NCBI RefSeq assembly: GCF_963921235.1
Contig: NC_086097.1
Coordinates: forward strand, 38,628,001 to 38,692,000
Direction of reading: 5' to 3'
DNA length: 64,000 nt
Origin: Mobula hypostoma
Taxonomy: Eukaryota
The translations under genes and the position numbers were made by a program. Positions 1-64,000 of the stretch are shown in pieces (position 1 is the first letter of the stretch; the number at the start of each line of letters is the position of its first letter). Below the pieces are notes generated by a model. That model was not told the DNA's origin. It saw only the letters and a list, made by a program, of their open reading frames with translations, and ran no database searches.

Positions 1-719
1 GTTTAAATTCAGATGTTGGCTATTATTAATTTTACGAGAAGGTATTTTACCTTTTTTCTCCTTAACAAACAGCTTCGGTCTTGGTAGGGGTTAGACTTTT
101 TTTTTGTAATAAACTGGTATATTTCAATATAACTATTGACGAACACATGAATATGGGGTAATGAGCTTATTATTATGAATAGATATAATGTTATTGGTAG
201 TTTTTAAAATCTTTTTTGACCTTTTACATACACTTTCTTGTACTCTATGTCTTCTTCTATGTGGAAACTAATAAAAATATTGAAAAGAAAAATTCCTTCA
301 GATTGGTCAAACAACATCTGTCTTTGGCAACGCTATACAGGTTATTTCTAATTAGTATCATCTTTCTAATTGATCATTAAAGGATCAGCACATTTGATGA
401 GAGATTCAGTAATGAATCTTACAGACATGAAAATCGGTAATGCTCTGTCTTTACAGATGGTTGTTTGTTTGATACAAATTGAATTGAATTGATTGGCTTT
501 ATTTCTTACATCTTTCACATACGAGGAGTAAAACATACGTCTCCATCTAAAAGTGCCATGTGCAATCATAGTAATTTATAATAAATAGAACAGTCAATGT
601 AAAATAGAGTACACTCATGAGTTCATCAGTCTAATGGCCTGGTGGAAGAAGCTGTCCTGGCTTTTATGCTGTGGGTACTGCTTGAACTTCTAAAGTTCAA
701 TACCTTACACCTGTCTGTA

Positions 720-1718
720 TTAAACTCCATCCTGAACACCGGCGTGCCTCAAGGCTGTGTGCTGAGCCCTCTTCTGTACTCCCTTTTCAACTATGACTGC
801 GTTCCTGTACATGATTCTAACTCCATAATCAAGTTCGCAGACGACACCACGGTGGTTGGTCTGATCAGAGGGGAAGACGAGACGGCCTACAGGGACAAGG
901 TCCAGCACCTGGCTGCGTGGTGTGCTGACAACAATCTGGCCCTTAACACCCAGAAGACCAAGGAGATCATTGTGGACTTCAGGCATGCCAGGAGTCACAT
1001 TTACGTCCCCATCTACATCAACGGAACTGTAGTGGAGTGTGTATCAAGCTTCAAATTCCTTGGTGTCTGCATTTCTGAGGATCTCACCTGGTTCCTGAAC
1101 TCCTCCATCCTAATCAAACAGGCACAACAGCACCATTATTTCCTGCGGAGCATGAAGAAAGCTCATCTCTGTCCCAGGATACTGACGGACTTTTACCGGT
1201 GTACCATTGAGAGCATACTCACCAACTGCATTTCAGTGTGGTATGGCAATTGTCCCATATCGGACTGCAAAGCACTCCAGCGTGTGGTGAAAACTGCCCA
1301 GTGGATTACCGGCACCCAATTGTCCACCATTGAGAACATCTACCATAAACGCTGCCTGGGCAGGGCGAAAAGCATTATCAGGAATGCATCTCACCCTAAC
1401 CATGGACTTTTTACTCTCCTCCCATCTGGTAGGCGCTACAGGAGCCTCCGCTCCCACACCAGCAGGCACAGGAACAGCTTCTTCCCTGAGGCTGTGACAC
1501 TGCTGAACCTCTCATCACAGCACTAAGCAGTATTGCATCCGTATTGTACTGTCTCAGTACTTTTATATTTGTGTGCTGTAGCACTTTTTTTTATTCACAG
1601 TTATTTTGTAAATAACACTATTCTTTGCATTTCTGGTCAGATGCTAAATGCATTTCATTGGCTTTGTATCTGTACTCGGCACAATGACAATAAATTTGAA
1701 CCTAATCTAATCTAATCT
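720..1718 (+). mobile_element. 5'-truncated Rex1/Babar-clade LINE (RT C-terminal half plus 3' tail)
   Basis: ORF 642-1526 has GVPQGCVLSPLLY, FADDTTVVGLI, LNTQKTKEIIVDFR and HPNHGLFTLLPSGRRYRS. It ends in a (CTAAT)n tail at ~1701-1718. Confidence 0.85.
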
Positions 1719-4070
1719 ACCATTTTTCAGCCCATTTTTTCAGCTGGTCCAAATCCCTCTGCAAGCTTTGAAAACGTTCCTCACTGTCCACTACACCTCC
1801 AATCTTTGTATCATCAGCAAATTTGCTGATCCAATTTACCACATTATCATCCAGATTATTAATATAGATGACAAATAACAATGGACCCAGCACTGATCCC
1901 TGTGGCACACCACTAGTCACAGGCTTCCACTCAGAGAAGCAATCCTCCACTACCACTCTCTGGCTTCTTCCATTGAGCCAATGTCTAATCCAATTTACTA
2001 CCTCTCCATGTATACCTAGCGACTCAATCTTCCTAACTAACCTCCCATGCGGGACCTTGTCAAAGGCCTTACTGAAGTCCATGTAGACAACATCCACTGC
2101 CTTCCCTTCATCTACTTTCCTGGTAACCTCCTTGAAAAACTCTAATAGATTGGTTAAACATGACCTACCACGCACAAAGCCATATTGACTTTCCCTAATA
2201 AGTCCTTGTCTATCCAAATACTTGTAGATCCTATCTCTTAGTACTCCTTCCAAAAATTTACCTACTACCGATGTCAAACTTACCGGCCTATAATCTCCCC
2301 AATTACTTTCAGAGCCTTTTTTAAATGATGGAACAACATGAGCTATCCTCCAATCCTCCGGCACCTCACCGACATTTTAAATATATCTGCCAGGGCCCCT
2401 GCAATTTCAACACTAGTCTCCTTCAAGGTCTGAGGAAATACTCTGTCAGGCCCTGGGGATTTTATCTACTCTGATTTGCCTTAAGATAGCAAGCACCTCC
2501 TCCTCTTCAATCTGTATAGGTTCCATGACCTCACTACTTGTTTGCCTTACTTCCATAGACGCCATGCCAGTTTCCTTAGTAAATACAGTCGCAAAAAACC
2601 CATTTAAGATCTCTCCCACTTCTTTTGGTTCCATACATAGCCGACCACTCTGATCTTCAAGAGGACCGATTTTATCCATTACTATCCTTTTGCTCTTAAT
2701 ATACCTGTAGGAGCTCTGTGGATTATCCTTCACCTTGACTGCCAAAACAACCTCATGTCTTCTTTTAGCCCTCCTGATTTCTTTCTTTTTGCACTTTTTA
2801 TACTCCTCAAGCACCTTATTTGCTCCCTGTTTCCTATACATGTCACACATCTCTCTCTTCTTCTTTATCAGAGTTCCAATACCCCTTGAGAACCAAGATT
2901 CCTTATTCTTATTCACTTTGCCTTTAATCCTGACAGGAACATACAAACTCTGTACTCTCAAAATTTTTCCTTTGAAGGCCTCCCACTTACCGATCACATC
3001 CTTGCCAGAGAACAACCTGTCCCAATCCATGCTTTTTGGATCCTTTCTCATTTCTTCAAATTTTGTCTTTTTCCAGTTTAGAACCTCAACCTGATGACCA
3101 CATCTAGCTTTATCCATGATCAAGTTGAAACTAATGGTGTTATGATCACTGGAACCAGTGTTCCCCTACACATTTCCGTCACCTGTCCTAACTCTTTTCC
3201 TAATAGAAGATCTAATATTGCATCCTCTCCAGTTGGTACCTCTATATATTGATTTAGAAAACTTTCCTGAACACATTTTACAAACTCTAACCTGTCTAGA
3301 CCTTTAACAGTATGGGAGTCCCAATCAATGTGTGGAAAATTAAAATCTCCTACTATCACAACTTTATTTTTCCTGCAGTTGTCTGCTATCTCTCTGCAGA
3401 TTTGCTCCTCCAATTCTCGCTGACTATTGGGTGGTCTATAATACAACCCCATTAACGTGGTCATACCTTTCCTGTTTATCAGCTCCACCCATATGGCCTC
3501 GGTAGACGAGCCCTCTAATCTGTCCTGCATGAGCACTGCTGTAACATTTTCCCTGACTAGCAATGCCACCCCCACCCCCCTGCCACCCTTCATTCCTCTG
3601 ACTCTATCACGTCTGAAACATCGGAACCCTGGAACATTAAGCTGCCAGTCCTGCCCCTCCTGTAGCCAAGTTTCACTAATGGCTATAATGCCGTGATTCC
3701 ATGTGTCAATCCACGCCCTCAGCTCACAATACTCCTTGCATTGAAATAGACACACCTCAGAAGATTATTACCACCACACACAACCCTTCTATTTGTGACT
3801 TTGCGTGAACTTTTAACATCATTTATTTTCACCCCCGCTCCACTATCTGCTCTGGCACTCTGGTTCCCATCCCCCTGCAAATCTACGTTTGTAGTTTAAA
3901 CCCTCCCCAACAGCACCAACAAACCTCCCTGCAAGGATATTGGTCCTCTTGTAGTTCAGGTGTAACCCATCTCTCTTGTACAGGTCCCACCTGCCCCAGA
4001 AGTCGTCCCAATGATCCTGAAATCTGAAACCCTGCCCCCTACACCAGTTCCTCAGCCACGTTTTCATCTG
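1717..4070 (-). mobile_element. CR1 LINE fragment (end of esterase-like ORF1, APE endonuclease, RT), frameshifted
   Basis: ORFs 3843-4067 (DGLHLN), 3120-3755 (ISETWL, GDFNFP, ILDLLL), 2446-3123 and 1717-2364 (YRPVSLTS, DFSKAFDKVPH, GVPQGSVLGP, FADD). Confidence 0.92.
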
Positions 4071-4704
4071 CCAAACCTTCTCCAGACCCTCTCCAATGCC
4101 AGCACATCCTTAGACATTGGGCTCAAATCTGCTCACAATGCTTCAATTATGGTCCTACCAATGCCTTATAAAGCCTCAGCATGACATTTTGATAACTTTT
4201 TTAAAAAATTGTGAATGGAGATAAACTTTGAGCAAGCATTAGCAAAAAGCCTTATTTCTGATCTTAAGAAATAAGAATCAAAAGTAAACTTCATTGATCT
4301 GAGAGGAAGACCCAAGACCTCATACTGAGATGCTCAGCTTCCAACACTAATTTTCCTTTGTGTAAGTTATGATTTATAATAAAAAGATTTTGTCTCAACT
4401 TTCCATTTTGATTATAATGCTCCTTAATACAGCATTCATCTTAGTAATTGGGAAACTCATGAAATGCAGGATCTCTCTCATCTGCAGATGGGAGAAAAAG
4501 CCAAAGGATCTCAGAGACTCTCTATCATTATTATTTTCAAGATTAGGAGAAAAATTTATCACTTTAACTGGTGCAGGGTCTCCCAGCTACGTACTACAGG
4601 AAAGACCATAAGGAACCTCCTCAACCGCCTCCTCCCGGGGCTGAAGAGCCTTTCCAAAGTCAAACGTTCATCCTTCTGGAGATAGAATAGACATGATCTT
4701 CATA

Positions 4705-5620
4705 AGCACTGCACACAAAATGTGAAGGAACTCTGCAGGTCAGGCAACGTCAACAGAAATGAATAAATAATCAACATTTCGGGGTGAAATTGTTCTTCAG
4801 GAATGTAAAGGAAGGGGAAAGGTGCCAGAATAGAAAGATGGGGCGATAGGGAAGGAGGACAGCTAGAAAGTGATTGCTGAAGCCAGGTTTGTAGGAAAGG
4901 GTTGAGAGGAATGAATCTGATAGGAGAGGACAGTGAACTATAGGAGAAAGGGAAAGAGGAGGGGACCCAGGGGCAGGTGAGAAGAGGTAAGAGGCCATAG
5001 TGGAGAATAGAAGAAGAGGGAGGGAATTTTTTTTAGTGGAGGGAGAAAACAATATTCATGCCATCAGGTTGGAGGCTACCCAGATGAAATACAAGGTGTT
5101 GCTTCTCCACTCTGAGGGTGGCCTCATCATGGCACATTAAACAGCCATGGACTGACAGGTGGAATGGGAATGGGAATCGGAATCAGCTTTAAAATGTTTG
5201 GCCACTAGGAAGTTCCACTTTTGGGGGATAGAGCAGACGTGCTCTCCAAAGCGGTCTCCCAATTTATCATGGGTCTCACCAATGTAGAGAAAGCCGCAAC
5301 GGGAACACTAGACATTACAAAGATTCAAGCAGATTTGCAAGTGATGTGTTGCCTCGCCTGGAATGTCTGTTTGGAGCCCTTAATGGAGGTGAGGGAGGAA
5401 GTGAATAGGCAGGTGTAGCACTTTGGTTACTTACAGGGAAAAGTGCCAGGAGGGAGCAGGATGAATGAACAAGGGAATCATGGAGGGAGCGATCCCTGTG
5501 GAAAGCAGAGAGAAGGAGGAAGGTTTGCTGATAGGATTCCTTTGGAGATGGCGGAAGTTGAGGAGAATGATGTATTGGATACGAAGGCTCATGGGTAAGG
5601 ACAAGAGGAACTCCTTTACT
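4705..5620 (-). mobile_element. Degenerate Penelope-like element (pLTR plus GIY-YIG region)
   Basis: Colinear similarity by eye to the better-preserved copy at 51580-52405. Decayed hammerhead-like motif at ~4771-4805. Confidence 0.65.
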
Positions 5621-7174
5621 TTTAAGGCAATGGGAAGATGGGGTGAATGCAGATCATTACAATGCAGCAACAGATACGTAGAGAGCAGCTCTAAGTAGTG
5701 TACAAGGTTTTTATTGATTTTACAGAAAGCTGAATCCTTCAATAATCTGGAGAATTCTACCTGCATGATCATTCTATGTCTAATTTACAATAATTCAAAC
5801 CATGATCCATAAACCTTTATTTTTTGGTGTCCTTCTGTATGAATCAACAAAGGTCACCCCTGATAATCAAGATCAGACGGAGATCCTCAAAAACTTTCCA
5901 TTTCTTTAGAGCCAGTTCTCAGCAAAGGCCAACATCAATGGTAAAATTCATCACTGTCTCCAGTGCCCCAGTACAGTCTTCATTTACTTCCTTAGTCAGT
6001 GGAACACCAAAACAACAAAGCAGTGATGTCCATCCCTTTTGTGCTTTGGACAGATGAACAACTTACTGTTGATTCCTCAACAGACTGAAGAACTATAATG
6101 CTGTCTCTGCAAAATCCTTCAAAGTAATTGGCAACACTGGTCAACTAATGTCAGAGTTTTCTCCCAGGCCAACATCCCCTATCAATACCTTCTGATCATA
6201 CACAATCAATTCTGGTGAGTAAGCTACACTATCAGAATATCTGATCCCAAAAAAGACCTCTACATTATAATAAGAGACTTTCTAGAAGACACAGAAAATA
6301 CTTAAATGATACTCCTCAAAGCCTCCTTATAAAGTGGAATACCCTCACCAACTCCAGAAGATGCTTAACCTGTGTCTGTTCAAAATGGGAAAGGAACTTC
6401 TGAAAAGACACTGAGCACCTTGAATCTCTACAACAGGGCACGCAGAGGCCATCAATAAACTGCAAAAAGAATGCACATTTCACATACCCCATTATGTACA
6501 TCCAGTCACTTGCATCTGACTCCAAAATCCCTCATCGGACTTACTATTCACCTCAAAGCCCAAAGAACTGACATGAAGTTAAGTCATAGAGGGTAATTGT
6601 TGATTAGCATTTGCAATGTCTTTGTGGATAGGACAAATGCATGCAATTTCAATAATCATATGGTAATACAGCCTGATTAATGGAGTGTTCAGTTCTGAAG
6701 CACAGCACTAGAACACTAACTTAATACAGAGTATTTGCTGTGTCAATATGCTGTACATAATTATTTTTTGACATCAAATGGGATGATTCAAACAGGATGA
6801 GGAATGGCACTCAAGGTCATGGACGAAATGCAGATGTTGGCTGATAAAGATCATTCACTTAACACTTTACTGAAGGTGGTGATCAGTACATTGTCTTTCA
6901 CACTCATGGAAACAGATATTTATTAGAAAAGATATTTATGAAAACTTATAAAATTTATAAATATTAAATTTAATTCATAAAAGTCCATTTCCAAAAATGC
7001 AATGTCATTTAAAATACGAAGATCAAAAGCAATTTTTATCAGTACCTTGATGATTTATTTATACAAATGTGTGAAGTAATTAGTCATATTACATTTCACT
7101 TGAGTTCTGTGAAATTTTATTTCTCACTACAGCAATTAAATTTGCCTGGAATAGTAAACTTTTTATCATCTAAC

Positions 7175-7232
7175 CTGTGATGAAGTCAAATGCGAACAAC
7201 CTTTCTTGTTCTCCAGTGATGAATCTTGAGCG
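7175..7232 (-). CDS. SPATA7: Probable SPATA7 exon 7 equivalent (58 nt, phase 2 to 0; (S)AQDSSLENKKGCSHLTSSQ)
   Basis: Minus-strand acceptor tatttttgtaatttatag and donor CAG|gttaga. Frame is open and compatible with the preceding exon; size and phase resemble mammalian exon 7. Sequence similarity is weak. Confidence 0.55.
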
Positions 7233-8602
7233 CTATAAATTACAAAAATAGCTTTATGAACTAGTTTTAATGTCAATTTAACAATCAAAACAACATACCT
7301 AAAACTGAACAAATGTATCTTAAATCTTTAACTTTGTGATATTGGCATCATTGCTAATTTAATTCTCCATCCGACTCCCACTTGGATCTAACAGTCTGTA
7401 GCCTCCTGCAATACAGGCTTGAAGAACATAACCTCATCCTTTGCCTGGGCCTTCTGGACTTAAAACTGAATTCTAAAACTTCAAGTAACTTAATCTCTCT
7501 GTTTGTATCAGTCACCCATCTGTGATATTGATCAGCTTGTTTGAACTGCTCTGCATTTGGCGACTCCTCCAATTTTTTGTTTATGTTCTCACTTTCTAAC
7601 TGCTCCTAAGGTCACTTCCTAACTATGCTAATATACGTAGATAAGAACCTTGTTACCTATACCTTATACCCCTGGTCACCCTAATTTTACCCTATTAGAG
7701 ATCCATCTTTTCCCACTCTTCCTACTGGAGTTTTCCAACTCCAGTACGCTATGCTTCATTTATGAAGGCCAATGTGCTAAAAGATCTCTTTAGAACCCTA
7801 TCTACCTGTGGAGTCACTTTTAAGGAATTAAGAATCTGTATTCCCAGATCCCTTTATTTTACTGTACACCTCAGTGCCCTACCATTCATTGTGCAAGTCT
7901 ACACTGGTCTGTCCTCCTAAAGTGCAAAACCTTACACTTGCATTATATTAAATGAATGTAAGTAGCCTGTGTACCTTTTTCACACTATCTGTGGTGCTGC
8001 CTTCAGGGAATCTTAGACATTGTATACTGAAGTCCCTCTCCTCCTCAGTATTTTCTTGTTTCCTAATATTCACTGTGTATGTACTAGCCTTACCATCCTT
8101 CCAAAATGCATTACTTGAAATTCTTGGGATTAAATTCGATCATATTTCTCTGCCTATTTTATTAACTCATCAATATACCGTCCATATAATTAACACCACC
8201 ATTTTTTGTCTGCACAGTTGCTAATCATGCTCCTGACATTCATGTCCAGATTGATTACATATATGATTACATACATACCATCTTGTTCAGACCATCAAAT
8301 GAGACAAAATATTGGTGCCACTGGATTTCAGAAGGTTTTTTTTTAAATATTAGAACTTTATACAACTAGTGACAGTGAAACTTCATATTTTATAGGAAAA
8401 GGGAAGAATGATTGCTGACGCACATTTTTTCTTGAAAATGTAGCTTAGCTTGAAAGTAATTCTCAAATGAAAAGATATTTGTTTCTGTGGATTAACTATA
8501 CTAAAATATGCAGAGGAAAATCAATACCATTTACACCACTAATTATCTGTACAACAAAAATTCTTGAAATAAATACTGTCTGTTGGCAGGAGTTCACAGT
8601 AC

Positions 8603-9060
8603 CTGTTGAAATCAGTCTGTGTTTCTTGTGTCAGTAGATTCTTTTTGGACAGATTTTTCTTTTTCACAGGAGTATAATACCTATAATGGGCCAGAAAAGA
8701 CTGTGCTTCTTTCTTTAAAATGCGTGGACTGAACCGTTGTCCGTTTGTAAAGCAGTGAGCATGTTTTTCCAAGACATCACCACTGTATGTTTTTTGGTGT
8801 GCATCCTGAAATGATCTACAGTAAAGCTGGCTATTTGCAAAGCCAGCTGAGGAGCTACGGAAAGTTTTACAATGCAGCCGAGAAGATGCTGAGGTCCTGG
8901 GGCTCAAGTCTGAGTAGCATTTTGTAAATATTTTCTGAGTTTCCTTATCAATTCTGGGAGTGGACGGTAATGTTGAAAAATCCTGAGCAGAGGCAATGGT
9001 TCGGTTCGGAGTCATGCAACCAATTGTTAAGCATCTGGTGACATCATGCATGGATGGATT
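8603..9060 (-). CDS. SPATA7: SPATA7 large internal exon (exon 6 equivalent, 458 nt)
   Basis: SGDVLEKHAHCFTNGQRFSPRILKKEAQSFLAHYRYYTPVKKK...ETQT matches SPATA7 [34 protein letters not shown]..ETQT. Acceptor ttgttcacag, donor AG|gtactg. Confidence 0.93.
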
Positions 9061-9689
9061 CTGTGAACAAAAATGGAAAACATAATGTGAATATGAAAAT
9101 GTTATTTACAAAGTACTTACCAAATAGAGAAGTATAACAAACATTCTATTACATGGCCCTTCCTCAGAAATTGCCTTATGCACTCTCGAATAGGGAAACA
9201 ATAAGGGGAAAATGTATTACATGCAGTGGAGCTTTTAAAATATTTTAAACAATATAACATCACAAATGCCAACAAATTCATTAAAGGAATAATATTGTAG
9301 GGCAAATTTAGAAGATGTCTTCACCGACAGGAATTTCAACTACTAATTGAGAATTGGGGTTCCAATATGAGCTATGAAAGTCAACCAGGCTACTATTCTT
9401 AGCCAATGGACACTGTAAACAATGCTACTCATCAAGAAGCAACACACACAAAATGCTGGAGAAAGTAAGCAAGTCAGGCAGAATCTATGAAGGGGAATAA
9501 ACAGTTAATTTTACATCAAGACTGGAAAGGAAGGGGCAGAATCCAGAATAAGAAGGTTAATGGAGAGAAAGGAGCGCAAGCTGGCAAATGCAGCATCTCT
9601 TGTGTCTATTCATTAAAGTCTTGCATTATAGGGTTAACTAGGGAGGACATATACAAGGGGGGATGATGCAAAGCAAGTTCTATGAGCAT

Positions 9690-10045
9690 TCCTTTGTTAT
9701 GTACCATGTTGTATGACGTGGGCAATCATGGTCTTTCCATGACCGTGACTGTTCTCAGCAAATTTTGCTGCAGAAGTGGTTTGCCAGTTTCTTCTTCTGG
9801 GCAATGTCTTTAGAAGACAGGTGATCACAGCCATTATCCATACTCTTCAGAGATTGTTTGCCTGGCACCAGGACTTGTAATGCACCAACTGTTCATATGA
9901 CCATCCACCACTTCTCCTATGGCTTCACATGACTCTGATCAGTAGTGGGAAGGGGGGGGGGGGGATAGAGTTGCTAATGCTACACGTTGCCCAAAAGTGA
10001 CCTGCAGGCTAGTGGATGGAAGGAGCGTCTTATCCACCCCGACAC
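9690..10045 (-). mobile_element. Short non-autonomous retroposon (probably RTE-derived SINE-like)
   Basis: Reverse-complement similarity to the copy at ~50480-50850. Confidence 0.5.
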
Positions 10046-11366
10046 CCAATTCTACAATCATTTATTTTAAAAAGGCTATACATAACATCAAGTTATGGGC
10101 ATGTTCAGCATAGATAGGATCGGGTTTTAGGGCATGTTCCTGTTTTTATTAAATAACATTTTGTATTTGCATAAGAACTATTTATAATGTCAAAGCTGAA
10201 GAAAATGTAATCCTTCTTAATTTTAGTGCTTTGACTAGAAATGATTATCACTAAGGGTGGAAGGATTTTAAACTGAAATAGGGTTGGAAAACAAAAGTTC
10301 CCAAAGCTCTATGCAAAATCATAAGACACACAAAAAATTCTCACAGTGCATTTGCAGGAGTATGAGGGTGGATTCATGTTAAACCACTTTTCACATCAGA
10401 CAGAGGCATGCTAAAAAATAGTAAATTTCAGGTTCAGAAAAATTGCTGCTTCTGCAAACTGAACATTCTATCTAAAATGCAATATGAAATATGGGCAACA
10501 TCAGAAAACATTTTACACCTTTGCACTAACTTCCACTGATGAGGTAAAGTTTTGAGATTTGGTCATTGCAATACATTTGAAAGGGATAGTTACCTGAACA
10601 TTTGGTTCCAAGGGGGATGAAGCACTGTAGAATTGGTCAAGAGAGTCAAGAGGGTTTGATTACAAGTAAGGCAGGTATGGGGATCCAGAACGCACTGATG
10701 GAGAGCTGCAGGTCTTGCTCTTGTCCAACAGGAATGATTTTCTTGCAACCTCTCTGGATGAGAACAGAGGTTGCAGGGTGAATAAGCAAACTAACAACAG
10801 CAGTGTAATACAGGGGCTCCCTCTAATTAGGAGTGAAAATGAATACAGTGCTAATAGGGGACTGTTCTTTTAAGGAGAATAAAAACTATTCTTTGCAGTC
10901 ATTAGTGTGAGTCCCAAAAGCCCTGTACCTAGGTTAAAGATGTCCTCTTGGATTTGGAGAGGAATTTAAGAGAGGGAGGGGAAAGAGCTAATTATTATAG
11001 TCCATGTGGGAACCAATAACTTATGAAGGACAAAGAAAGAAATTCTACTGGAGGAGTATGAGAATTTAAGGCCCATATTTTTTAAAAAGTTATTTGGATT
11101 ACATTCACAGCCATGTGCAGATTGATATACAGTCACGAAGATCAGGAAACACATTTGTAGCTCAGAGGATGATGCTGAATAACTAGATTTCAATTATGAA
11201 GCAATAGTAGCAATATTGGTAAAGGGGAAGTTGAATTTGTTCTATTGGGGCACATTTCACTTTCTAATGATAAAGGGGTGCAGCTATTAGAGCTTTCTCA
11301 GGAACTGCATATGCTTCTCCCAATACCTCCATTTTCTTCTTACATCTCATTGATTTACAGGTGGGG

Positions 11367-11921
11367 TGTATGGGGTATCAGGGAGGGGTAGCACCTCTGG
11401 TGGGGGAACATGTCACGTCCTTTTCAAGGCAGTTAGTCCACCTTTGGTCCCCACCTGGCACTCAGCTCTCACCTGTGGCTCCCTGTAGCTGTTTGCATGT
11501 GACAGCGGCCACACCCCGGGCAACAGCTTTGACAAGCCGACTAAACCAGGTGAGGGTAACCGATGGGTCTCAACCCCGCAGTGAGATAGGGAGTTGTCTA
11601 TCCCAGCATATGACAGACTCCAGCGGATTGAGTGGACGAGACCAACGGAAGGTCCAACGGTCAAGAAGGTGGTCTCTGCAAGCGTCGTGGAACATGTAGA
11701 GCAGGACAAGACACAGAAGATGTCCTGGTCATCCACTGCGCCTAGTCCCATCTCCAGCTGTCTTGACTCTGTCTTGCCACTGGATCCAGATGGGAATTGG
11801 GAAGAGAGAGTGAGGCTGACGCTGCGCAACTCTCCCTCACTTAAATCCAAATCATGCGCTAGTCTCAACACCATCATAATGGTGTCAAGGTCCTCTTCGA
11901 TGTTGACGATGGACGAACACA
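11367..11921 (+). mobile_element. Non-autonomous retroposon (probably RTE-type 5'UTR plus 3' end) with 11-bp TSD
   Basis: TACAGGTGGGG duplicated at 11356-11366 and 11922-11932. No coding capacity. It interrupts an old CR1 remnant. Confidence 0.6.
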
Positions 11922-12579
11922 TACAGGTGGGGAAGTTCATTGGTCACTAAACGTTGTCCTGATTGTGTGGGTGAGTGGTGGAATTTTGGGAAAGCTAATG
12001 GAAAATTGGGGAGAATGGGGAGAAATGGCAGAGAACAGAATTGCTCTGTGAGCCAGTATAGATGAGTCAAAGTGGCCTCCATCTAAGTTGGAAAGAACTG
12101 TGGAAGTATGGATATAGGCTGCAACCAATGCTTTATAGTGAGTTGAATAAACAAGGCTGTAGAAAAGGCTTGGAACTTAATATTGCATGGAGAGGGTTTT
12201 GAAGAGAAGAAATTTAGAAAACTAAAGATAAATGAGAAAGTCATATTGGAGACTAGCAAAATGGGTGATGATAACCTGAGTTTATTGGAAAGTAACATTT
12301 TGAACATTGACTATCCCTCTGCTTCCACAGATGCCGCCTGATCTGCTGAATTCCTCCAGCACTTTGTTTAGTCGCTCCAGAATATGGCAACTGTAGTCTC
12401 GTGTCACCATACCTTCAGTTAGCTAATATGTGAGGTAACAGGTTCTGGAAAAATGGTAAAAGAAAACTGAAGGCTCTTTATCCAGCAAGGGAGATGAATT
12501 AATGACACAAGTAGAAATATATCTAATACTCATCATAGAAATGTGATTAAAAAGTGAGCAAGGTTGGGAATTAGGTAAA

Positions 12580-12890
12580 GGCATCCGTTCGTCTTGCGAG
12601 ACCATGGATCTGTGCCTGGAAAGTCTTCACTCTCCCGGGTGCAGGCCTGGGCAAAGTTGTATGGAAGACCAGCAGTTGCCCATGCTACAAGTCTCCCCTC
12701 TCCACGACACCAATGTTGTCCAAGGGAAGGGCATTAGGACCCATACAGCTTGGCACCAGTGTCATCACAGAGCAATGTGTGATTAAGTGCCTTGCTCAAG
12801 GACACAACACATGTTGCCTTGGCTGGGGCTCGAACTCACGACCTTCAGGTCGCTAGTCCAATGCCTTAACCACTTGGAAACGTGCCCACA
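12580..12890 (-). mobile_element. tRNA-derived SINE with RTE-like tail
   Basis: Minus-strand head has A box (ccaagtggttaagg) and B box (gagttcgagcc), followed by gtgtccttgagcaaggcacttaa. Same head as 55155-55385. Confidence 0.75.
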
Positions 12891-14208
12891 CGAGGGAATT
12901 AAATATGCCACAAAACTAACATTTGCGAAAAAGAGAAGTATTGGAGACATCAGTGTTAAGTTATACTTTCTCACCAGTGCTTAATTTGGATTTTGCTAGG
13001 ATTACTCTACTCCAAATGCCTTCAGGATGTATAAGGTATCTACCTTTTTTAGGTATGAGGTGTCGGTAAATAGTCATCTGCAACAAGGCAAACTGATTAC
13101 TTTCCCAATGAAATTTTCATTGTCAAGTCATCCATCTTCAAATTCTATGGGGGTAATTATTGACTAGAAATCTATCTGGACTAACAAATAAATAATGCAG
13201 CCAAAAAGCAAGTCATAGGCTGGGGATCCTACACCAAGTTAATCAGGTCTAGACACCACAAAAATATTGCACCATCGATAGCACTTAGCCAAGAGTGTAA
13301 TGAAATTTACTCCACTTGCTTGAATGACTGGAGTTCCAACAACAGTTAAGAAACTCAACTTGTGCCAACCCAAAACAGCCACTTGTTCAGTACGCCCTTA
13401 AGGTCAGTCATTGCATCTCTACCTGTGAAAGCACAGCTACTCACCCAGACCCATCCAACAGAAACTCCCAGACTCACAACATGAAAAGCAGAAGTTGAAG
13501 GCACAGCACCAATTACAAGTTTCTTTCAAAATCATACATCATACATTGGAAGTATATCACAATTTCTTCATAGTTTCTTGTTCTAAGTCCTGAAACTCCT
13601 GACTTAAATATAATATCTTAAGGACTGTCAAGATGGAAACTCACCACCATCTTCTTGATAAATGCTGGCTTTGCAAGCAACACCATAGCTTGCAATGGAG
13701 TTTAGATTTAAAAAGAATCAACCTACAACACATAGTTGTTCATTAGTTTTTTTTCAGTAAAGCAAACTAAATTAAACACTGCTATAATTGACCTGCAAAT
13801 CAACAGATCCATATTTGCTGACCCATAAAACTAGTTGTGGAAAACCTGGAGTCCAAATCATACACCCAGTGGCCACTTTATTTGGTACCTTTTGTACTCA
13901 CTAAAGTGGTAACTGAGTGTATGCTTGTAGTCTTCTGCTGCTGTAGGTTATCCAGTTCAAGGTTCAATGTGTTGTACATTCAGAAACATTCTTCTGCACA
14001 CCACAGATGTAATACGTGGTTATTTGAGTTACTGTTGCCCTCCTGTGAGCTTGAACCAGTCTGGCCACACTCCTCTGACCTGTCTCATAAACAAGGCCTT
14101 TTACCCCACAGAAGTTCCACTCACTGGATGTTCATTGTTTTTTGCACTATTCTCTGTTGTTCTAGAGACTATTGTGCATGAAAATCCCAGGAGATCAGTA
14201 GTTTCTGA

Positions 14209-15110
14209 GGCTACGTCCACACTAGACCGGATAATTTTGAAAACACCGGTTTCGCATAAAAACAATAGGTGTCCACACCAGGCATTTTTCAAAATAACTC
14301 TGTCCACATTAGAACGGATATTTGGGTGAATCTCCTCCTACTGGGCATGCGCAGGACACACAGAAAACAAGCAAAAAGGAAACAGTATACTTGGTGAGCG
14401 TTTGTCCAGTTACAGACTAGAAAAACTTAAAAGGGATTGCTGTTGGCTCTCGCGCAGGAGGACTTAAAACTAAAAAACAACAGATGTATGGAGTGTATGG
14501 AGGCAACCGACAGGGAGTTCACGGACAGTATGACCCGGCTGACGACGAACATTGAAAAACTGACTAACTCTGTTGCATTAATAAAGCACCTTGTTAAATG
14601 TATAAAACATGTCTGCATCAGTGTTATCTTGTATTTCCATACAATGTTACATTAGGCTGTTACACATCTATTGTCAGAGAAGTACTTTCATAAATAGGTA
14701 AACACCTTCATACAAGCAAGGACAGAAAACAGGGCAAAGTGAGTATACTTATTTATTCAGTAAGCTATGGGTCAAAGTATTTGGTGAGTACATTTCTAAC
14801 TCTTCTGGCTTCAGTCTTGTTGCCGTCTGTTCTGAAATTGTTAAGTTGTATGGGGGGGTTACGTTCAAGAAAACAATGAAATGCCGCATTGCCGCCACTA
14901 GCAAGTCATGACAGCGTTTTTAAAAATATCCGTTTACCCTGTCCACACTGCTCTGCACAATCGGCGTTTTCAAATTTACACACTCTGGAGGGCATTTTAG
15001 AAAATCTCTGTTTTCGGGGGAGGAAAATGCCGTTTCAGTGTGGACGGAGGGTCAAAATGAAGAGAAAAATCTTCGGTTACGGATTTATCCAGTCTAGTGT
15101 GGACATAGCC
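14209..15110. mobile_element. PIF/Harbinger non-autonomous DNA transposon
   Basis: TIRs ggctacgtccacactagaccggataa and ttatccagtctagtgtggacatagcc. 3-bp TSD TGA at 14206-14208 and 15111-15113. Confidence 0.85.
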
Positions 15111-15311
15111 TGAGATACTCAAACCACCACGTCTGGCACCAACAATCACTCCACTGTCAAAGTCACCAAGGACACATTTCATCACCATTCTAATGTTTGG
15201 TCTGAACAACTGAACCTTTGATAAAATCTGCATTTATGCATGCTTTGAGTTGCTGCCACATGATTGGCTGATTTGCATTGATGAGCAGATATACAGGTGT
15301 ACCTAACAGAG

Positions 15312-16142
15312 CAGGGTACCAACCTTTTTTACACCGCGGACCGGTTTAATATTGACAATATTCTTGCGGACCGGCCAACCGGTGGGATGGGGGGGGGGAG
15401 GTGTTCAAGTAGGGTTATACTCACCTCAACATGTCTTTTACAGTTAGGGTTGCCAACTTTCTCACTCCCAAATAAGGGACAAAAGTAGCAGTCAAATCCC
15501 GGGACACCTTACCCCAGGAAAGACAAGCATGACCATGAAGCCTTGTGCGGGCACCTGTGTGTGCATGTGTGTCTGCGCATGTGATGTGGGCACGCGCGCA
15601 TGTGATGTGGGCACGCACGTACGTGCTGATATTTTCCCCCACAAGCCGGTTTTGCCTTCATCTTCCCAACTATACTGTTCATACATTATTTCTACTGTAT
15701 ATAGGCTGTGTATTTATCATATCATTCCTGCTTTTACTATATGTTAGTGTTACTTATTTTCAGTTTTACGTGTTATTTGGTATGATTTGTTAGGTTATTT
15801 TTTGGGTCTGGGAACGCTCAAAACTTTTTTCCTATATAAATGAATGGTAATTGCTTCTTCGCTTCACACCACTTTGGCACGAAAGGTTTCATAGGAACGC
15901 TCTACATTAGCGGGGGAAATATGGGACAAGGGCGGTCCCGTATGGGACAAACCAAATTAGCCCAATTTATGGGCTGTCCCGGCAAATACGGGACAGTTGG
16001 CAACCCTATGTTCAAGTTCAACAGTGCGTGACAGGGAATGAGGAAAGATACAGCTGACTCATATGGTTTCCTTGCGGCCTGGTAGCACATGCTTTGCGGC
16101 CCGGTGGCCCATGCTTTGCGGCCTGGTGGTTGGAGACCGCTG
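15312..16142. mobile_element. hAT-type MITE (outer), composite
   Basis: Termini cagggtaccaacc and ggttggagaccgctg. 8-bp TSD taacagag/taatagag (1 mismatch). Confidence 0.7.
15410..16008. mobile_element. Inner hAT-type element (TAGGGTTG termini) carrying a Tigger right-end fragment
   Basis: tagggttgccaac at 15445 and gttggcaacccta ending at 16008. 8-bp TSD tgttcaag at 15402-15409 and 16009-16016. 15680-15920 resembles 27660-27893. Confidence 0.7.
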
Positions 16143-16389
16143 TAATAGAGTGGCCACTGAGGGTATATAAAGTGCATAAATGAGAAGATAGGAACTCTTG
16201 TTTAACGACTCATCAATTCCATGTACTGATCAATAATCACGGTGGAAACAGAATATTTCACAGAAAGAGAGGTCAATAGGAGGTTAATTGCTGAAAAGTA
16301 TTCTTGGGAATAAATCAGGCAATCTATCAGCAAAAAATATTACAAAACACTGACGTAGTTAACATCAATGTCATGAAGTTCAACACTTA

Positions 16390-16930
16390 GACCATAACAT
16401 GTAGGGGCATAGTTAGACCATTTGGAACATCAAGTCTGCTTTGCCATTCTATCATGGTTGATTTATTATCCCTCTCAACCCCATTCTCATGCTTTCTCCC
16501 TGTAACCTTTGACCCTCTGACTAATCAAAACCTACCAATCTCTGCTTTAAATATAGCCAATGACTTGGCCTCCACTCCTGTCTGTGGCAATGATTCCACA
16601 GGTTCACTACGCTCTGGCTGAAGAAATTCCTCCTCATCTCTGTTCAAAATGCATGACCCTCTATTCTAAGACTATGTCCTGTGGTCCTACACTCCCCCAC
16701 CAAAGGAAACATCCTCTCCGCATCCACTCTATCTAGGCCTTTCTATATTCGATAGGTTTCAATGAGATCCCATCTCATCCTTCTAAACTCCACTGAGTAC
16801 AGATGCTGAGCCTTTAAACACTCCTAGGTTAACCCTTTCATTCCTGGAATCATTCTCGTCAACCTCCTTTGCACCCTCTCTAATGCCAGCACATCTTTTC
16901 ATAGATTAGGGGCCCAAAACTGCTCAGTAA
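16390..16930 (-). mobile_element. CR1 3'-end fragment
   Basis: Same 3'UTR/ORF2-end sequence as 20070-20620. Confidence 0.75.
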
Positions 16931-17412
16931 AAGTAGACGCCAGTGATGGAGAGAAGTGTGGAATGCACATGAAGCCTAATTTAGATGATGAAAATGACAA
17001 ATCAAGTACAAAACTGGAGAAGGTTGAAAAGGTGGGGTAGAATAAAATAAATAAAACAAAAATCATGGAAATATTAAGGTCAGCAGCATCTGTGGAAAGA
17101 GAAATAAACTTCATTTTTCAGGTCCAAAACCCATAATCTGAACTGGGCAAAAGAGGCCGAATGTTGTTCAATAGCACTGTACCAAAGCTATTGGTTGTAC
17201 AAAACTATTCAGAATCCTTTCTCGTATACATTTGCTATCTTAAAAATAGTTTTCTTCTTAGTTTTAGCCAATTAATTATTATCTCAACAGATTTTGGCAA
17301 AGTCAAGGAGCCAAGAGTTAAAAATAAAGCAAAACCAGGATGTCAATTAGCCTGTTAAAAAAAACTTAATTATTCTCAAGTGTTCATTCATATTCATTAC
17401 CATTAAACACAC

Positions 17413-17537
17413 CTTAATATGCTCAGTAGAGGTTAATCTTCCACTGCTGCCCGAGCTGGACCAAGATTCTGATCTAGCACAAATGAATCCTTTTTGGTTT
17501 GGTGTTTGTCGATTTCTTCTCTGTAGCTGGTCTTGAT
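17413..17537 (-). CDS. SPATA7: SPATA7 exon 5 equivalent (125 nt; (Y)QDQLQRRNRQTPNQKGFICARSESWSSSGSSGRLTSTEHIK)
   Basis: Acceptor ttctctttgttcttaag, donor AAG|gtgtgt. YQDQLQR resembles YADQQRR. Phases join both flanking exons in frame. Confidence 0.82.
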
Positions 17538-18134
17538 CTTAAGAACAAAGAGAACAAATTGGATCAATCTGATGTTTTGCAATATTTATACTTGCATTCT
17601 AAATACAGTAGGTTTGACAGAAATGTTAAATTTAGCATAAATTTTGAAAGAATAACTCGGCCAAATTACTCCCTGGTTGGGATTCTCTCTTTCCTAGGAA
17701 ACCAGGACACCATATGATTTTGCTGCTTGCACTATCACAGGACTGGCGGTCACAGTAACAATGCCAGTAAATGTATAACACCAGAAATGAATCCATCAAC
17801 CAAGGAAAATAGACCTCACATACCTAAACATTGACTTCCTCTGAATTCATATGCTAACTAGATGAAATTGCCAGAACACAAATGTAGTGCTAAGTCTGCA
17901 GCCATAAATTATGAATCATTAAAACCAAACATCACTAACTTTCTCAAAACAGTGAAATATTTTGTATTAATTGTTACAAACCAACCAAACAGCTCCTGAT
18001 GAATAGTATTGTCTAACCTGTCATTCTGCTTTGTGACAAAGCACATTAACGTGAAGTTACTACCACCTTTTCAAAAACATGCCATCGCTTTTCTTTCTCA
18101 GAGCTAGCTCTCCTTTTAAATTAAAATTGATGTA

Positions 18135-19471
18135 CACCCTATCCTCGTTATATGGTGGGGATATGTTCCTCGCAGTCGACGCATAATGTGAAATCCCATT
18201 ATATGAATAATTATTTAAATGGAGAAAACAGGGATGCGTTCCAGAGGGCTTCCTAAATATGTTTTATTTGTAATTTATTCACATTTTCATACCAATATGA
18301 CATAAAAGCAGTACCACAAGACATTTGTATTATATTTCAACAATTTAAGGTAATATTCAAAGTAATAAATCATAGAAAGTTAACATCCTAGGTGTACAGT
18401 ACTCACCAATAGTGGCAGGTGTGTTCCCTCTGGGAGGTGAGTGGTTGTTATGGTGTCGGGCAGCTTTACATGGATAAGGTGGATGGTTGTGGTCGTCAGG
18501 ACCATATCAAGCACAGCAAGGGATGAAGGAAGACTCACAGAACTCTTAGAACTGCCGGCAGCAGGAGATGACACCGATTTGAAGAAAGTGGTGAGGGTTG
18601 TTTGCTTGGCAGCGTTTTGCTTTTCAGCATAAATTTGCTTGTAGGGAAGAAGGGTTGACGGCAGGGAACGACCGAAATGCTGACTCTGTTCTAGACTTGG
18701 GTCCATGTCCATCGCCATTTGTGCCAAGTGTTCCAACTTCCACCATTCCCTCACCATTGGTAAACTCCCGGGATTTTCAAAATCCTCTGTTGCTTGCAGC
18801 ATCTGAGAGATAGTTCGCCGTTAAAAAAAACATACGCCTTGAATGTGGATCACACCTTGGTCGAGTGGTTGAATCAGCGATGTTGTGTTAGGCGGCAGGA
18901 AACGCACTGTTATGTTAGGATGAATGCTGTCCAAATGTTTAGGATGAACTGGCGCATAGTCAAGCAACAAAAGAACTTTAAAGGCAAGATTCTGTTCCTG
19001 GTAGAGGCGTCCCACAGCTGTGTTACCTTCAGCTGATGCCGCGCTGTTTATAATTTCCAACTTTTTTTCAAGTGTTAAAGCCGTTCTCTGCCACTCGGCT
19101 GATGGCCCAGGACATGACATCGGACGCTTAGGAGGCATAGCTAAATATTTTAAGCACAAAATCACTGCACCGTAGGTAAGACCAACAGAAGTTTAAGATA
19201 TTGCATCCACACCTTGCCAAAACCAATGCGAGAGTGGCGGGAGTGAGATTGTGAGGCACGCGCACCTGACTTGTATTGGCGGGAAAGCGGTGCTTCTCAT
19301 CCCAACAGTGAGACTGTGAGGTGTGTGCACGCGACTTATGTTGGCGGGAAAGCAGTGCTCCTCGCATAACTGTGAGCTTTGGACGCATATAATGAGACGT
19401 TGGTAGAAATAGGTTCCTCGCATAACTGTGAATCTGTATTGTCTGAAGATGCATATAACAAGGATAGGGTG
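18135..19471 (-). mobile_element. Internally deleted Tigger/pogo DNA transposon
   Basis: TIR caccctatcctcgttatat and atataacaaggatagggtg, with TA TSDs. Transposase remnants LTLEKKLEII and LLLLDYAPVHP...FLPPNTTSLIQPLDQGVI. Confidence 0.9.
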
Positions 19472-21247
19472 TATCAAGTCTACAATTGAAGATTTTTAAA
19501 AAACCTGCTGTTGCAGATGCTTATGCACAAGCCAAGTACAAATTCTACTGGAGATAAAATCTCAAGTGCCCACATGAATTATTTTCCATCAACTTATCTG
19601 GCACAACAACAGTGCAAAATAAGGTAAAATGGCACAGGTGTATCTGTACTGGGTATAAACAACATTGTGAGCAATCAATAGCAGCCGCTCCACAATCTAC
19701 AGGCTTATTTTTCAGCATATCATACACTAGCACTACCAGCAAGCCACAAGACCAACACTCTTCAATAAATGTGGAAGAGTTTGCCAAGACCAGCAACACT
19801 CATACCTGAAAATGAGATGCCAACTTGGTGAACCTGCAACATCTAACAAGATTTTTAATTAACAGAAAAAGCAACAAGCTGATCTAGTAGGTGAGATTAG
19901 ACCAAAAGATCATAAAACAAAAGAGCCCTTCTTTCTATTTGGCCCATCGAATCTGCTCCACCATTCCATCATGGCTGTTTTATTTTTCCTCCCAACCCCA
20001 TTCTCCTGCCTTCTCCCCATAACCTCTGAGACCTTTATTAATCAAGGACCTATCAATCTCTGTTTTAAGACCATAAGATATAGGAGCAGAATTAGGCTAC
20101 TTGGCCCATCAAGTCTGCTCCACCATTCCATCATAGCTGATCCAATCTTCCTCTCAGCCCCAGTCTCCTGCCTTCTCCCCGTATCCCTTCATGCCCTGAC
20201 CAATCAAGAATCTTTCAACCTCTGCCTTAAATATACATTCACACTTGGCCTCCACTGCTGCTTGTGGCAAAGAATTCCATGGATTCACTACTCTCTAGCT
20301 AAAGAAATTCTTCCTCCTCTCCATTCTAAAAGGACACCCCTCTATTCTGAGGCTGTATCCTCTGGTCTTAGACTCTCCCACCATAGGAAACATCCTCTCC
20401 ACTTCCACTCTATCAAGGCCTTTCATCATTTGATAGGTTTCAATGAAGTCACCCCTCATTCTTCTGAATTCTAGTGACTACAGGCCCAGATCCATCAAAT
20501 GCTCTTCATATGACAAGCCATTCAATCCTGGAATCATTTTTGTGAAGATCCTTTGAACCCTCTCCAGTTTCACCTCATCCTTTCTAAGATAAAGGGCCCA
20601 AAACTGCTCACAATATTCCAAGTGAGGCTTCATCAGAGCTTTATAAAGTCACAACATTACATCCTTGCTTTTATATTCTAATCCTCTTGAAATCAATGCT
20701 AACATTGCATTTGCCTTTCTTACCTCAGACTCAATCTGCAAATTAACCTTTAGGGAATCCTGCACAAGGACAACCAAGTCCCTTTGCACCTTAGTTTTTT
20801 GCATTTTCTCTCCAATTAGAAAATAGTCAATCCTTTCATTTCTTCTACCAAAGTGCATGACCATACACTACCTGATATCGTATTTCATCTGTGATTTCTT
20901 TGCCCATTCTCCTAATCTAAGACCTTCCGTAGCCTACTTCCTCAAAACAACCTGCCCCTCCACCTACCTTTATATCATTTGCAAGCTCTGCAGAAAAGCT
21001 ATCAATTCCATCATCCAAATCATTAATATATAACGTAAAAATTCGGTCCCAACACAGAGCCCGGTGGAACACCACTCATTACCAGCAGCCAACCAGAAAA
21101 GGCTCCCTTTATTCTCACTCCTTGCCTCCTGCCAATTGACCACTGCTTTCTCCATGCTAGAATCTTTCCTGTAAAACCATAGGCTCATAGCTTGTTAAGC
21201 AACCTTGTGTGGCAACTTTTTAAAGGCCTTCTGAAAATCCAAGTACA

Positions 21248-21946
21248 TGTAGCCCCCCGGGCCGCCGTCAGGATCACTCGGCTCGCTGTCGTCTAGGGAA
21301 ACAGCCTCGGTCCCGCCAAACTGGGTAATTCATTTGTGTGGATGCTGTGTGATGTACCCCACCCCGCCCAAATAACAGACAATACACCAGATGCAATTAA
21401 ATGATTTACAGTTTATAGATATTACTGGAACTATATGATTAAGAGAGAATAAAATATAGAAGGAAAATAAAAGGCGCCACACGTATCAAAGTTCAATCTC
21501 TTCGTGCACAAAACAGTTGGAGCTCAAGGACCTTCTTCTTCACCCTGCGACCCCTCGGACCACCTCGACCGGCCGCCTGGGACCAACAACGGTGGTCGAC
21601 CAGACACTCCACACGAGTCCGTCTCCGTCTCCGTCTCCTCGCCGAACGCTCTCCTCGGGGTCCGACCCCGTTAGCGGACTCACAGCACCTCGTCCATCCT
21701 CTGTCTCGCTCTCCCGCCTTCTGCCCCAAAACCGTGCGCATACAGTATCTTCAAATACCCCAAAACCATAACAACTATCCCAATTGGTTAATAACATATT
21801 TCTTATCACACTCTAAACCAAAACAAGCTGCTAGCGCAAACTTTCTCAGCATTTAACACAACAAAGCCACGTTCCCCAGATTAACATAACAAAGAGGCCA
21901 TTTTAATTAGCCTCCGCAGTAACATAAAAGTCGAAACCCCCTTACA
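21248..21946 (-). repeat. 3' LTR of element A
   Basis: Near-identical to 24653-25343; TGTA...TACA termini. Confidence 0.95.
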
Positions 21947-22228
21947 CTCTCCCCGCCATCAAATAAAGTCATGTCCTCATGACTTCTAAATAACTCGCCA
22001 ACCAGTCCTGCAGACACACAACACACACATACACAGATACACACAGTGCCAGTGCTCTCCAAACAGTGGACCTTACGCCCGTCCCACGGGTGTTACATAG
22101 GCCAACCTATCTGGGAGCTTCTTAACCCTTCGAGACCTCCGTACCCCCTCACCTAAACCCAAAAGGCTCAGACACTACTAGGGATACCTCCGGCCTGTTT
22201 GCCAACTCTTCTCTCACTCAGGCCACCA

Positions 22229-24631
22229 CTACAGCTCGGAGCCCCTTGTCCCGTGCCCCGCCTCTCCTCCTTCCCGATCCTGCCGCAACTCAGACTGCCC
22301 ACAGCTAACCCTCCCCACTACACCTGACTCAGTGGGAGAAGGGCCAAAGGTCACTTCCTCAATCACGGGGAAGTTAGCGAAAGACAGCATGTACCACATG
22401 TGCAGCACATCATCCTTCGAATCCGTATCCTTCCTCATTCCCTCGATCGGTAGCTGCTGTTTAAGTTTCTCCAAACTGAAACATTTAGCCGAGGCTACCC
22501 CTTCACCCTCCTGCAGTTGAGACGTCAGCTTCTTCGGGGACTCCTTCAACTCTCGCCACAGCCTCAGCAGTTCCGACTCAGGGTTCCTGGCCATCTCAAT
22601 CTGGGACGCAGTTACCCCACCAGCTTCTTCCACCCTGACCTGAAAAGCAGCAGTTAAAAGATGTTCAGCCTCCGGTTGTTTCTTCCTGAGGACGTCTTCC
22701 AGGTCAACTTCCAGTTTTCCCACTTCATTTAAACTCGCGATAGTCATCTTCAGGTTCCTTTCAAGCATCCGCCTCCCTTTTCCGAGATCTGTCCTCCACT
22801 TCTTCACCTCTTCGGGAGTGTAGTCAAACTCCCCTCCCTGGGCTCTCGGTTTTCTGTTGACCTTAGTCAGAACACTTCCTTGATCTTCCCCAACTTGCAA
22901 GTCTTCCAATCTGTTTTGAATCGACGTCTTGAGTTTCTGCTGATCTCTTCGAAGGTGGGTCATTGTTTCTTCTTGCTGGATTAATTCATCAGTACATGAC
23001 CACAGTGTGGTGCAAATCCCCTCTCTTCCCTGTGTCTCATTCAGGTTGACGACCTGGGTTTCCATCCCCTGGTCCACCACCGTCTGTTCCAACACCAGGA
23101 AGTTCAACTGGTATGTCGGGTCATTTTTCTCACATTGCACCAAACTCCTCCGGCCAAAAACTCCTCCACATTTGACACTTCGCTTCGGTCGCCCGGGCTC
23201 AGCCACTCGCCTCACTTCATAGTCCCCACAGGCGAATCCAAGCTCTAGGTGGTCATCCACATACGCCAAAACTCCACACACCTTCACTTCCCCAATGGTC
23301 TTCCTCATGCCCCGCGAGAAGGATGCAGGGGCTCCGGATATGCCCTTGGGCATCTTTTCAGATCAGAAGAATTCTAGGAAATTAGTAACGGCTGTCTTCG
23401 GCTCAACAGCCGCACTCCTCGGGATCTGGCAACATCCACTCCTCAGATGCAGCACATTAAACAACGTCACATAATCCGCACACACGCTGCCTTCATTTTC
23501 CACGCTGCTAGGGTCCAGTTGCCGCGACCTCTCTCTCACTGAGGTGTCTTCAGCGGTCAACTCCCCTCCCTCGTGATAGTTTGGAGCACCTACTAAGAGG
23601 GTCTCACCCTCAGCTACTTTCCCCAAACCGTACCACCGCTGGGTCTCGTTTAAATTCGGTACTGGCTCAAGGCTGCTACACACGTCCTCGGAAGCAACTC
23701 GACACACTGGATGTCCAGAAAATGCCTCCATAACTTCCAGGGTCATTAACCAATTATCGTCTTCTGGATAACTACTGCCACTAGTACTCAAAGTCTCCGG
23801 TGCCCTTGCGGTTGTCAAGGATAAATGCTTCAGACACCGGTTTTAAAACGAACTGTACAACAACTTGATCTGTGCCCCGGGGTCGAGGATAGCTTTAGCA
23901 TCGCTTCCCTCTATCCATAGCGACACCCTGGGGCGTGGCCCCTCTAAGCCTGCAGGAATAGGGTCTTTTCCTTTCGGAAGTTCAGTGGTACATTGCTGGG
24001 AACGTGCTTCCCCAGAGAACACAAGCCGTTCCCCCCATTGGGCCTCCACTAAGTTTCCCGACAACTCTCTGATCAGCTGAACAACTGAAGGAGGGGCTGA
24101 TCCCCTGAAATGATCCCCCTGGCACTGCAAGCAATTTAGCCGCCCTCCTAGCCAGAGAAGACACACTGAAAACTTTCCCCCCTCTTTCAAATAACTGACA
24201 GCTGTCACTACGGTGTAAGTGAACCTGACAGCTCTAACACCGTCACCAGCCCGCCTACTCAAACTTTCAACCAATCCCTGTCGCTCTCCCTCAACCAAGC
24301 TCTGCCACTCATCTAACAACTGCGAGATCCGCTCCGCCCACGTCTCACACGCCTCCGCCCCTCTTGGGGTGGACACAATCCCAAACACCAGGCAGAGCCT
24401 GCCAGAGCTAGAACATTTATTCGCAGACCCTACCTCCAAATCAGACCACTCTTTCCTCTCTCTCCCAACCGCATGGACAGCCCCAAGTGCCACCTCCAAC
24501 TCATCAATGCTAGTCTGAACTCGAACAAAGACCTCACCCACCATGCATACAGCAATCACCAGCAAATAACCCACAGAGACACACATTACAGATTCAAACA
24601 GGGCACCCACACAGCATACCAGCAGGCTCAA
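22229..24631 (-). pseudogene. Chimeric gag-PR-RT-myosin rod-pol tail reading frame with two in-frame stops (23843-23845, 23363-23365)
   Basis: ORFs 23843-24631, 23363-23818 and 22229-23353 share one frame. Segments align to element B gag/pol and to the sarcomeric myosin heavy-chain rod. Confidence 0.8.
22442..23146 (-). pseudogene. Transduced sarcomeric myosin heavy-chain (MYH16-like) coiled-coil fragments
   Basis: LEDLQVGEDQGSVLTK ~ [43 protein letters not shown] ~ KKxRxDLERAKRKLEGDLK / LKMTIDNLNE; RVEEAGGVTASQIEM ~ RLEEAGGATSAQIEM; AKCFSLEKLKQQL ~ AKCASLEKTKQRL. Confidence 0.85.
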
Positions 24632-24652
24632 TCCCGGACAAAGCCCACACCA

Positions 24653-25343
24653 TGTAGCTCCCCCCCCGGCCGCCCTCAGGGTTGCTCGGCTCGCTGTCGT
24701 CTAGGGAAACAGCCTCGGCCCCGCCAAACTGGATAATTCATTTGTGTGGATGCTGTGTGATGTACCCCACCCCGCCCAAATAACAGACAATACACCAGAT
24801 GCAATTAAATGATTTACAGTTTATAGATATTACTGGAACTATATAATTAAGAGAGAATAAAATATAGAAGGAAAGTAAAAGGCGCCACACTTATCAAAGT
24901 TCAATCTCTTCATGCACAAAACAGTTGGAGCTCAAGGACCTTCTTCTTCACCCTGCGACCCCTCGGACCACCTCGACTGGTCGCCTGGGACCAACAACGG
25001 TTGTCGACCAGACGCTCCACACGAGTCCATCTCCGCGCCGAACGCCCTCCTCGGGGTCCGACCCCGTTAGCAGACTCACAGCACCTCGTCCATCCTCTGT
25101 CTTGCTCTCCCGCCTTCTGCCCCCAAACCCCGCGCATACAGTATCTTCAAATACATCAAAACCATAACAACTATCCCAATTGGTTAATAACATATTTCTT
25201 ATCACACTCTAAACCAAAACAAGCTGCTAGTGCAAACTTTCTCAGCGTTTAACACAACAAAAGCCGCATTCCCCAGATTAACATAACAAAGTGGCCATTT
25301 TAATTAGCCTCCGCAGTAACATAAAAGTCGAAACCCCCTTACA
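24653..25343 (-). repeat. 5' LTR of element A
   Basis: Near-identical to 21248-21946; adjacent to the PBS. Confidence 0.95.
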
Positions 25344-26336
25344 TACACAACATCAACCAATTCTCCTTTGTCTATCCTGCTTGGTGTTTCTTCAAAGAAT
25401 TCCAATAGATTTGTCAAGCAAGATTTTCCCTTGAGGAAACCATGCAGACTATTTTATAATGTGCCTCCAAGTACCAAGACCTCATCCTCGATAATCGACT
25501 CCAACATATTCCCAATCACTGAGGTCCGACTAACTGGCCTATAATTTCTTTTCTTCTGCCTCTGACCCTTCTTGAAGTGTGGAGTCACACTTGCAATTTT
25601 CCAGTAATCCAGAACCATTCCAGAATCTAGTGATTCTTGAAAGACCATTACTAATGCCTGCACAATCTCTTCAGCCACCTCTTTCAGAACCCTGGGGTGT
25701 ACACCATCTGGTCTAGGTGACTTCAAACCTTTCGGCTTCCCAACAACCTTCTCTCTAGTAATGGATTTTTAATACGCTTCATGACTCCTGACACCTGGAA
25801 CTTCCACCATACTTCTAGTATCTTCCACAGTGAAGACTGATGCAAAATATTTATTCAGTTCATCCACTATTTCATTGTCTCCCATTACTACCTCTCTAGC
25901 ACTGTTTTCCAGTGGTCCAATATCCACTCTTGTCTCTCTTTTACACTTCATCTATCTGAAGAAACTTTTGGTATCCTCTTTAATATTATTGGCTAGCTTA
26001 CTTTCATGTTCCATCTTTACATTCTTATTGACCTTTTGTTGGTTTTTAAAAACTTCCCAGTTCTAACTTCCCACTAATTTTTGCTCTATTATATGCTCTC
26101 TCATTGGCTTTTATGTTGTCTTTGACTGCTCGTTAGCCACAGTTGTGTCATTTTTCCTTTATAATACTTCTTCCTTTTTGGAATGTATATATCCTGTGTC
26201 TTCCAAATTGTTTCCTGAAATTCCAGCCATTGCTCCTCTGCTGTCATCCCTGCCAGTGTTCCTTTCCAGTCATTTCTGGCCAACTCTTCTCTCATGCCTC
26301 TGTAATTCCCTTTACTCCACTGAAATACTGATTATA

Positions 26337-27897
26337 CAGATGTCCCCCGCTTTTCGAACGTTCGCTTTATGAAACCTCACTGTTACGAAAGACCTACATT
26401 AGTACCCTGTTTTCGCTTTCAGAAGGTGTTTTCACTGTTACGAAAAAGAAATTCAGCGCACGATAAAAGGCAGTGCGCCCCGAGCAGACGCTCTCCCTGG
26501 GATTCGGAACTGCTTTGCTTTAACACGTGCCTGTGAGCAGCCGTTTGGAAGATGAGTTCTATGGTATCAGAAAAGCCTGAAAGAGCTCGTAAGGGTGTTA
26601 CACCTAGCGTAAAACTAGACATAATTAATCGTTTTGATCATGGTGAACTAAGTAAGGACAACGTGAGTTTAGCTTGTGGAAGCTGACGAACATGATGTTG
26701 AAGAGGTTTTGGCATCCCATCACCAAGAACTGACAAATGAAGAGCTGATGCAATTGGAAGAAAAAAGGATAACAATCGAAACCGAATGAGTAATGATAAA
26801 GTACGACTTTAACTTTGAAAGGGTACGTCGATTTAGGGGATATTTGCAGGATGGTTTGAGTCCTTATTAAAGAACTGTGTGATAGAAAAATGCGCAAGGC
26901 TCAGCAGTCAAACAAGCCTTCCACATCAGCCACAGCAGATGATGAACCTCGATATTCCACATCGAGGAGGGCAGAGATAGAAGAAGATGAGCTGCCTGCT
27001 CTAATGGAAACAGGCGACGAGATGACACCCCAGTGTCCCACCACCCCAACCCCCAGGCCACGGACAGATAACGATTCGCGGAGAATGCAAAAGTAGCCGG
27101 GAGACACACAGCACATCTTTAAGAAAAAGGCCGAAATAAACATGCTAATTAATTAGGTGCCACCGACATGTAATTATTGGCCCAGATCAGAGACGACGCA
27201 ACCGGAAATCGGCACTGATCTGGGCCGACAATTACGGACGGCACCTAATTAATTAGCATGCTTGTTTCGGCTTTTTTCTTAAAGATGTGCTGTGTATCTC
27301 CCGGCTACTGCTGGACCCCTGTGTTCTTCGCGGCAATGTATCGGTTCACAGCCCGGAGGGTGGGGGCCAGTGTACCAGCCAACCTGCGACGACTCAGTCT
27401 AACACACCATCATGTGTGCTCTGCGCTGTCTTCCCAATTCCAGTAAGTGATACTAAACTGTACATACATTATTACTACTTTATATCGGCGGTGTATTTTT
27501 ACCTGTTATTTGGTATGATTTGGCAGCTTCATCGCTTAAGGGTTATTGGAGAGTGCTTGCGCGTGTTTCTGCCGAGAGCGCTTGCGTGAGATTTTCTGCT
27601 GACAGCACTTGCGTGAGATTTTCGCTACGGAGAGCAGCGCAGTAATGATTGTGGAAAAGTATTTCTACTTTATATAGGCTGTGTATTTATCATATCATTC
27701 CTGCTTTTACTATATGTTACTGTTATTTTAGGTTTTATGTGTTTTTTGGCATGATTTGGTAGATTATTTTTGGGTCTGCGAACGCTCACAAAATTTTCCC
27801 ATATAAATAAATGGTAATTGCTTTTTCGCTTTACGACATTTTGGTTTACGAACCGTTTCATAGGAACCCTCTACTTTCGGATGGCGGGGGAAACCTG
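26337..27897 (+). mobile_element. Non-autonomous Tigger/pogo-like element with internal palindrome
   Basis: Termini cagatgtcccccgc and gcgggggaaacctg, with TA TSDs. TIGD1-like remnants (VKLDIINRF; HQELTNEELMQLEE). Confidence 0.8.
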
Positions 27898-29089
27898 TAT
27901 CTGACTTTAGCTTCTCCTTCTCAAAATTCAGGGTGAATTCAATCATTTTATGATCTCTGTCCGTAAGGGTTCTTTCACCTTAAGCTCTCAATTCAATTCT
28001 AGTTCATTGCAGCAACACCCAGCCCAGAATAGCTGATCCCCTAGTGGGCTCAACCACAAGCTGCTCTAAAAAGTCATCTCGTCATCACTCCAGAAATTCC
28101 CCCTCCTGGAATCCAGCACCAATCTGATTTTCCCAACCTACCTGCAAATTGGAATCCCCCATGATGATTGCAATATTGCCCTTTGGGCATACATTTTTTA
28201 TCACCAGCTGTAATTTGTAGACCACATCCTTACTACTGCTTGGGGGTCTGTATACAACTCCCATCAGGATCTTTTTACCCTTGCAGTTCCTTAGCTCTAT
28301 CCACCTTCTGACCTTATGTCACCTCTTTCTAATGATTTGATTTCTTTTTTTAGTAAGAGAAATGTTGCCCCCTCTGCCTTCTTGCCTGTCCTTTTGATAC
28401 AATGTGTATCCTTGGACATTAAGCTCCCAGCTATAATCTTCTTTCAGCCATGATTCAGTGATGCCTGCAACATCATACCTGCCAATTTGCAACTGTGCTA
28501 CAAGTTCATCTACCTCATTTCGTATACTGTGGACATTCAAATATAACACCTTCAGTCCTGTATTCATCATTTTTGATTTTGTCCGCTTTTTACATTGCAA
28601 CTCATCCTGTTGACTGCGATGTTTCCCTATCAACAGCCTCTCCTCACTACACATTGGCTCTATTTATAAACCAGCTACCCCTCTTCAGCACTATCACCCA
28701 CCTTTCCTACGATAGTTTTTGCATTGAAATATATGCAGCTCAAGACACTTTTCGCACCATGCTCAACCTTTTGATTTCTAACTGTCTGAGGTTTTACCAA
28801 TATCTGCCTCCTCAACCTCTCCACTAACTGTTTTGGCACTCTGGTTCCCATCCCCCTGCAACTCCAGTTTAACCCCACCATGTTGCATTAACAATTTTTC
28901 CTGCTAGGATTAGTCCCCCTCCATTTCAGGTGCAATCTGTCCTTTCTGTACAGATCCCACCTTCCCTGGAAGAGAGCCAGTAAATTAACTCAATGACTTG
29001 GCTCTGACTAAAGGGGACATCCTTCTATTCTGAGGTTCTTCCCCCTGGTCCTAGAGTTCTCCCCTATCATGCAAAAAAGAGAAATTATA

Positions 29090-30100
29090 CAGTATTAAAA
29101 AAAGTGAGGTAGTGTCCAAAGGTTCAAGGTCCATTTAGGAATCGGATGGCAGAGGGGAAAAAGCTGCTCCTGAACTGTTGAGTGTGTGCCTTCAGGCTTC
29201 TGAACCTCCTACCTGATGGTAACAGTAAGAAAAGGGCATGCCCTGGGTGCTGGAAGTCCTTAATAATGGATGCTGCCTTCCTGAGCACCGTTCCTTGAAG
29301 ATGTCCTGGGTACTTTGAAGGCTAGTACCCAAAATGGAGCCAACTAAATTTACAACCCTCTGCAGCTTCTTTCGGTCTTGTGCAGCAGCCCCTCCATACC
29401 AGACAGTGATGCAGCCTGTCAGAATGCTCTCCACGGTACAACTATAGAAATTTTTGAGGGTATTTGTTGACATGCCAAATCGCTTCAAACTCCTAATGAA
29501 GTGTAGCCGCTGTCTTGCCTTCTTTATAACTGCATTGATATGTTGGGACCAGGTTAGATTCTCAGAGATCTTGACACCCAGGAACTTGAAACTGCTCACT
29601 CTCTCCACTTCTGATCCTTCTATGAGGATTGGTATGTGTTCCTTTGTCTTACCCTTCCTGAAGTCCACAGTTAGCTCTTTCATCTTACTGACGTTGAGTA
29701 CTAGGTTGTTGTTGCGACACTACTCTACTAACAGGCATATCTCACTCCTGTACGCCCTCGCTTCACATCTAAGATTCTACCAACAATGGTTGTATTATCA
29801 GCAAACTTATAGATGGTATTTGAGCCTAGCCACACAGTCATGGGTACATAGAGAGTAAAGCAGTAGGCTAAGCACACACCCCTGAGGTACACCAGTGTTG
29901 ATCGTTAGTGAGGAGGAGATGTTATCACCAATCGCACAGATTGTGGTCTTCCGGTTAGGAAGTCGAGGATCCAATTGCAGAGGTCCAGGTTCTGCAACTT
30001 CTCGATCAGAATTGTGGGAATGATGGTATTAAATGTTGAGCTACAGTTGATGAACAGCATCCCGACATAGGTGTTTGTGTTGTCCAGGTGGTCTAAAGCA
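29090..30100 (-). mobile_element. Rex1/Babar LINE fragment
   Basis: ORF 29192-29683 (VSSFKFLGVKIS, KKARQRLHFIRSLKRFG). Same family as 53490-54450. Confidence 0.85.
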
Positions 30101-30970
30101 ATGTCCTTCTGCTTTGAAGCTGTGCCTTCTGGTCCTACACTCTCCCACTACTGGAAACATCCTCTCCACATCTACTCTATTAAGGGCTTTCAATATTCCT
30201 TAGGTTTCAATGACAAACTCCTCATTCTTCTAAACTTCAGCAAGTACAGGCCCAGAGCCATCAAACACCTTTCATTCCTGGGATTATTCTTGTACATCTC
30301 CTCTGGATCTCTCCAATGCCAGAATATCATTTCTCAGATGCAGGGCCCAAATTGCTCACAATCCCTCAAATGTGGTCTGACCAATGCCTTGTAAAGCCTT
30401 AGCATTACACTCTTGCTTCTACATTCTAGTCATTTTGAAATGAATGCCAACATTTCATTTGCTTTCCTTACTACCAACTCACCCTTCAAGTTAGCCTTTA
30501 GGGAATCCTGCACTAGGACTCCCAAGTTCCAGTGTACCTCTTATTTCTGAATTCACCCCCATTTTAAACAATACTCTATTTTCTTTCTGTTTATTCCTTC
30601 TAAAAGTGAATGACCATACACTTCCATAGACTATATTCCATCTGACACTTACTTGACCTTTCTCCTAAGCTGTCCAAGTCCCTCTGCAAACTCGCTGCTT
30701 GCTCAATACTTCCATGCTCCTCCACCTATCTTTAAGTCATCCACAAAATTGGTTACTAGGACATCAACTCCATCATGCAGATTATTAATACATAATGTGA
30801 ACAGCAGCAGACCCAACACTGACCTCCTGTGGAACACAAGTCTCTTGCAGCCAAACAGAAAAGGCCTCCTTTATCCCCACTCTTTGCCTTCTGCCAATCA
30901 GACAATCTTCTATCCATGATAGTATATTTCCTATATCATAGGCTCTTATCATGTTTAACAGCTTCATGTG
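30100..30970 (-). mobile_element. Degenerate CR1 ORF2 3' fragment
   Basis: ILSWIEDCLIGRRQRVGI remnant; resembles 20340-21240. Confidence 0.75.
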
Positions 30971-31002
30971 AGTCAGTTCACTATGACAAAGCTATTGAAG
31001 AA

Positions 31003-31541
31003 CGGACATCCCACCCTGCAAAAACTCATTTCAGGGAGGTAGCACCATCAATTTGTGGGAAACTCCCGTTACTTCCGGGAGAGGTGAGTGTCTGCAATAG
31101 AGCAGCTCCTTAGCAGCTGGCCAGCTAGCTTAAATAATGTTAGCTATGCTAATGAACGAATGACACTTGTTAAACTCACCTCGACATGTCTTTTACATTT
31201 TAACCCACCATGGGCAACAGAAAAGTCACTGTTGCAAACAGTCCAGCAAGCAACACTGTCATTATTTTTGACCCCTATTAGGCAGGGGTACACTTTAGTG
31301 TAGTCTGGGGTGATGTACGTTTTATATTTTCTTTTTTTGGAACACTCTGCCATGGCGCGCTCTTGTGCTCTCTCTTTCTCGCGCTCTCACTTGCTTTCTC
31401 TCTCACGCTCTCTCTTGCTTTCTCTCGCTCGCTCGCAAAAAAAAATGATTTCTGTGATATTGTATATAATTTGCGGGCATCAGGGAGCCACTATTAATAT
31501 GCGGGAGACTCCCGGAACTACTGGGAGAGGTGGGATGTCTG
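31003..31541 (-). mobile_element. Deleted DNA transposon (hAT-like) retaining the BED zinc-finger exon
   Basis: TIR cggacatcccacc and ggtgggatgtctg; GAAGAA duplicated on both sides. ORF 31144-31353 has (C)WTVCNSDFSVAHGG..KRH followed by a gtgagt donor. Confidence 0.7.
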
Positions 31542-33576
31542 GAAGAACAGCATGTTCTGATCAGTAGCTCTAAGCAGCAGATTTCCATTTTCCATGTACA
31601 TAAACGCTCCTCGATTCTCCACCTGGTCTATTAATAGTCATTTCATATTCATGTTTCTTTTTTCAGGATTCACCGATAATTGGAATGTTTTTCCAAGCCC
31701 ACTCATCAAAGCCATTCAAATTCTGAAGACCTCAATAAGGATTTTCATGGTCACATTTTCAAAAAGATAACAAACCCTAGACTGACTTTCTTCACAGCTG
31801 TTTCCTCAAGTTATTTATTATGCAGGTATTTTAATTCAACATTCTTATCACAGAAGATTGTTGGTTGAACAACTACTTCAAAAAACTTGAGCACAGAAAT
31901 CTAGTCTAAAGCTCCTATGGAGTAATGAATCATTGAAGGCAGAGTTATTTGAATGAGATGTCAAGAGCCGAAGGATCCATGTGGTTGCTCAGGTGGACCC
32001 ACAGATCCCATGATAATTCAAACAACATGGTGTTTACCCTGTAGACCTTACAACATCACAAAAAATATATTTATCTCTCAAGTAGATCACATGACATTGC
32101 TCTGGAACTGAATACCGACTTAATACGAAGTAAACTATACTTGCAATTATTTTCAAGTCAAATTTCACCTATTATGCAAATATGCAACTGTTGGTGAGAC
32201 AGTTTGCAGTTCACACGGATTCTGATTTATCCAAACAGTGAAGGCAAGTAACTAATTAAAGCAAAGAAAACAATAAGTATTCTAACATAAAAATCATAAT
32301 TCACTTCTGCAGTTCATTTGTTTTGAAATTATAATTGATGAAGAAGGCAACGAAAATGGCAGCAGGATACACTTTAAACAGTCAGGTGTAACGCATGGAT
32401 GGTTAGCAGAAGAAGTTTACTGAGAGATCTAAGGTGGTGCATTTTAGTAGAAAAATGAAAAGAGGTGTATAGAATAAAGGTTATTATTTTAAAACAGAGA
32501 AACAAATGGATTCAGAGATATCTATACACCAATCACTGAGATGACAGAGCAGGTTAAATAAATGGTTAACAAAGGATCACAGTTCTGGGCTTTACCAATA
32601 GAAAAATAATATAAAAGCAGGGAAATTACTCTGAACCATTTCAAAGAGTTGGTCTGTAACTTAAGCTTTACATTAATCTCTGGTTGCCACGTCATAGGAA
32701 GGATATGAAGATATGAGAGGGGTCCAGAAAGGATTATTGAGAATGGTTTATAGATGAGGGAGCACAGTTAGAATAACAGAGATGCTGGGACTTTTTTTCT
32801 TTTAAAATATTGAGGGTAGATTTCACAGGCATAAAAAACGATGAGGTGTCAATAATGGCAGAAGGTTGAGGACCAGATGTGATGGATATAAAATAAAAGG
32901 GAAGGAGAGAGTTAAGTATTGTATGAGGAGAAGTAATTTAAAAATCTAGTGGTGGTGTAGGATTCTCAGTAATACTAATTGTAATGTTAATTGTTAAGGC
33001 TGACAAAATGGCTTCTCTGTAATGTTAACTGCTGAGTAAGGGGTTCTCTGTAGCAGCATGTTTGGGTTATAATTAGTGATAACAGGACTTGTATTCATTT
33101 GCTAGCCAATGGAAGTCATGTTATTCTATCTGCATGTGCGGGAGCCGGAGAAGCGCAGGTTTTTGGTTGAGAAGAGAAGAGGTCAGACGTGAGTCAAGCG
33201 CTCTGGTAGATCACCGGGAATGATCCCAGCCGAGGGTCGACAGAGTTCAGAGGAGATCGATGGGAGGAAAGGATACCAAATTTTGTGAGCTCCAACGAAT
33301 TATCTATGCAGAGAATTGACAAATTTACTGATTTGCGCCTTTATTTTATTTGTTTCTACTAACCCATCACCGAGAAATAATTATAATGTGTAATTATTTA
33401 CTGGCCTATTGTGTACTGTCTGATATTGTGGGCTTGTACCGGGGTGCAATCACACAGTATCCACACCAACGCGATTACAGAGTTGGTGGGGTCAACGCCA
33501 GTTTACCCTAGACAAACGGGAGTTAAGTGGGACGTAGTCGCTACATTGTGGGGGCTCGTTCAGGATTTGAATTGTG

Positions 33577-36500
33577 ATGGATACTGTGTAATTTGCCTGG
33601 TTTAAATTAGTGGAGGTGGACCCCGATAAGATTGAATCCTGGTGTGAGATCGAAGTAGTACCGGTTAATCATGCCTGTGCATTAAGTGGGGTGGATATGC
33701 GTACCTCAGAGGAAGTGTTAATTCAATGGTTGAGTACGGTTAAAGCTGTAGGTAAGGTTGAAATCGTAGCCAGAAAGTTTGGTCAAATGTCGGATTCAGG
33801 CTTTGTGTTAGTTCAGACTAGTGCTGATGTCAAGCAGCAGGACTGCCAGCATCTATCGGTGACCCCAGTGAGGTGGGGCAGTGGGGCATGCACATTGTCA
33901 TGGAGGGAGGGTCTGATGGGACACCAGAGGAGTTGCCTGATGCTGGGGGCAGAGATTTTAGAGATCGGGTCCTATTGTTTCTGAGGGATGAAGGAAGGGA
34001 GTGGTCAGATTTGGAAGATTTAATTAGTCCCCATCCCCCACAGATAATTACTCCCCATCCCCAACGAAAGGGTGAGGGCTCTGAGTTGGCCTCAGCCATT
34101 AACTCCCTGGTGAACAAGGCAGCGGGTCCTCGTCAGAAGTTGAGAGTTCTCTCAGGGAGGACTCCCACCCCTGAGGGTGAAGACGGTTATGAGTCATGGA
34201 TACAGCACGTGTCTCAGCTGCTAGGTAAGTGGCAGTGTTCTGAGGAAGAAAAGAGACAGTGATTGGTTGAATGTTTGAGGGGGGTGGCGGCTGATGTACT
34301 AAGAGGCATGAAAGTTAATCAGCCTTATGCTTCTCTGACTGAGTATCTAAAAGCATTAGAGGAGGCTTTTGGTCTGGCGGGGAGCACGGTGGAGCTTTTA
34401 GGGGGGCTTCGGAACCTGCGTCAGGAGAAAGGGGAAAAGCTTTCCGAGTATCTTTTCTGGATAGAACGACAGCTAAATTGTTTGAGGTGCCGGGGGGGTC
34501 ATTTTGGGGACTGAGGTGGATCAGATAAGTATAGACCAGGTAGCCAGGGGCACACAGAGGAATGACATGATTGCTATGGGTCTCCGGCAGTCCCGTAGAA
34601 CATGGTTTCCCCCCCCCCCCATCCTTTGTTCAGTTGCTTAGAGAGGTGAGGGAGGAGGAGGATGCATTGGAGTCAGAAGAGGGCTCCGTGAGTATGGTGC
34701 AGTCCTCAATAGTAGCCCTTTATGGTGGAGTGACCGGGGCCAGCTCCACTCAGGAGATAGTAAAGGGGGTCACGGCAGATGGGGTTCCTCTGCGTGAAGG
34801 GACTAGCAGAGAGTCCCTCCCTGAAGGGACAGATGGCACTGAGGCCAGGCAGAGGCCGGGGTCCCGCGAGACGAGGCGTGTGTTGTAACTGTGGGGAAGA
34901 GGGGCACTTCAGGTGGGAACGTGAAAGGCAGGGGGCCCCCTCGGAGAGCAAGTCCACAGATATCCCAGCAGGGAGAGGGGTCGGGAAACTTAGAGGAGAC
35001 CCAGTGAGGTAATGGCCTGGAGTCTCCAGGAAAACACGTTCCCAACAATGTGCCACAGGACCCCCGGGAGGAAAAGACCCTATCCCAGAAGGATTGGTGG
35101 GACCCCGATCCAGTGTGTCGATTCGGATAGAGGAAATAGATGCAAAAGCCATTCTCGACACTGGGTCGCAGGTCATGTTACTGTACTGTTCATTCTACGA
35201 TCAGTATTTGCAGCATTTTCCCTTGACACCCTTCAGTGCACTGGAAATTTGTGGTATCAGCTTTGGTGATTACCGTACGACGGTGATCTGTCAGTGAAGC
35301 TGCAGTTCTTGGAGGCTGAGGTGGGAGTGCCTGCAGCTCATGAGGCCTTGGTGCTGGTTTGCCCGGACCCTGTTGAGACTGGAGGTGTGTCCATTCTGGC
35401 AGGGACCAACACCCCTATTGTACAGAGGCTCCTGGGGGCCTGCAAGGAGCAGGAAGGTGAGGACTTTTTGGAGACCCTGTTGGTGCACCCAGTGTTTCAA
35501 GCTGCTTTTAAGGAAGTGAGTGGCCGCACTGGGATAGACTCGAAATTTAAAAGAGGAACTGTGTGGTGTGCCCAGTCGAAGCCCAGGGTGGTACGACCCG
35601 GGGAAGTAGCAAGAGTGATGGGGACCCCCAGATTTCCCGGGGAGCCTGAGGGTGAAGCCCTTTTAGTGGACTTTAGGAAGATCTCGAGGGGGAATTGAGA
35701 TTTCCAGTTGGGGTGCTGGTGAGACCCAAGTTGCAGAAGCCCTCAGTGGCACGCAGGATGGTGGTGATCATCAGGAACGCTATGAAAAGGGAGGTCACCT
35801 TTAAGCGAGGGATGCCCTTGGCGCAGTTGTTCCCGGAGACAGTGATGCATAGTGCCCCCGTGAGGCTCGCTGGGGGAGAGCTATGGAAAACAGGGGTAAG
35901 TTGACCACACAGGCTTTTAACTCTGGGGCCTCACCTGTGCCGGAGCGTTGGAAGCAGAGGCTGGTGGAGAAGATGTTGATGCTGAAAGATGTTTTCTCCC
36001 TTGACCAGTTTGATGTGGGTTGTTCCAGGAGCACTCGCCACACCATCCGAGTGATTAAGGACATCCTGTTTCGAGAGAGGTCGCGGCGACTGGCCCCTGC
36101 CGACGTGGAAGACGTGCGGCAGCATTTGTGTAAGTTGAAGGAAGCCGGGATCATCGTGGGGTCCTGAAGACCTTATGCGTCCCCAATAGTAGTGGCCCAG
36201 AAGAAAAATGGGAAGATTCATATGTGTATGGATTACAGGACCCTGAACGGGCGCACCGTCCCTGACCAGTATACGGTCCCAGGGTCAAAGACACGCTGGC
36301 CTGTCTGAGTGGGGCGAAGTGGTTCAGCGTACTGGCCTTGAGGAGTGGATATTACCAGATCCCCATGAGTGAGGCCAATAAAGAGAAGACTATTCATATG
36401 CCCTCAGGGATTTTTCCAGTTCGAAAGGATGCCCCAGGCCATATCGGGAGCCGCTGCCACCTTTCAGAGGGTCATGGAGAAGGCGGTGGGGGATATGAAC

Positions 36501-39190
36501 TTGCTTGAAGTGCTGGTATATTTTGATGACCTGATAGTATTTGGATCCACCTTGGAAGAACACAAAGCAAGGCTAATGGAAGTGCTGAACCGACTGAAGG
36601 ATGAAGGATTAAAGTTTTCCTTGGACAAATGTCAGTTCTGCCAGATGTCTGTTAGCTATGTTGGATACGTCATCTCTCGGATTGGAGTAGCTACTGACCC
36701 GGCTAAGATCGAAGCGGTGACCAGTTGGCCAAGGCCCCAGACTGTGAGTGCTCTGCTCTTGTTCTTGGGGTTCTGTGGATACTACCAGAGATTCGTGAAG
36801 GGCTACGCCAAGGTGAGTCTCTCCTTGACCCAGCTTCTGCATGGCTACCCTCCTCTGGGACGGAAAGGGAGGAGAGGATGGGAGGTTGGAGAATATTTGA
36901 ACCCGTCAGAGCCCTTCGGACAGAGATGGGATGACAAATGTGAGGAGGCTTTTCAGTCGTTGAAAAAGATGCTGACTCAGGCTCCAGTGCTGGCTTTTGC
37001 GGACCCCGATTGCCCTACGGGCTACACACCAATGCCAGCCGTGAGGGATTAAGGGCCATCCTGGATCAGGATCAGGGCTCCAGGCTGAGGCACGCAGCAT
37101 TTGTCAGCCAGAGTTTGTTGCCCTCTGAGAGAAACTATCCCACCCACAAGTTGGAGTTCCTGGCATTGAAATGGGCGGTGGTGGATAAGCTGAGTGACTA
37201 TCTCTACGGGGCCAAGTGTGAGGTGAGGACGGACAACAACCTGCTCACCTACATCCTGACCTCGGTGAAACTGGATGCCACAGGCCATCGGTGGCTGGCA
37301 GCGTTGTCTATATATGATTTCAGCCTGAAGTACCGGCCAAGGAGCCGGAATGTCGATGCGGATGCTCTGTCCCGACAGAGGCACGAGGAACTGGAGAGGG
37401 ACGAGGAGTGGGAGAGTGTTCCTCTGTATCCAGGGTGAAGGCCATGTGTCAGTTTGCTATCACCGTGCAGGCCGAGAAAAAGGAGAGGCCAGATCGCGTT
37501 GTGGACTCATTGGGGGCGTCCAGTGACGCTCTACCCCTAATTTACTGTGACCTGATTGCTGTGAAGACCACGCAGCTGCCAGAGTTAAGCTTTGGGGAAG
37601 TGGCCGCCACTCAGCGAGATGACTCAGGCATTGGCCCTGTCTGGCACGCAATTGAAGAGGGGGATGTGACACGGGTGGAGAAGACAAAACATGTTTCAGT
37701 GTCTCTGTTACTGAGACAACGGTTTCAGTTGAGGTTGAAGAACCAAATTTTATACCAGGTAACATCACCCCCGGACCGACCGCGGTGTTGGCAGCTGGTC
37801 CTGCCTGAGAAGTATCGGAAGGTTGTGTTGAAGTCACTCCATGATGACTCTGGACATTTGGGGGTGGAAAAAACCTATGGGTTGCTCAGGGACTGGTTTT
37901 ACTGGCCCCGAATGAGGTCAGAGGTCAAAGAGCACTGCAAGTCCTGCATTCATTGCATTCGCTGGAAGATGCCGCCTGGGCAAGCTGCTCCTCTGTCACA
38001 CTTGCAGAGTGCGGGGCCTTTGGACCTGGTGTGTATGGATTTCCTGGCCATAGAACCTGATGCCAGCAGCAAGGTGAATGTCTTAGTCATCACTGACCAC
38101 TACACCGGGTATGCTCAAGTTTTCCCTACCAAGGATCACAGGGTGATTACGGTGGCAAAAGTGCTATGGGAGAAGTATTTTGTGCATTATGGCCTTCCAA
38201 GGCGGATACATAGTGACCAGGGATGGGACTTTGAGAGTAAGCTCATCTATGAGTTACTGGGCATGCTGGGGGTTGAGAAATCGAGGTTCACGCTCTATCA
38301 TCCGCAGGGCGATCCCCAGCCGGAAAGGTTTAATCGGACGTTGCTAGACATACTCGGGACTCTGGAGATCAGCAAAAAGAACAGATGGAGTTGACATATT
38401 GGGCATCTAGTTCATTGTTACAACTGTACACGCAACGAAGCTACTGGATACTCGCCCTATTATCTGATGTTTGGGCGTGAAGCAAGGTTGCCCATTGACC
38501 TCTGTTTCGGGACTGACGCGGGTGAGATATCGCCAAAGCCTTACTTGAAGTATGTGTCTGATATGCAGAAAGAGCTGAAAAGGGCTTATGAGTTGATTGG
38601 GGAGGCGGCTGCCTGGCAGAATTGGGGAAATAAGAGGAGGTATGACCAAAAAGTAAAGTTCTCTCAACTCCTACCGGGAGACCGAGTCCACATGAGGAAT
38701 TTGGGATTACCTGGAAAGCACAAGTTGACTGATCGCTGGGCGGCCACACCCGATGTGGTGGAGAGTCAGATGCCAAATTTACCAGTTTTCCGGGTGCAGC
38801 CCGAGAATGGAAAGGGGCCTGTCAAGATTCTCCATCGGAATCACCTGTTGCCCCTGGGGCAAGACGTACAGGTAGAGCGGGAGCCTGACACGGCGGCTGC
38901 ACCTAGTACAAGGACTCTGCGTACCCGCGGGGTGATGGAAAAGCCCACCCTGGAAGAGACGGGCCTGGGCCCAGCCCCTGTGGGGAATATTGATTCGAAG
39001 GATGACGATTTGGACGATTGGTACCCGATGCCGTTCGCTGATGCCCCCGTAATGGAGGAAGAGACTCCTGGCCCTTCCCCCACTGGGTTAGATGGGGTAA
39101 GGGGGGCTAGTGATGGGCAGTCGGTGGTACCGCAGGGCACTGAAGGAGAGGAAATGTGGGGTCCGAACGAGAAACAGACAGTTCCAGGGT
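33577..39190 (+). pseudogene. Gypsy gag-pol (frameshifted; PR-RT-RH-IN order)
   Basis: Consecutive ORF fragments 33610-33984, 33873-34262, 34263-34514, 34571-34888, 35094-35297, 35294-35698, 35883-36167, 36369-37052, 37010-37438, 37408-38394 and 38467-39190. Confidence 0.9.
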
Positions 39191-39191
39191 G

Positions 39192-39608
39192 TCAGGTACC
39201 CCATCTGTTACTTATTTTTATGCACACATTCTTTCTCTCACTCTCCTTTTTCTCCCTCTGTCCCTCTGAATATACCTCTTGCCCATCCTCTGGGTTCCCC
39301 CGCCCCTTGTCTTTCTTCCCGGACCTCCTGTCCCATGATCCTCTCGTATCCCCTTTTGCCTATCACCTGTCCAGCTCTTGGCTCTATCCCTCCCCCTCCT
39401 GTCTTCTCCTATCATTTTGGATCTCCCCCTCCCCCTCCAACTTTCAAATCCCTTACTCACTCTTCCTTCAGTTAGTCCTGACGAAGGGTCTCGGCCTGAA
39501 ATGTCAACTGCACCTCTTCCTACAGATACTGCCTGGCCTGCTGCGTTCACCAGCAACTTTGATGTGTGTTGCTTGAATTTCCAGCATCTGCAGAATTCCT
39601 GTTGTTTG
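39192..39608 (+). mobile_element. Penelope-like pLTR fragment inserted in element B
   Basis: 12-bp TSD AGTTCCAGGGTG at 39180-39191 and 39609-39620. Reverse complement of the pLTR at 51580-51985. Confidence 0.85.
39469..39510 (+). ncRNA. Minimal type I hammerhead ribozyme motif (Penelope-associated)
   Basis: cagttagtc-CTGACGA-agggtctcggcct-GAAA-tg-TC-aactg: core boxes, short stem II and rudimentary stem III, with CpG-type decay. Confidence 0.7.
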
Positions 39609-40599
39609 AGTTCCAGGGTGCAGAGGGGTTTGAGTGACCGCTCGCGAGAGGGTTCACCACTTCACTTGAAAGGGTTTCCCTGTAGTGTCTGAGGTGGAAG
39701 AGTTAGAAGAGGGGGTACACAGGTCTCAGAGAAGTAGAACCACCCCCCCCCCGAGAGGTCGGCCTATGTAACACCTGGGGAACAGGGTGTGGTCTCCACT
39801 GTTTTGGGGAGCTATGTCACTGGTTTCTGTACTTGGATTGGGCTCTGAGTTTTGCAGGAAGGGTTGGCAAATTATTTGAACGTCATGAGGGCATGACTAA
39901 ATTTGGTGGGGGGAGAATGTAGGGTTCTCAGTAATACTAATTGTAATGTTAATTGTTAAGGCTGACAAAATAGCTTCTCTGTAATGTTAAATGCTGAGTA
40001 GGGGATTCTCTGTAGCAGTATGTTTGGGTTATAATTCATTTGCTAGCCAATGGAAGTCATGTTATTCTATTTGTATGTGCGGGAACCGAAGGAAAAGCAT
40101 GGGCTTTCGGTCGAGGAGAAGAGAAGAGGTCGACCGTGAGTCGAGTGCTCTGGTAGATCACCAGGAGTGACCCCAGCCGAGGGTCGACAGAGTTCGGAGG
40201 AGATCGATGGGAGGAAAGGATACCGGATTTCGTGAGCTCCAACAAATTATTTGTGCACAGAACTGATAAATTTACTAAGTTGGTACCTTTATTTTGTTTT
40301 GTTTCTACTAACCCATCACCGAGAAATAATTATAAAGTGTAATCATTTACTGGCCTGTTATGTACTGTCTGATATTTTATGTCGTGGGCTTGTACCGGGG
40401 TGCAAACACACAGTATCCACACCAACGCGATTACAGAGTTGGAGGGGTCAACACCAGTTTACCCTCAATGAATGTCAAGTGGGGCATAGTTGCTACAGTG
40501 GCAATCTGGAATTCAATCTTACAGATATGGTGGAGGTGGGTTCCATTTTGACACAGAATTGGATAAATATCATGCAGAGAAAGGAAATGGGTGAAACTA

Positions 40600-41045
40600 G
40601 TGAAACACCAATGCCCAGAAATGGAAAAGACTATACAAAGTGATGGACGAAGCCCAGTCCATGATAGGCAAAGCCCGTTCCACTGCCGAATACACTCACA
40701 TAAAGTGCTGCCACAAGAAAGCAACATCCATATCAAAGATACCCATCATCCAGGCCATAGCCTCTTTCTCACTACTATCGACAGGAGGTAAAGAAGCCTT
40801 AAGTCCCACGCCACCAGGTTCAGGAACAGTTATTACTCCAAAACCATCAGGTTCCTAAACCAGCATGCAAACTTCAATCACCACTACAATGAACTGATTC
40901 TATGACCAACAGACTCACTTTTAAGGACTCTACAATTTAGGCTCTCAGTATTATTTTTTATTTGCACAGTTTGTCTTTTGCACAGTGGTTGTTTGTCAGT
41001 CTTTGTATGTTTTGGTAAAGTTTTAAATAAATTCTATTGTTTGAA
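40600..41045 (+). mobile_element. Old Rex1-like LINE 3' fragment
   Basis: IKDTHHPGHSLF remnant and aggttcaggaacagttatta. Confidence 0.6.
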
Positions 41046-41805
41046 ATGAAAGAGAAAAGTGGTAGCTCAGCTTGGCTGCTTGTTTGTAGGGTTGTTTGCC
41101 AAGCTTCAAGGTTAGGTCACAAGCACTTTGTCACCAGTTGAATTGACATCATCAATGCACAATTGAGTGCTTTTCTGCCAAGCGCTTGCATTTATATTGG
41201 TCCGACTCGTTGTTCTGACTGGTTGGCTGCCGTGAGTCCCAGACAACTGGATAGCTGAGTGATCTCCGCTGTCCTGTGTCTCTGGTTATCGGTTGTTCTG
41301 AGCATTGGTTCCTCCTGTGTCTGCCAAGATTTTTGTAATTTCCCAGATGAACTTGTGTCCTTCTTGGTCTTCATGTACTGATTATATTGTGTACAATCCT
41401 ATTGTATTCATTTTTCTCATATAAATGAATCTCATGATAGTATATGATAACATATTCATACAGTGGCCACTTTATTAGGTAGAGGAGTAGAACACAGTGT
41501 GGTCTTCCACTACTGTAGCCCAACTTCTTCAAGATTCGGCGCATTGTATGTTCACAGATCGTCTTTTGCACAGCACTATTGTAGCATTTGGGTAGTTGAG
41601 TTACTACCGCCCTCCTGTCAACTTAATCCAACTGGCCATTCTCTCTCATTAACAAGGCATTGTTGCCCACAGAACTGAAACTCACTGGAGTTTTTCATTT
41701 TTCGCACCATTCTCCATAAACTCTACAGATGATTATGCAAAATCCCAGGATATCAGAAGTTTCTGAAATACTCAAAACACCATGTCTGGCACCAACAATC
41801 ATTCA

Positions 41806-43456
41806 AACGTCAAAGAAGGAGGGTGCCCACCTGATGACCCCGATGAGATACCTACCCTTCTTGTCACCACTCCAAGCCCACTGCCAACATCGAGAGTGCC
41901 AACTTACCACAGGGATTGAAACATCAAGTCCTATTAGCTCTACTGATCTTCTGGGAGAAAACCAGTGATTGCTGTGAAAGTGCAGCTAACGACAAGGAAA
42001 AGATCGTGTGACAGCTGGAGAGACAGCTGACAGGAGGAAATAGACCCCCAAAGGGGCTGTTATGGCTAGCTATCCATAACAGCAGGCTCCGTCACCTTAT
42101 CAGGGCATAAGAGCCACCCTCACTTGGCTATGGAAAGTTTAAAGAGAAGTATACCCCCAGAGTCTGTGACAGCGGGGGTGCAAGAAGACTGACTGACCTC
42201 CCGGTAACGAACCTTGGCATGGGCAGGACAATGAATCAAGAAAGTGGCAATACTCTTGAGAAACCAGCAGCTGGACATGTTCTTCAGACCTACAGGTGTG
42301 GCTGGACCAAAGTAACATCAACTCGTGGTCTTAAAATTCATTAAGGACGGAAGAAATGATTGAAAATCTCCAACCCAGGGCCCTGCATTGACCACATTCT
42401 GTTAAGAAGAAGGTCAAATCAGTCGGATGAAACTCAGTGGCAGGAAGAAACCCACAGTCCGCAGAGTATCAGCACCCTACGAGATGTGGAAGTTGTTTCA
42501 GGCACAAGCAGTAGTCCAAGACACAGCCAGGCACATCATAAAGTGGAGAACATGCAAGGACATAGCCGTTGGTGAAATGGCCAAAGTCTAACAGCAAGGA
42601 GTGGGAAACCATCAATGCAGATGTGAACCTGATCTTAAGTGGCATCAAGAGATCAGCAGAAAAGTAGTTGGAAAAGATGGGCGACCTGATTCACAGCTGC
42701 AGAAAGGAGAAATTTGGAGTGAAGGAACAAGTCAGCAGGAAAGATATGCCTCCTCCCCCTCAAATCCCGTCATCTCCAGGAAATCCAACAACTTGTTAAA
42801 GAAAGAAGAGGCCTGTGGAAAAAAGCACCAGCAGAATCAAGAGAGGGCATCAACCTCCTTCAAGAGGACCTAAAACAGAGGCTCTCGAAGCTGCGTAGAG
42901 CAGAGAATTTAAGGAAACATGCATAAAGAAGGAAAAAGCAAGAACAGACTTCTACAAAATGTATGAAAGGCATTTTCACAAAAGAGAAAAGCGGATCCTT
43001 GAAAGTATCAAAAGAGGAGGTTGAAAGACATCTCAGAACCATCCACACTGATGAGCTAAAAGATGAACCGATACTTGTCCCAGCTGACATTCCACCAATC
43101 TCACCCTCACAACATCAATTTAACATCAGCCCTCGCAAGCTGAGTGAGGTGAAAGAGGCAATGAAGAAGGCAAGATCGGCATCAGCACCAGGCCCTAACG
43201 GTGTTCCGTATTGTGTCTACAAGAACGCCCTAGATGTTCTGAAATTTCTCTGGAGAAACACGAGGGTTGCGTGGGAAAAGCAAGTGATCCCCAAAGCCTG
43301 GGGAAGAGCGGGGGGAGTTCTGATCCCAAAAGAAAAGAATTCGTCCACCATCAAACAGTTTCGCCAAATAAACCTTCTGAACATTGAAGGCAAGATCTTT
43401 TTCAGCATGTTGGCGCAAAGACTTACAAAGTATCTGAAACAAAACCATTTAATTGA
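41806..43456 (+). mobile_element. Hero-clade (R2/RLE group) non-LTR retrotransposon, 5' portion to start of RT
   Basis: ORF 42963-43511: KKARSASAPGPNGVPYCVYKN...VLIPKEKNSSTIKQFRQINLLNIEGKIFFS. Upstream frameshifted N-terminal region. Confidence 0.75.
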
Positions 43457-43751
43457 TACGTGCATGCGCATCTGTGCGTGTGCGTCTGCTTGTCCATGTG
43501 TGCGTCCGTGACGATGTCATTTTCATGGCTTTAACAAGGCGCGGAGCGCGAGAGGGAGAGACTGTGTGATGCGCCACTCCTCACAAAGACATTTTCGCAG
43601 TATTTTCCCTTTATTTTACGAGGTTGATTGCGATCTCAACACTCAACCCGGCACGGATGGAAAGCATACTCAGGAGCGGACCTGACTAGTTTCCAATCTG
43701 GGAACCTCTGCTCCCGGGTCCGGCGCCGATGTCGTTGCGCCACCAGCTGGC
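43457..43751 (-). mobile_element. tRNA-derived SINE
   Basis: Minus-strand head ggccagctggtggcgcaacg...gaggttcccagattgga; CpG-rich; simple-repeat tail. Confidence 0.55.
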
Positions 43752-43829
43752 CTTACCAGCATTTTTTATGTGTGTTGCTTGAATTTCCAGCATCTGCAGA
43801 TTTCCTCGTGTATACTCTTTGCCTAAATT

Positions 43830-45706
43830 GATGCAATCCTTTGAACAATATGGTCAATTATCAGGATACAAGGTCAACATAGATAAAAACCCAATTACTT
43901 TCATATAATTATAGCCCACCAAAAGAAATTGAAAGTAGATATCCCTGGGCATGGCAAACAGAGTCTGTCAAATATTTGGGCGTCATTATGCTAAAAGATT
44001 TGGCAAAATTATCAGAAGGCAATTACCAGCCTATATATAAAAAAATTAAGGAAGATATAACAAGATGGAAGCTAGTTCCTTTTTTCAGTCTCATTTAAGG
44101 ACTGAATCTATTAAAATGAATATACTGCCCAGACTATTATATCTTTTTCCAGACCCTACCAATAGAGATTAATCAAAATCAATTCAATGACTGGAACAAA
44201 ATGGTATCAAGATATATATGGCAAGGTAAAAGGCCTAGAGTTTGTCTCAAAACTTTGCAATTAGCCAAGGAAAAGAGGAGTTGGAGCCTACCTTCTCTTA
44301 GAGATTATTATTTTGCAGCACAGTTGAGAGCTGTGATATGCTGGTGCAACCTATCATATGACGCTCAATGGAAAAACATTGAGGAGGGGATACTTTCCAT
44401 CCCCCTACAGGCAATTTTGGCTGATAACAACCTACAAAGGTACATAAATACTATTGATAACCCATGGGTGAAATGGACTCTTTAAATATGGAAAAATATT
44501 ATAAAAGAATTTCAACTAGAGGAAGATATTGCAATTCTTAAATGGTGTGCATATGACTTAGATTTTACGCCAAATCAACTGGATGCTAGATTTAAGGACT
44601 GGACAGCTAAAGGAATAACATTTCTTTGCAATATAATGAAAGAAGGAACACTGTTCAGTTTTGAAATGCTCAAAAAGAAACACTTATTAGAAAAACAAGA
44701 CTTTTATCGGTATTTACAGATGCGACAGTACATTAATAGGACGGTTAAAAATGTAACCAAGGCAAGTACATGTTTGATAGAGCTATTAAGAAAAGCATAT
44801 AATTCAGATAACGGTAATAGAATCATTTCAAGCATGTATAAGGATTTGTCAAATCTTAAAACACATACAACTTCATATATTAAAACAAAATGGGAGAAGG
44901 AAGGAGGGATAATTATACCTGAGGAAGAATGGACAATAATATGGAGGTATCAATGTAAGTGTACCAGTTCACAGAAATTGAGGGAGTTCAGGTGGAAAAA
45001 AATTGCTAAGATATTTTATTACACCGTCTCAGAAATCCCATTTTGATAGTAACCTCCCTGTTTGCTGGAGAAATTGTGGAAATCAAAATGCAAACCATTA
45101 GCACATTTTCTGGGAATGCCCCGTTATCAAAGGCTACTGGAGTGGGATACACAATGCCCTACAAGACATCTTTAAACGTAAAATACCCTTAGAAAGTAAG
45201 ACCATATATTTTGGGTATATACCTCAAGAATGGTTGAAAAGAGATAAATATTTAATGAATATACTGCTGGTGGCTGGTAAAAGGACTCTTTCCAGGAAAT
45301 GGTTATCACAGGACAGCACAATTTTAAGTGCATGGATGGAAATTACAATGGACATTTACAAAATGGAGAAGATAACAGCATCTGTTAATCATAAGTTGGA
45401 ACAATTTGATTCAAACTGGGAAAAATGGTTTAACTACATAACACCTCATAGGCCTGATTTTATTCTCACAAATCAATGAATATGTTGTTAAAAAAAAATC
45501 ACTCCCTACTTGTACATAGTTTTCTCCTTTTGCTTGTTCTTTCTTTCCTCTCTTTTCTATAAGTGTATACCTCAGATAAATATTATGTGGAGATTTGTGG
45601 CATATATGACTAAATGATATATATGTACAATATCTGAAATACATCTCATGGAAATGTTTGCTTGATGATGAACTTCAGTAAACAATAAATTACAAAAAAA
45701 AAGAAA
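43830..45706 (+). mobile_element. 5'-truncated L1/Tx1-type LINE (ORF2 C-terminal part, poly-A tail)
   Basis: KYLG, IKMNILPRLLYLF, YIWQGKRPRV, LPSLRDYYFAAQL, CWRNCG..HIFWECP; AATAAA plus A-tail at ~45684-45706. Confidence 0.9.
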
Positions 45707-45734
45707 ATGCATACCAAAAGGGCAATTGTAGAAT

Positions 45735-46130
45735 AGTCATAGGGGATCCCAATATTCAAGTAGCTTGGGGAAGTCAGGTTGGTGCTGGATTCTAGGAGGA
45801 TGTTTCCTATGGCGGGAGAGTCTATGACCAGAGGGCAGACCCTCAGAATAGAGGGGCATTCTTTTAGAAAGGAAACAAGGAGGAATTTCTTTAACCAGAG
45901 AGTGGTGGATCTGTGAAATTTGTTGCCACAAGCAGCTGTGCAGGCCTAGTGTCTATGTATATTTAAGGCGGAGGTTGACAGATTCTTGATTGGTCAGGGC
46001 ATGAAGGGATACATTGAGAGGGCAGGAGAATGGGGCAGAGAGGAAAATTGGATCACCCATGATGAAATGACAGAGCAGACTCGATAGGCCAAATGGCCTA
46101 ATTCTGCTTCGATGTCTTATGCTCTTCTTC
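45735..46130 (+). mobile_element. CR1 3'-end fragment
   Basis: aggaatttctttaaccagagagtggtggatctgtg...gccaaatggcctaattctgct 3'UTR. Confidence 0.75.
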
Positions 46131-47186
46131 GACGAACTTCATCAGTAAGGATAACCTTAATTCCTTAAATAGCTTTCTGACATATTCCAATAGAAGGTAA
46201 GATAAAACAGATAAATTCTACCCAACCCCACTACCACCACCCAAAGCCCACTTACACTACCACAGCTGCTGTATGACGTGCTCTGTTTCTCCAGCATTTT
46301 TATTTCTATTTTCCAGCATCTGCAATGTTTTGGAAATGTATTAATGTTTAATTCACAGCTGCTTCTCTTCTTGGACACTGTCAATGAGATTCAAGCTTCC
46401 CAAGCTGTTGGTGGCATCCTCGATCCTCCTCCATTACTTTGATCAGTCACAAAATAGTAACGATATTATGACTTTTCAAATGCTTTAAGGGCATTCCTGA
46501 ATATTCATGGTAATCTCTCACCAAAAGCTTATTGTAGTCGATTGGTGTCCAGCATCTGAATGGTGTGGCCCATCCACCCAAATTGGGCAAACGTAATCAC
46601 ACCCTCAATGATGGGGATGTTGGCCTTGGGGAGCACAATGGCATTGTTTTGCTTATCCTGCCAGTGAATAAATAGGGTTTTGTGAAGACAGCATTAATGC
46701 AGTGGGTGCTATAAAAATTATTAGAATTGCAAGGATGAGATGATGTGGCTATTAAGATAAACCAGATAAACTGTGACTGTTTATTACATCAGAGAAGGTT
46801 GAGAAGGAAATGTTTAAAATGATAATATAAATGCAGAAAAATAACTATCAATTAACAGATCAGTAATTAGAGGTATAAATTCAAGATAAACACCAAAATA
46901 GGATTAGGATTCATTTTTTTTAAGTGCAACCATTAATTAATGGAATGGATCACCAAAGACAGAAATATAACTAATGCCATCACATTTCTAAATGAAAAAA
47001 AATTGAAAAGAAAATGTGGAGGATATAGTATTGAATGACTACTCTTTCAGAGAACTTCTGAGCCAAATGCCCTTTTGCCTCAGGCAGTGAAAACCACAAT
47101 TGAACAGTCTGTGGTATAAATATTAATTTATTCTATATCACATTATTTTTATTTAAAACTTATTCTGCAATAAATGAATTACTTAC

Positions 47187-47234
47187 ATTTTACACTTAAT
47201 AGCATGCTTTTTGGAACAGAACAATCCACAGAAG
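47187..47234 (-). CDS. SPATA7: SPATA7 exon 4 equivalent (48 nt; (A)SVDCSVPKSMLLSVK(Y))
   Basis: Matches AAVDCSVPVSVSTSIKY. Acceptor ttgttctttcag, donor gtaagt. Confidence 0.93.
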
Positions 47235-49000
47235 CTGAAAGAACAAAAATATCAGTATTATTATTTTTGTAAGTTTTTCTTGAAGAAAATGCAGAATAAG
47301 GAGACTGACGCAGATTAATTTTAGGCCATTCAGCTCAAGTGATCTACACCAGTGCTTTATGCTTCACACATGCCTCCTTCCACCCTTCTTTAACTAACCT
47401 TATCAGTACATGCACTTATTCCTTCTGTACCTTTTTCTGCAATCTCCTTCCAAAAGCAGTTAAATTTCACCACATCACTATATAAAGCCCACTCCTACGA
47501 CTACAGCTACCTCTTGATGCACCAAGTGCTTCCACCATTTTTTTTTTAGTTCTCATTTCATGTATCAGCAACATGTCGGCTGCTTCTCTTCCAGATAATT
47601 ATAACTTAAATAGGCTCTCCACGACTTGGACACTCAAAGGAAAACTTGAGAATTAGAACAGTAAATTTTTGTTTATTCAGTATTTATGCATCTGGAATTC
47701 TCATACAACCAGCAAAAATTTCTAAGAAGCTTAAAATACCATACTACCCGACTTCTCATTCCCCCTCCCCACCAACTCCCCATAGATGTCAGATCACTAA
47801 GAATATATTATACTTCATCTTTCAATTAAGCACTTCGATATATTCTGAATTCAACACCAAGATCACCAATTTCAGATCATCTACCTCCAAATTATTCCAG
47901 TTCCAGATTCAAAGTAATTAAATTGAAATCTCTATAGGAGGAGCGCTGAGCAAACTAGTGGGCCTAAAAGTAAACAAGTACCCTGGTCCTGATGCAATGC
48001 ATCCCAAGGTACTGAAAGAAATGTTGGATTTATAGTAGAGGTGACATCTGTCTGCAAAAGAAACAAAGTTATCATGCAACTTTGCTGATGCTATATAACT
48101 CAATACTTCTGCCTTCAAAGGGAATCGAAGACTGCTGTCATATGGACTCGAATTTTGACTCGATGAGCTGACAGCATTTGAGACAGACTTAAAACAAATT
48201 GCTCGGAGGTATTTCTCTTCTTGTCTTTCATGTTACTTCACCTGGCTGTTAAAAATGACCACATGGGCCAATCAAACTTGGAGCAACTCATTAAATTCAG
48301 AAAAACCTGGTAGAAAGTTATTACAAGACCTAGATTCAGCCCAAACCACTGAGACAGGTCTGCAGTATTTAGCTATCCTTCAATACTTTATAATGTTTAA
48401 AGATGATATATTAAATCTTTAAAATGATTAACTTTTAAAATACATCTAATATGACAAAATAATTTTAGAAGAAGACCAATATTAATGAGCCTGTTTTTAA
48501 CATTCGGATTTAAAAATTATTTTTTAATTTACAAGCTATTTGAAAGATGCTAAAATACATTCTTCAATTAACAAGCCATTGCAAAGATTTAGAAAAAGTT
48601 GATAAATATTTTAGATCTACTGTTTTGATCTCTAGCAGCTGTTCTCGTTCATTAAAATCTGCAGCAACCCCAGGAAGACCCAATAAGCCTTTTCAAACAG
48701 AGTATAAAATATATGGGCATGTTATCTTCATATGTAGAATGCATTCAGTTCAATTTCAGACTGCCTTGCTGATGTCCTTATTAACTAAAATGTAGGGACA
48801 TTATCAATACAGCCTGCACAGGCACCCAGTTACTATCAGTGTCCGGAATTCCTGCATTAGGTTATGCATAAGCATCTACTGAATAACAACACTGAAAGCC
48901 AGTAATTTGGATGTCACAAAACCCTGGCTCAAACATAGAGTATAACTTGGTGAAGAATATTCTGTTGACTAGATTTTCATTAGTAACATTCTGTGATTAC

Positions 49001-49093
49001 CTTTAGCAGAGAGAATTCTGTTGTAGTGGGAAGCCATATGAGCTTGAGTTAGCTGCTGGTCAACCACTCTCCTGGAAGAACTTACATAGTAAA
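49001..49093 (-). CDS. SPATA7: SPATA7 exon 3 equivalent (93 nt; (V)YYVSSSRRVVDQQLTQAHMASHYNRILSAK)
   Basis: HMASHYNRILSAK ~ HMAVHYNKILSAK. Acceptor ctccttacag, donor G|gtaatc. Confidence 0.93.
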
Positions 49094-51579
49094 CTGTAAG
49101 GAGAAAGTGATGTGTGTGATACACTGAGATAAATCCAAAATCTTTTTCAAGTAGAAAAATTATTGCACTTTAACACACACAAAGTACTGGAAGAATTCAG
49201 CAAGGCAGCAAGTACATAAACAGTTGACTTTTCAGACCAAGACCTTTATCAGTGCCTCACCAATGTCAAGGAGGCTGCACGGAGAGCACAGATGCAGTAG
49301 ATGACCCCCATAAGACTCGGAGGTGAAGTGTTGCCTCACCTGGAAGGACTGTTTGGGAGGCGTAGGGGCAAGTGTAGCACTTGTCCCATTTGCAGGGATA
49401 AATATCACGAGGGAGATCAGTGGAAAGGGATAAGTAGACAAGAGTCAAATGGACAGTGATCCCCATTGAAAGTGGAGAGTTGGGGGGAAAGGGTAAGATG
49501 TGTCTAACAGTAGAATCCCATTATAGATGCTGAAAGTTGCATAGAAGATAGAACAGTGCAGCACAGTACAGGCCCTTTGGCTCACAGTGTTGTGCCGACC
49601 ATTTCATCGACTTCAAATACGATCTATCCCTCCTCTCCCACATATCCGTTGGTTTCTCTTTCATCTATCCATGTACCTATCTAAGAGTTTCTTTCCAATG
49701 ACCCTAATTTATTTCTCTACCACCATCCCTGGCAGTGCATTCCATGCACTAACAACACTGTGAGAAACCTACCTTTGATATCCCCCATACTCCAATCACC
49801 TTAAAAATATGTCCTTTCGTTTTAGCCATTCCACCCTCGGAAAAGGCACTGGCTGTCTACTCTACCTATGCCTTATATCACCACATATTGAAATCTATAA
49901 AGTCTCCTCTCAGAGAATGATATGCTGGATATGGAGACTCATAGGGAGGTATGAAAGGACAAGAGGAACATGATACCTGTTACGAAAGTAGAAGGATGGG
50001 ATGATGGCAGATGTGCAAGAAATGGAGGAGATACGAGTGAGGGCAGCTTTAATGGTGTTGAAGAAAGAGGACATCTCAGATGTCCTAAACTGGAAACCTC
50101 ATCCTATGAACAGATGTTGCAAAGATCTCCTTTTCTCAATCTTGCTATCTTCATCTCTGGAGACAGGTTATCAACTGATATCTTTCATAGACCTACTGAC
50201 TCTCATAGCTACCTTGACTATATCTCTTCCCACCCTGTCACGTTTAAAAATACTATTCTCTTTTCTCAGCCCCTCCATCTCCATTGCATCTGGAGTCAGG
50301 ATGTTGTTTTGGAGATATTCAAGACCAAGGTGACATTGCATTTGAACTACTGTGTAGTTTTAGTCACGCTGTCATTGGAAAATCATCATTAAATTAGAAA
50401 GAATGCAGTTAAGATTTATGAGGACACTTGGTGAGCAACATTGTAGGCATTCATTGCTTCCATGTTGTGTTACTCTATATGAGTGGTGAGGTGGACATAC
50501 GTCTCTAGCGAAGGAGGTGTAAAGTGCTCCTTTCCTCTGCTAGTCTGCAAGTCACCCTTGGGCAAGGTGTAGCACCTGCTTAGCCTTCAGATCAGGATCA
50601 TGTGAAGCCATGGGAGCAGGCAGTGGATGATTGTACGAGCAGCTGGTGCATATCACAAGTCTTGATTATGTGACCACTGATGCCAGGCAGACAATCTCTG
50701 AACAGTATTGATAATGGCTGGGATCACCCGTCTTGTAAAGACACCGCCCAGAAGAAGGCAATGGCAAACCACTTCTGTACAAAAATTTTCCAAGTCACAG
50801 TCACAGAAAGACCATGATCGCCTATGCCATACAACACGGCACATCACAAACAAACAAATTACTCTATAATAGGTGATGCTCGTTCAGCTGTATCTATGCA
50901 TGGTTTGAATGGTAATTAAATATGATTGATTTGATTTGATGGAAGAGACAATGAAAACCCTCTCAAATGTGATCAGAGTACAATGACATTATCCTAGTGA
51001 TCCACCCATCCAACCTTGCCTCTAGACAAATAAGAAGTTTAAAAGGCCTGAGGTAACAAACAATAAGTCCTCAACAGAAGATGGTATCCCTGTAGAAGTC
51101 CTTGAACTTGCAGATGAGGAGCTTCCATCACAATCCCATTGCCACATCTGGCAAGGGGAGGATATAATAAGAATGTGACCAACTGCAAGAAATGGGCAGA
51201 TCTGATTATACTGCTTTCCTGCAGTTTGACACAGGGATCGCCACAATCAGTCTTCCTCAGCCTTCTCCTCTCAGTGGCCAAAGAGCTACACCCAAATTGC
51301 AGTATGAATGTTGGAAATGATCTTCAAGAGCAGAGAAAAGCATATACATGCAGGTTCTTCCCATCATATGAATGCCCAAATTATGTACACTCCATACATA
51401 TAAACAAGCTTTTTGGGAAACCAGCAGGATGGATCTACTGACTGCTGTACATATGCAGGTATCTTCTTCTGTCTGGGAATGCAGTTTGCAGATGCATCCC
51501 TGATGTGCAAACTATTTGGTTACAAACAGTTCACAGAAACAGATTCCTGCTGTAATCTGGGCACAATCTACATATACGA

Positions 51580-52405
51580 AGAAATCTGCAGATGCTGGAA
51601 ATTCAAGCAACACACACACAAAATGCTGGTGGAACGCAGCAGGCCAGACAGTATCCATAGGAAGAAGCACAGTAGACATTTTGGGTCGAGACCATTCGTC
51701 AGGACTAACTGAAAGAAGAGATAGTAAGAGATTTGTAAGTGGGAGGGGGAGATCTGAAATGATAGGAGAAGACAGGAGGAAGAGGGATAGAGCTAAGAGC
51801 TGGAAAATTGATTGGCAAAAAGGATACAAAGCTGGAGAAGGGAGGGGATCATAGGATGGGAGGCCTAGGGAGAAAGAAAGGGGAAGGAGCGCCAGAGGAA
51901 GATGGACAGCAAGCAAGGAGTTATTGTGAGAGGGACAGAGAGAAAGAAAAGGAAAAAATAATAAATAAATAAGGGATGGGGTAAGAACGGGAGGAGGGGC
52001 ATTAACGGAAGTTAGAGAAGTCAATGTTCGTGCCTTCAAGTTGGAGGCTACCCAGATGGAATATAAGGTGTTGTTCCTCCAACCTGAGTGTGGCTTCATC
52101 TTGACAGTAGAGGAGGCCGTGGATAGACATATCAGAATGGGAATGGAACGTGGAATTAAAATGTGTGGCCACTGGGAGATCCTGCTTTCTCTGGCGGACA
52201 GAGCGTAGGTGTTCAGCGAAACAGTCTCCCAGTCTGCGTCAGGTCTCGCCAATATGTAGAAGGCCACATCGGGAGCACCAGATGCAGTATATCACACCAG
52301 CCAACTCACAGGCGAAGTGTTGCCTCACCTGGAAGGACTGTCTGGGGTCCTGAATGGTGGTGAGAGAGGAAGCGTAAGGGCATGTGTAGCACTTGTTCCG
52401 CTTAC
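51580..52405 (-). mobile_element. Penelope-like element 3' part (GIY-YIG endonuclease region plus pLTR with decayed hammerhead)
   Basis: Minus-strand remnants CIWCSRCGLLHIGET and HLIFHLG-like. pLTR contains ctgacga...aaaatgtc at ~51671-51711. Confidence 0.85.
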
Positions 52406-52409
52406 AAAT

Positions 52410-53490
52410 CTACATAAACTATACATACCACACATGGCATTTTTTTGGCCTCAGTTAAAGCTTCATTTGCGTCAACTGTAGTGAACGGTGGAATATGCTT
52501 CAGTTTGGTTGTCCCAGAAATTCACCTCCATCTCAAGTTTGTTTATAATAGCATGCAAATCATAATCCTAATTACTCTCAGCATCTGTTGTCGTCAAGCA
52601 AACCTGTGTCATTGCCCCAATTTCTTTATTCAATCCTTCTCATTAGAGTGCAACACCTTTACTAACTCCTAAGATTCCCTGGCCCATGACTGCTCAAAGT
52701 GAAGAAGGGGCCCTCAGGATGGCACTCACAACCTGAATAAAGCAGTCCAGCATAAATGACCCAGTGAACAAGCTACCCGACTACCCCCCTTCTGACGGGC
52801 ACCTCTTGAATTATCTGTGGAAAAATTTGTAGTTCTTTCATTAGCCGTGTAAGTCACCTCCACACTAAGTTGAAAAAAATCATCTTCAATCTTAAGTGAT
52901 TGTCTAAGATAGTTTTCCAAGTCCTCTGGACTCTCCATGTGTACATTTTTGTTCCATCTCCTCCATCAATACTCTTTTTGATCTTAAATATCACCATCAT
53001 CCTGATGGATTCACCTTGACAACCGAGCTCTTGTATTCTATGCCTCTATTTATAAAGCTCAGGATTCCTTTTTTCTTTTAACCACCTTCAAATGAGCTTT
53101 GCAAACATACCTCCTGAACAATTTTACTCACACACCTTTTAGAATTGTGCAACCTAGTTTAAACTGCTTCTCATTTCCACAATCAAAAGTTAACAGTGCA
53201 TTTCTCAGTACTAATTTTTATCTACTAGTTATTCACCCATACCACCAGCTCAACTATGTTTCCTTGAAATCTATTATTTTTCTCATCAAAGTTCAGTCAC
53301 TACGTCTCTGCAAACTTTCACTGCAGTTCTTTGTCTGTTGTTACTTGCCCATAATCTGCCAAACCAGAATAAAGATTGGATCCTTGGTTCTCATCTTCAA
53401 CCCCACCATCATTCCATTCAATGAATTTTCCTCCATAACTTCTGCAACCTTCAAAAACCACCAGGCACATGTTCCACAATCCACTTCAGC
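52410..53490 (-). mobile_element. Degenerate LINE ORF1-like remnant (probably L1)
   Basis: Short coiled-coil/ORF1-like fragments (e.g. LENYLRQSLKIEDDFFQLSVE). Heavily decayed. Confidence 0.4.
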
Positions 53491-54455
53491 AGTCTGTATA
53501 CACATGACTGTGTGGCTCGGCATAGGTCAATTACCATCTACAAATTTGCTGACAATACAACCATTGTTGGTAGAATCTCAGGTGGTGATGAGAGGGCGTA
53601 CAGGAGTGAGATATGCCAACTAGTGGAGTGGTGCCGCAGCAACAACCTGGCACTCAATGTCAGTAAGACAAAAGAACTGATTGTGAATTTCAGGAAGCGT
53701 AAGACGAAGGAACATATACCAATCCTCATAGAGGGATCAGAAGTGGAGAGAGTGAGCAGCTTCAAGTTCCTGGGTGTCAAGATCTCTGAGGATCTAACCT
53801 GGTCCAAACATATTGATATAGTCATAAAGAAGGCAAGATAGCAGCTATACTGTATTAGGAGTTTGAAGAGATTTGGCATGTCAATAAAATACACTCAAAA
53901 ACTTCTATAGCTGTACCATGGAGAGCATTCTGACAGGCTGCATCACTGTCTGGTATGGAGGGGCTACTGCACAGGACCAAAAGAAGCTGCAGAAGGTTGT
54001 AAATCTAGTCAGTTCCATCTTGGGCACTAGCCTACAAAGTACCCAGGACATCTTTAGGGAGCGGTGTCTCAGAAAGAAAGCATCCATTATTAAAGACCTC
54101 CAGCACCCAGGGCATGCCCTTTTCTCACTGTTACCATCAAGAAAGGAGATACAGAAGCCTGAAGGTACACATTCAGCAATTCAGGAACAGCTTCTTCCCC
54201 TCTGCCATCTGATTCCTAAATGGACAATGAAGCTTTGGACACTACCTCACTTTTTTAAAATATACATTATTTCTGTTTTTTGCACATTTTTAATAATCTA
54301 TTCAATATACGTAATTGAGTTACTTGTTTATTTATTATTACGTCTTAATTAATTTATTTTTTCTCTCTCTCTGCTAGATTATGTATTGCATTGAACTGCT
54401 GCTGCTAAGTTAACAAATTTCATGTCACGTGCCGATGTTAATAAATCTGATTGAT
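53490..54455 (+). mobile_element. Rex1/Babar LINE, 5'-truncated
   Basis: YKFADNTTIVG...LNVSKTKELIVNFRK; 3' tail aataaatctgattgattctga. Confidence 0.88.
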
Positions 54456-54706
54456 TCTGAACTGTTTCTTTCCTGATGGCTATTGCAGAAGATGCAGCAC
54501 CTGCCCTTTTGCCTTGCCCCTTCTCACCATCTAAGGACTCAAATATTCCTTCCAGGTAACAGCAATTTACTTGCACTTCCAAGTTTTGTTTGCATTTGGA
54601 CCTCATGATGTGGTCTCTTCTATTTGATGAAACCAAAATGGGACTGGATGATGGTTTCAAAGAACACTTCTTTTCAGTCCACTCAAAAGACCTTGAACTT
54701 CAAACT

Positions 54707-54892
54707 ACACACATCAAAGTTGCTGGTGAACGCAGCAGGCCAGGCAGCATCTCTAGGAAGAGGTACAGTGGACGTTTCGGGCCCGAAACATCGAGTGTAC
54801 CTCTTCCTAGAGATGCTGCCTGGCCTGCTGCGTTCACCAGCAACTTTGATGTGTGTTGCTTGAATTTCCAGCATCTGTAGAATTCGTGTTTA
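54707..54892. mobile_element. Palindromic Penelope pLTR-derived insertion with 13-bp TSD
   Basis: 75-bp arms (54707-54781 and 54782-54856, 3 mismatches). TSD TGAACTTCAAACT at 54694-54706 and 54893-54905. Confidence 0.9.
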
Positions 54893-55154
54893 TGAACTTC
54901 AAACTGGCTGTTATTAATTGTCCAGCTCAGTAATCCATGATTGATCCTGATGCTTTTGTTGCAGATTTTGCATATTTTTCCAGTGACCTCAGGGATTTCC
55001 TCCATGTGCTGTGGTTTCCTCACCCACATTCTAAAGAAATGTTGGTGATTGTAAATTACCTTGTGTCGATGGGTAGGAGAATGGGAATGTGGGAAACAAT
55101 CAATTATGGGGAAATGTGAATATAGGAGTGATATGAATGACCTTCTTCAATATT

Positions 55155-55385
55155 GTGGGCACGTAGCCAAGTGGTTAAGGCATTCGTTTAGTGATCTCAA
55201 GGTCGCTAGTTCGAGCCTCAGCTGTGGCAGTGTGTTTGTGTCCTTGAGCAAGGCACTTAATCACAAACTGCTCTAGTGTCTGTGTGAGGAGTAGCGCCTC
55301 ACACAGACTTCCAATCTGTGCCTTAGAAGGCATGAAAATGCCCGACGTAGGCCTCTCATGGTCTGAGTCGATGTTCCCTCCCCTT
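55155..55385 (+). mobile_element. tRNA-derived SINE
   Basis: gggcacgtagccaagtggttaagg (A box), agttcgagcc (B box), then gtgtccttgagcaaggcacttaa. Confidence 0.75.
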
Positions 55386-55744
55386 CAATATCATAAGAAA
55401 TTGTGATATAAAAATATAATTGACCTCCTGCACAATTCTAACAAAACCCAATGTCAGCTCAACAGCACCTCATCTTCCCACTGGGTATAATGTAGTTCTT
55501 TGGACCCAACAGTGAATTCAACAATATCAGTCAACTAGCTTTTTTCTGTGTTGGAACTGGCAGCTCTATTAGAAGGTCATCCACCTGTTACATTAACTGT
55601 TTTTTCTCTCTCCATAGATGCTGTATGATCTGAAAAGTCTTCTTTATTTCAGAATTCCAACAAGTGCTGTGTATGGCATTTAATGTTCCTGCATTTTAGT
55701 TCTAAATGCCTTTATTCATTTTCCTCTATTTATATGGCTCCAAA

Positions 55745-56780
55745 AACACGGTAGCTTAGTGGTTAGCACCATGCTTTACAGTACAGATGACAAAGGTTCA
55801 ACTCCTGCTGCTGTCTGTAAGTTTATATGTTCTCCCTGTGACTGTGTGGGTTTCCTCTGGGTGCACCCATTTTTTCCTCAGATGGGTCCAAAGACGTATC
55901 AGTTAGTAGGTTGGGTGATCATTTGCAAATAGTCCTAACGCCGACTCCTCTGCTTGCATCTTTGGAAACAACTCTATTTCTATCTTTGATATCTCTTTTT
56001 TTCCCTTTCAAGGTTCTTCTAAAGACCCTGACCTGGAGTTACATGCAGTCTTCTGTTCTTTGCGGAAATGGGACCCGCTCTTGGGGCCTCACGACCGGCT
56101 GCTTTTCGATATGCCAAGGATGCGGCCTAGAAGACTAGTGCGCCTTCAGGGTACCAGATTTTCATGGCTCTCGAGGCAGGTGGGGATTCAAGGCCAGTGC
56201 CGCCGCCTCATGCATCATGGGAGAAGGAAGATCGTAAGCAGCGAGCTCAGAAAAAGCAATGCAACAGACTTTTAACATAATAAATCAGCAAGTTGCTTTG
56301 TTATGTCTCCCCTCTCACTGTGAAACAGGGACACCTCTTTTTCCCCTATTAGGGAGAGAGAGAGAGAGCCTGTGGAATGTCGATATGCCTGTGGTGAGCG
56401 AGTAGTTTTTGGGGTACTGCAAGTCTGTGTCTTTATTGATGCTTTGCTGCATGCTTGAGTGCTCAGTGGAGGGTGTCAATGCTTTTTTTCACTGGTGAGG
56501 GAGTGGGGACGTTGCTTTGCTGCTGCTTATGCATGGGATGGGAGAGTTGGGGGGCTTTGGGGTTCTAACATTTAACTGTCATTCATTCATTCTTGGGGCA
56601 GTCCTCTGTTTTCATGGATGTTTGTGAAGAAAAAGAATTTTCAGAATGTATATTGCATACGTTTCTCTGAGATTAAATGTACCTATTGAAACCTACTGAT
56701 TAGACTAGGATTAAATTAGGGAATTGCTGAGAGCAGGAAGGGTCTATTTCCTGCTGTATCTCAATAAATAAATAAACAGA
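55745..56780 (+). mobile_element. V-SINE (HE1-like) interrupted by an unclassified ~760-bp segment (~55936-56700)
   Basis: V-domain gttctccctgtgactgtgtgggtttcctctgggtgc; tail ctgctgtatctc(aata)n at ~56750-56775. Confidence 0.55.
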
Positions 56781-57312
56781 AAGAGCTACAGTTAGCTGGC
56801 ATTCAATCTCCCCTTTTATACAGTAAAGTAATTTTGTCAGAAGGATAATCTTAGTGTCCAATTTTCTACCTGCATTCCCTTATCGTCACCTATCGCCATT
56901 TCCTCAATTTACTCTTCCAGTTCTGATAAAAGGCCATTACTTGAAACACTACCGCTTTCTTACCTCTCTCTCCACAGGTGATTTCTAGTTTGTTGATATT
57001 CTCAGAATTAGGGAATGTTAATCTCACAGTTGCAGTATCAGCATTTTTTTTTGCTTTTGAAATTCTATCCACTGCTGTTACAGCCCTCTCAGCTTCAACC
57101 TCGATGTCAGGGGTATTATCGACAGCTACTTAACGTACAAATGGATACTGGGGCTGTAACATTGTTTTGTCCCAATGGTTCCCCTTGCCCACTGCTAAGG
57201 TGAAGCCGCTTTTGGTGCCACCAGTTCACGCGCGCTCCCGATCAGCACCCGCGCAGCTTCGGTTACCATCTGACTCAGCAACGGATGCTGAAGTTCAGGC
57301 CACAGAATGTAC

Positions 57313-57349
57313 CTTTCTTGTTTGCCATGTTGATGCCGAGCCTTCCCAT
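57313..57349 (-). CDS. SPATA7: Probable SPATA7 first coding exon (MANKK(V) from ATG 57328; in-frame upstream ATG 57349 adds MGRLGIN)
   Basis: Lies in a CpG-rich patch. aacATGGCAAACAAGAAAG|gtacat is a phase-1 donor like mammalian exon 1 and splices in frame to 49093. Confidence 0.6.
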
Positions 57350-57506
57350 ATTCTCGGACGGCGCAAAGACGCGAGTTACGGCAGTCAAAGCCGCCGTTAT
57401 CTGGGCTCAGAATCAGACAAGAACACCACAGCCGCCATGTCTGTAGCTACGCCGCATCCTCGGAGCTGGGTCAGCCAACCACGGGTCGCATCATGTCTAC
57501 GTCACT

Positions 57507-57520
57507 GTTGCCTTAGTGAC
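57507..57520. promoter_or_regulatory. Putative RFX X-box (GTTGCCTTAGTGAC)
   Basis: Near match to the GTNRCC-N0-3-RGYAAC consensus, ~160-180 bp upstream of the probable start of a ciliary gene. Confidence 0.55.
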
Positions 57521-57559
57521 AGAGGCTGCCCCGGGATCCGGATGTCTCTGGAACAGTGC

Positions 57560-58560
57560 GAGGGAATTGAGTGGGAGAAGGAATGGAATGAAGGAATGGA
57601 GAAGGGAAGGGAAGAGAAAGGGAGAGAGGCGAGGCGAAATAGGAGAAGTGGAAGGAAGAGCGAAGGAGAGGATTGAGAGAGAGAAAGAGGAGAGGGATGG
57701 AGGAAGGGGAAAGGAGAGAAGATGGAGGAGGGCAAAGGAGCGGTGCAGAAGAAAGTGAAGAGATAAGGAGAATCTGAGAGGGAAAGATGCATGCAAGGTA
57801 AAGAGAAGGAAAGAGGGTGAATGGGGTGAGGGGGGGAAAGGGCAAGGGGAAGAGGAATGTATGTTGGAGTGGAGAATGGAGGTATTTTATTAGTGGGGAA
57901 ATTAGGTGTGGAATTGGAGAGGAGAGGGGTTGAGGAATGGGGTGAGGAGAGGGTGTAGAAGGGGAGAGGATTTAGGAGTGGGTGAGGAAAGGGTGTAGGA
58001 GTGTGGAGTGGAGAGAAGAGGGGTGTAGTTGTGCGGAAAGCAGAGGGTCCAGGAGAAGGTGGTTTGGGAATGGTGAGAATGAGGAAGAGAAGAAACAAGG
58101 GAGTGGAAAAGACAGGAGGAGTGGAAGAAATGAAGGGAGAAAGGTTGTTTGGAAAGAATGGGTAAGAAAGGACTCTGGTGAGAATGTACAGTGGGTAAAT
58201 GAAGAATAATGAGGGACAAAGAGTGAATGAAAGAAGGAGAGTGAGGAAGAGGGTGACATATTTGGAGTAAGCGAGAGATGTGAAGGCGGATGGAATTGGA
58301 GGGGGGATCAATAGGGTCAGTGGGCACCTGTGGTGTAAAAGAAAGGATAAAAAAATTAAATGAGTGCAAGGAAAGAGAGACAGACTTGTGATGCTAAAAC
58401 AGCAAGGAAATGAATGAAGGGGAGAGAATGGACATAATAGACATAACAGTCTGAAGGAAGGACATTGAGGGGGATATGGAAAGAAAGAAAGAGATGGGAG
58501 AAAGTTGGTTGGAGGTAAGATCAATCCAAGGAAGAGGGTATAAAATGGGAAGAAAAGTAA
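57560..58560 (+). repeat. Purine-rich (G/A) low-complexity tract
   Basis: About 1 kb strongly G+A on the plus strand; it generates spurious F/L/P/S-rich ORFs. Confidence 0.85.
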
Positions 58561-58774
58561 AGCAGATGTCAAAATATGTTAATAAATTGTGGCTGAGAAT
58601 GAATTATAAATAAATGGATGGGAAAAGGAAAAGTTGAGAATTAAATGACTGTTAAAAAATGTGATAAGCGATGTAAGTAGAAGGATGGACCATTGTGAAG
58701 GAGAAAAGAAGTTAATTCTTCCTAGTTCAAGCCTGCATCATGTATTCTATGACCTTTTTGGATTTCTTTTTAAC

Positions 58775-59300
58775 TTCAACACAAGAGATTCTGAAGATGT
58801 AAGAAGTCTTCAGAAACACACATAAAGTTCTGTTGGAACTCAGCAGGTTAGGCAGCATCCATGGGGAGAAACAAACAGTCACTATTTTGGGTGAGATCCT
58901 TCATCAGGACTGGAGGGGAAGGAGGAAGGAGCCAAAATGAGATGATGTGTGTGGGCTGGGGGCGGGGGGAGGAGAACAAGCTGGCAGACAATGACAGAGA
59001 GGAAGCAGTGAAAGGAGGTCTCACAGAATAAAGTGCTGGAGGAACTGCAAAATCTCTTCAAGGTATGTCTATTCTGAAGAAGTTTAAATCTCCTCTCCAA
59101 GGGAGTTCGGTGAGATCTTCTACTACTCCCCATGATTACCTGCCAACTTGTACACCTTCCACTTCCCCACCGACTTATTCTGGCTTCTTTCCCCTTCCTT
59201 TTGAGTCCTGATGAAAAGTCTTGGCCCAAAACAGCAATTGTTTAATGCTTTCTATGGATACTGCCTGACCAGTTGAGTTCCTCCAGGACTTGTATGTGTC
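58775..59300. mobile_element. Old inverted pair of Penelope pLTR fragments
   Basis: 58815-58990 (minus pLTR, hammerhead remnant at 58877-58912) faces 59125-59300 (plus pLTR, ctgatga at ~59208). Confidence 0.65.
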
Positions 59301-62299
59301 CTTTTTAAAATTGTTTGCTTCTAGGAATGTTATTGTATTTTTTCCCTTGAGGGTTGTTGTCACATTGCATTACATAGCTCCAATTATTTTCAAAGTGTCA
59401 CAAACTGTTACATTGTTGTGCTATCCCTGATATGCTTTCAGTGTCTAGAGACTACACCATTTTAATTATATAATAATGTATAGTCCCCTTCTTATAGTTA
59501 TTGTGACCATGTCAAACTAAAAGGAGTGTTTTCTACTTTTTGTTAAAAGTTAATTATAAGTAAGCTATCAGTGTATTCATGCAATATACGTTCAATGAAT
59601 TGGTACAGAAATTAGAGGGATTGGATATTTGCTGGGCACGGTAGGCAAAATGAATTCCTCATGAATTGGTACTGGAACTTCAGTGTTCCGCCATTTACAT
59701 TCAGTGGCCACTCTGTTAGGTACACCTGCTTGTTAATGCAAGTATCTAATCAACCAATGTGGCAGGAACTCAATGCATAAAAGCATGTAGACGTGATCAA
59801 GAGGTTCAAGAAGCTCAGAACAAATATCAAAATGGGGAAGAAATGTGGTCTAAGTGATTTTGACTGTGGAATGATTGTTGGTGCTAGATGGGGTGGTTGG
59901 GTATCTCAGAAACTCCTGATCTCCTGGGATTTTCATGCACAACAGTCTCTAGACTTTACAGAGAATAGTGCTAAACTAAAAACATCCACACAGACACACT
60001 TATACATACAGTACTGCCCTAGAAGAAGAAAGAAAGCTGTATATTCAAGTCTGCAGCTGACACTTACACAGGAGCTATAACAAACTACATTGAAATGAGC
60101 TAGAAATTACAAAGATTCATAGAATTTGCCTTTGGTTCTTTTGTATACCTGTACCTTCTCTTAAACTTTCACATCCCTTGCCAGATGGTAATCAGATTAA
60201 CAAATTACTCACTGTCAAATTAATATTTTGTAGAGGTTCAACATATCTTTCTTTTGTACTTTATGCTTCTGTTTATATGGTAGGATCCTGATGTTGTTTA
60301 CATTGTTTTCTTAAGCTATACTTCCATTTTCAACTATCTGTTTTTACAGTAAATGCAATTATCTTCATGCACCTCCATTGGAATTCCATCCTTTAAATGA
60401 AATTATTCCTCTGAGTAAAATATATGCTTTTGTACTTCTCAGTCTATGTTCTTTTGCAATCTCTTACTATCCTCCATGTTTACAATGTTTACAAGTTTTG
60501 TGTCATTTGTAAGTCTTAAAATGGTGCCCTGTTCACCCAGTACGTGGCATTTATAAATGTAGAGTTAACCAGTGGTCCTACTAGGTACCCTTAGGGATCA
60601 CCACAATATATCTTGCTCTAAATCAGAAACAATTGATCACACAGTACATTTGCCCTGTCTCTAAATTTAGGCATCCATATCATTGGAATATCAACTGGTC
60701 CCTTAGGACTGATGTGGTAATCAAGAAAAAGCATTAGCATATGTTCTCTCTTAGGTGTCATTTGGCTTGTTTGCAAAGCTTCTCTCAAACTACTACAGAT
60801 GTGCTGTAGAAAATATTCTGATGGATTGCATCTCAGCCTGGTCTGGCATCTGCTCTGCACTGATGGAGCAAGTAGTAAGAAGTAAATACTGCCTGGTCCA
60901 TTACAGGCTCGTCACTTCCTTTTATCCAGTTCACCTTCAAAATGTTTTGCTTTAGGAGTTCAGAAGAATGGGAGGCCAACAAAATTAAATTTACAAGTTT
61001 TCTGGTAGGGCTGGACAGTCTGGACCGAGGAAGGATTTTCTCTCAACTGGGATGCCTGGAACACTCCCAGATTCCAGACTGGGAAATTTCTTCACTTAGA
61101 CAGTGGTGAACCTGTGAATTTGTTACCACAAGAGGCTCTAGAGACCTGAATGTTTTTAAGGAGAGAGATAGATTTCTCAGTGCAATGTTGAAAAGGTAGG
61201 AATTACGGTATTGATATCAATGATCAGTCAAATTGCCGGAGATTTATAGTCAAGCAGTGCAAAAAAGGGCCCATCAAATCTGGGTTGACTATCAAGTACC
61301 CAACTACATCAATTGTGCACTAATCCCACTTTAATTCCTCTAACATTCCCACCAATGTCTTTCAGATTCTACCATTCATCTACACAGCAAGGGGCAATTA
61401 ACAATTGCCAATAGCCTACAACAGTTATAACGAATGAAGCAGCAGTCTTGAAAGGCTGAATTTCCTACTTTTTCTGTTGTCATTCATTCAAAGTGGAAAT
61501 TGTTAGATTTCTGGAGTTTAAAGGAGCCAAGGGGTTAGGAGAGCGTGTCATCAGCGTCTCCTTTTTTGTCCTGCTTATATTATTGGTTTCCAAATGGACC
61601 ACCATAGCAGGAATATTTCCGACCTCCCACTCCCAAATCTTTGTCCACACTAAGGTAACATCTTAAAATATGCAGCAATCTATCTGAGGAGGGTGATAGA
61701 ATTCAAGAACTTCTGAACTTGGAGTGGGAGAACAATTTAGCCTCTGGAGTCTGTACTGTCCTTCAGAAAGTTCATGTCTGCTTCTCTAGGGCATCAAAGG
61801 TTATGCTGAGAAGGCGGGGAAGTGGGACTAAATGGGAGAATGGATCAGCTCATGATAAAATGGCGGAGCAGACTCGATGGGCCGAATGGCCGACTTCTGC
61901 TCCTTTGCCTTATGGTCTTCCTTAGCACCATTTTTTTGCCCCATCAGCACATCTCTTTAAAACCCAGAAAACTATCAGTCCTCAATTTGAAAAATACCAT
62001 CACGAAGCAGTGTTATTTCCTCCGTTTCTGTGAAAATGGTGATGTCGGAAAGCTACCCGTTGGTCATTATGGAGCAGATGTAGGCGTGGGAGGTGTTGCA
62101 AGGATGAAGATCCAAATGACAACAGAAAAAACAAATAGGTTTTCAAGTTATCATATGAGTAGTTGAACATAAAATAATGCCTACTATAGACAGTTTGAAA
62201 AATTGTGCATTCTCTTGTACGATATCATGTTTAGATTTAGCGCACAACAGTGATTGGTTTACTAATTCTGAATGGAAGACCGATAAATGTTTGGAATAG

Positions 62300-63560
62300 G
62301 AATGCAGCAGATCTAATAACGGTGGCAGGGTATGAGAAATAAGGGATGAGCGAGCCTGTGGAAAACGACGCAGATATCTACACGTAACCGTATAAATCCT
62401 ACCATTGCGTTGACTTGTCTTCACGTCGGGGCTGATTTTACTTTACTCCACAGCGTAAACAGTTGGTGTATCATTGCGTTTGATACGCCCACGATTTAGT
62501 AACTTTTGGAAGACATCTTCCGTAGAAAATAAACAAACCAGTCCTCAGCCCCTCCCAGTTTTTATTTGATTCCCTGTTTTCTGTCCCCTCTCCTTTGTTC
62601 TCAGTGTAACGCTAAAGGCTCGCTCGGCGTGAGCGGTGGCTGCAGGATAAGTCCGCCACCTGGCATAACCTTATTAACATTCCGGGCAGGTTTGAAAGCT
62701 CAGGAATACCGATTGCGGCGCAGTGCGATTAAGTAATGTAAAATGCAGTCACCAGTTGAATCTACAAATGACATCAACAATGATTTCATACCACTCGTCT
62801 GCCTTACACTTTTTTTTTCCACGAGAGCCACGCCCGAACCGAGATAATATAGTTTATGAGCATAACCTGCGCTTTAAAACATTCATTATGTCGTGCTGTG
62901 TTCAGATAAGAATACGGGCTTTTAAAGTTGAAATTATTCAAATATATAAATGAACCGACACAGATGTTGTTACACATAGTCTGTAACATCGTGAGGAGTA
63001 TGCATAATATAGGCGTCTGCACTTGGCAGATGGTGGAGTGTTACAACGGGTTCTTGTGGGACAAACGCATGGACTCTGATTCCAAATTTATGCTTATGCA
63101 TACGTTTTCCGCGTAGGAACGAATGGTAGAATACACAGTTTACACGGTACAGAAACCGTGGTGTAAACAATCGTGGCCGCCTTAGAATCCTTCCCAAGCT
63201 GCCTCCTGCTGCCGCCCCTACCCGCTTTGTGTAGAGAGCGTTTGACGAGGTGGCTGTTGCCTGCCGCAGGACATTGCCATGTGCCGAGAAACCGAGCGCG
63301 ACTTCGACTCACAACTCCACCTAACAACACGATACCACCACACATAGCCTCCATCTCCAGCCATGAAGAGTGTGTTCCGCAACCCAGCCACTTCGGAAAC
63401 AAGATCTGCTATTTTCTGCAAAGATGATATACTTCTATTCAAAAAGAGAGAAAAATACATGTAACAGGCAGACGCTTGCAATTTTCTCTGCAGCGTGAGA
63501 CCCTTCACGCAGGAACCGTTCCTGCTGTTACGAGCCTCAGCCTGAACGTGGTTTATGAGT
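62300..63560 (+). promoter_or_regulatory. CpG-enriched promoter/5' region of KCNK10
   Basis: Repeat-free CpG-rich segment directly upstream of the KCNK10 first coding exon. Confidence 0.55.
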
Positions 63561-63725
63561 TTTGCTTTATATTCATTTTATTTATGTTATCGGCTTGGTT
63601 GGAATAAAGCACGCATACGTAAAATGTTGACTCCAAAGGATGGTCCTTCCTGTTAAATAGGCGCATTCAGAATAACTGGCTGCAATTTTCGGATGCAAGA
63701 AAAGGCAAGGTTTTGGCGATCTAAG

Positions 63726-63777
63726 ATGAAATTTCCAATAGAACCGTCACGAAAGCACACTAATTGTGAGCCACCAG
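63726..63777 (+). CDS. KCNK10: KCNK10 (TREK-2) alternative first coding exon, MKFPIEPSRKHTNCEPP
   Basis: Matches the mammalian TREK-2 N-terminal variant MKFPIETPRKQVNWDPK. Phase-1 donor CAG|gtttgt. KCNK10 is the divergent neighbour of SPATA7 in mammals. Confidence 0.88.
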
Positions 63778-64000
63778 GTTTGTATCTGTAACGCAATATA
63801 AATATATATATATGTGGTGAGTGTGTCATCAGCATTTTAGTTTCGTGAATTCAGTTATGTTTGTCCATAGAGTTGATCTTGTTCTTATATCATTAACTGT
63901 ATTTATGTGTAAGTAAATCGATGGGAAATTGCGTGAAAATGAAATTATTGTCCCCAAATAGCCAAGCGATTTCTTCATTTCATCGATATTCACGTCCAGA

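Follow-up and report, generated by a model that had tools for sequence, protein, structure and literature searches.

A family of LTR retrotransposons of the batoid rays has very probably captured the spliced mRNA of a sarcomeric myosin heavy-chain (MYH) gene, most likely MYH16, in its pol region, and was subsequently amplified to hundreds of copies and occurs in several ray genera. The copy described here lies in the window, that is, the whole stretch of 64,000 nucleotides of Mobula hypostoma DNA that was analyzed, and is an old, dead member of this non-autonomous, Ty3/gypsy-type family. The capture itself is old and family-wide, rather than an event of the window copy.

Architecture of the element

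The element is arranged around an open reading frame (ORF) on the minus strand, which had been predicted by the initial annotation and is present at 22229-23362, with LTRs at 21248-21946 and 24653-25343. The two LTRs are 93.6% identical over 705 columns, with 16 gaps, and have the ends TG..CA (TGTAGC..CTTACA). The TACA motif is duplicated on either side of the element, at 21244-21247 and 25344-25347, as a 4 bp target-site duplication (TSD), the length of which is slightly ambiguous, given that the LTR itself ends in TTACA. These LTRs and the TSD, together with the dispersal of the family, bear out the earlier description of a mobile element. Read in the sense of the element, the features are as follows:

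25344..25347, no strand: TSD TACA, upstream side, also found at 21244-21247
24653..25343, minus strand: 5' LTR with TG..CA ends, paired with 21248-21946
24625..24652, minus strand: putative primer-binding-site region adjoining the 5' LTR, sense TGGTGTGGGCTTTGTCC..., starting with TGG (reading of the sequence)
23843..24700, minus strand: gag-like portion of the one long frame, closed by an in-frame stop (PNMA 19.9 bits; likeness to element B)
23363..23842, minus strand: protease-like or RT N-terminal remnant in the same frame, contiguous in frame with the neighboring ORFs and closed by a second in-frame stop
23066..23362, minus strand: RT remnant (YVDD, 23252-23263) and the start of RNase H (NDPTYQLNFLVLEQTVVD, 23072-23125); RVT_1 E 0.12 (weak), blastn to element B
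22442..23065, minus strand: myosin (MYH16-like) rod-derived segment, in frame (PDB phmmer, BLASTP, comparisons of element copies), comprising the next six parts
23009-23065, minus strand: start of the segment
~23008, minus strand: site of a 129-nt deletion
22679-22993, minus strand: block 1
22637-22678, minus strand: remnant of the 'exon e' region
22538-22636, minus strand: block 2 (RVEEAGG..RELKES)
22442-22537, minus strand: block 3 (PKKLTS..KQQLPIE)
22229..22441, minus strand: short linker, then what is left of the C-terminal tail of the integrase (TDSKDD..., 22280-22426), as far as the stop codon (blastn, 22423-22279 to B 38992-39136)
21947..21975, minus strand: putative polypurine-tract region immediately before the 3' LTR, sense ...GGCGGGGAGAG (reading of the sequence)
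21248..21946, minus strand: 3' LTR, paired with 24653-25343
21244..21247, no strand: TSD TACA, downstream side, also found at 25344-25347

The gag-like ORF matches the PNMA family of Pfam at E 5.3e-4, with 19.9 bits, under the cut-off of 25, and its nucleotide identity with the related element B is approximately 74-78%, in patches. No Pfam family matches the stretch at 23363..23842, which is open in the copies L063-L065. No protease family was matched, and a DPGA motif is discernible by eye only. The 724-aa frame of copy L065 likewise has no Pfam match at E<=0.01. In element B, the Pfam domains are found in the order RVT_1 (E 1.1e-17), RT_RNaseH_2, Integrase_H2C2 (E 4e-20), and rve (E 5.7e-11), which is the Ty3/gypsy pol order (RT, RNase H, integrase), of which the window element retains remnants only.

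Element B is colinear with the window element on both flanks of the insert. In the blastn comparison, 23445-23230 corresponds to 36339-36552 of element B, and 23147-23073 to 37111-37185, while the ORF of element B at 38395-39576 has 61% identity over 33 aa with the older copy L070 (tblastn). In both the window copy and L070, the sequence on either side of the myosin-like piece is pol sequence of the element. The insert of 650 nt stands in for 1807 nt of element B (37185-38992), or approximately 1.8 kb of RNase H and integrase, in agreement with the initial reading of an insert that lies where pol should be and is absent from element B. The extent of the myosin sequence had been given as 22442-23146, of which the part at 22442-23065 is myosin-derived, and the rest is the RNase H of the element. 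The block that had been paired with myosin as SLVQCEKND and SLLQEKND (aa 73-81, 23073-23147) has in fact its counterpart at 37111-37185 of element B, and is continuous with the RNase H of L070, in which this sequence carries on beyond the RNase H start found in the window.

Myosin homology and the source gene

Judged by its sequence, the 22442-23065 segment is a colinear match to the rod of a sarcomeric myosin II, and not a generic coiled coil. As had been claimed, part of the ORF aligns with myosin without gaps, over 116 aa, with residues 121-236 corresponding to residues 979-1094 of MYH4 (phmmer, PDB, E 5.4e-6), and a pairwise BLASTP with a teleost MYH7 gives E 9e-15. The RLEEAGGATSAQIEM and KKLAQRLQ..AKCASLEKTKQRL regions of myosin find matches in further parts of the ORF, as the initial annotation had proposed. 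Among the 14 PDB sequences recovered at E<=1, there are 11 heavy chains of myosin II, an MYH7 chimera, and two unrelated sequences (E 0.51). A fuller copy of the segment, searched against 1.84 billion proteins, recovered an MYH16 fragment at E 2.1e-14. The identity of the young family to any myosin is 28-37%, and that of the older copy L070, which has a longer and less diverged insert, is 48-49% to shark MYH16 over 227-243 aa. The element copies with the least divergence are those like the ones at C5:224563668, C91:53683461, C64:46020300, and C116:4526811.

The Pfam model Myosin_tail_1, which had been suggested as a check, has no match to the window ORF at E<=1, nor to the fuller copy L064 at E<=0.01, and scores 28.9 bits, with a cut-off of 38.1, in the relative from Narcine. 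A word-indexed protein search with the window segment, among the longer proteins, recovered just two myosins at E<=1e-3. Missing from the window copy are 129 nt (43 aa, AELSAQKCR...TLRSC) of the myosin-derived sequence, which are present in other copies. The former rod in the window ORF also contains prolines and glycines. The silence of Myosin_tail_1 on the window ORF and the low identity are what would be expected of a generic coiled coil, an assembly artifact, or a myosin pseudogene with an element nested in it, but the probability of any of these is negligible, and they were ruled out by the significant PDB matches, which are all to myosin II, by the identity of L070, and by the recurrent junctions. 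The colinear matches also take in the RLEEAGGATSAQIEM motif, and identical junctions are present in hundreds of copies and in the reads of four organisms; contigs from four differently labeled organisms cover 30 of the 30 bins of the stretch.

Introns separate the exons b-f of the canonical MYH genes of the host, and the MYH16 of the host has an acceptor site directly before IEMNRKRE (the SQ|IEMN intron). The element copies are uninterrupted at the exon c/d and d/e junctions, as defined in three canonical host paralogues, and at the SQ|IEMN of MYH16. The equivalent positions in the window (~22828/22829, ~22683, and 22600/22601) are all crossed without a break, as anticipated from the letters alone. 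A search of the host genome with the rod of a teleost MYH7 also recovered dozens of scattered, intron-free matches (32-38% identity, 190-250 aa). The host sequence is intron-free, lies inside the element, and takes the place of element genes, which is the pattern of a retrovirus-style transduction. The initial proposal of a spliced host mRNA transduced into a mobile LTR element is sustained by the placement of the insert, its lack of introns, and the mobility of the element.

Ranked by similarity, MYH16 (the superfast or masticatory myosin) is the nearest paralogue of the insert, although this position is not confirmed by the tree. The best score is that of MYH16 in 12 of the 14 element-derived sequences, with one tie and one canonical gene. 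With the least diverged relative as the query, the first 78 ranks are all of the MYH16 type (101-132 bits), and the first MYH7B appears at rank 81 (92 bits); a batoid MYH16 protein, from Leucoraja, is among the matches listed. In the library-wide search, the highest-scoring genuine myosin was a fragment that matches the MYH16 of the pig at 100% identity. The three canonical host paralogues are indistinguishable, each with 33-36% identity to the insert. In the maximum likelihood (ML) tree, the element clade sits at the base of MYH16, attached to the branch that runs from MYH16 (0.14) to the canonical clade (0.38), a placement possibly affected by long-branch effects. The AU test rejected the nesting of the elements within the chondrichthyan MYH16 (n=4, p 0.0155) and the elasmobranch MYH16 (n=3, p 0.0026), and, more strongly, among the canonical genes of the host (p <= 0.0006). 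The assignment to MYH16 made in the initial annotation is thus favored by the ranking, but not by the tree. The host MYH16 was located at C36:112.705-112.732 Mb with a tail-only query, and its rod exons are placed at approximately 112.719-112.733 Mb. The loss of MYH16 in the rays, which had been considered when a search with the whole protein returned no MYH16 exons, was discarded on this account.

It is rather unlikely that the gene captured was another sarcomeric paralogue near the MYH16 stem, either the second divergent gene of the host (G000:C68:14.708-14.737 Mb) or a paralogue that has since been lost. The position of the element clade outside MYH16, on the branch leading to the canonical genes, and the AU result for the chondrichthyan MYH16 would fit such a source, as would the existence of the further host paralogue, which has 52-74% identity to the shark MYH16 tail. 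Fast-evolving sequences are, however, known to be pulled towards the base of a clade in trees. The scores also speak for MYH16, both in the 12 of the 14 element sequences and in the first 78 ranks, in comparison with at most 92 bits for MYH7B and the canonical genes, as do the motifs that the insert has in common with MYH16, and not with the canonical genes (DLKMTI..LNEME, EDEQSL, ELL.L.REL, and RLQEAEEAAEAAQA).

Dispersal of the family and fate of the reading frame

The count of copies, which had been put forward as a check, shows that the window element is not alone. A probe from the window found 869 candidate places in the genome, and all 40 of the copies scored were 95-100% identical to it, while a probe specific to the long form found 456 candidates (40 of 40 scored at 94-100%). 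The family is scattered over many contigs, and the likeness to the window ends at the edge of the LTR (21241-21257) in 28 of the 29 other copies fetched. The element-derived sequences form a single clade in the ML tree (support 100/100). L070 and the window copy have a common 3' junction, at approximately 38982-38992 of element B, and differ in their internal deletions, which is indicative of a single ancient capture, with repeated deletions thereafter. The proteins of Hemitrygon carry the identical KQQLPI..NTDSKDD junction. At the other end, the 5' junction of L070 lies in an overlap of 14 nt, rich in GA, where an MYH16 exon starts. Splicing into this exon might have made the junction, but the Narcine relative reaches further N-terminal in myosin. 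Integrase is missing from the family, yet there are hundreds of dispersed copies. Related integrases elsewhere in the genome have open frames of up to 1401 aa and are possible helpers; no element that combines a helper role with matching LTRs was recovered.

Annotated relatives of the window family are found in Mobula birostris and M. hypostoma (92% identity), Hemitrygon akajei (61%), Hypanus sabinus (57%), and Narcine bancroftii (43%), with those outside the host genome being known at the protein level only. Public annotations of ray genomes give the ORFs of these elements names such as 'myosin-16-like' and 'myosin heavy chain, skeletal muscle-like', and this myosin-style naming inflates the apparent myosin gene families. 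The LTR elements can transfer between species, and the evidence from the other rays consists of protein-level relatives; the presence of the family in several genera might reflect horizontal transfer, rather than a single capture in the common ancestor of the batoids. This is quite improbable, given that the order of the identities, from Mobula through Hemitrygon and Hypanus to Narcine, follows the relatedness of these rays, and that the Narcine sequence is the sister of all the other element sequences in the tree.

In the single capture proposed here, an ancestral element would have copied a stretch of a spliced sarcomeric MYH mRNA into its pol, most likely from MYH16 (rod residues ~840-1430), where it lies beyond RNase H, in frame and in the sense direction, and displaces most of the integrase. 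The captured piece may have come from a read-through or chimeric transcript, or from a co-packaged mRNA, with template switches in reverse transcription making the joins. The resulting hybrid would have retained the LTRs, the primer-binding site, the polypurine tract, and gag, and would presumably have been copied by the enzymes of autonomous relatives, that is, by mobilization in trans. Losses at short repeats (ELEE/ELEE, for example) would have removed different internal parts of the insert in its lineages. The hybrid has risen to hundreds of copies and is found in several ray genera.

The frame appears to have been kept open in the active lineage, although the evidence of selection on the protein of the insert is weak. 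The balance tips slightly towards an insert that is a functionless passenger, and is in frame merely because the active lineage needs a long uninterrupted frame (to avoid the decay of the genomic RNA, for example) or because the bursts are recent. The dN/dS between subfamilies (0.47-0.57) is hardly lower than that of the young copies within one subfamily (0.60-0.67), and, among the changed residues, hydrophobic residues stay hydrophobic no more often at heptad positions a/d (58/100) than elsewhere (32/57; p 0.87, in a control for codon structure). Many different internal deletions have been tolerated across the lineages, and the former rod contains prolines and glycines. A passenger is less easily reconciled with the open frames of 677-724 aa in three copies that were fetched, despite approximately 0.3-0.55 substitutions per site between the subfamilies, or with the fact that every deletion seen preserves the frame. 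The a/d positions, moreover, are still 55-60% hydrophobic in the element copies (65-68% in the myosins), compared with 17-21% at the other positions, and polar-to-hydrophobic changes are more common at a/d (21/50) than elsewhere (68/314, p 0.004), in a pool of lineages that are not independent.

It is conceivable, if doubtful, that the MYH16-derived coiled coil is a working self-association module behind the gag and pol remnants, which would let the protein or the RNA travel in particles made by autonomous relatives, and would have been kept in frame from a time before the divergence of the ray lineages. The divergences of the batoids date back well over 100 million years, and, were this module functional, it would be the longest-lived transduced host sequence known in any vertebrate retroelement.

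Comparison with known systems

Retroviruses and plant elements provide known cases of host genes captured by LTR retroelements: the acutely transforming retroviruses transduce cellular genes, and, in plants, non-autonomous LTR retrotransposons such as the Bs1 of maize carry intron-free fragments of host genes. In vertebrate retrotransposons, to our knowledge, such capture has seldom been described, and the examples known are of low copy number. The literature outside subscription journals yielded no description of an LTR element with a fragment of myosin or MYH16. As in the Bs1-type elements, the fragment described here lies between gag and the 3' LTR, and has been amplified as a family. In contrast with these elements, the host is a vertebrate, a single long fragment is in frame with the remnants of gag and pol, and the cargo has diverged to approximately 35% identity while the family was active. 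The LINE-made processed pseudogenes of myosin are also intron-free copies of its mRNA, but this origin was rejected, because the piece has no poly(A) tail or target duplication of its own, and is flanked by pol sequence and LTRs in all the copies examined.

The LTR retrotransposons of the bdelloid rotifers have gained additional ORFs beyond gag and pol, and the modules there are enzymes or env-like genes, located in a separate ORF3 of autonomous elements (PMC5408684). In the ray family, by contrast, a piece of a structural protein of the host replaces domains of pol, and the element is defective. The endogenous retroviruses of birds have host-derived domains captured from diverse cellular genes (PMC12287698). 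Retroviral captures of this kind, those of the acutely transforming retroviruses included, resemble the ray elements in the presence of spliced host coding sequence within the LTRs, its in-frame fusion to the proteins of the element, and the replacement of part of pol, which leaves a defective element in need of helpers.

By analogy, the event in the rays would be of the same kind as the retroviral transduction of a cellular gene. It differs in its carrier, which is a Ty3/gypsy-type retrotransposon of cartilaginous fish in which no env was seen, in its cargo, a fragment of structural coiled coil rather than a growth-control gene, and in its scale, with one capture found at hundreds of copies and common to ray genera. 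This single capture can be traced through subfamilies, each with its own deletions, in several genera, and provides a natural series for the evolution of a transduced sequence in an active element, through template-switch deletions, the maintenance of the frame, and the decay of the coiled coil.

The myosin-carrying element and its place within pol

The window contains two related gypsy-type elements, one of which (element B) lacks the myosin-derived insert. Their features are as follows.

21248–25343, reverse strand: LTR element (the window copy), its LTR pair starting with TG and ending with CA, with the duplication TACA on both sides
21248–21946 and 24653–25343, reverse strand: LTRs, 93.6% identical to each other
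Inside the 5' LTR boundary, reverse strand: putative primer-site-like sequence, starting with TGG
Just ahead of the 3' LTR, reverse strand: purine run GGCGGGGAGAG
Interior, 2.7 kb: single reading frame with two in-frame stops (ORFs 24700–23843, 23842–23363 and 23362–22229)
24700–23843: first ORF, gag-like, with a weak PNMA match (E 5.3e-4, below the cut-off)
23362–22229: last ORF (protein P0001, 377 aa), opening with an RT remnant containing YVDD
22442–23065, reverse strand: myosin-derived part
33169–40282, forward strand: element B, a degraded gypsy-type element with its domains spread over several frames
About 33169–33335 and 40116–40282: LTR pieces of element B, 88% identical

The two elements are about 70–78% identical in their shared parts, and align colinearly to either side of the insert, where 650 nt of the window copy (23073–22423) occupy the place of 1807 nt of element B (37185–38992). 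This stretch of element B encodes RNase H and integrase, and the integrase C-terminal tail (TDSKDD...) picks up again downstream of the insert. Element B as a whole has the domain order RVT_1, RT_RNaseH_2, Integrase_H2C2 (the integrase zinc finger) and rve (its core).

The window copy is dead, given its two in-frame stops, the deletion of 129 nt, the divergence of around 6% between its LTRs, and the many substitutions private to it when it is compared with the reads of the four organisms. Directly beside its 5' LTR, an ORF fragment (25454–25768, reverse strand) resembles a LINE reverse transcriptase of the CR1/L2 type, with a longer relative (435 aa) at another locus, L058. Direct repeats just downstream of the element (19935–20230, 162-nt spacing, 78% identity; and the pair 16593–16823/20274–20504, 231 nt, 77% identity), with an inverted partner at 45796–46126, probably belong to other repeat families.

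Myosin likeness, donor gene and absence of introns

A comparison of P0001 with all PDB chains recovered 14 sequences at E ≤ 1, of which 11 are myosin II heavy chains, one is an MYH7 fragment chimera, and two are unrelated (E 0.51). The best stretch aligns residues 121–236 with MYH4 979–1094 without gaps, and additional stretches match the RLEEAGGATSAQIEM and KKLAQRLQ...AKCASLEKTKQRL regions of myosin. The resemblance is thus to sarcomeric myosin rods in particular, as the initial annotation had proposed, although the Pfam scan with Myosin_tail_1 that it recommended did not detect the insert, and would have failed on its own. The annotation had also extended the myosin segment over 22442–23146, which holds for 22442–23065. 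The supposed myosin block SLVQCEKND lies in 23073–23147, which aligns with element B (37111–37185) and continues into recognisable RNase H sequence in L070, a copy from an older subfamily elsewhere in the genome, and is thus element sequence.

P0015 (E 2.1e-14), the top true myosin in the library-wide search, matches part of pig MYH16 with 100% identity. Of 14 element-derived sequences, 12 score highest with MYH16-group proteins, one is tied, and one scores highest with a canonical myosin. When the least diverged relative, from Narcine (residues 78–216), was used as the query, ranks 1–78 (101–132 bits) were occupied by proteins named MYH16 or also topping the pig MYH16 list, followed by two lamprey entries and the first MYH7B at rank 81 (92 bits). 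These rankings favor the MYH16 origin originally suggested, but the tree does not place the element clade within chondrichthyan MYH16. The clade sits between MYH16 (branch 0.14) and the canonical myosins (0.38), and the AU test rejects nesting within chondrichthyan (p 0.0155) or elasmobranch MYH16 (p 0.0026), and rejects nesting among the host canonical genes harder still (p 0.0006 and 0.0004). The source is read here as MYH16 or a close relative, in a tree that long branches may have distorted, and MYH16 proper is the probable donor on these comparisons.

In the host assembly (G000), MYH16 lies at C36:112705420–112732235 on the reverse strand (loci L071–L073). At least eight sarcomeric myosin heavy-chain genes are arrayed in tandem at C68:15.30–15.90 Mb, and two more stand singly at C2:160.88–160.94 Mb and C40:17.11–17.17 Mb. 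A further divergent paralogue (C68:14.708–14.737 Mb) is 52–74% identical to the shark MYH16 tail. Intron-free Myosin_tail_1 matches at C18:48745314–48746731 (reverse strand), C50:30689110–30689772, C184:304888–305403 and C157:172388–172903, with several internal stops and up to 407 profile positions per piece, appear to be processed pseudogenes derived from a myosin of non-muscle type, with no relation to the element family.

Host exons were mapped in three canonical genes (C68, C40 and C2), together with three exons of MYH16. The element copies are uninterrupted across four host intron points, which upholds the claim of an intronless insert spanning MYH intron positions. These points are the b/c exon junction (crossed by the long-form copies, which keep the 129 nt), the c/d (window about 22828/22829) and d/e (about 22683) junctions, both positioned from the canonical paralogues only, and an MYH16-specific intron directly before IEMNRKRE (22600/22601). 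At this last point, the three canonical paralogues have a single uninterrupted exon.

Copies, subfamilies and deletions

Probing the 3.48-Gb assembly with 801 nt of the window gave 869 candidate places, and all 40 of those scored were 95–100% identical over the full length. In 28 of the 29 fetched copies, the likeness to the window ends at 21241–21257, the outer LTR edge, with unrelated flanks, while the remaining copy is truncated. The window copy is one member of a dispersed family. The subfamily of the window copy lacks the 129 nt (43 aa, AELSAQKCR...TLRSC) kept by other copies, for which a specific probe found 456 candidates (40 of 40 scored at 94–100%). In three fetched copies the entire frame is open (677–724 aa), running through gag-like and protease-like sequence, RT/RNase H remnants, the insert, and the integrase tail.

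The older copy L070 (C5:224562600–224565400) retains more RNase H than the window copy, and its insert is 48–49% identical to shark MYH16 over 227–243 aa, from about residue 865. Its internal deletion, which joins ...VEELEE straight to AEKAAGAAQAKC..., is unlike that of the window copy, and the two share an identical 3' junction with element sequence (element B about 38982–38992). Block 2 (RVEEAGG...RELKES) of the window family abuts block 3 (PKKLTS...) at the point where MYH16 has ELEES and ELEET, consistent with a deletion by template switching from one short repeat to another. Further variants occur in annotated proteins of Mobula hypostoma, Hemitrygon akajei and two other relatives, such as RNase H FEVE fused to TEKQNS, or KKKLEISSVNTKLEAEQSL retained, and the Hemitrygon proteins end in the same KQQLPI..NTDSKDD. 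All the element-derived sequences fall in one clade (support 100/100), and the sequence comparisons point to one ancient capture, with many deletions since.

When a fuller copy (241 aa) was run against the whole library with HMMER, 53 proteins scored at E ≤ 1e-3. The ten whose source organisms were looked up include a lungfish myosin and relatives from Mobula birostris and M. hypostoma (92% identical), Hemitrygon akajei (61%), Hypanus sabinus (57%) and Narcine bancroftii (43%), several of them labelled by automatic annotation as 'myosin-16-like', 'myosin heavy chain, skeletal muscle-like' or similar. All 30 bins of 22100–23500 are covered by run contigs whose labels name four different organisms, and loose ends at 23008–23010 in these contigs lead into the long form. 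Some public ray gene models (P0016, P0019 and P0057) have unrelated sequence fused N- or C-terminally to the myosin-like piece, and others are named myosins; these look like annotation chimeras derived from this repeat family.

Selection, mode of capture and known systems

The nucleotide identity between the insert and a host canonical gene is about 55/64/42% at codon positions 1/2/3. The small difference in dN/dS between subfamilies (0.47–0.57) and between young copies of one subfamily (0.60–0.67), and the equal frequency with which changed hydrophobic residues stay hydrophobic at heptad a/d positions and elsewhere (p 0.87), point to little or no selection. Pointing toward selection are the a/d positions, still 55–60% hydrophobic versus 17–21% elsewhere, the excess of polar-to-hydrophobic changes at these positions (p 0.004, from pooled lineages that are not independent), and the open frame, which every deletion seen preserves. 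On general grounds, an open frame would be hard to obtain by chance after roughly 0.3–0.55 changes per site, with codons often one step from a stop. The frame appears to have been maintained in the active lineage, and the case for selection acting on the coiled coil as such is weak.

The element is defective, with LTRs, a putative primer site, a purine tract and a gag-like region, but no integrase, and is present in hundreds of dispersed copies. It would have been copied by the enzymes of autonomous relatives; related integrases elsewhere in the genome lie in frames that stay open for up to 1401 aa. The capture may have proceeded via RNA, either read through from an element near the myosin gene or co-packaged, with template switching. 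The 14-nt GA-rich overlap that L070 shows at its 5' junction is in keeping with this.

No earlier report of this capture was found in the open-access papers and preprints searched. Plant LTR elements carry gene fragments, which the ray element resembles. The capture is an event of the kind seen in retroviral transduction and in the acquisition of host-derived domains by bird ERVs; PMC12287698 reports 107 such domains in 254 ERVs of 121 species. The ray element differs from all these systems in its carrier, a gypsy-type retrotransposon of a ray, in its cargo, a structural rod fragment, and in the scale of its amplification and its apparent age.
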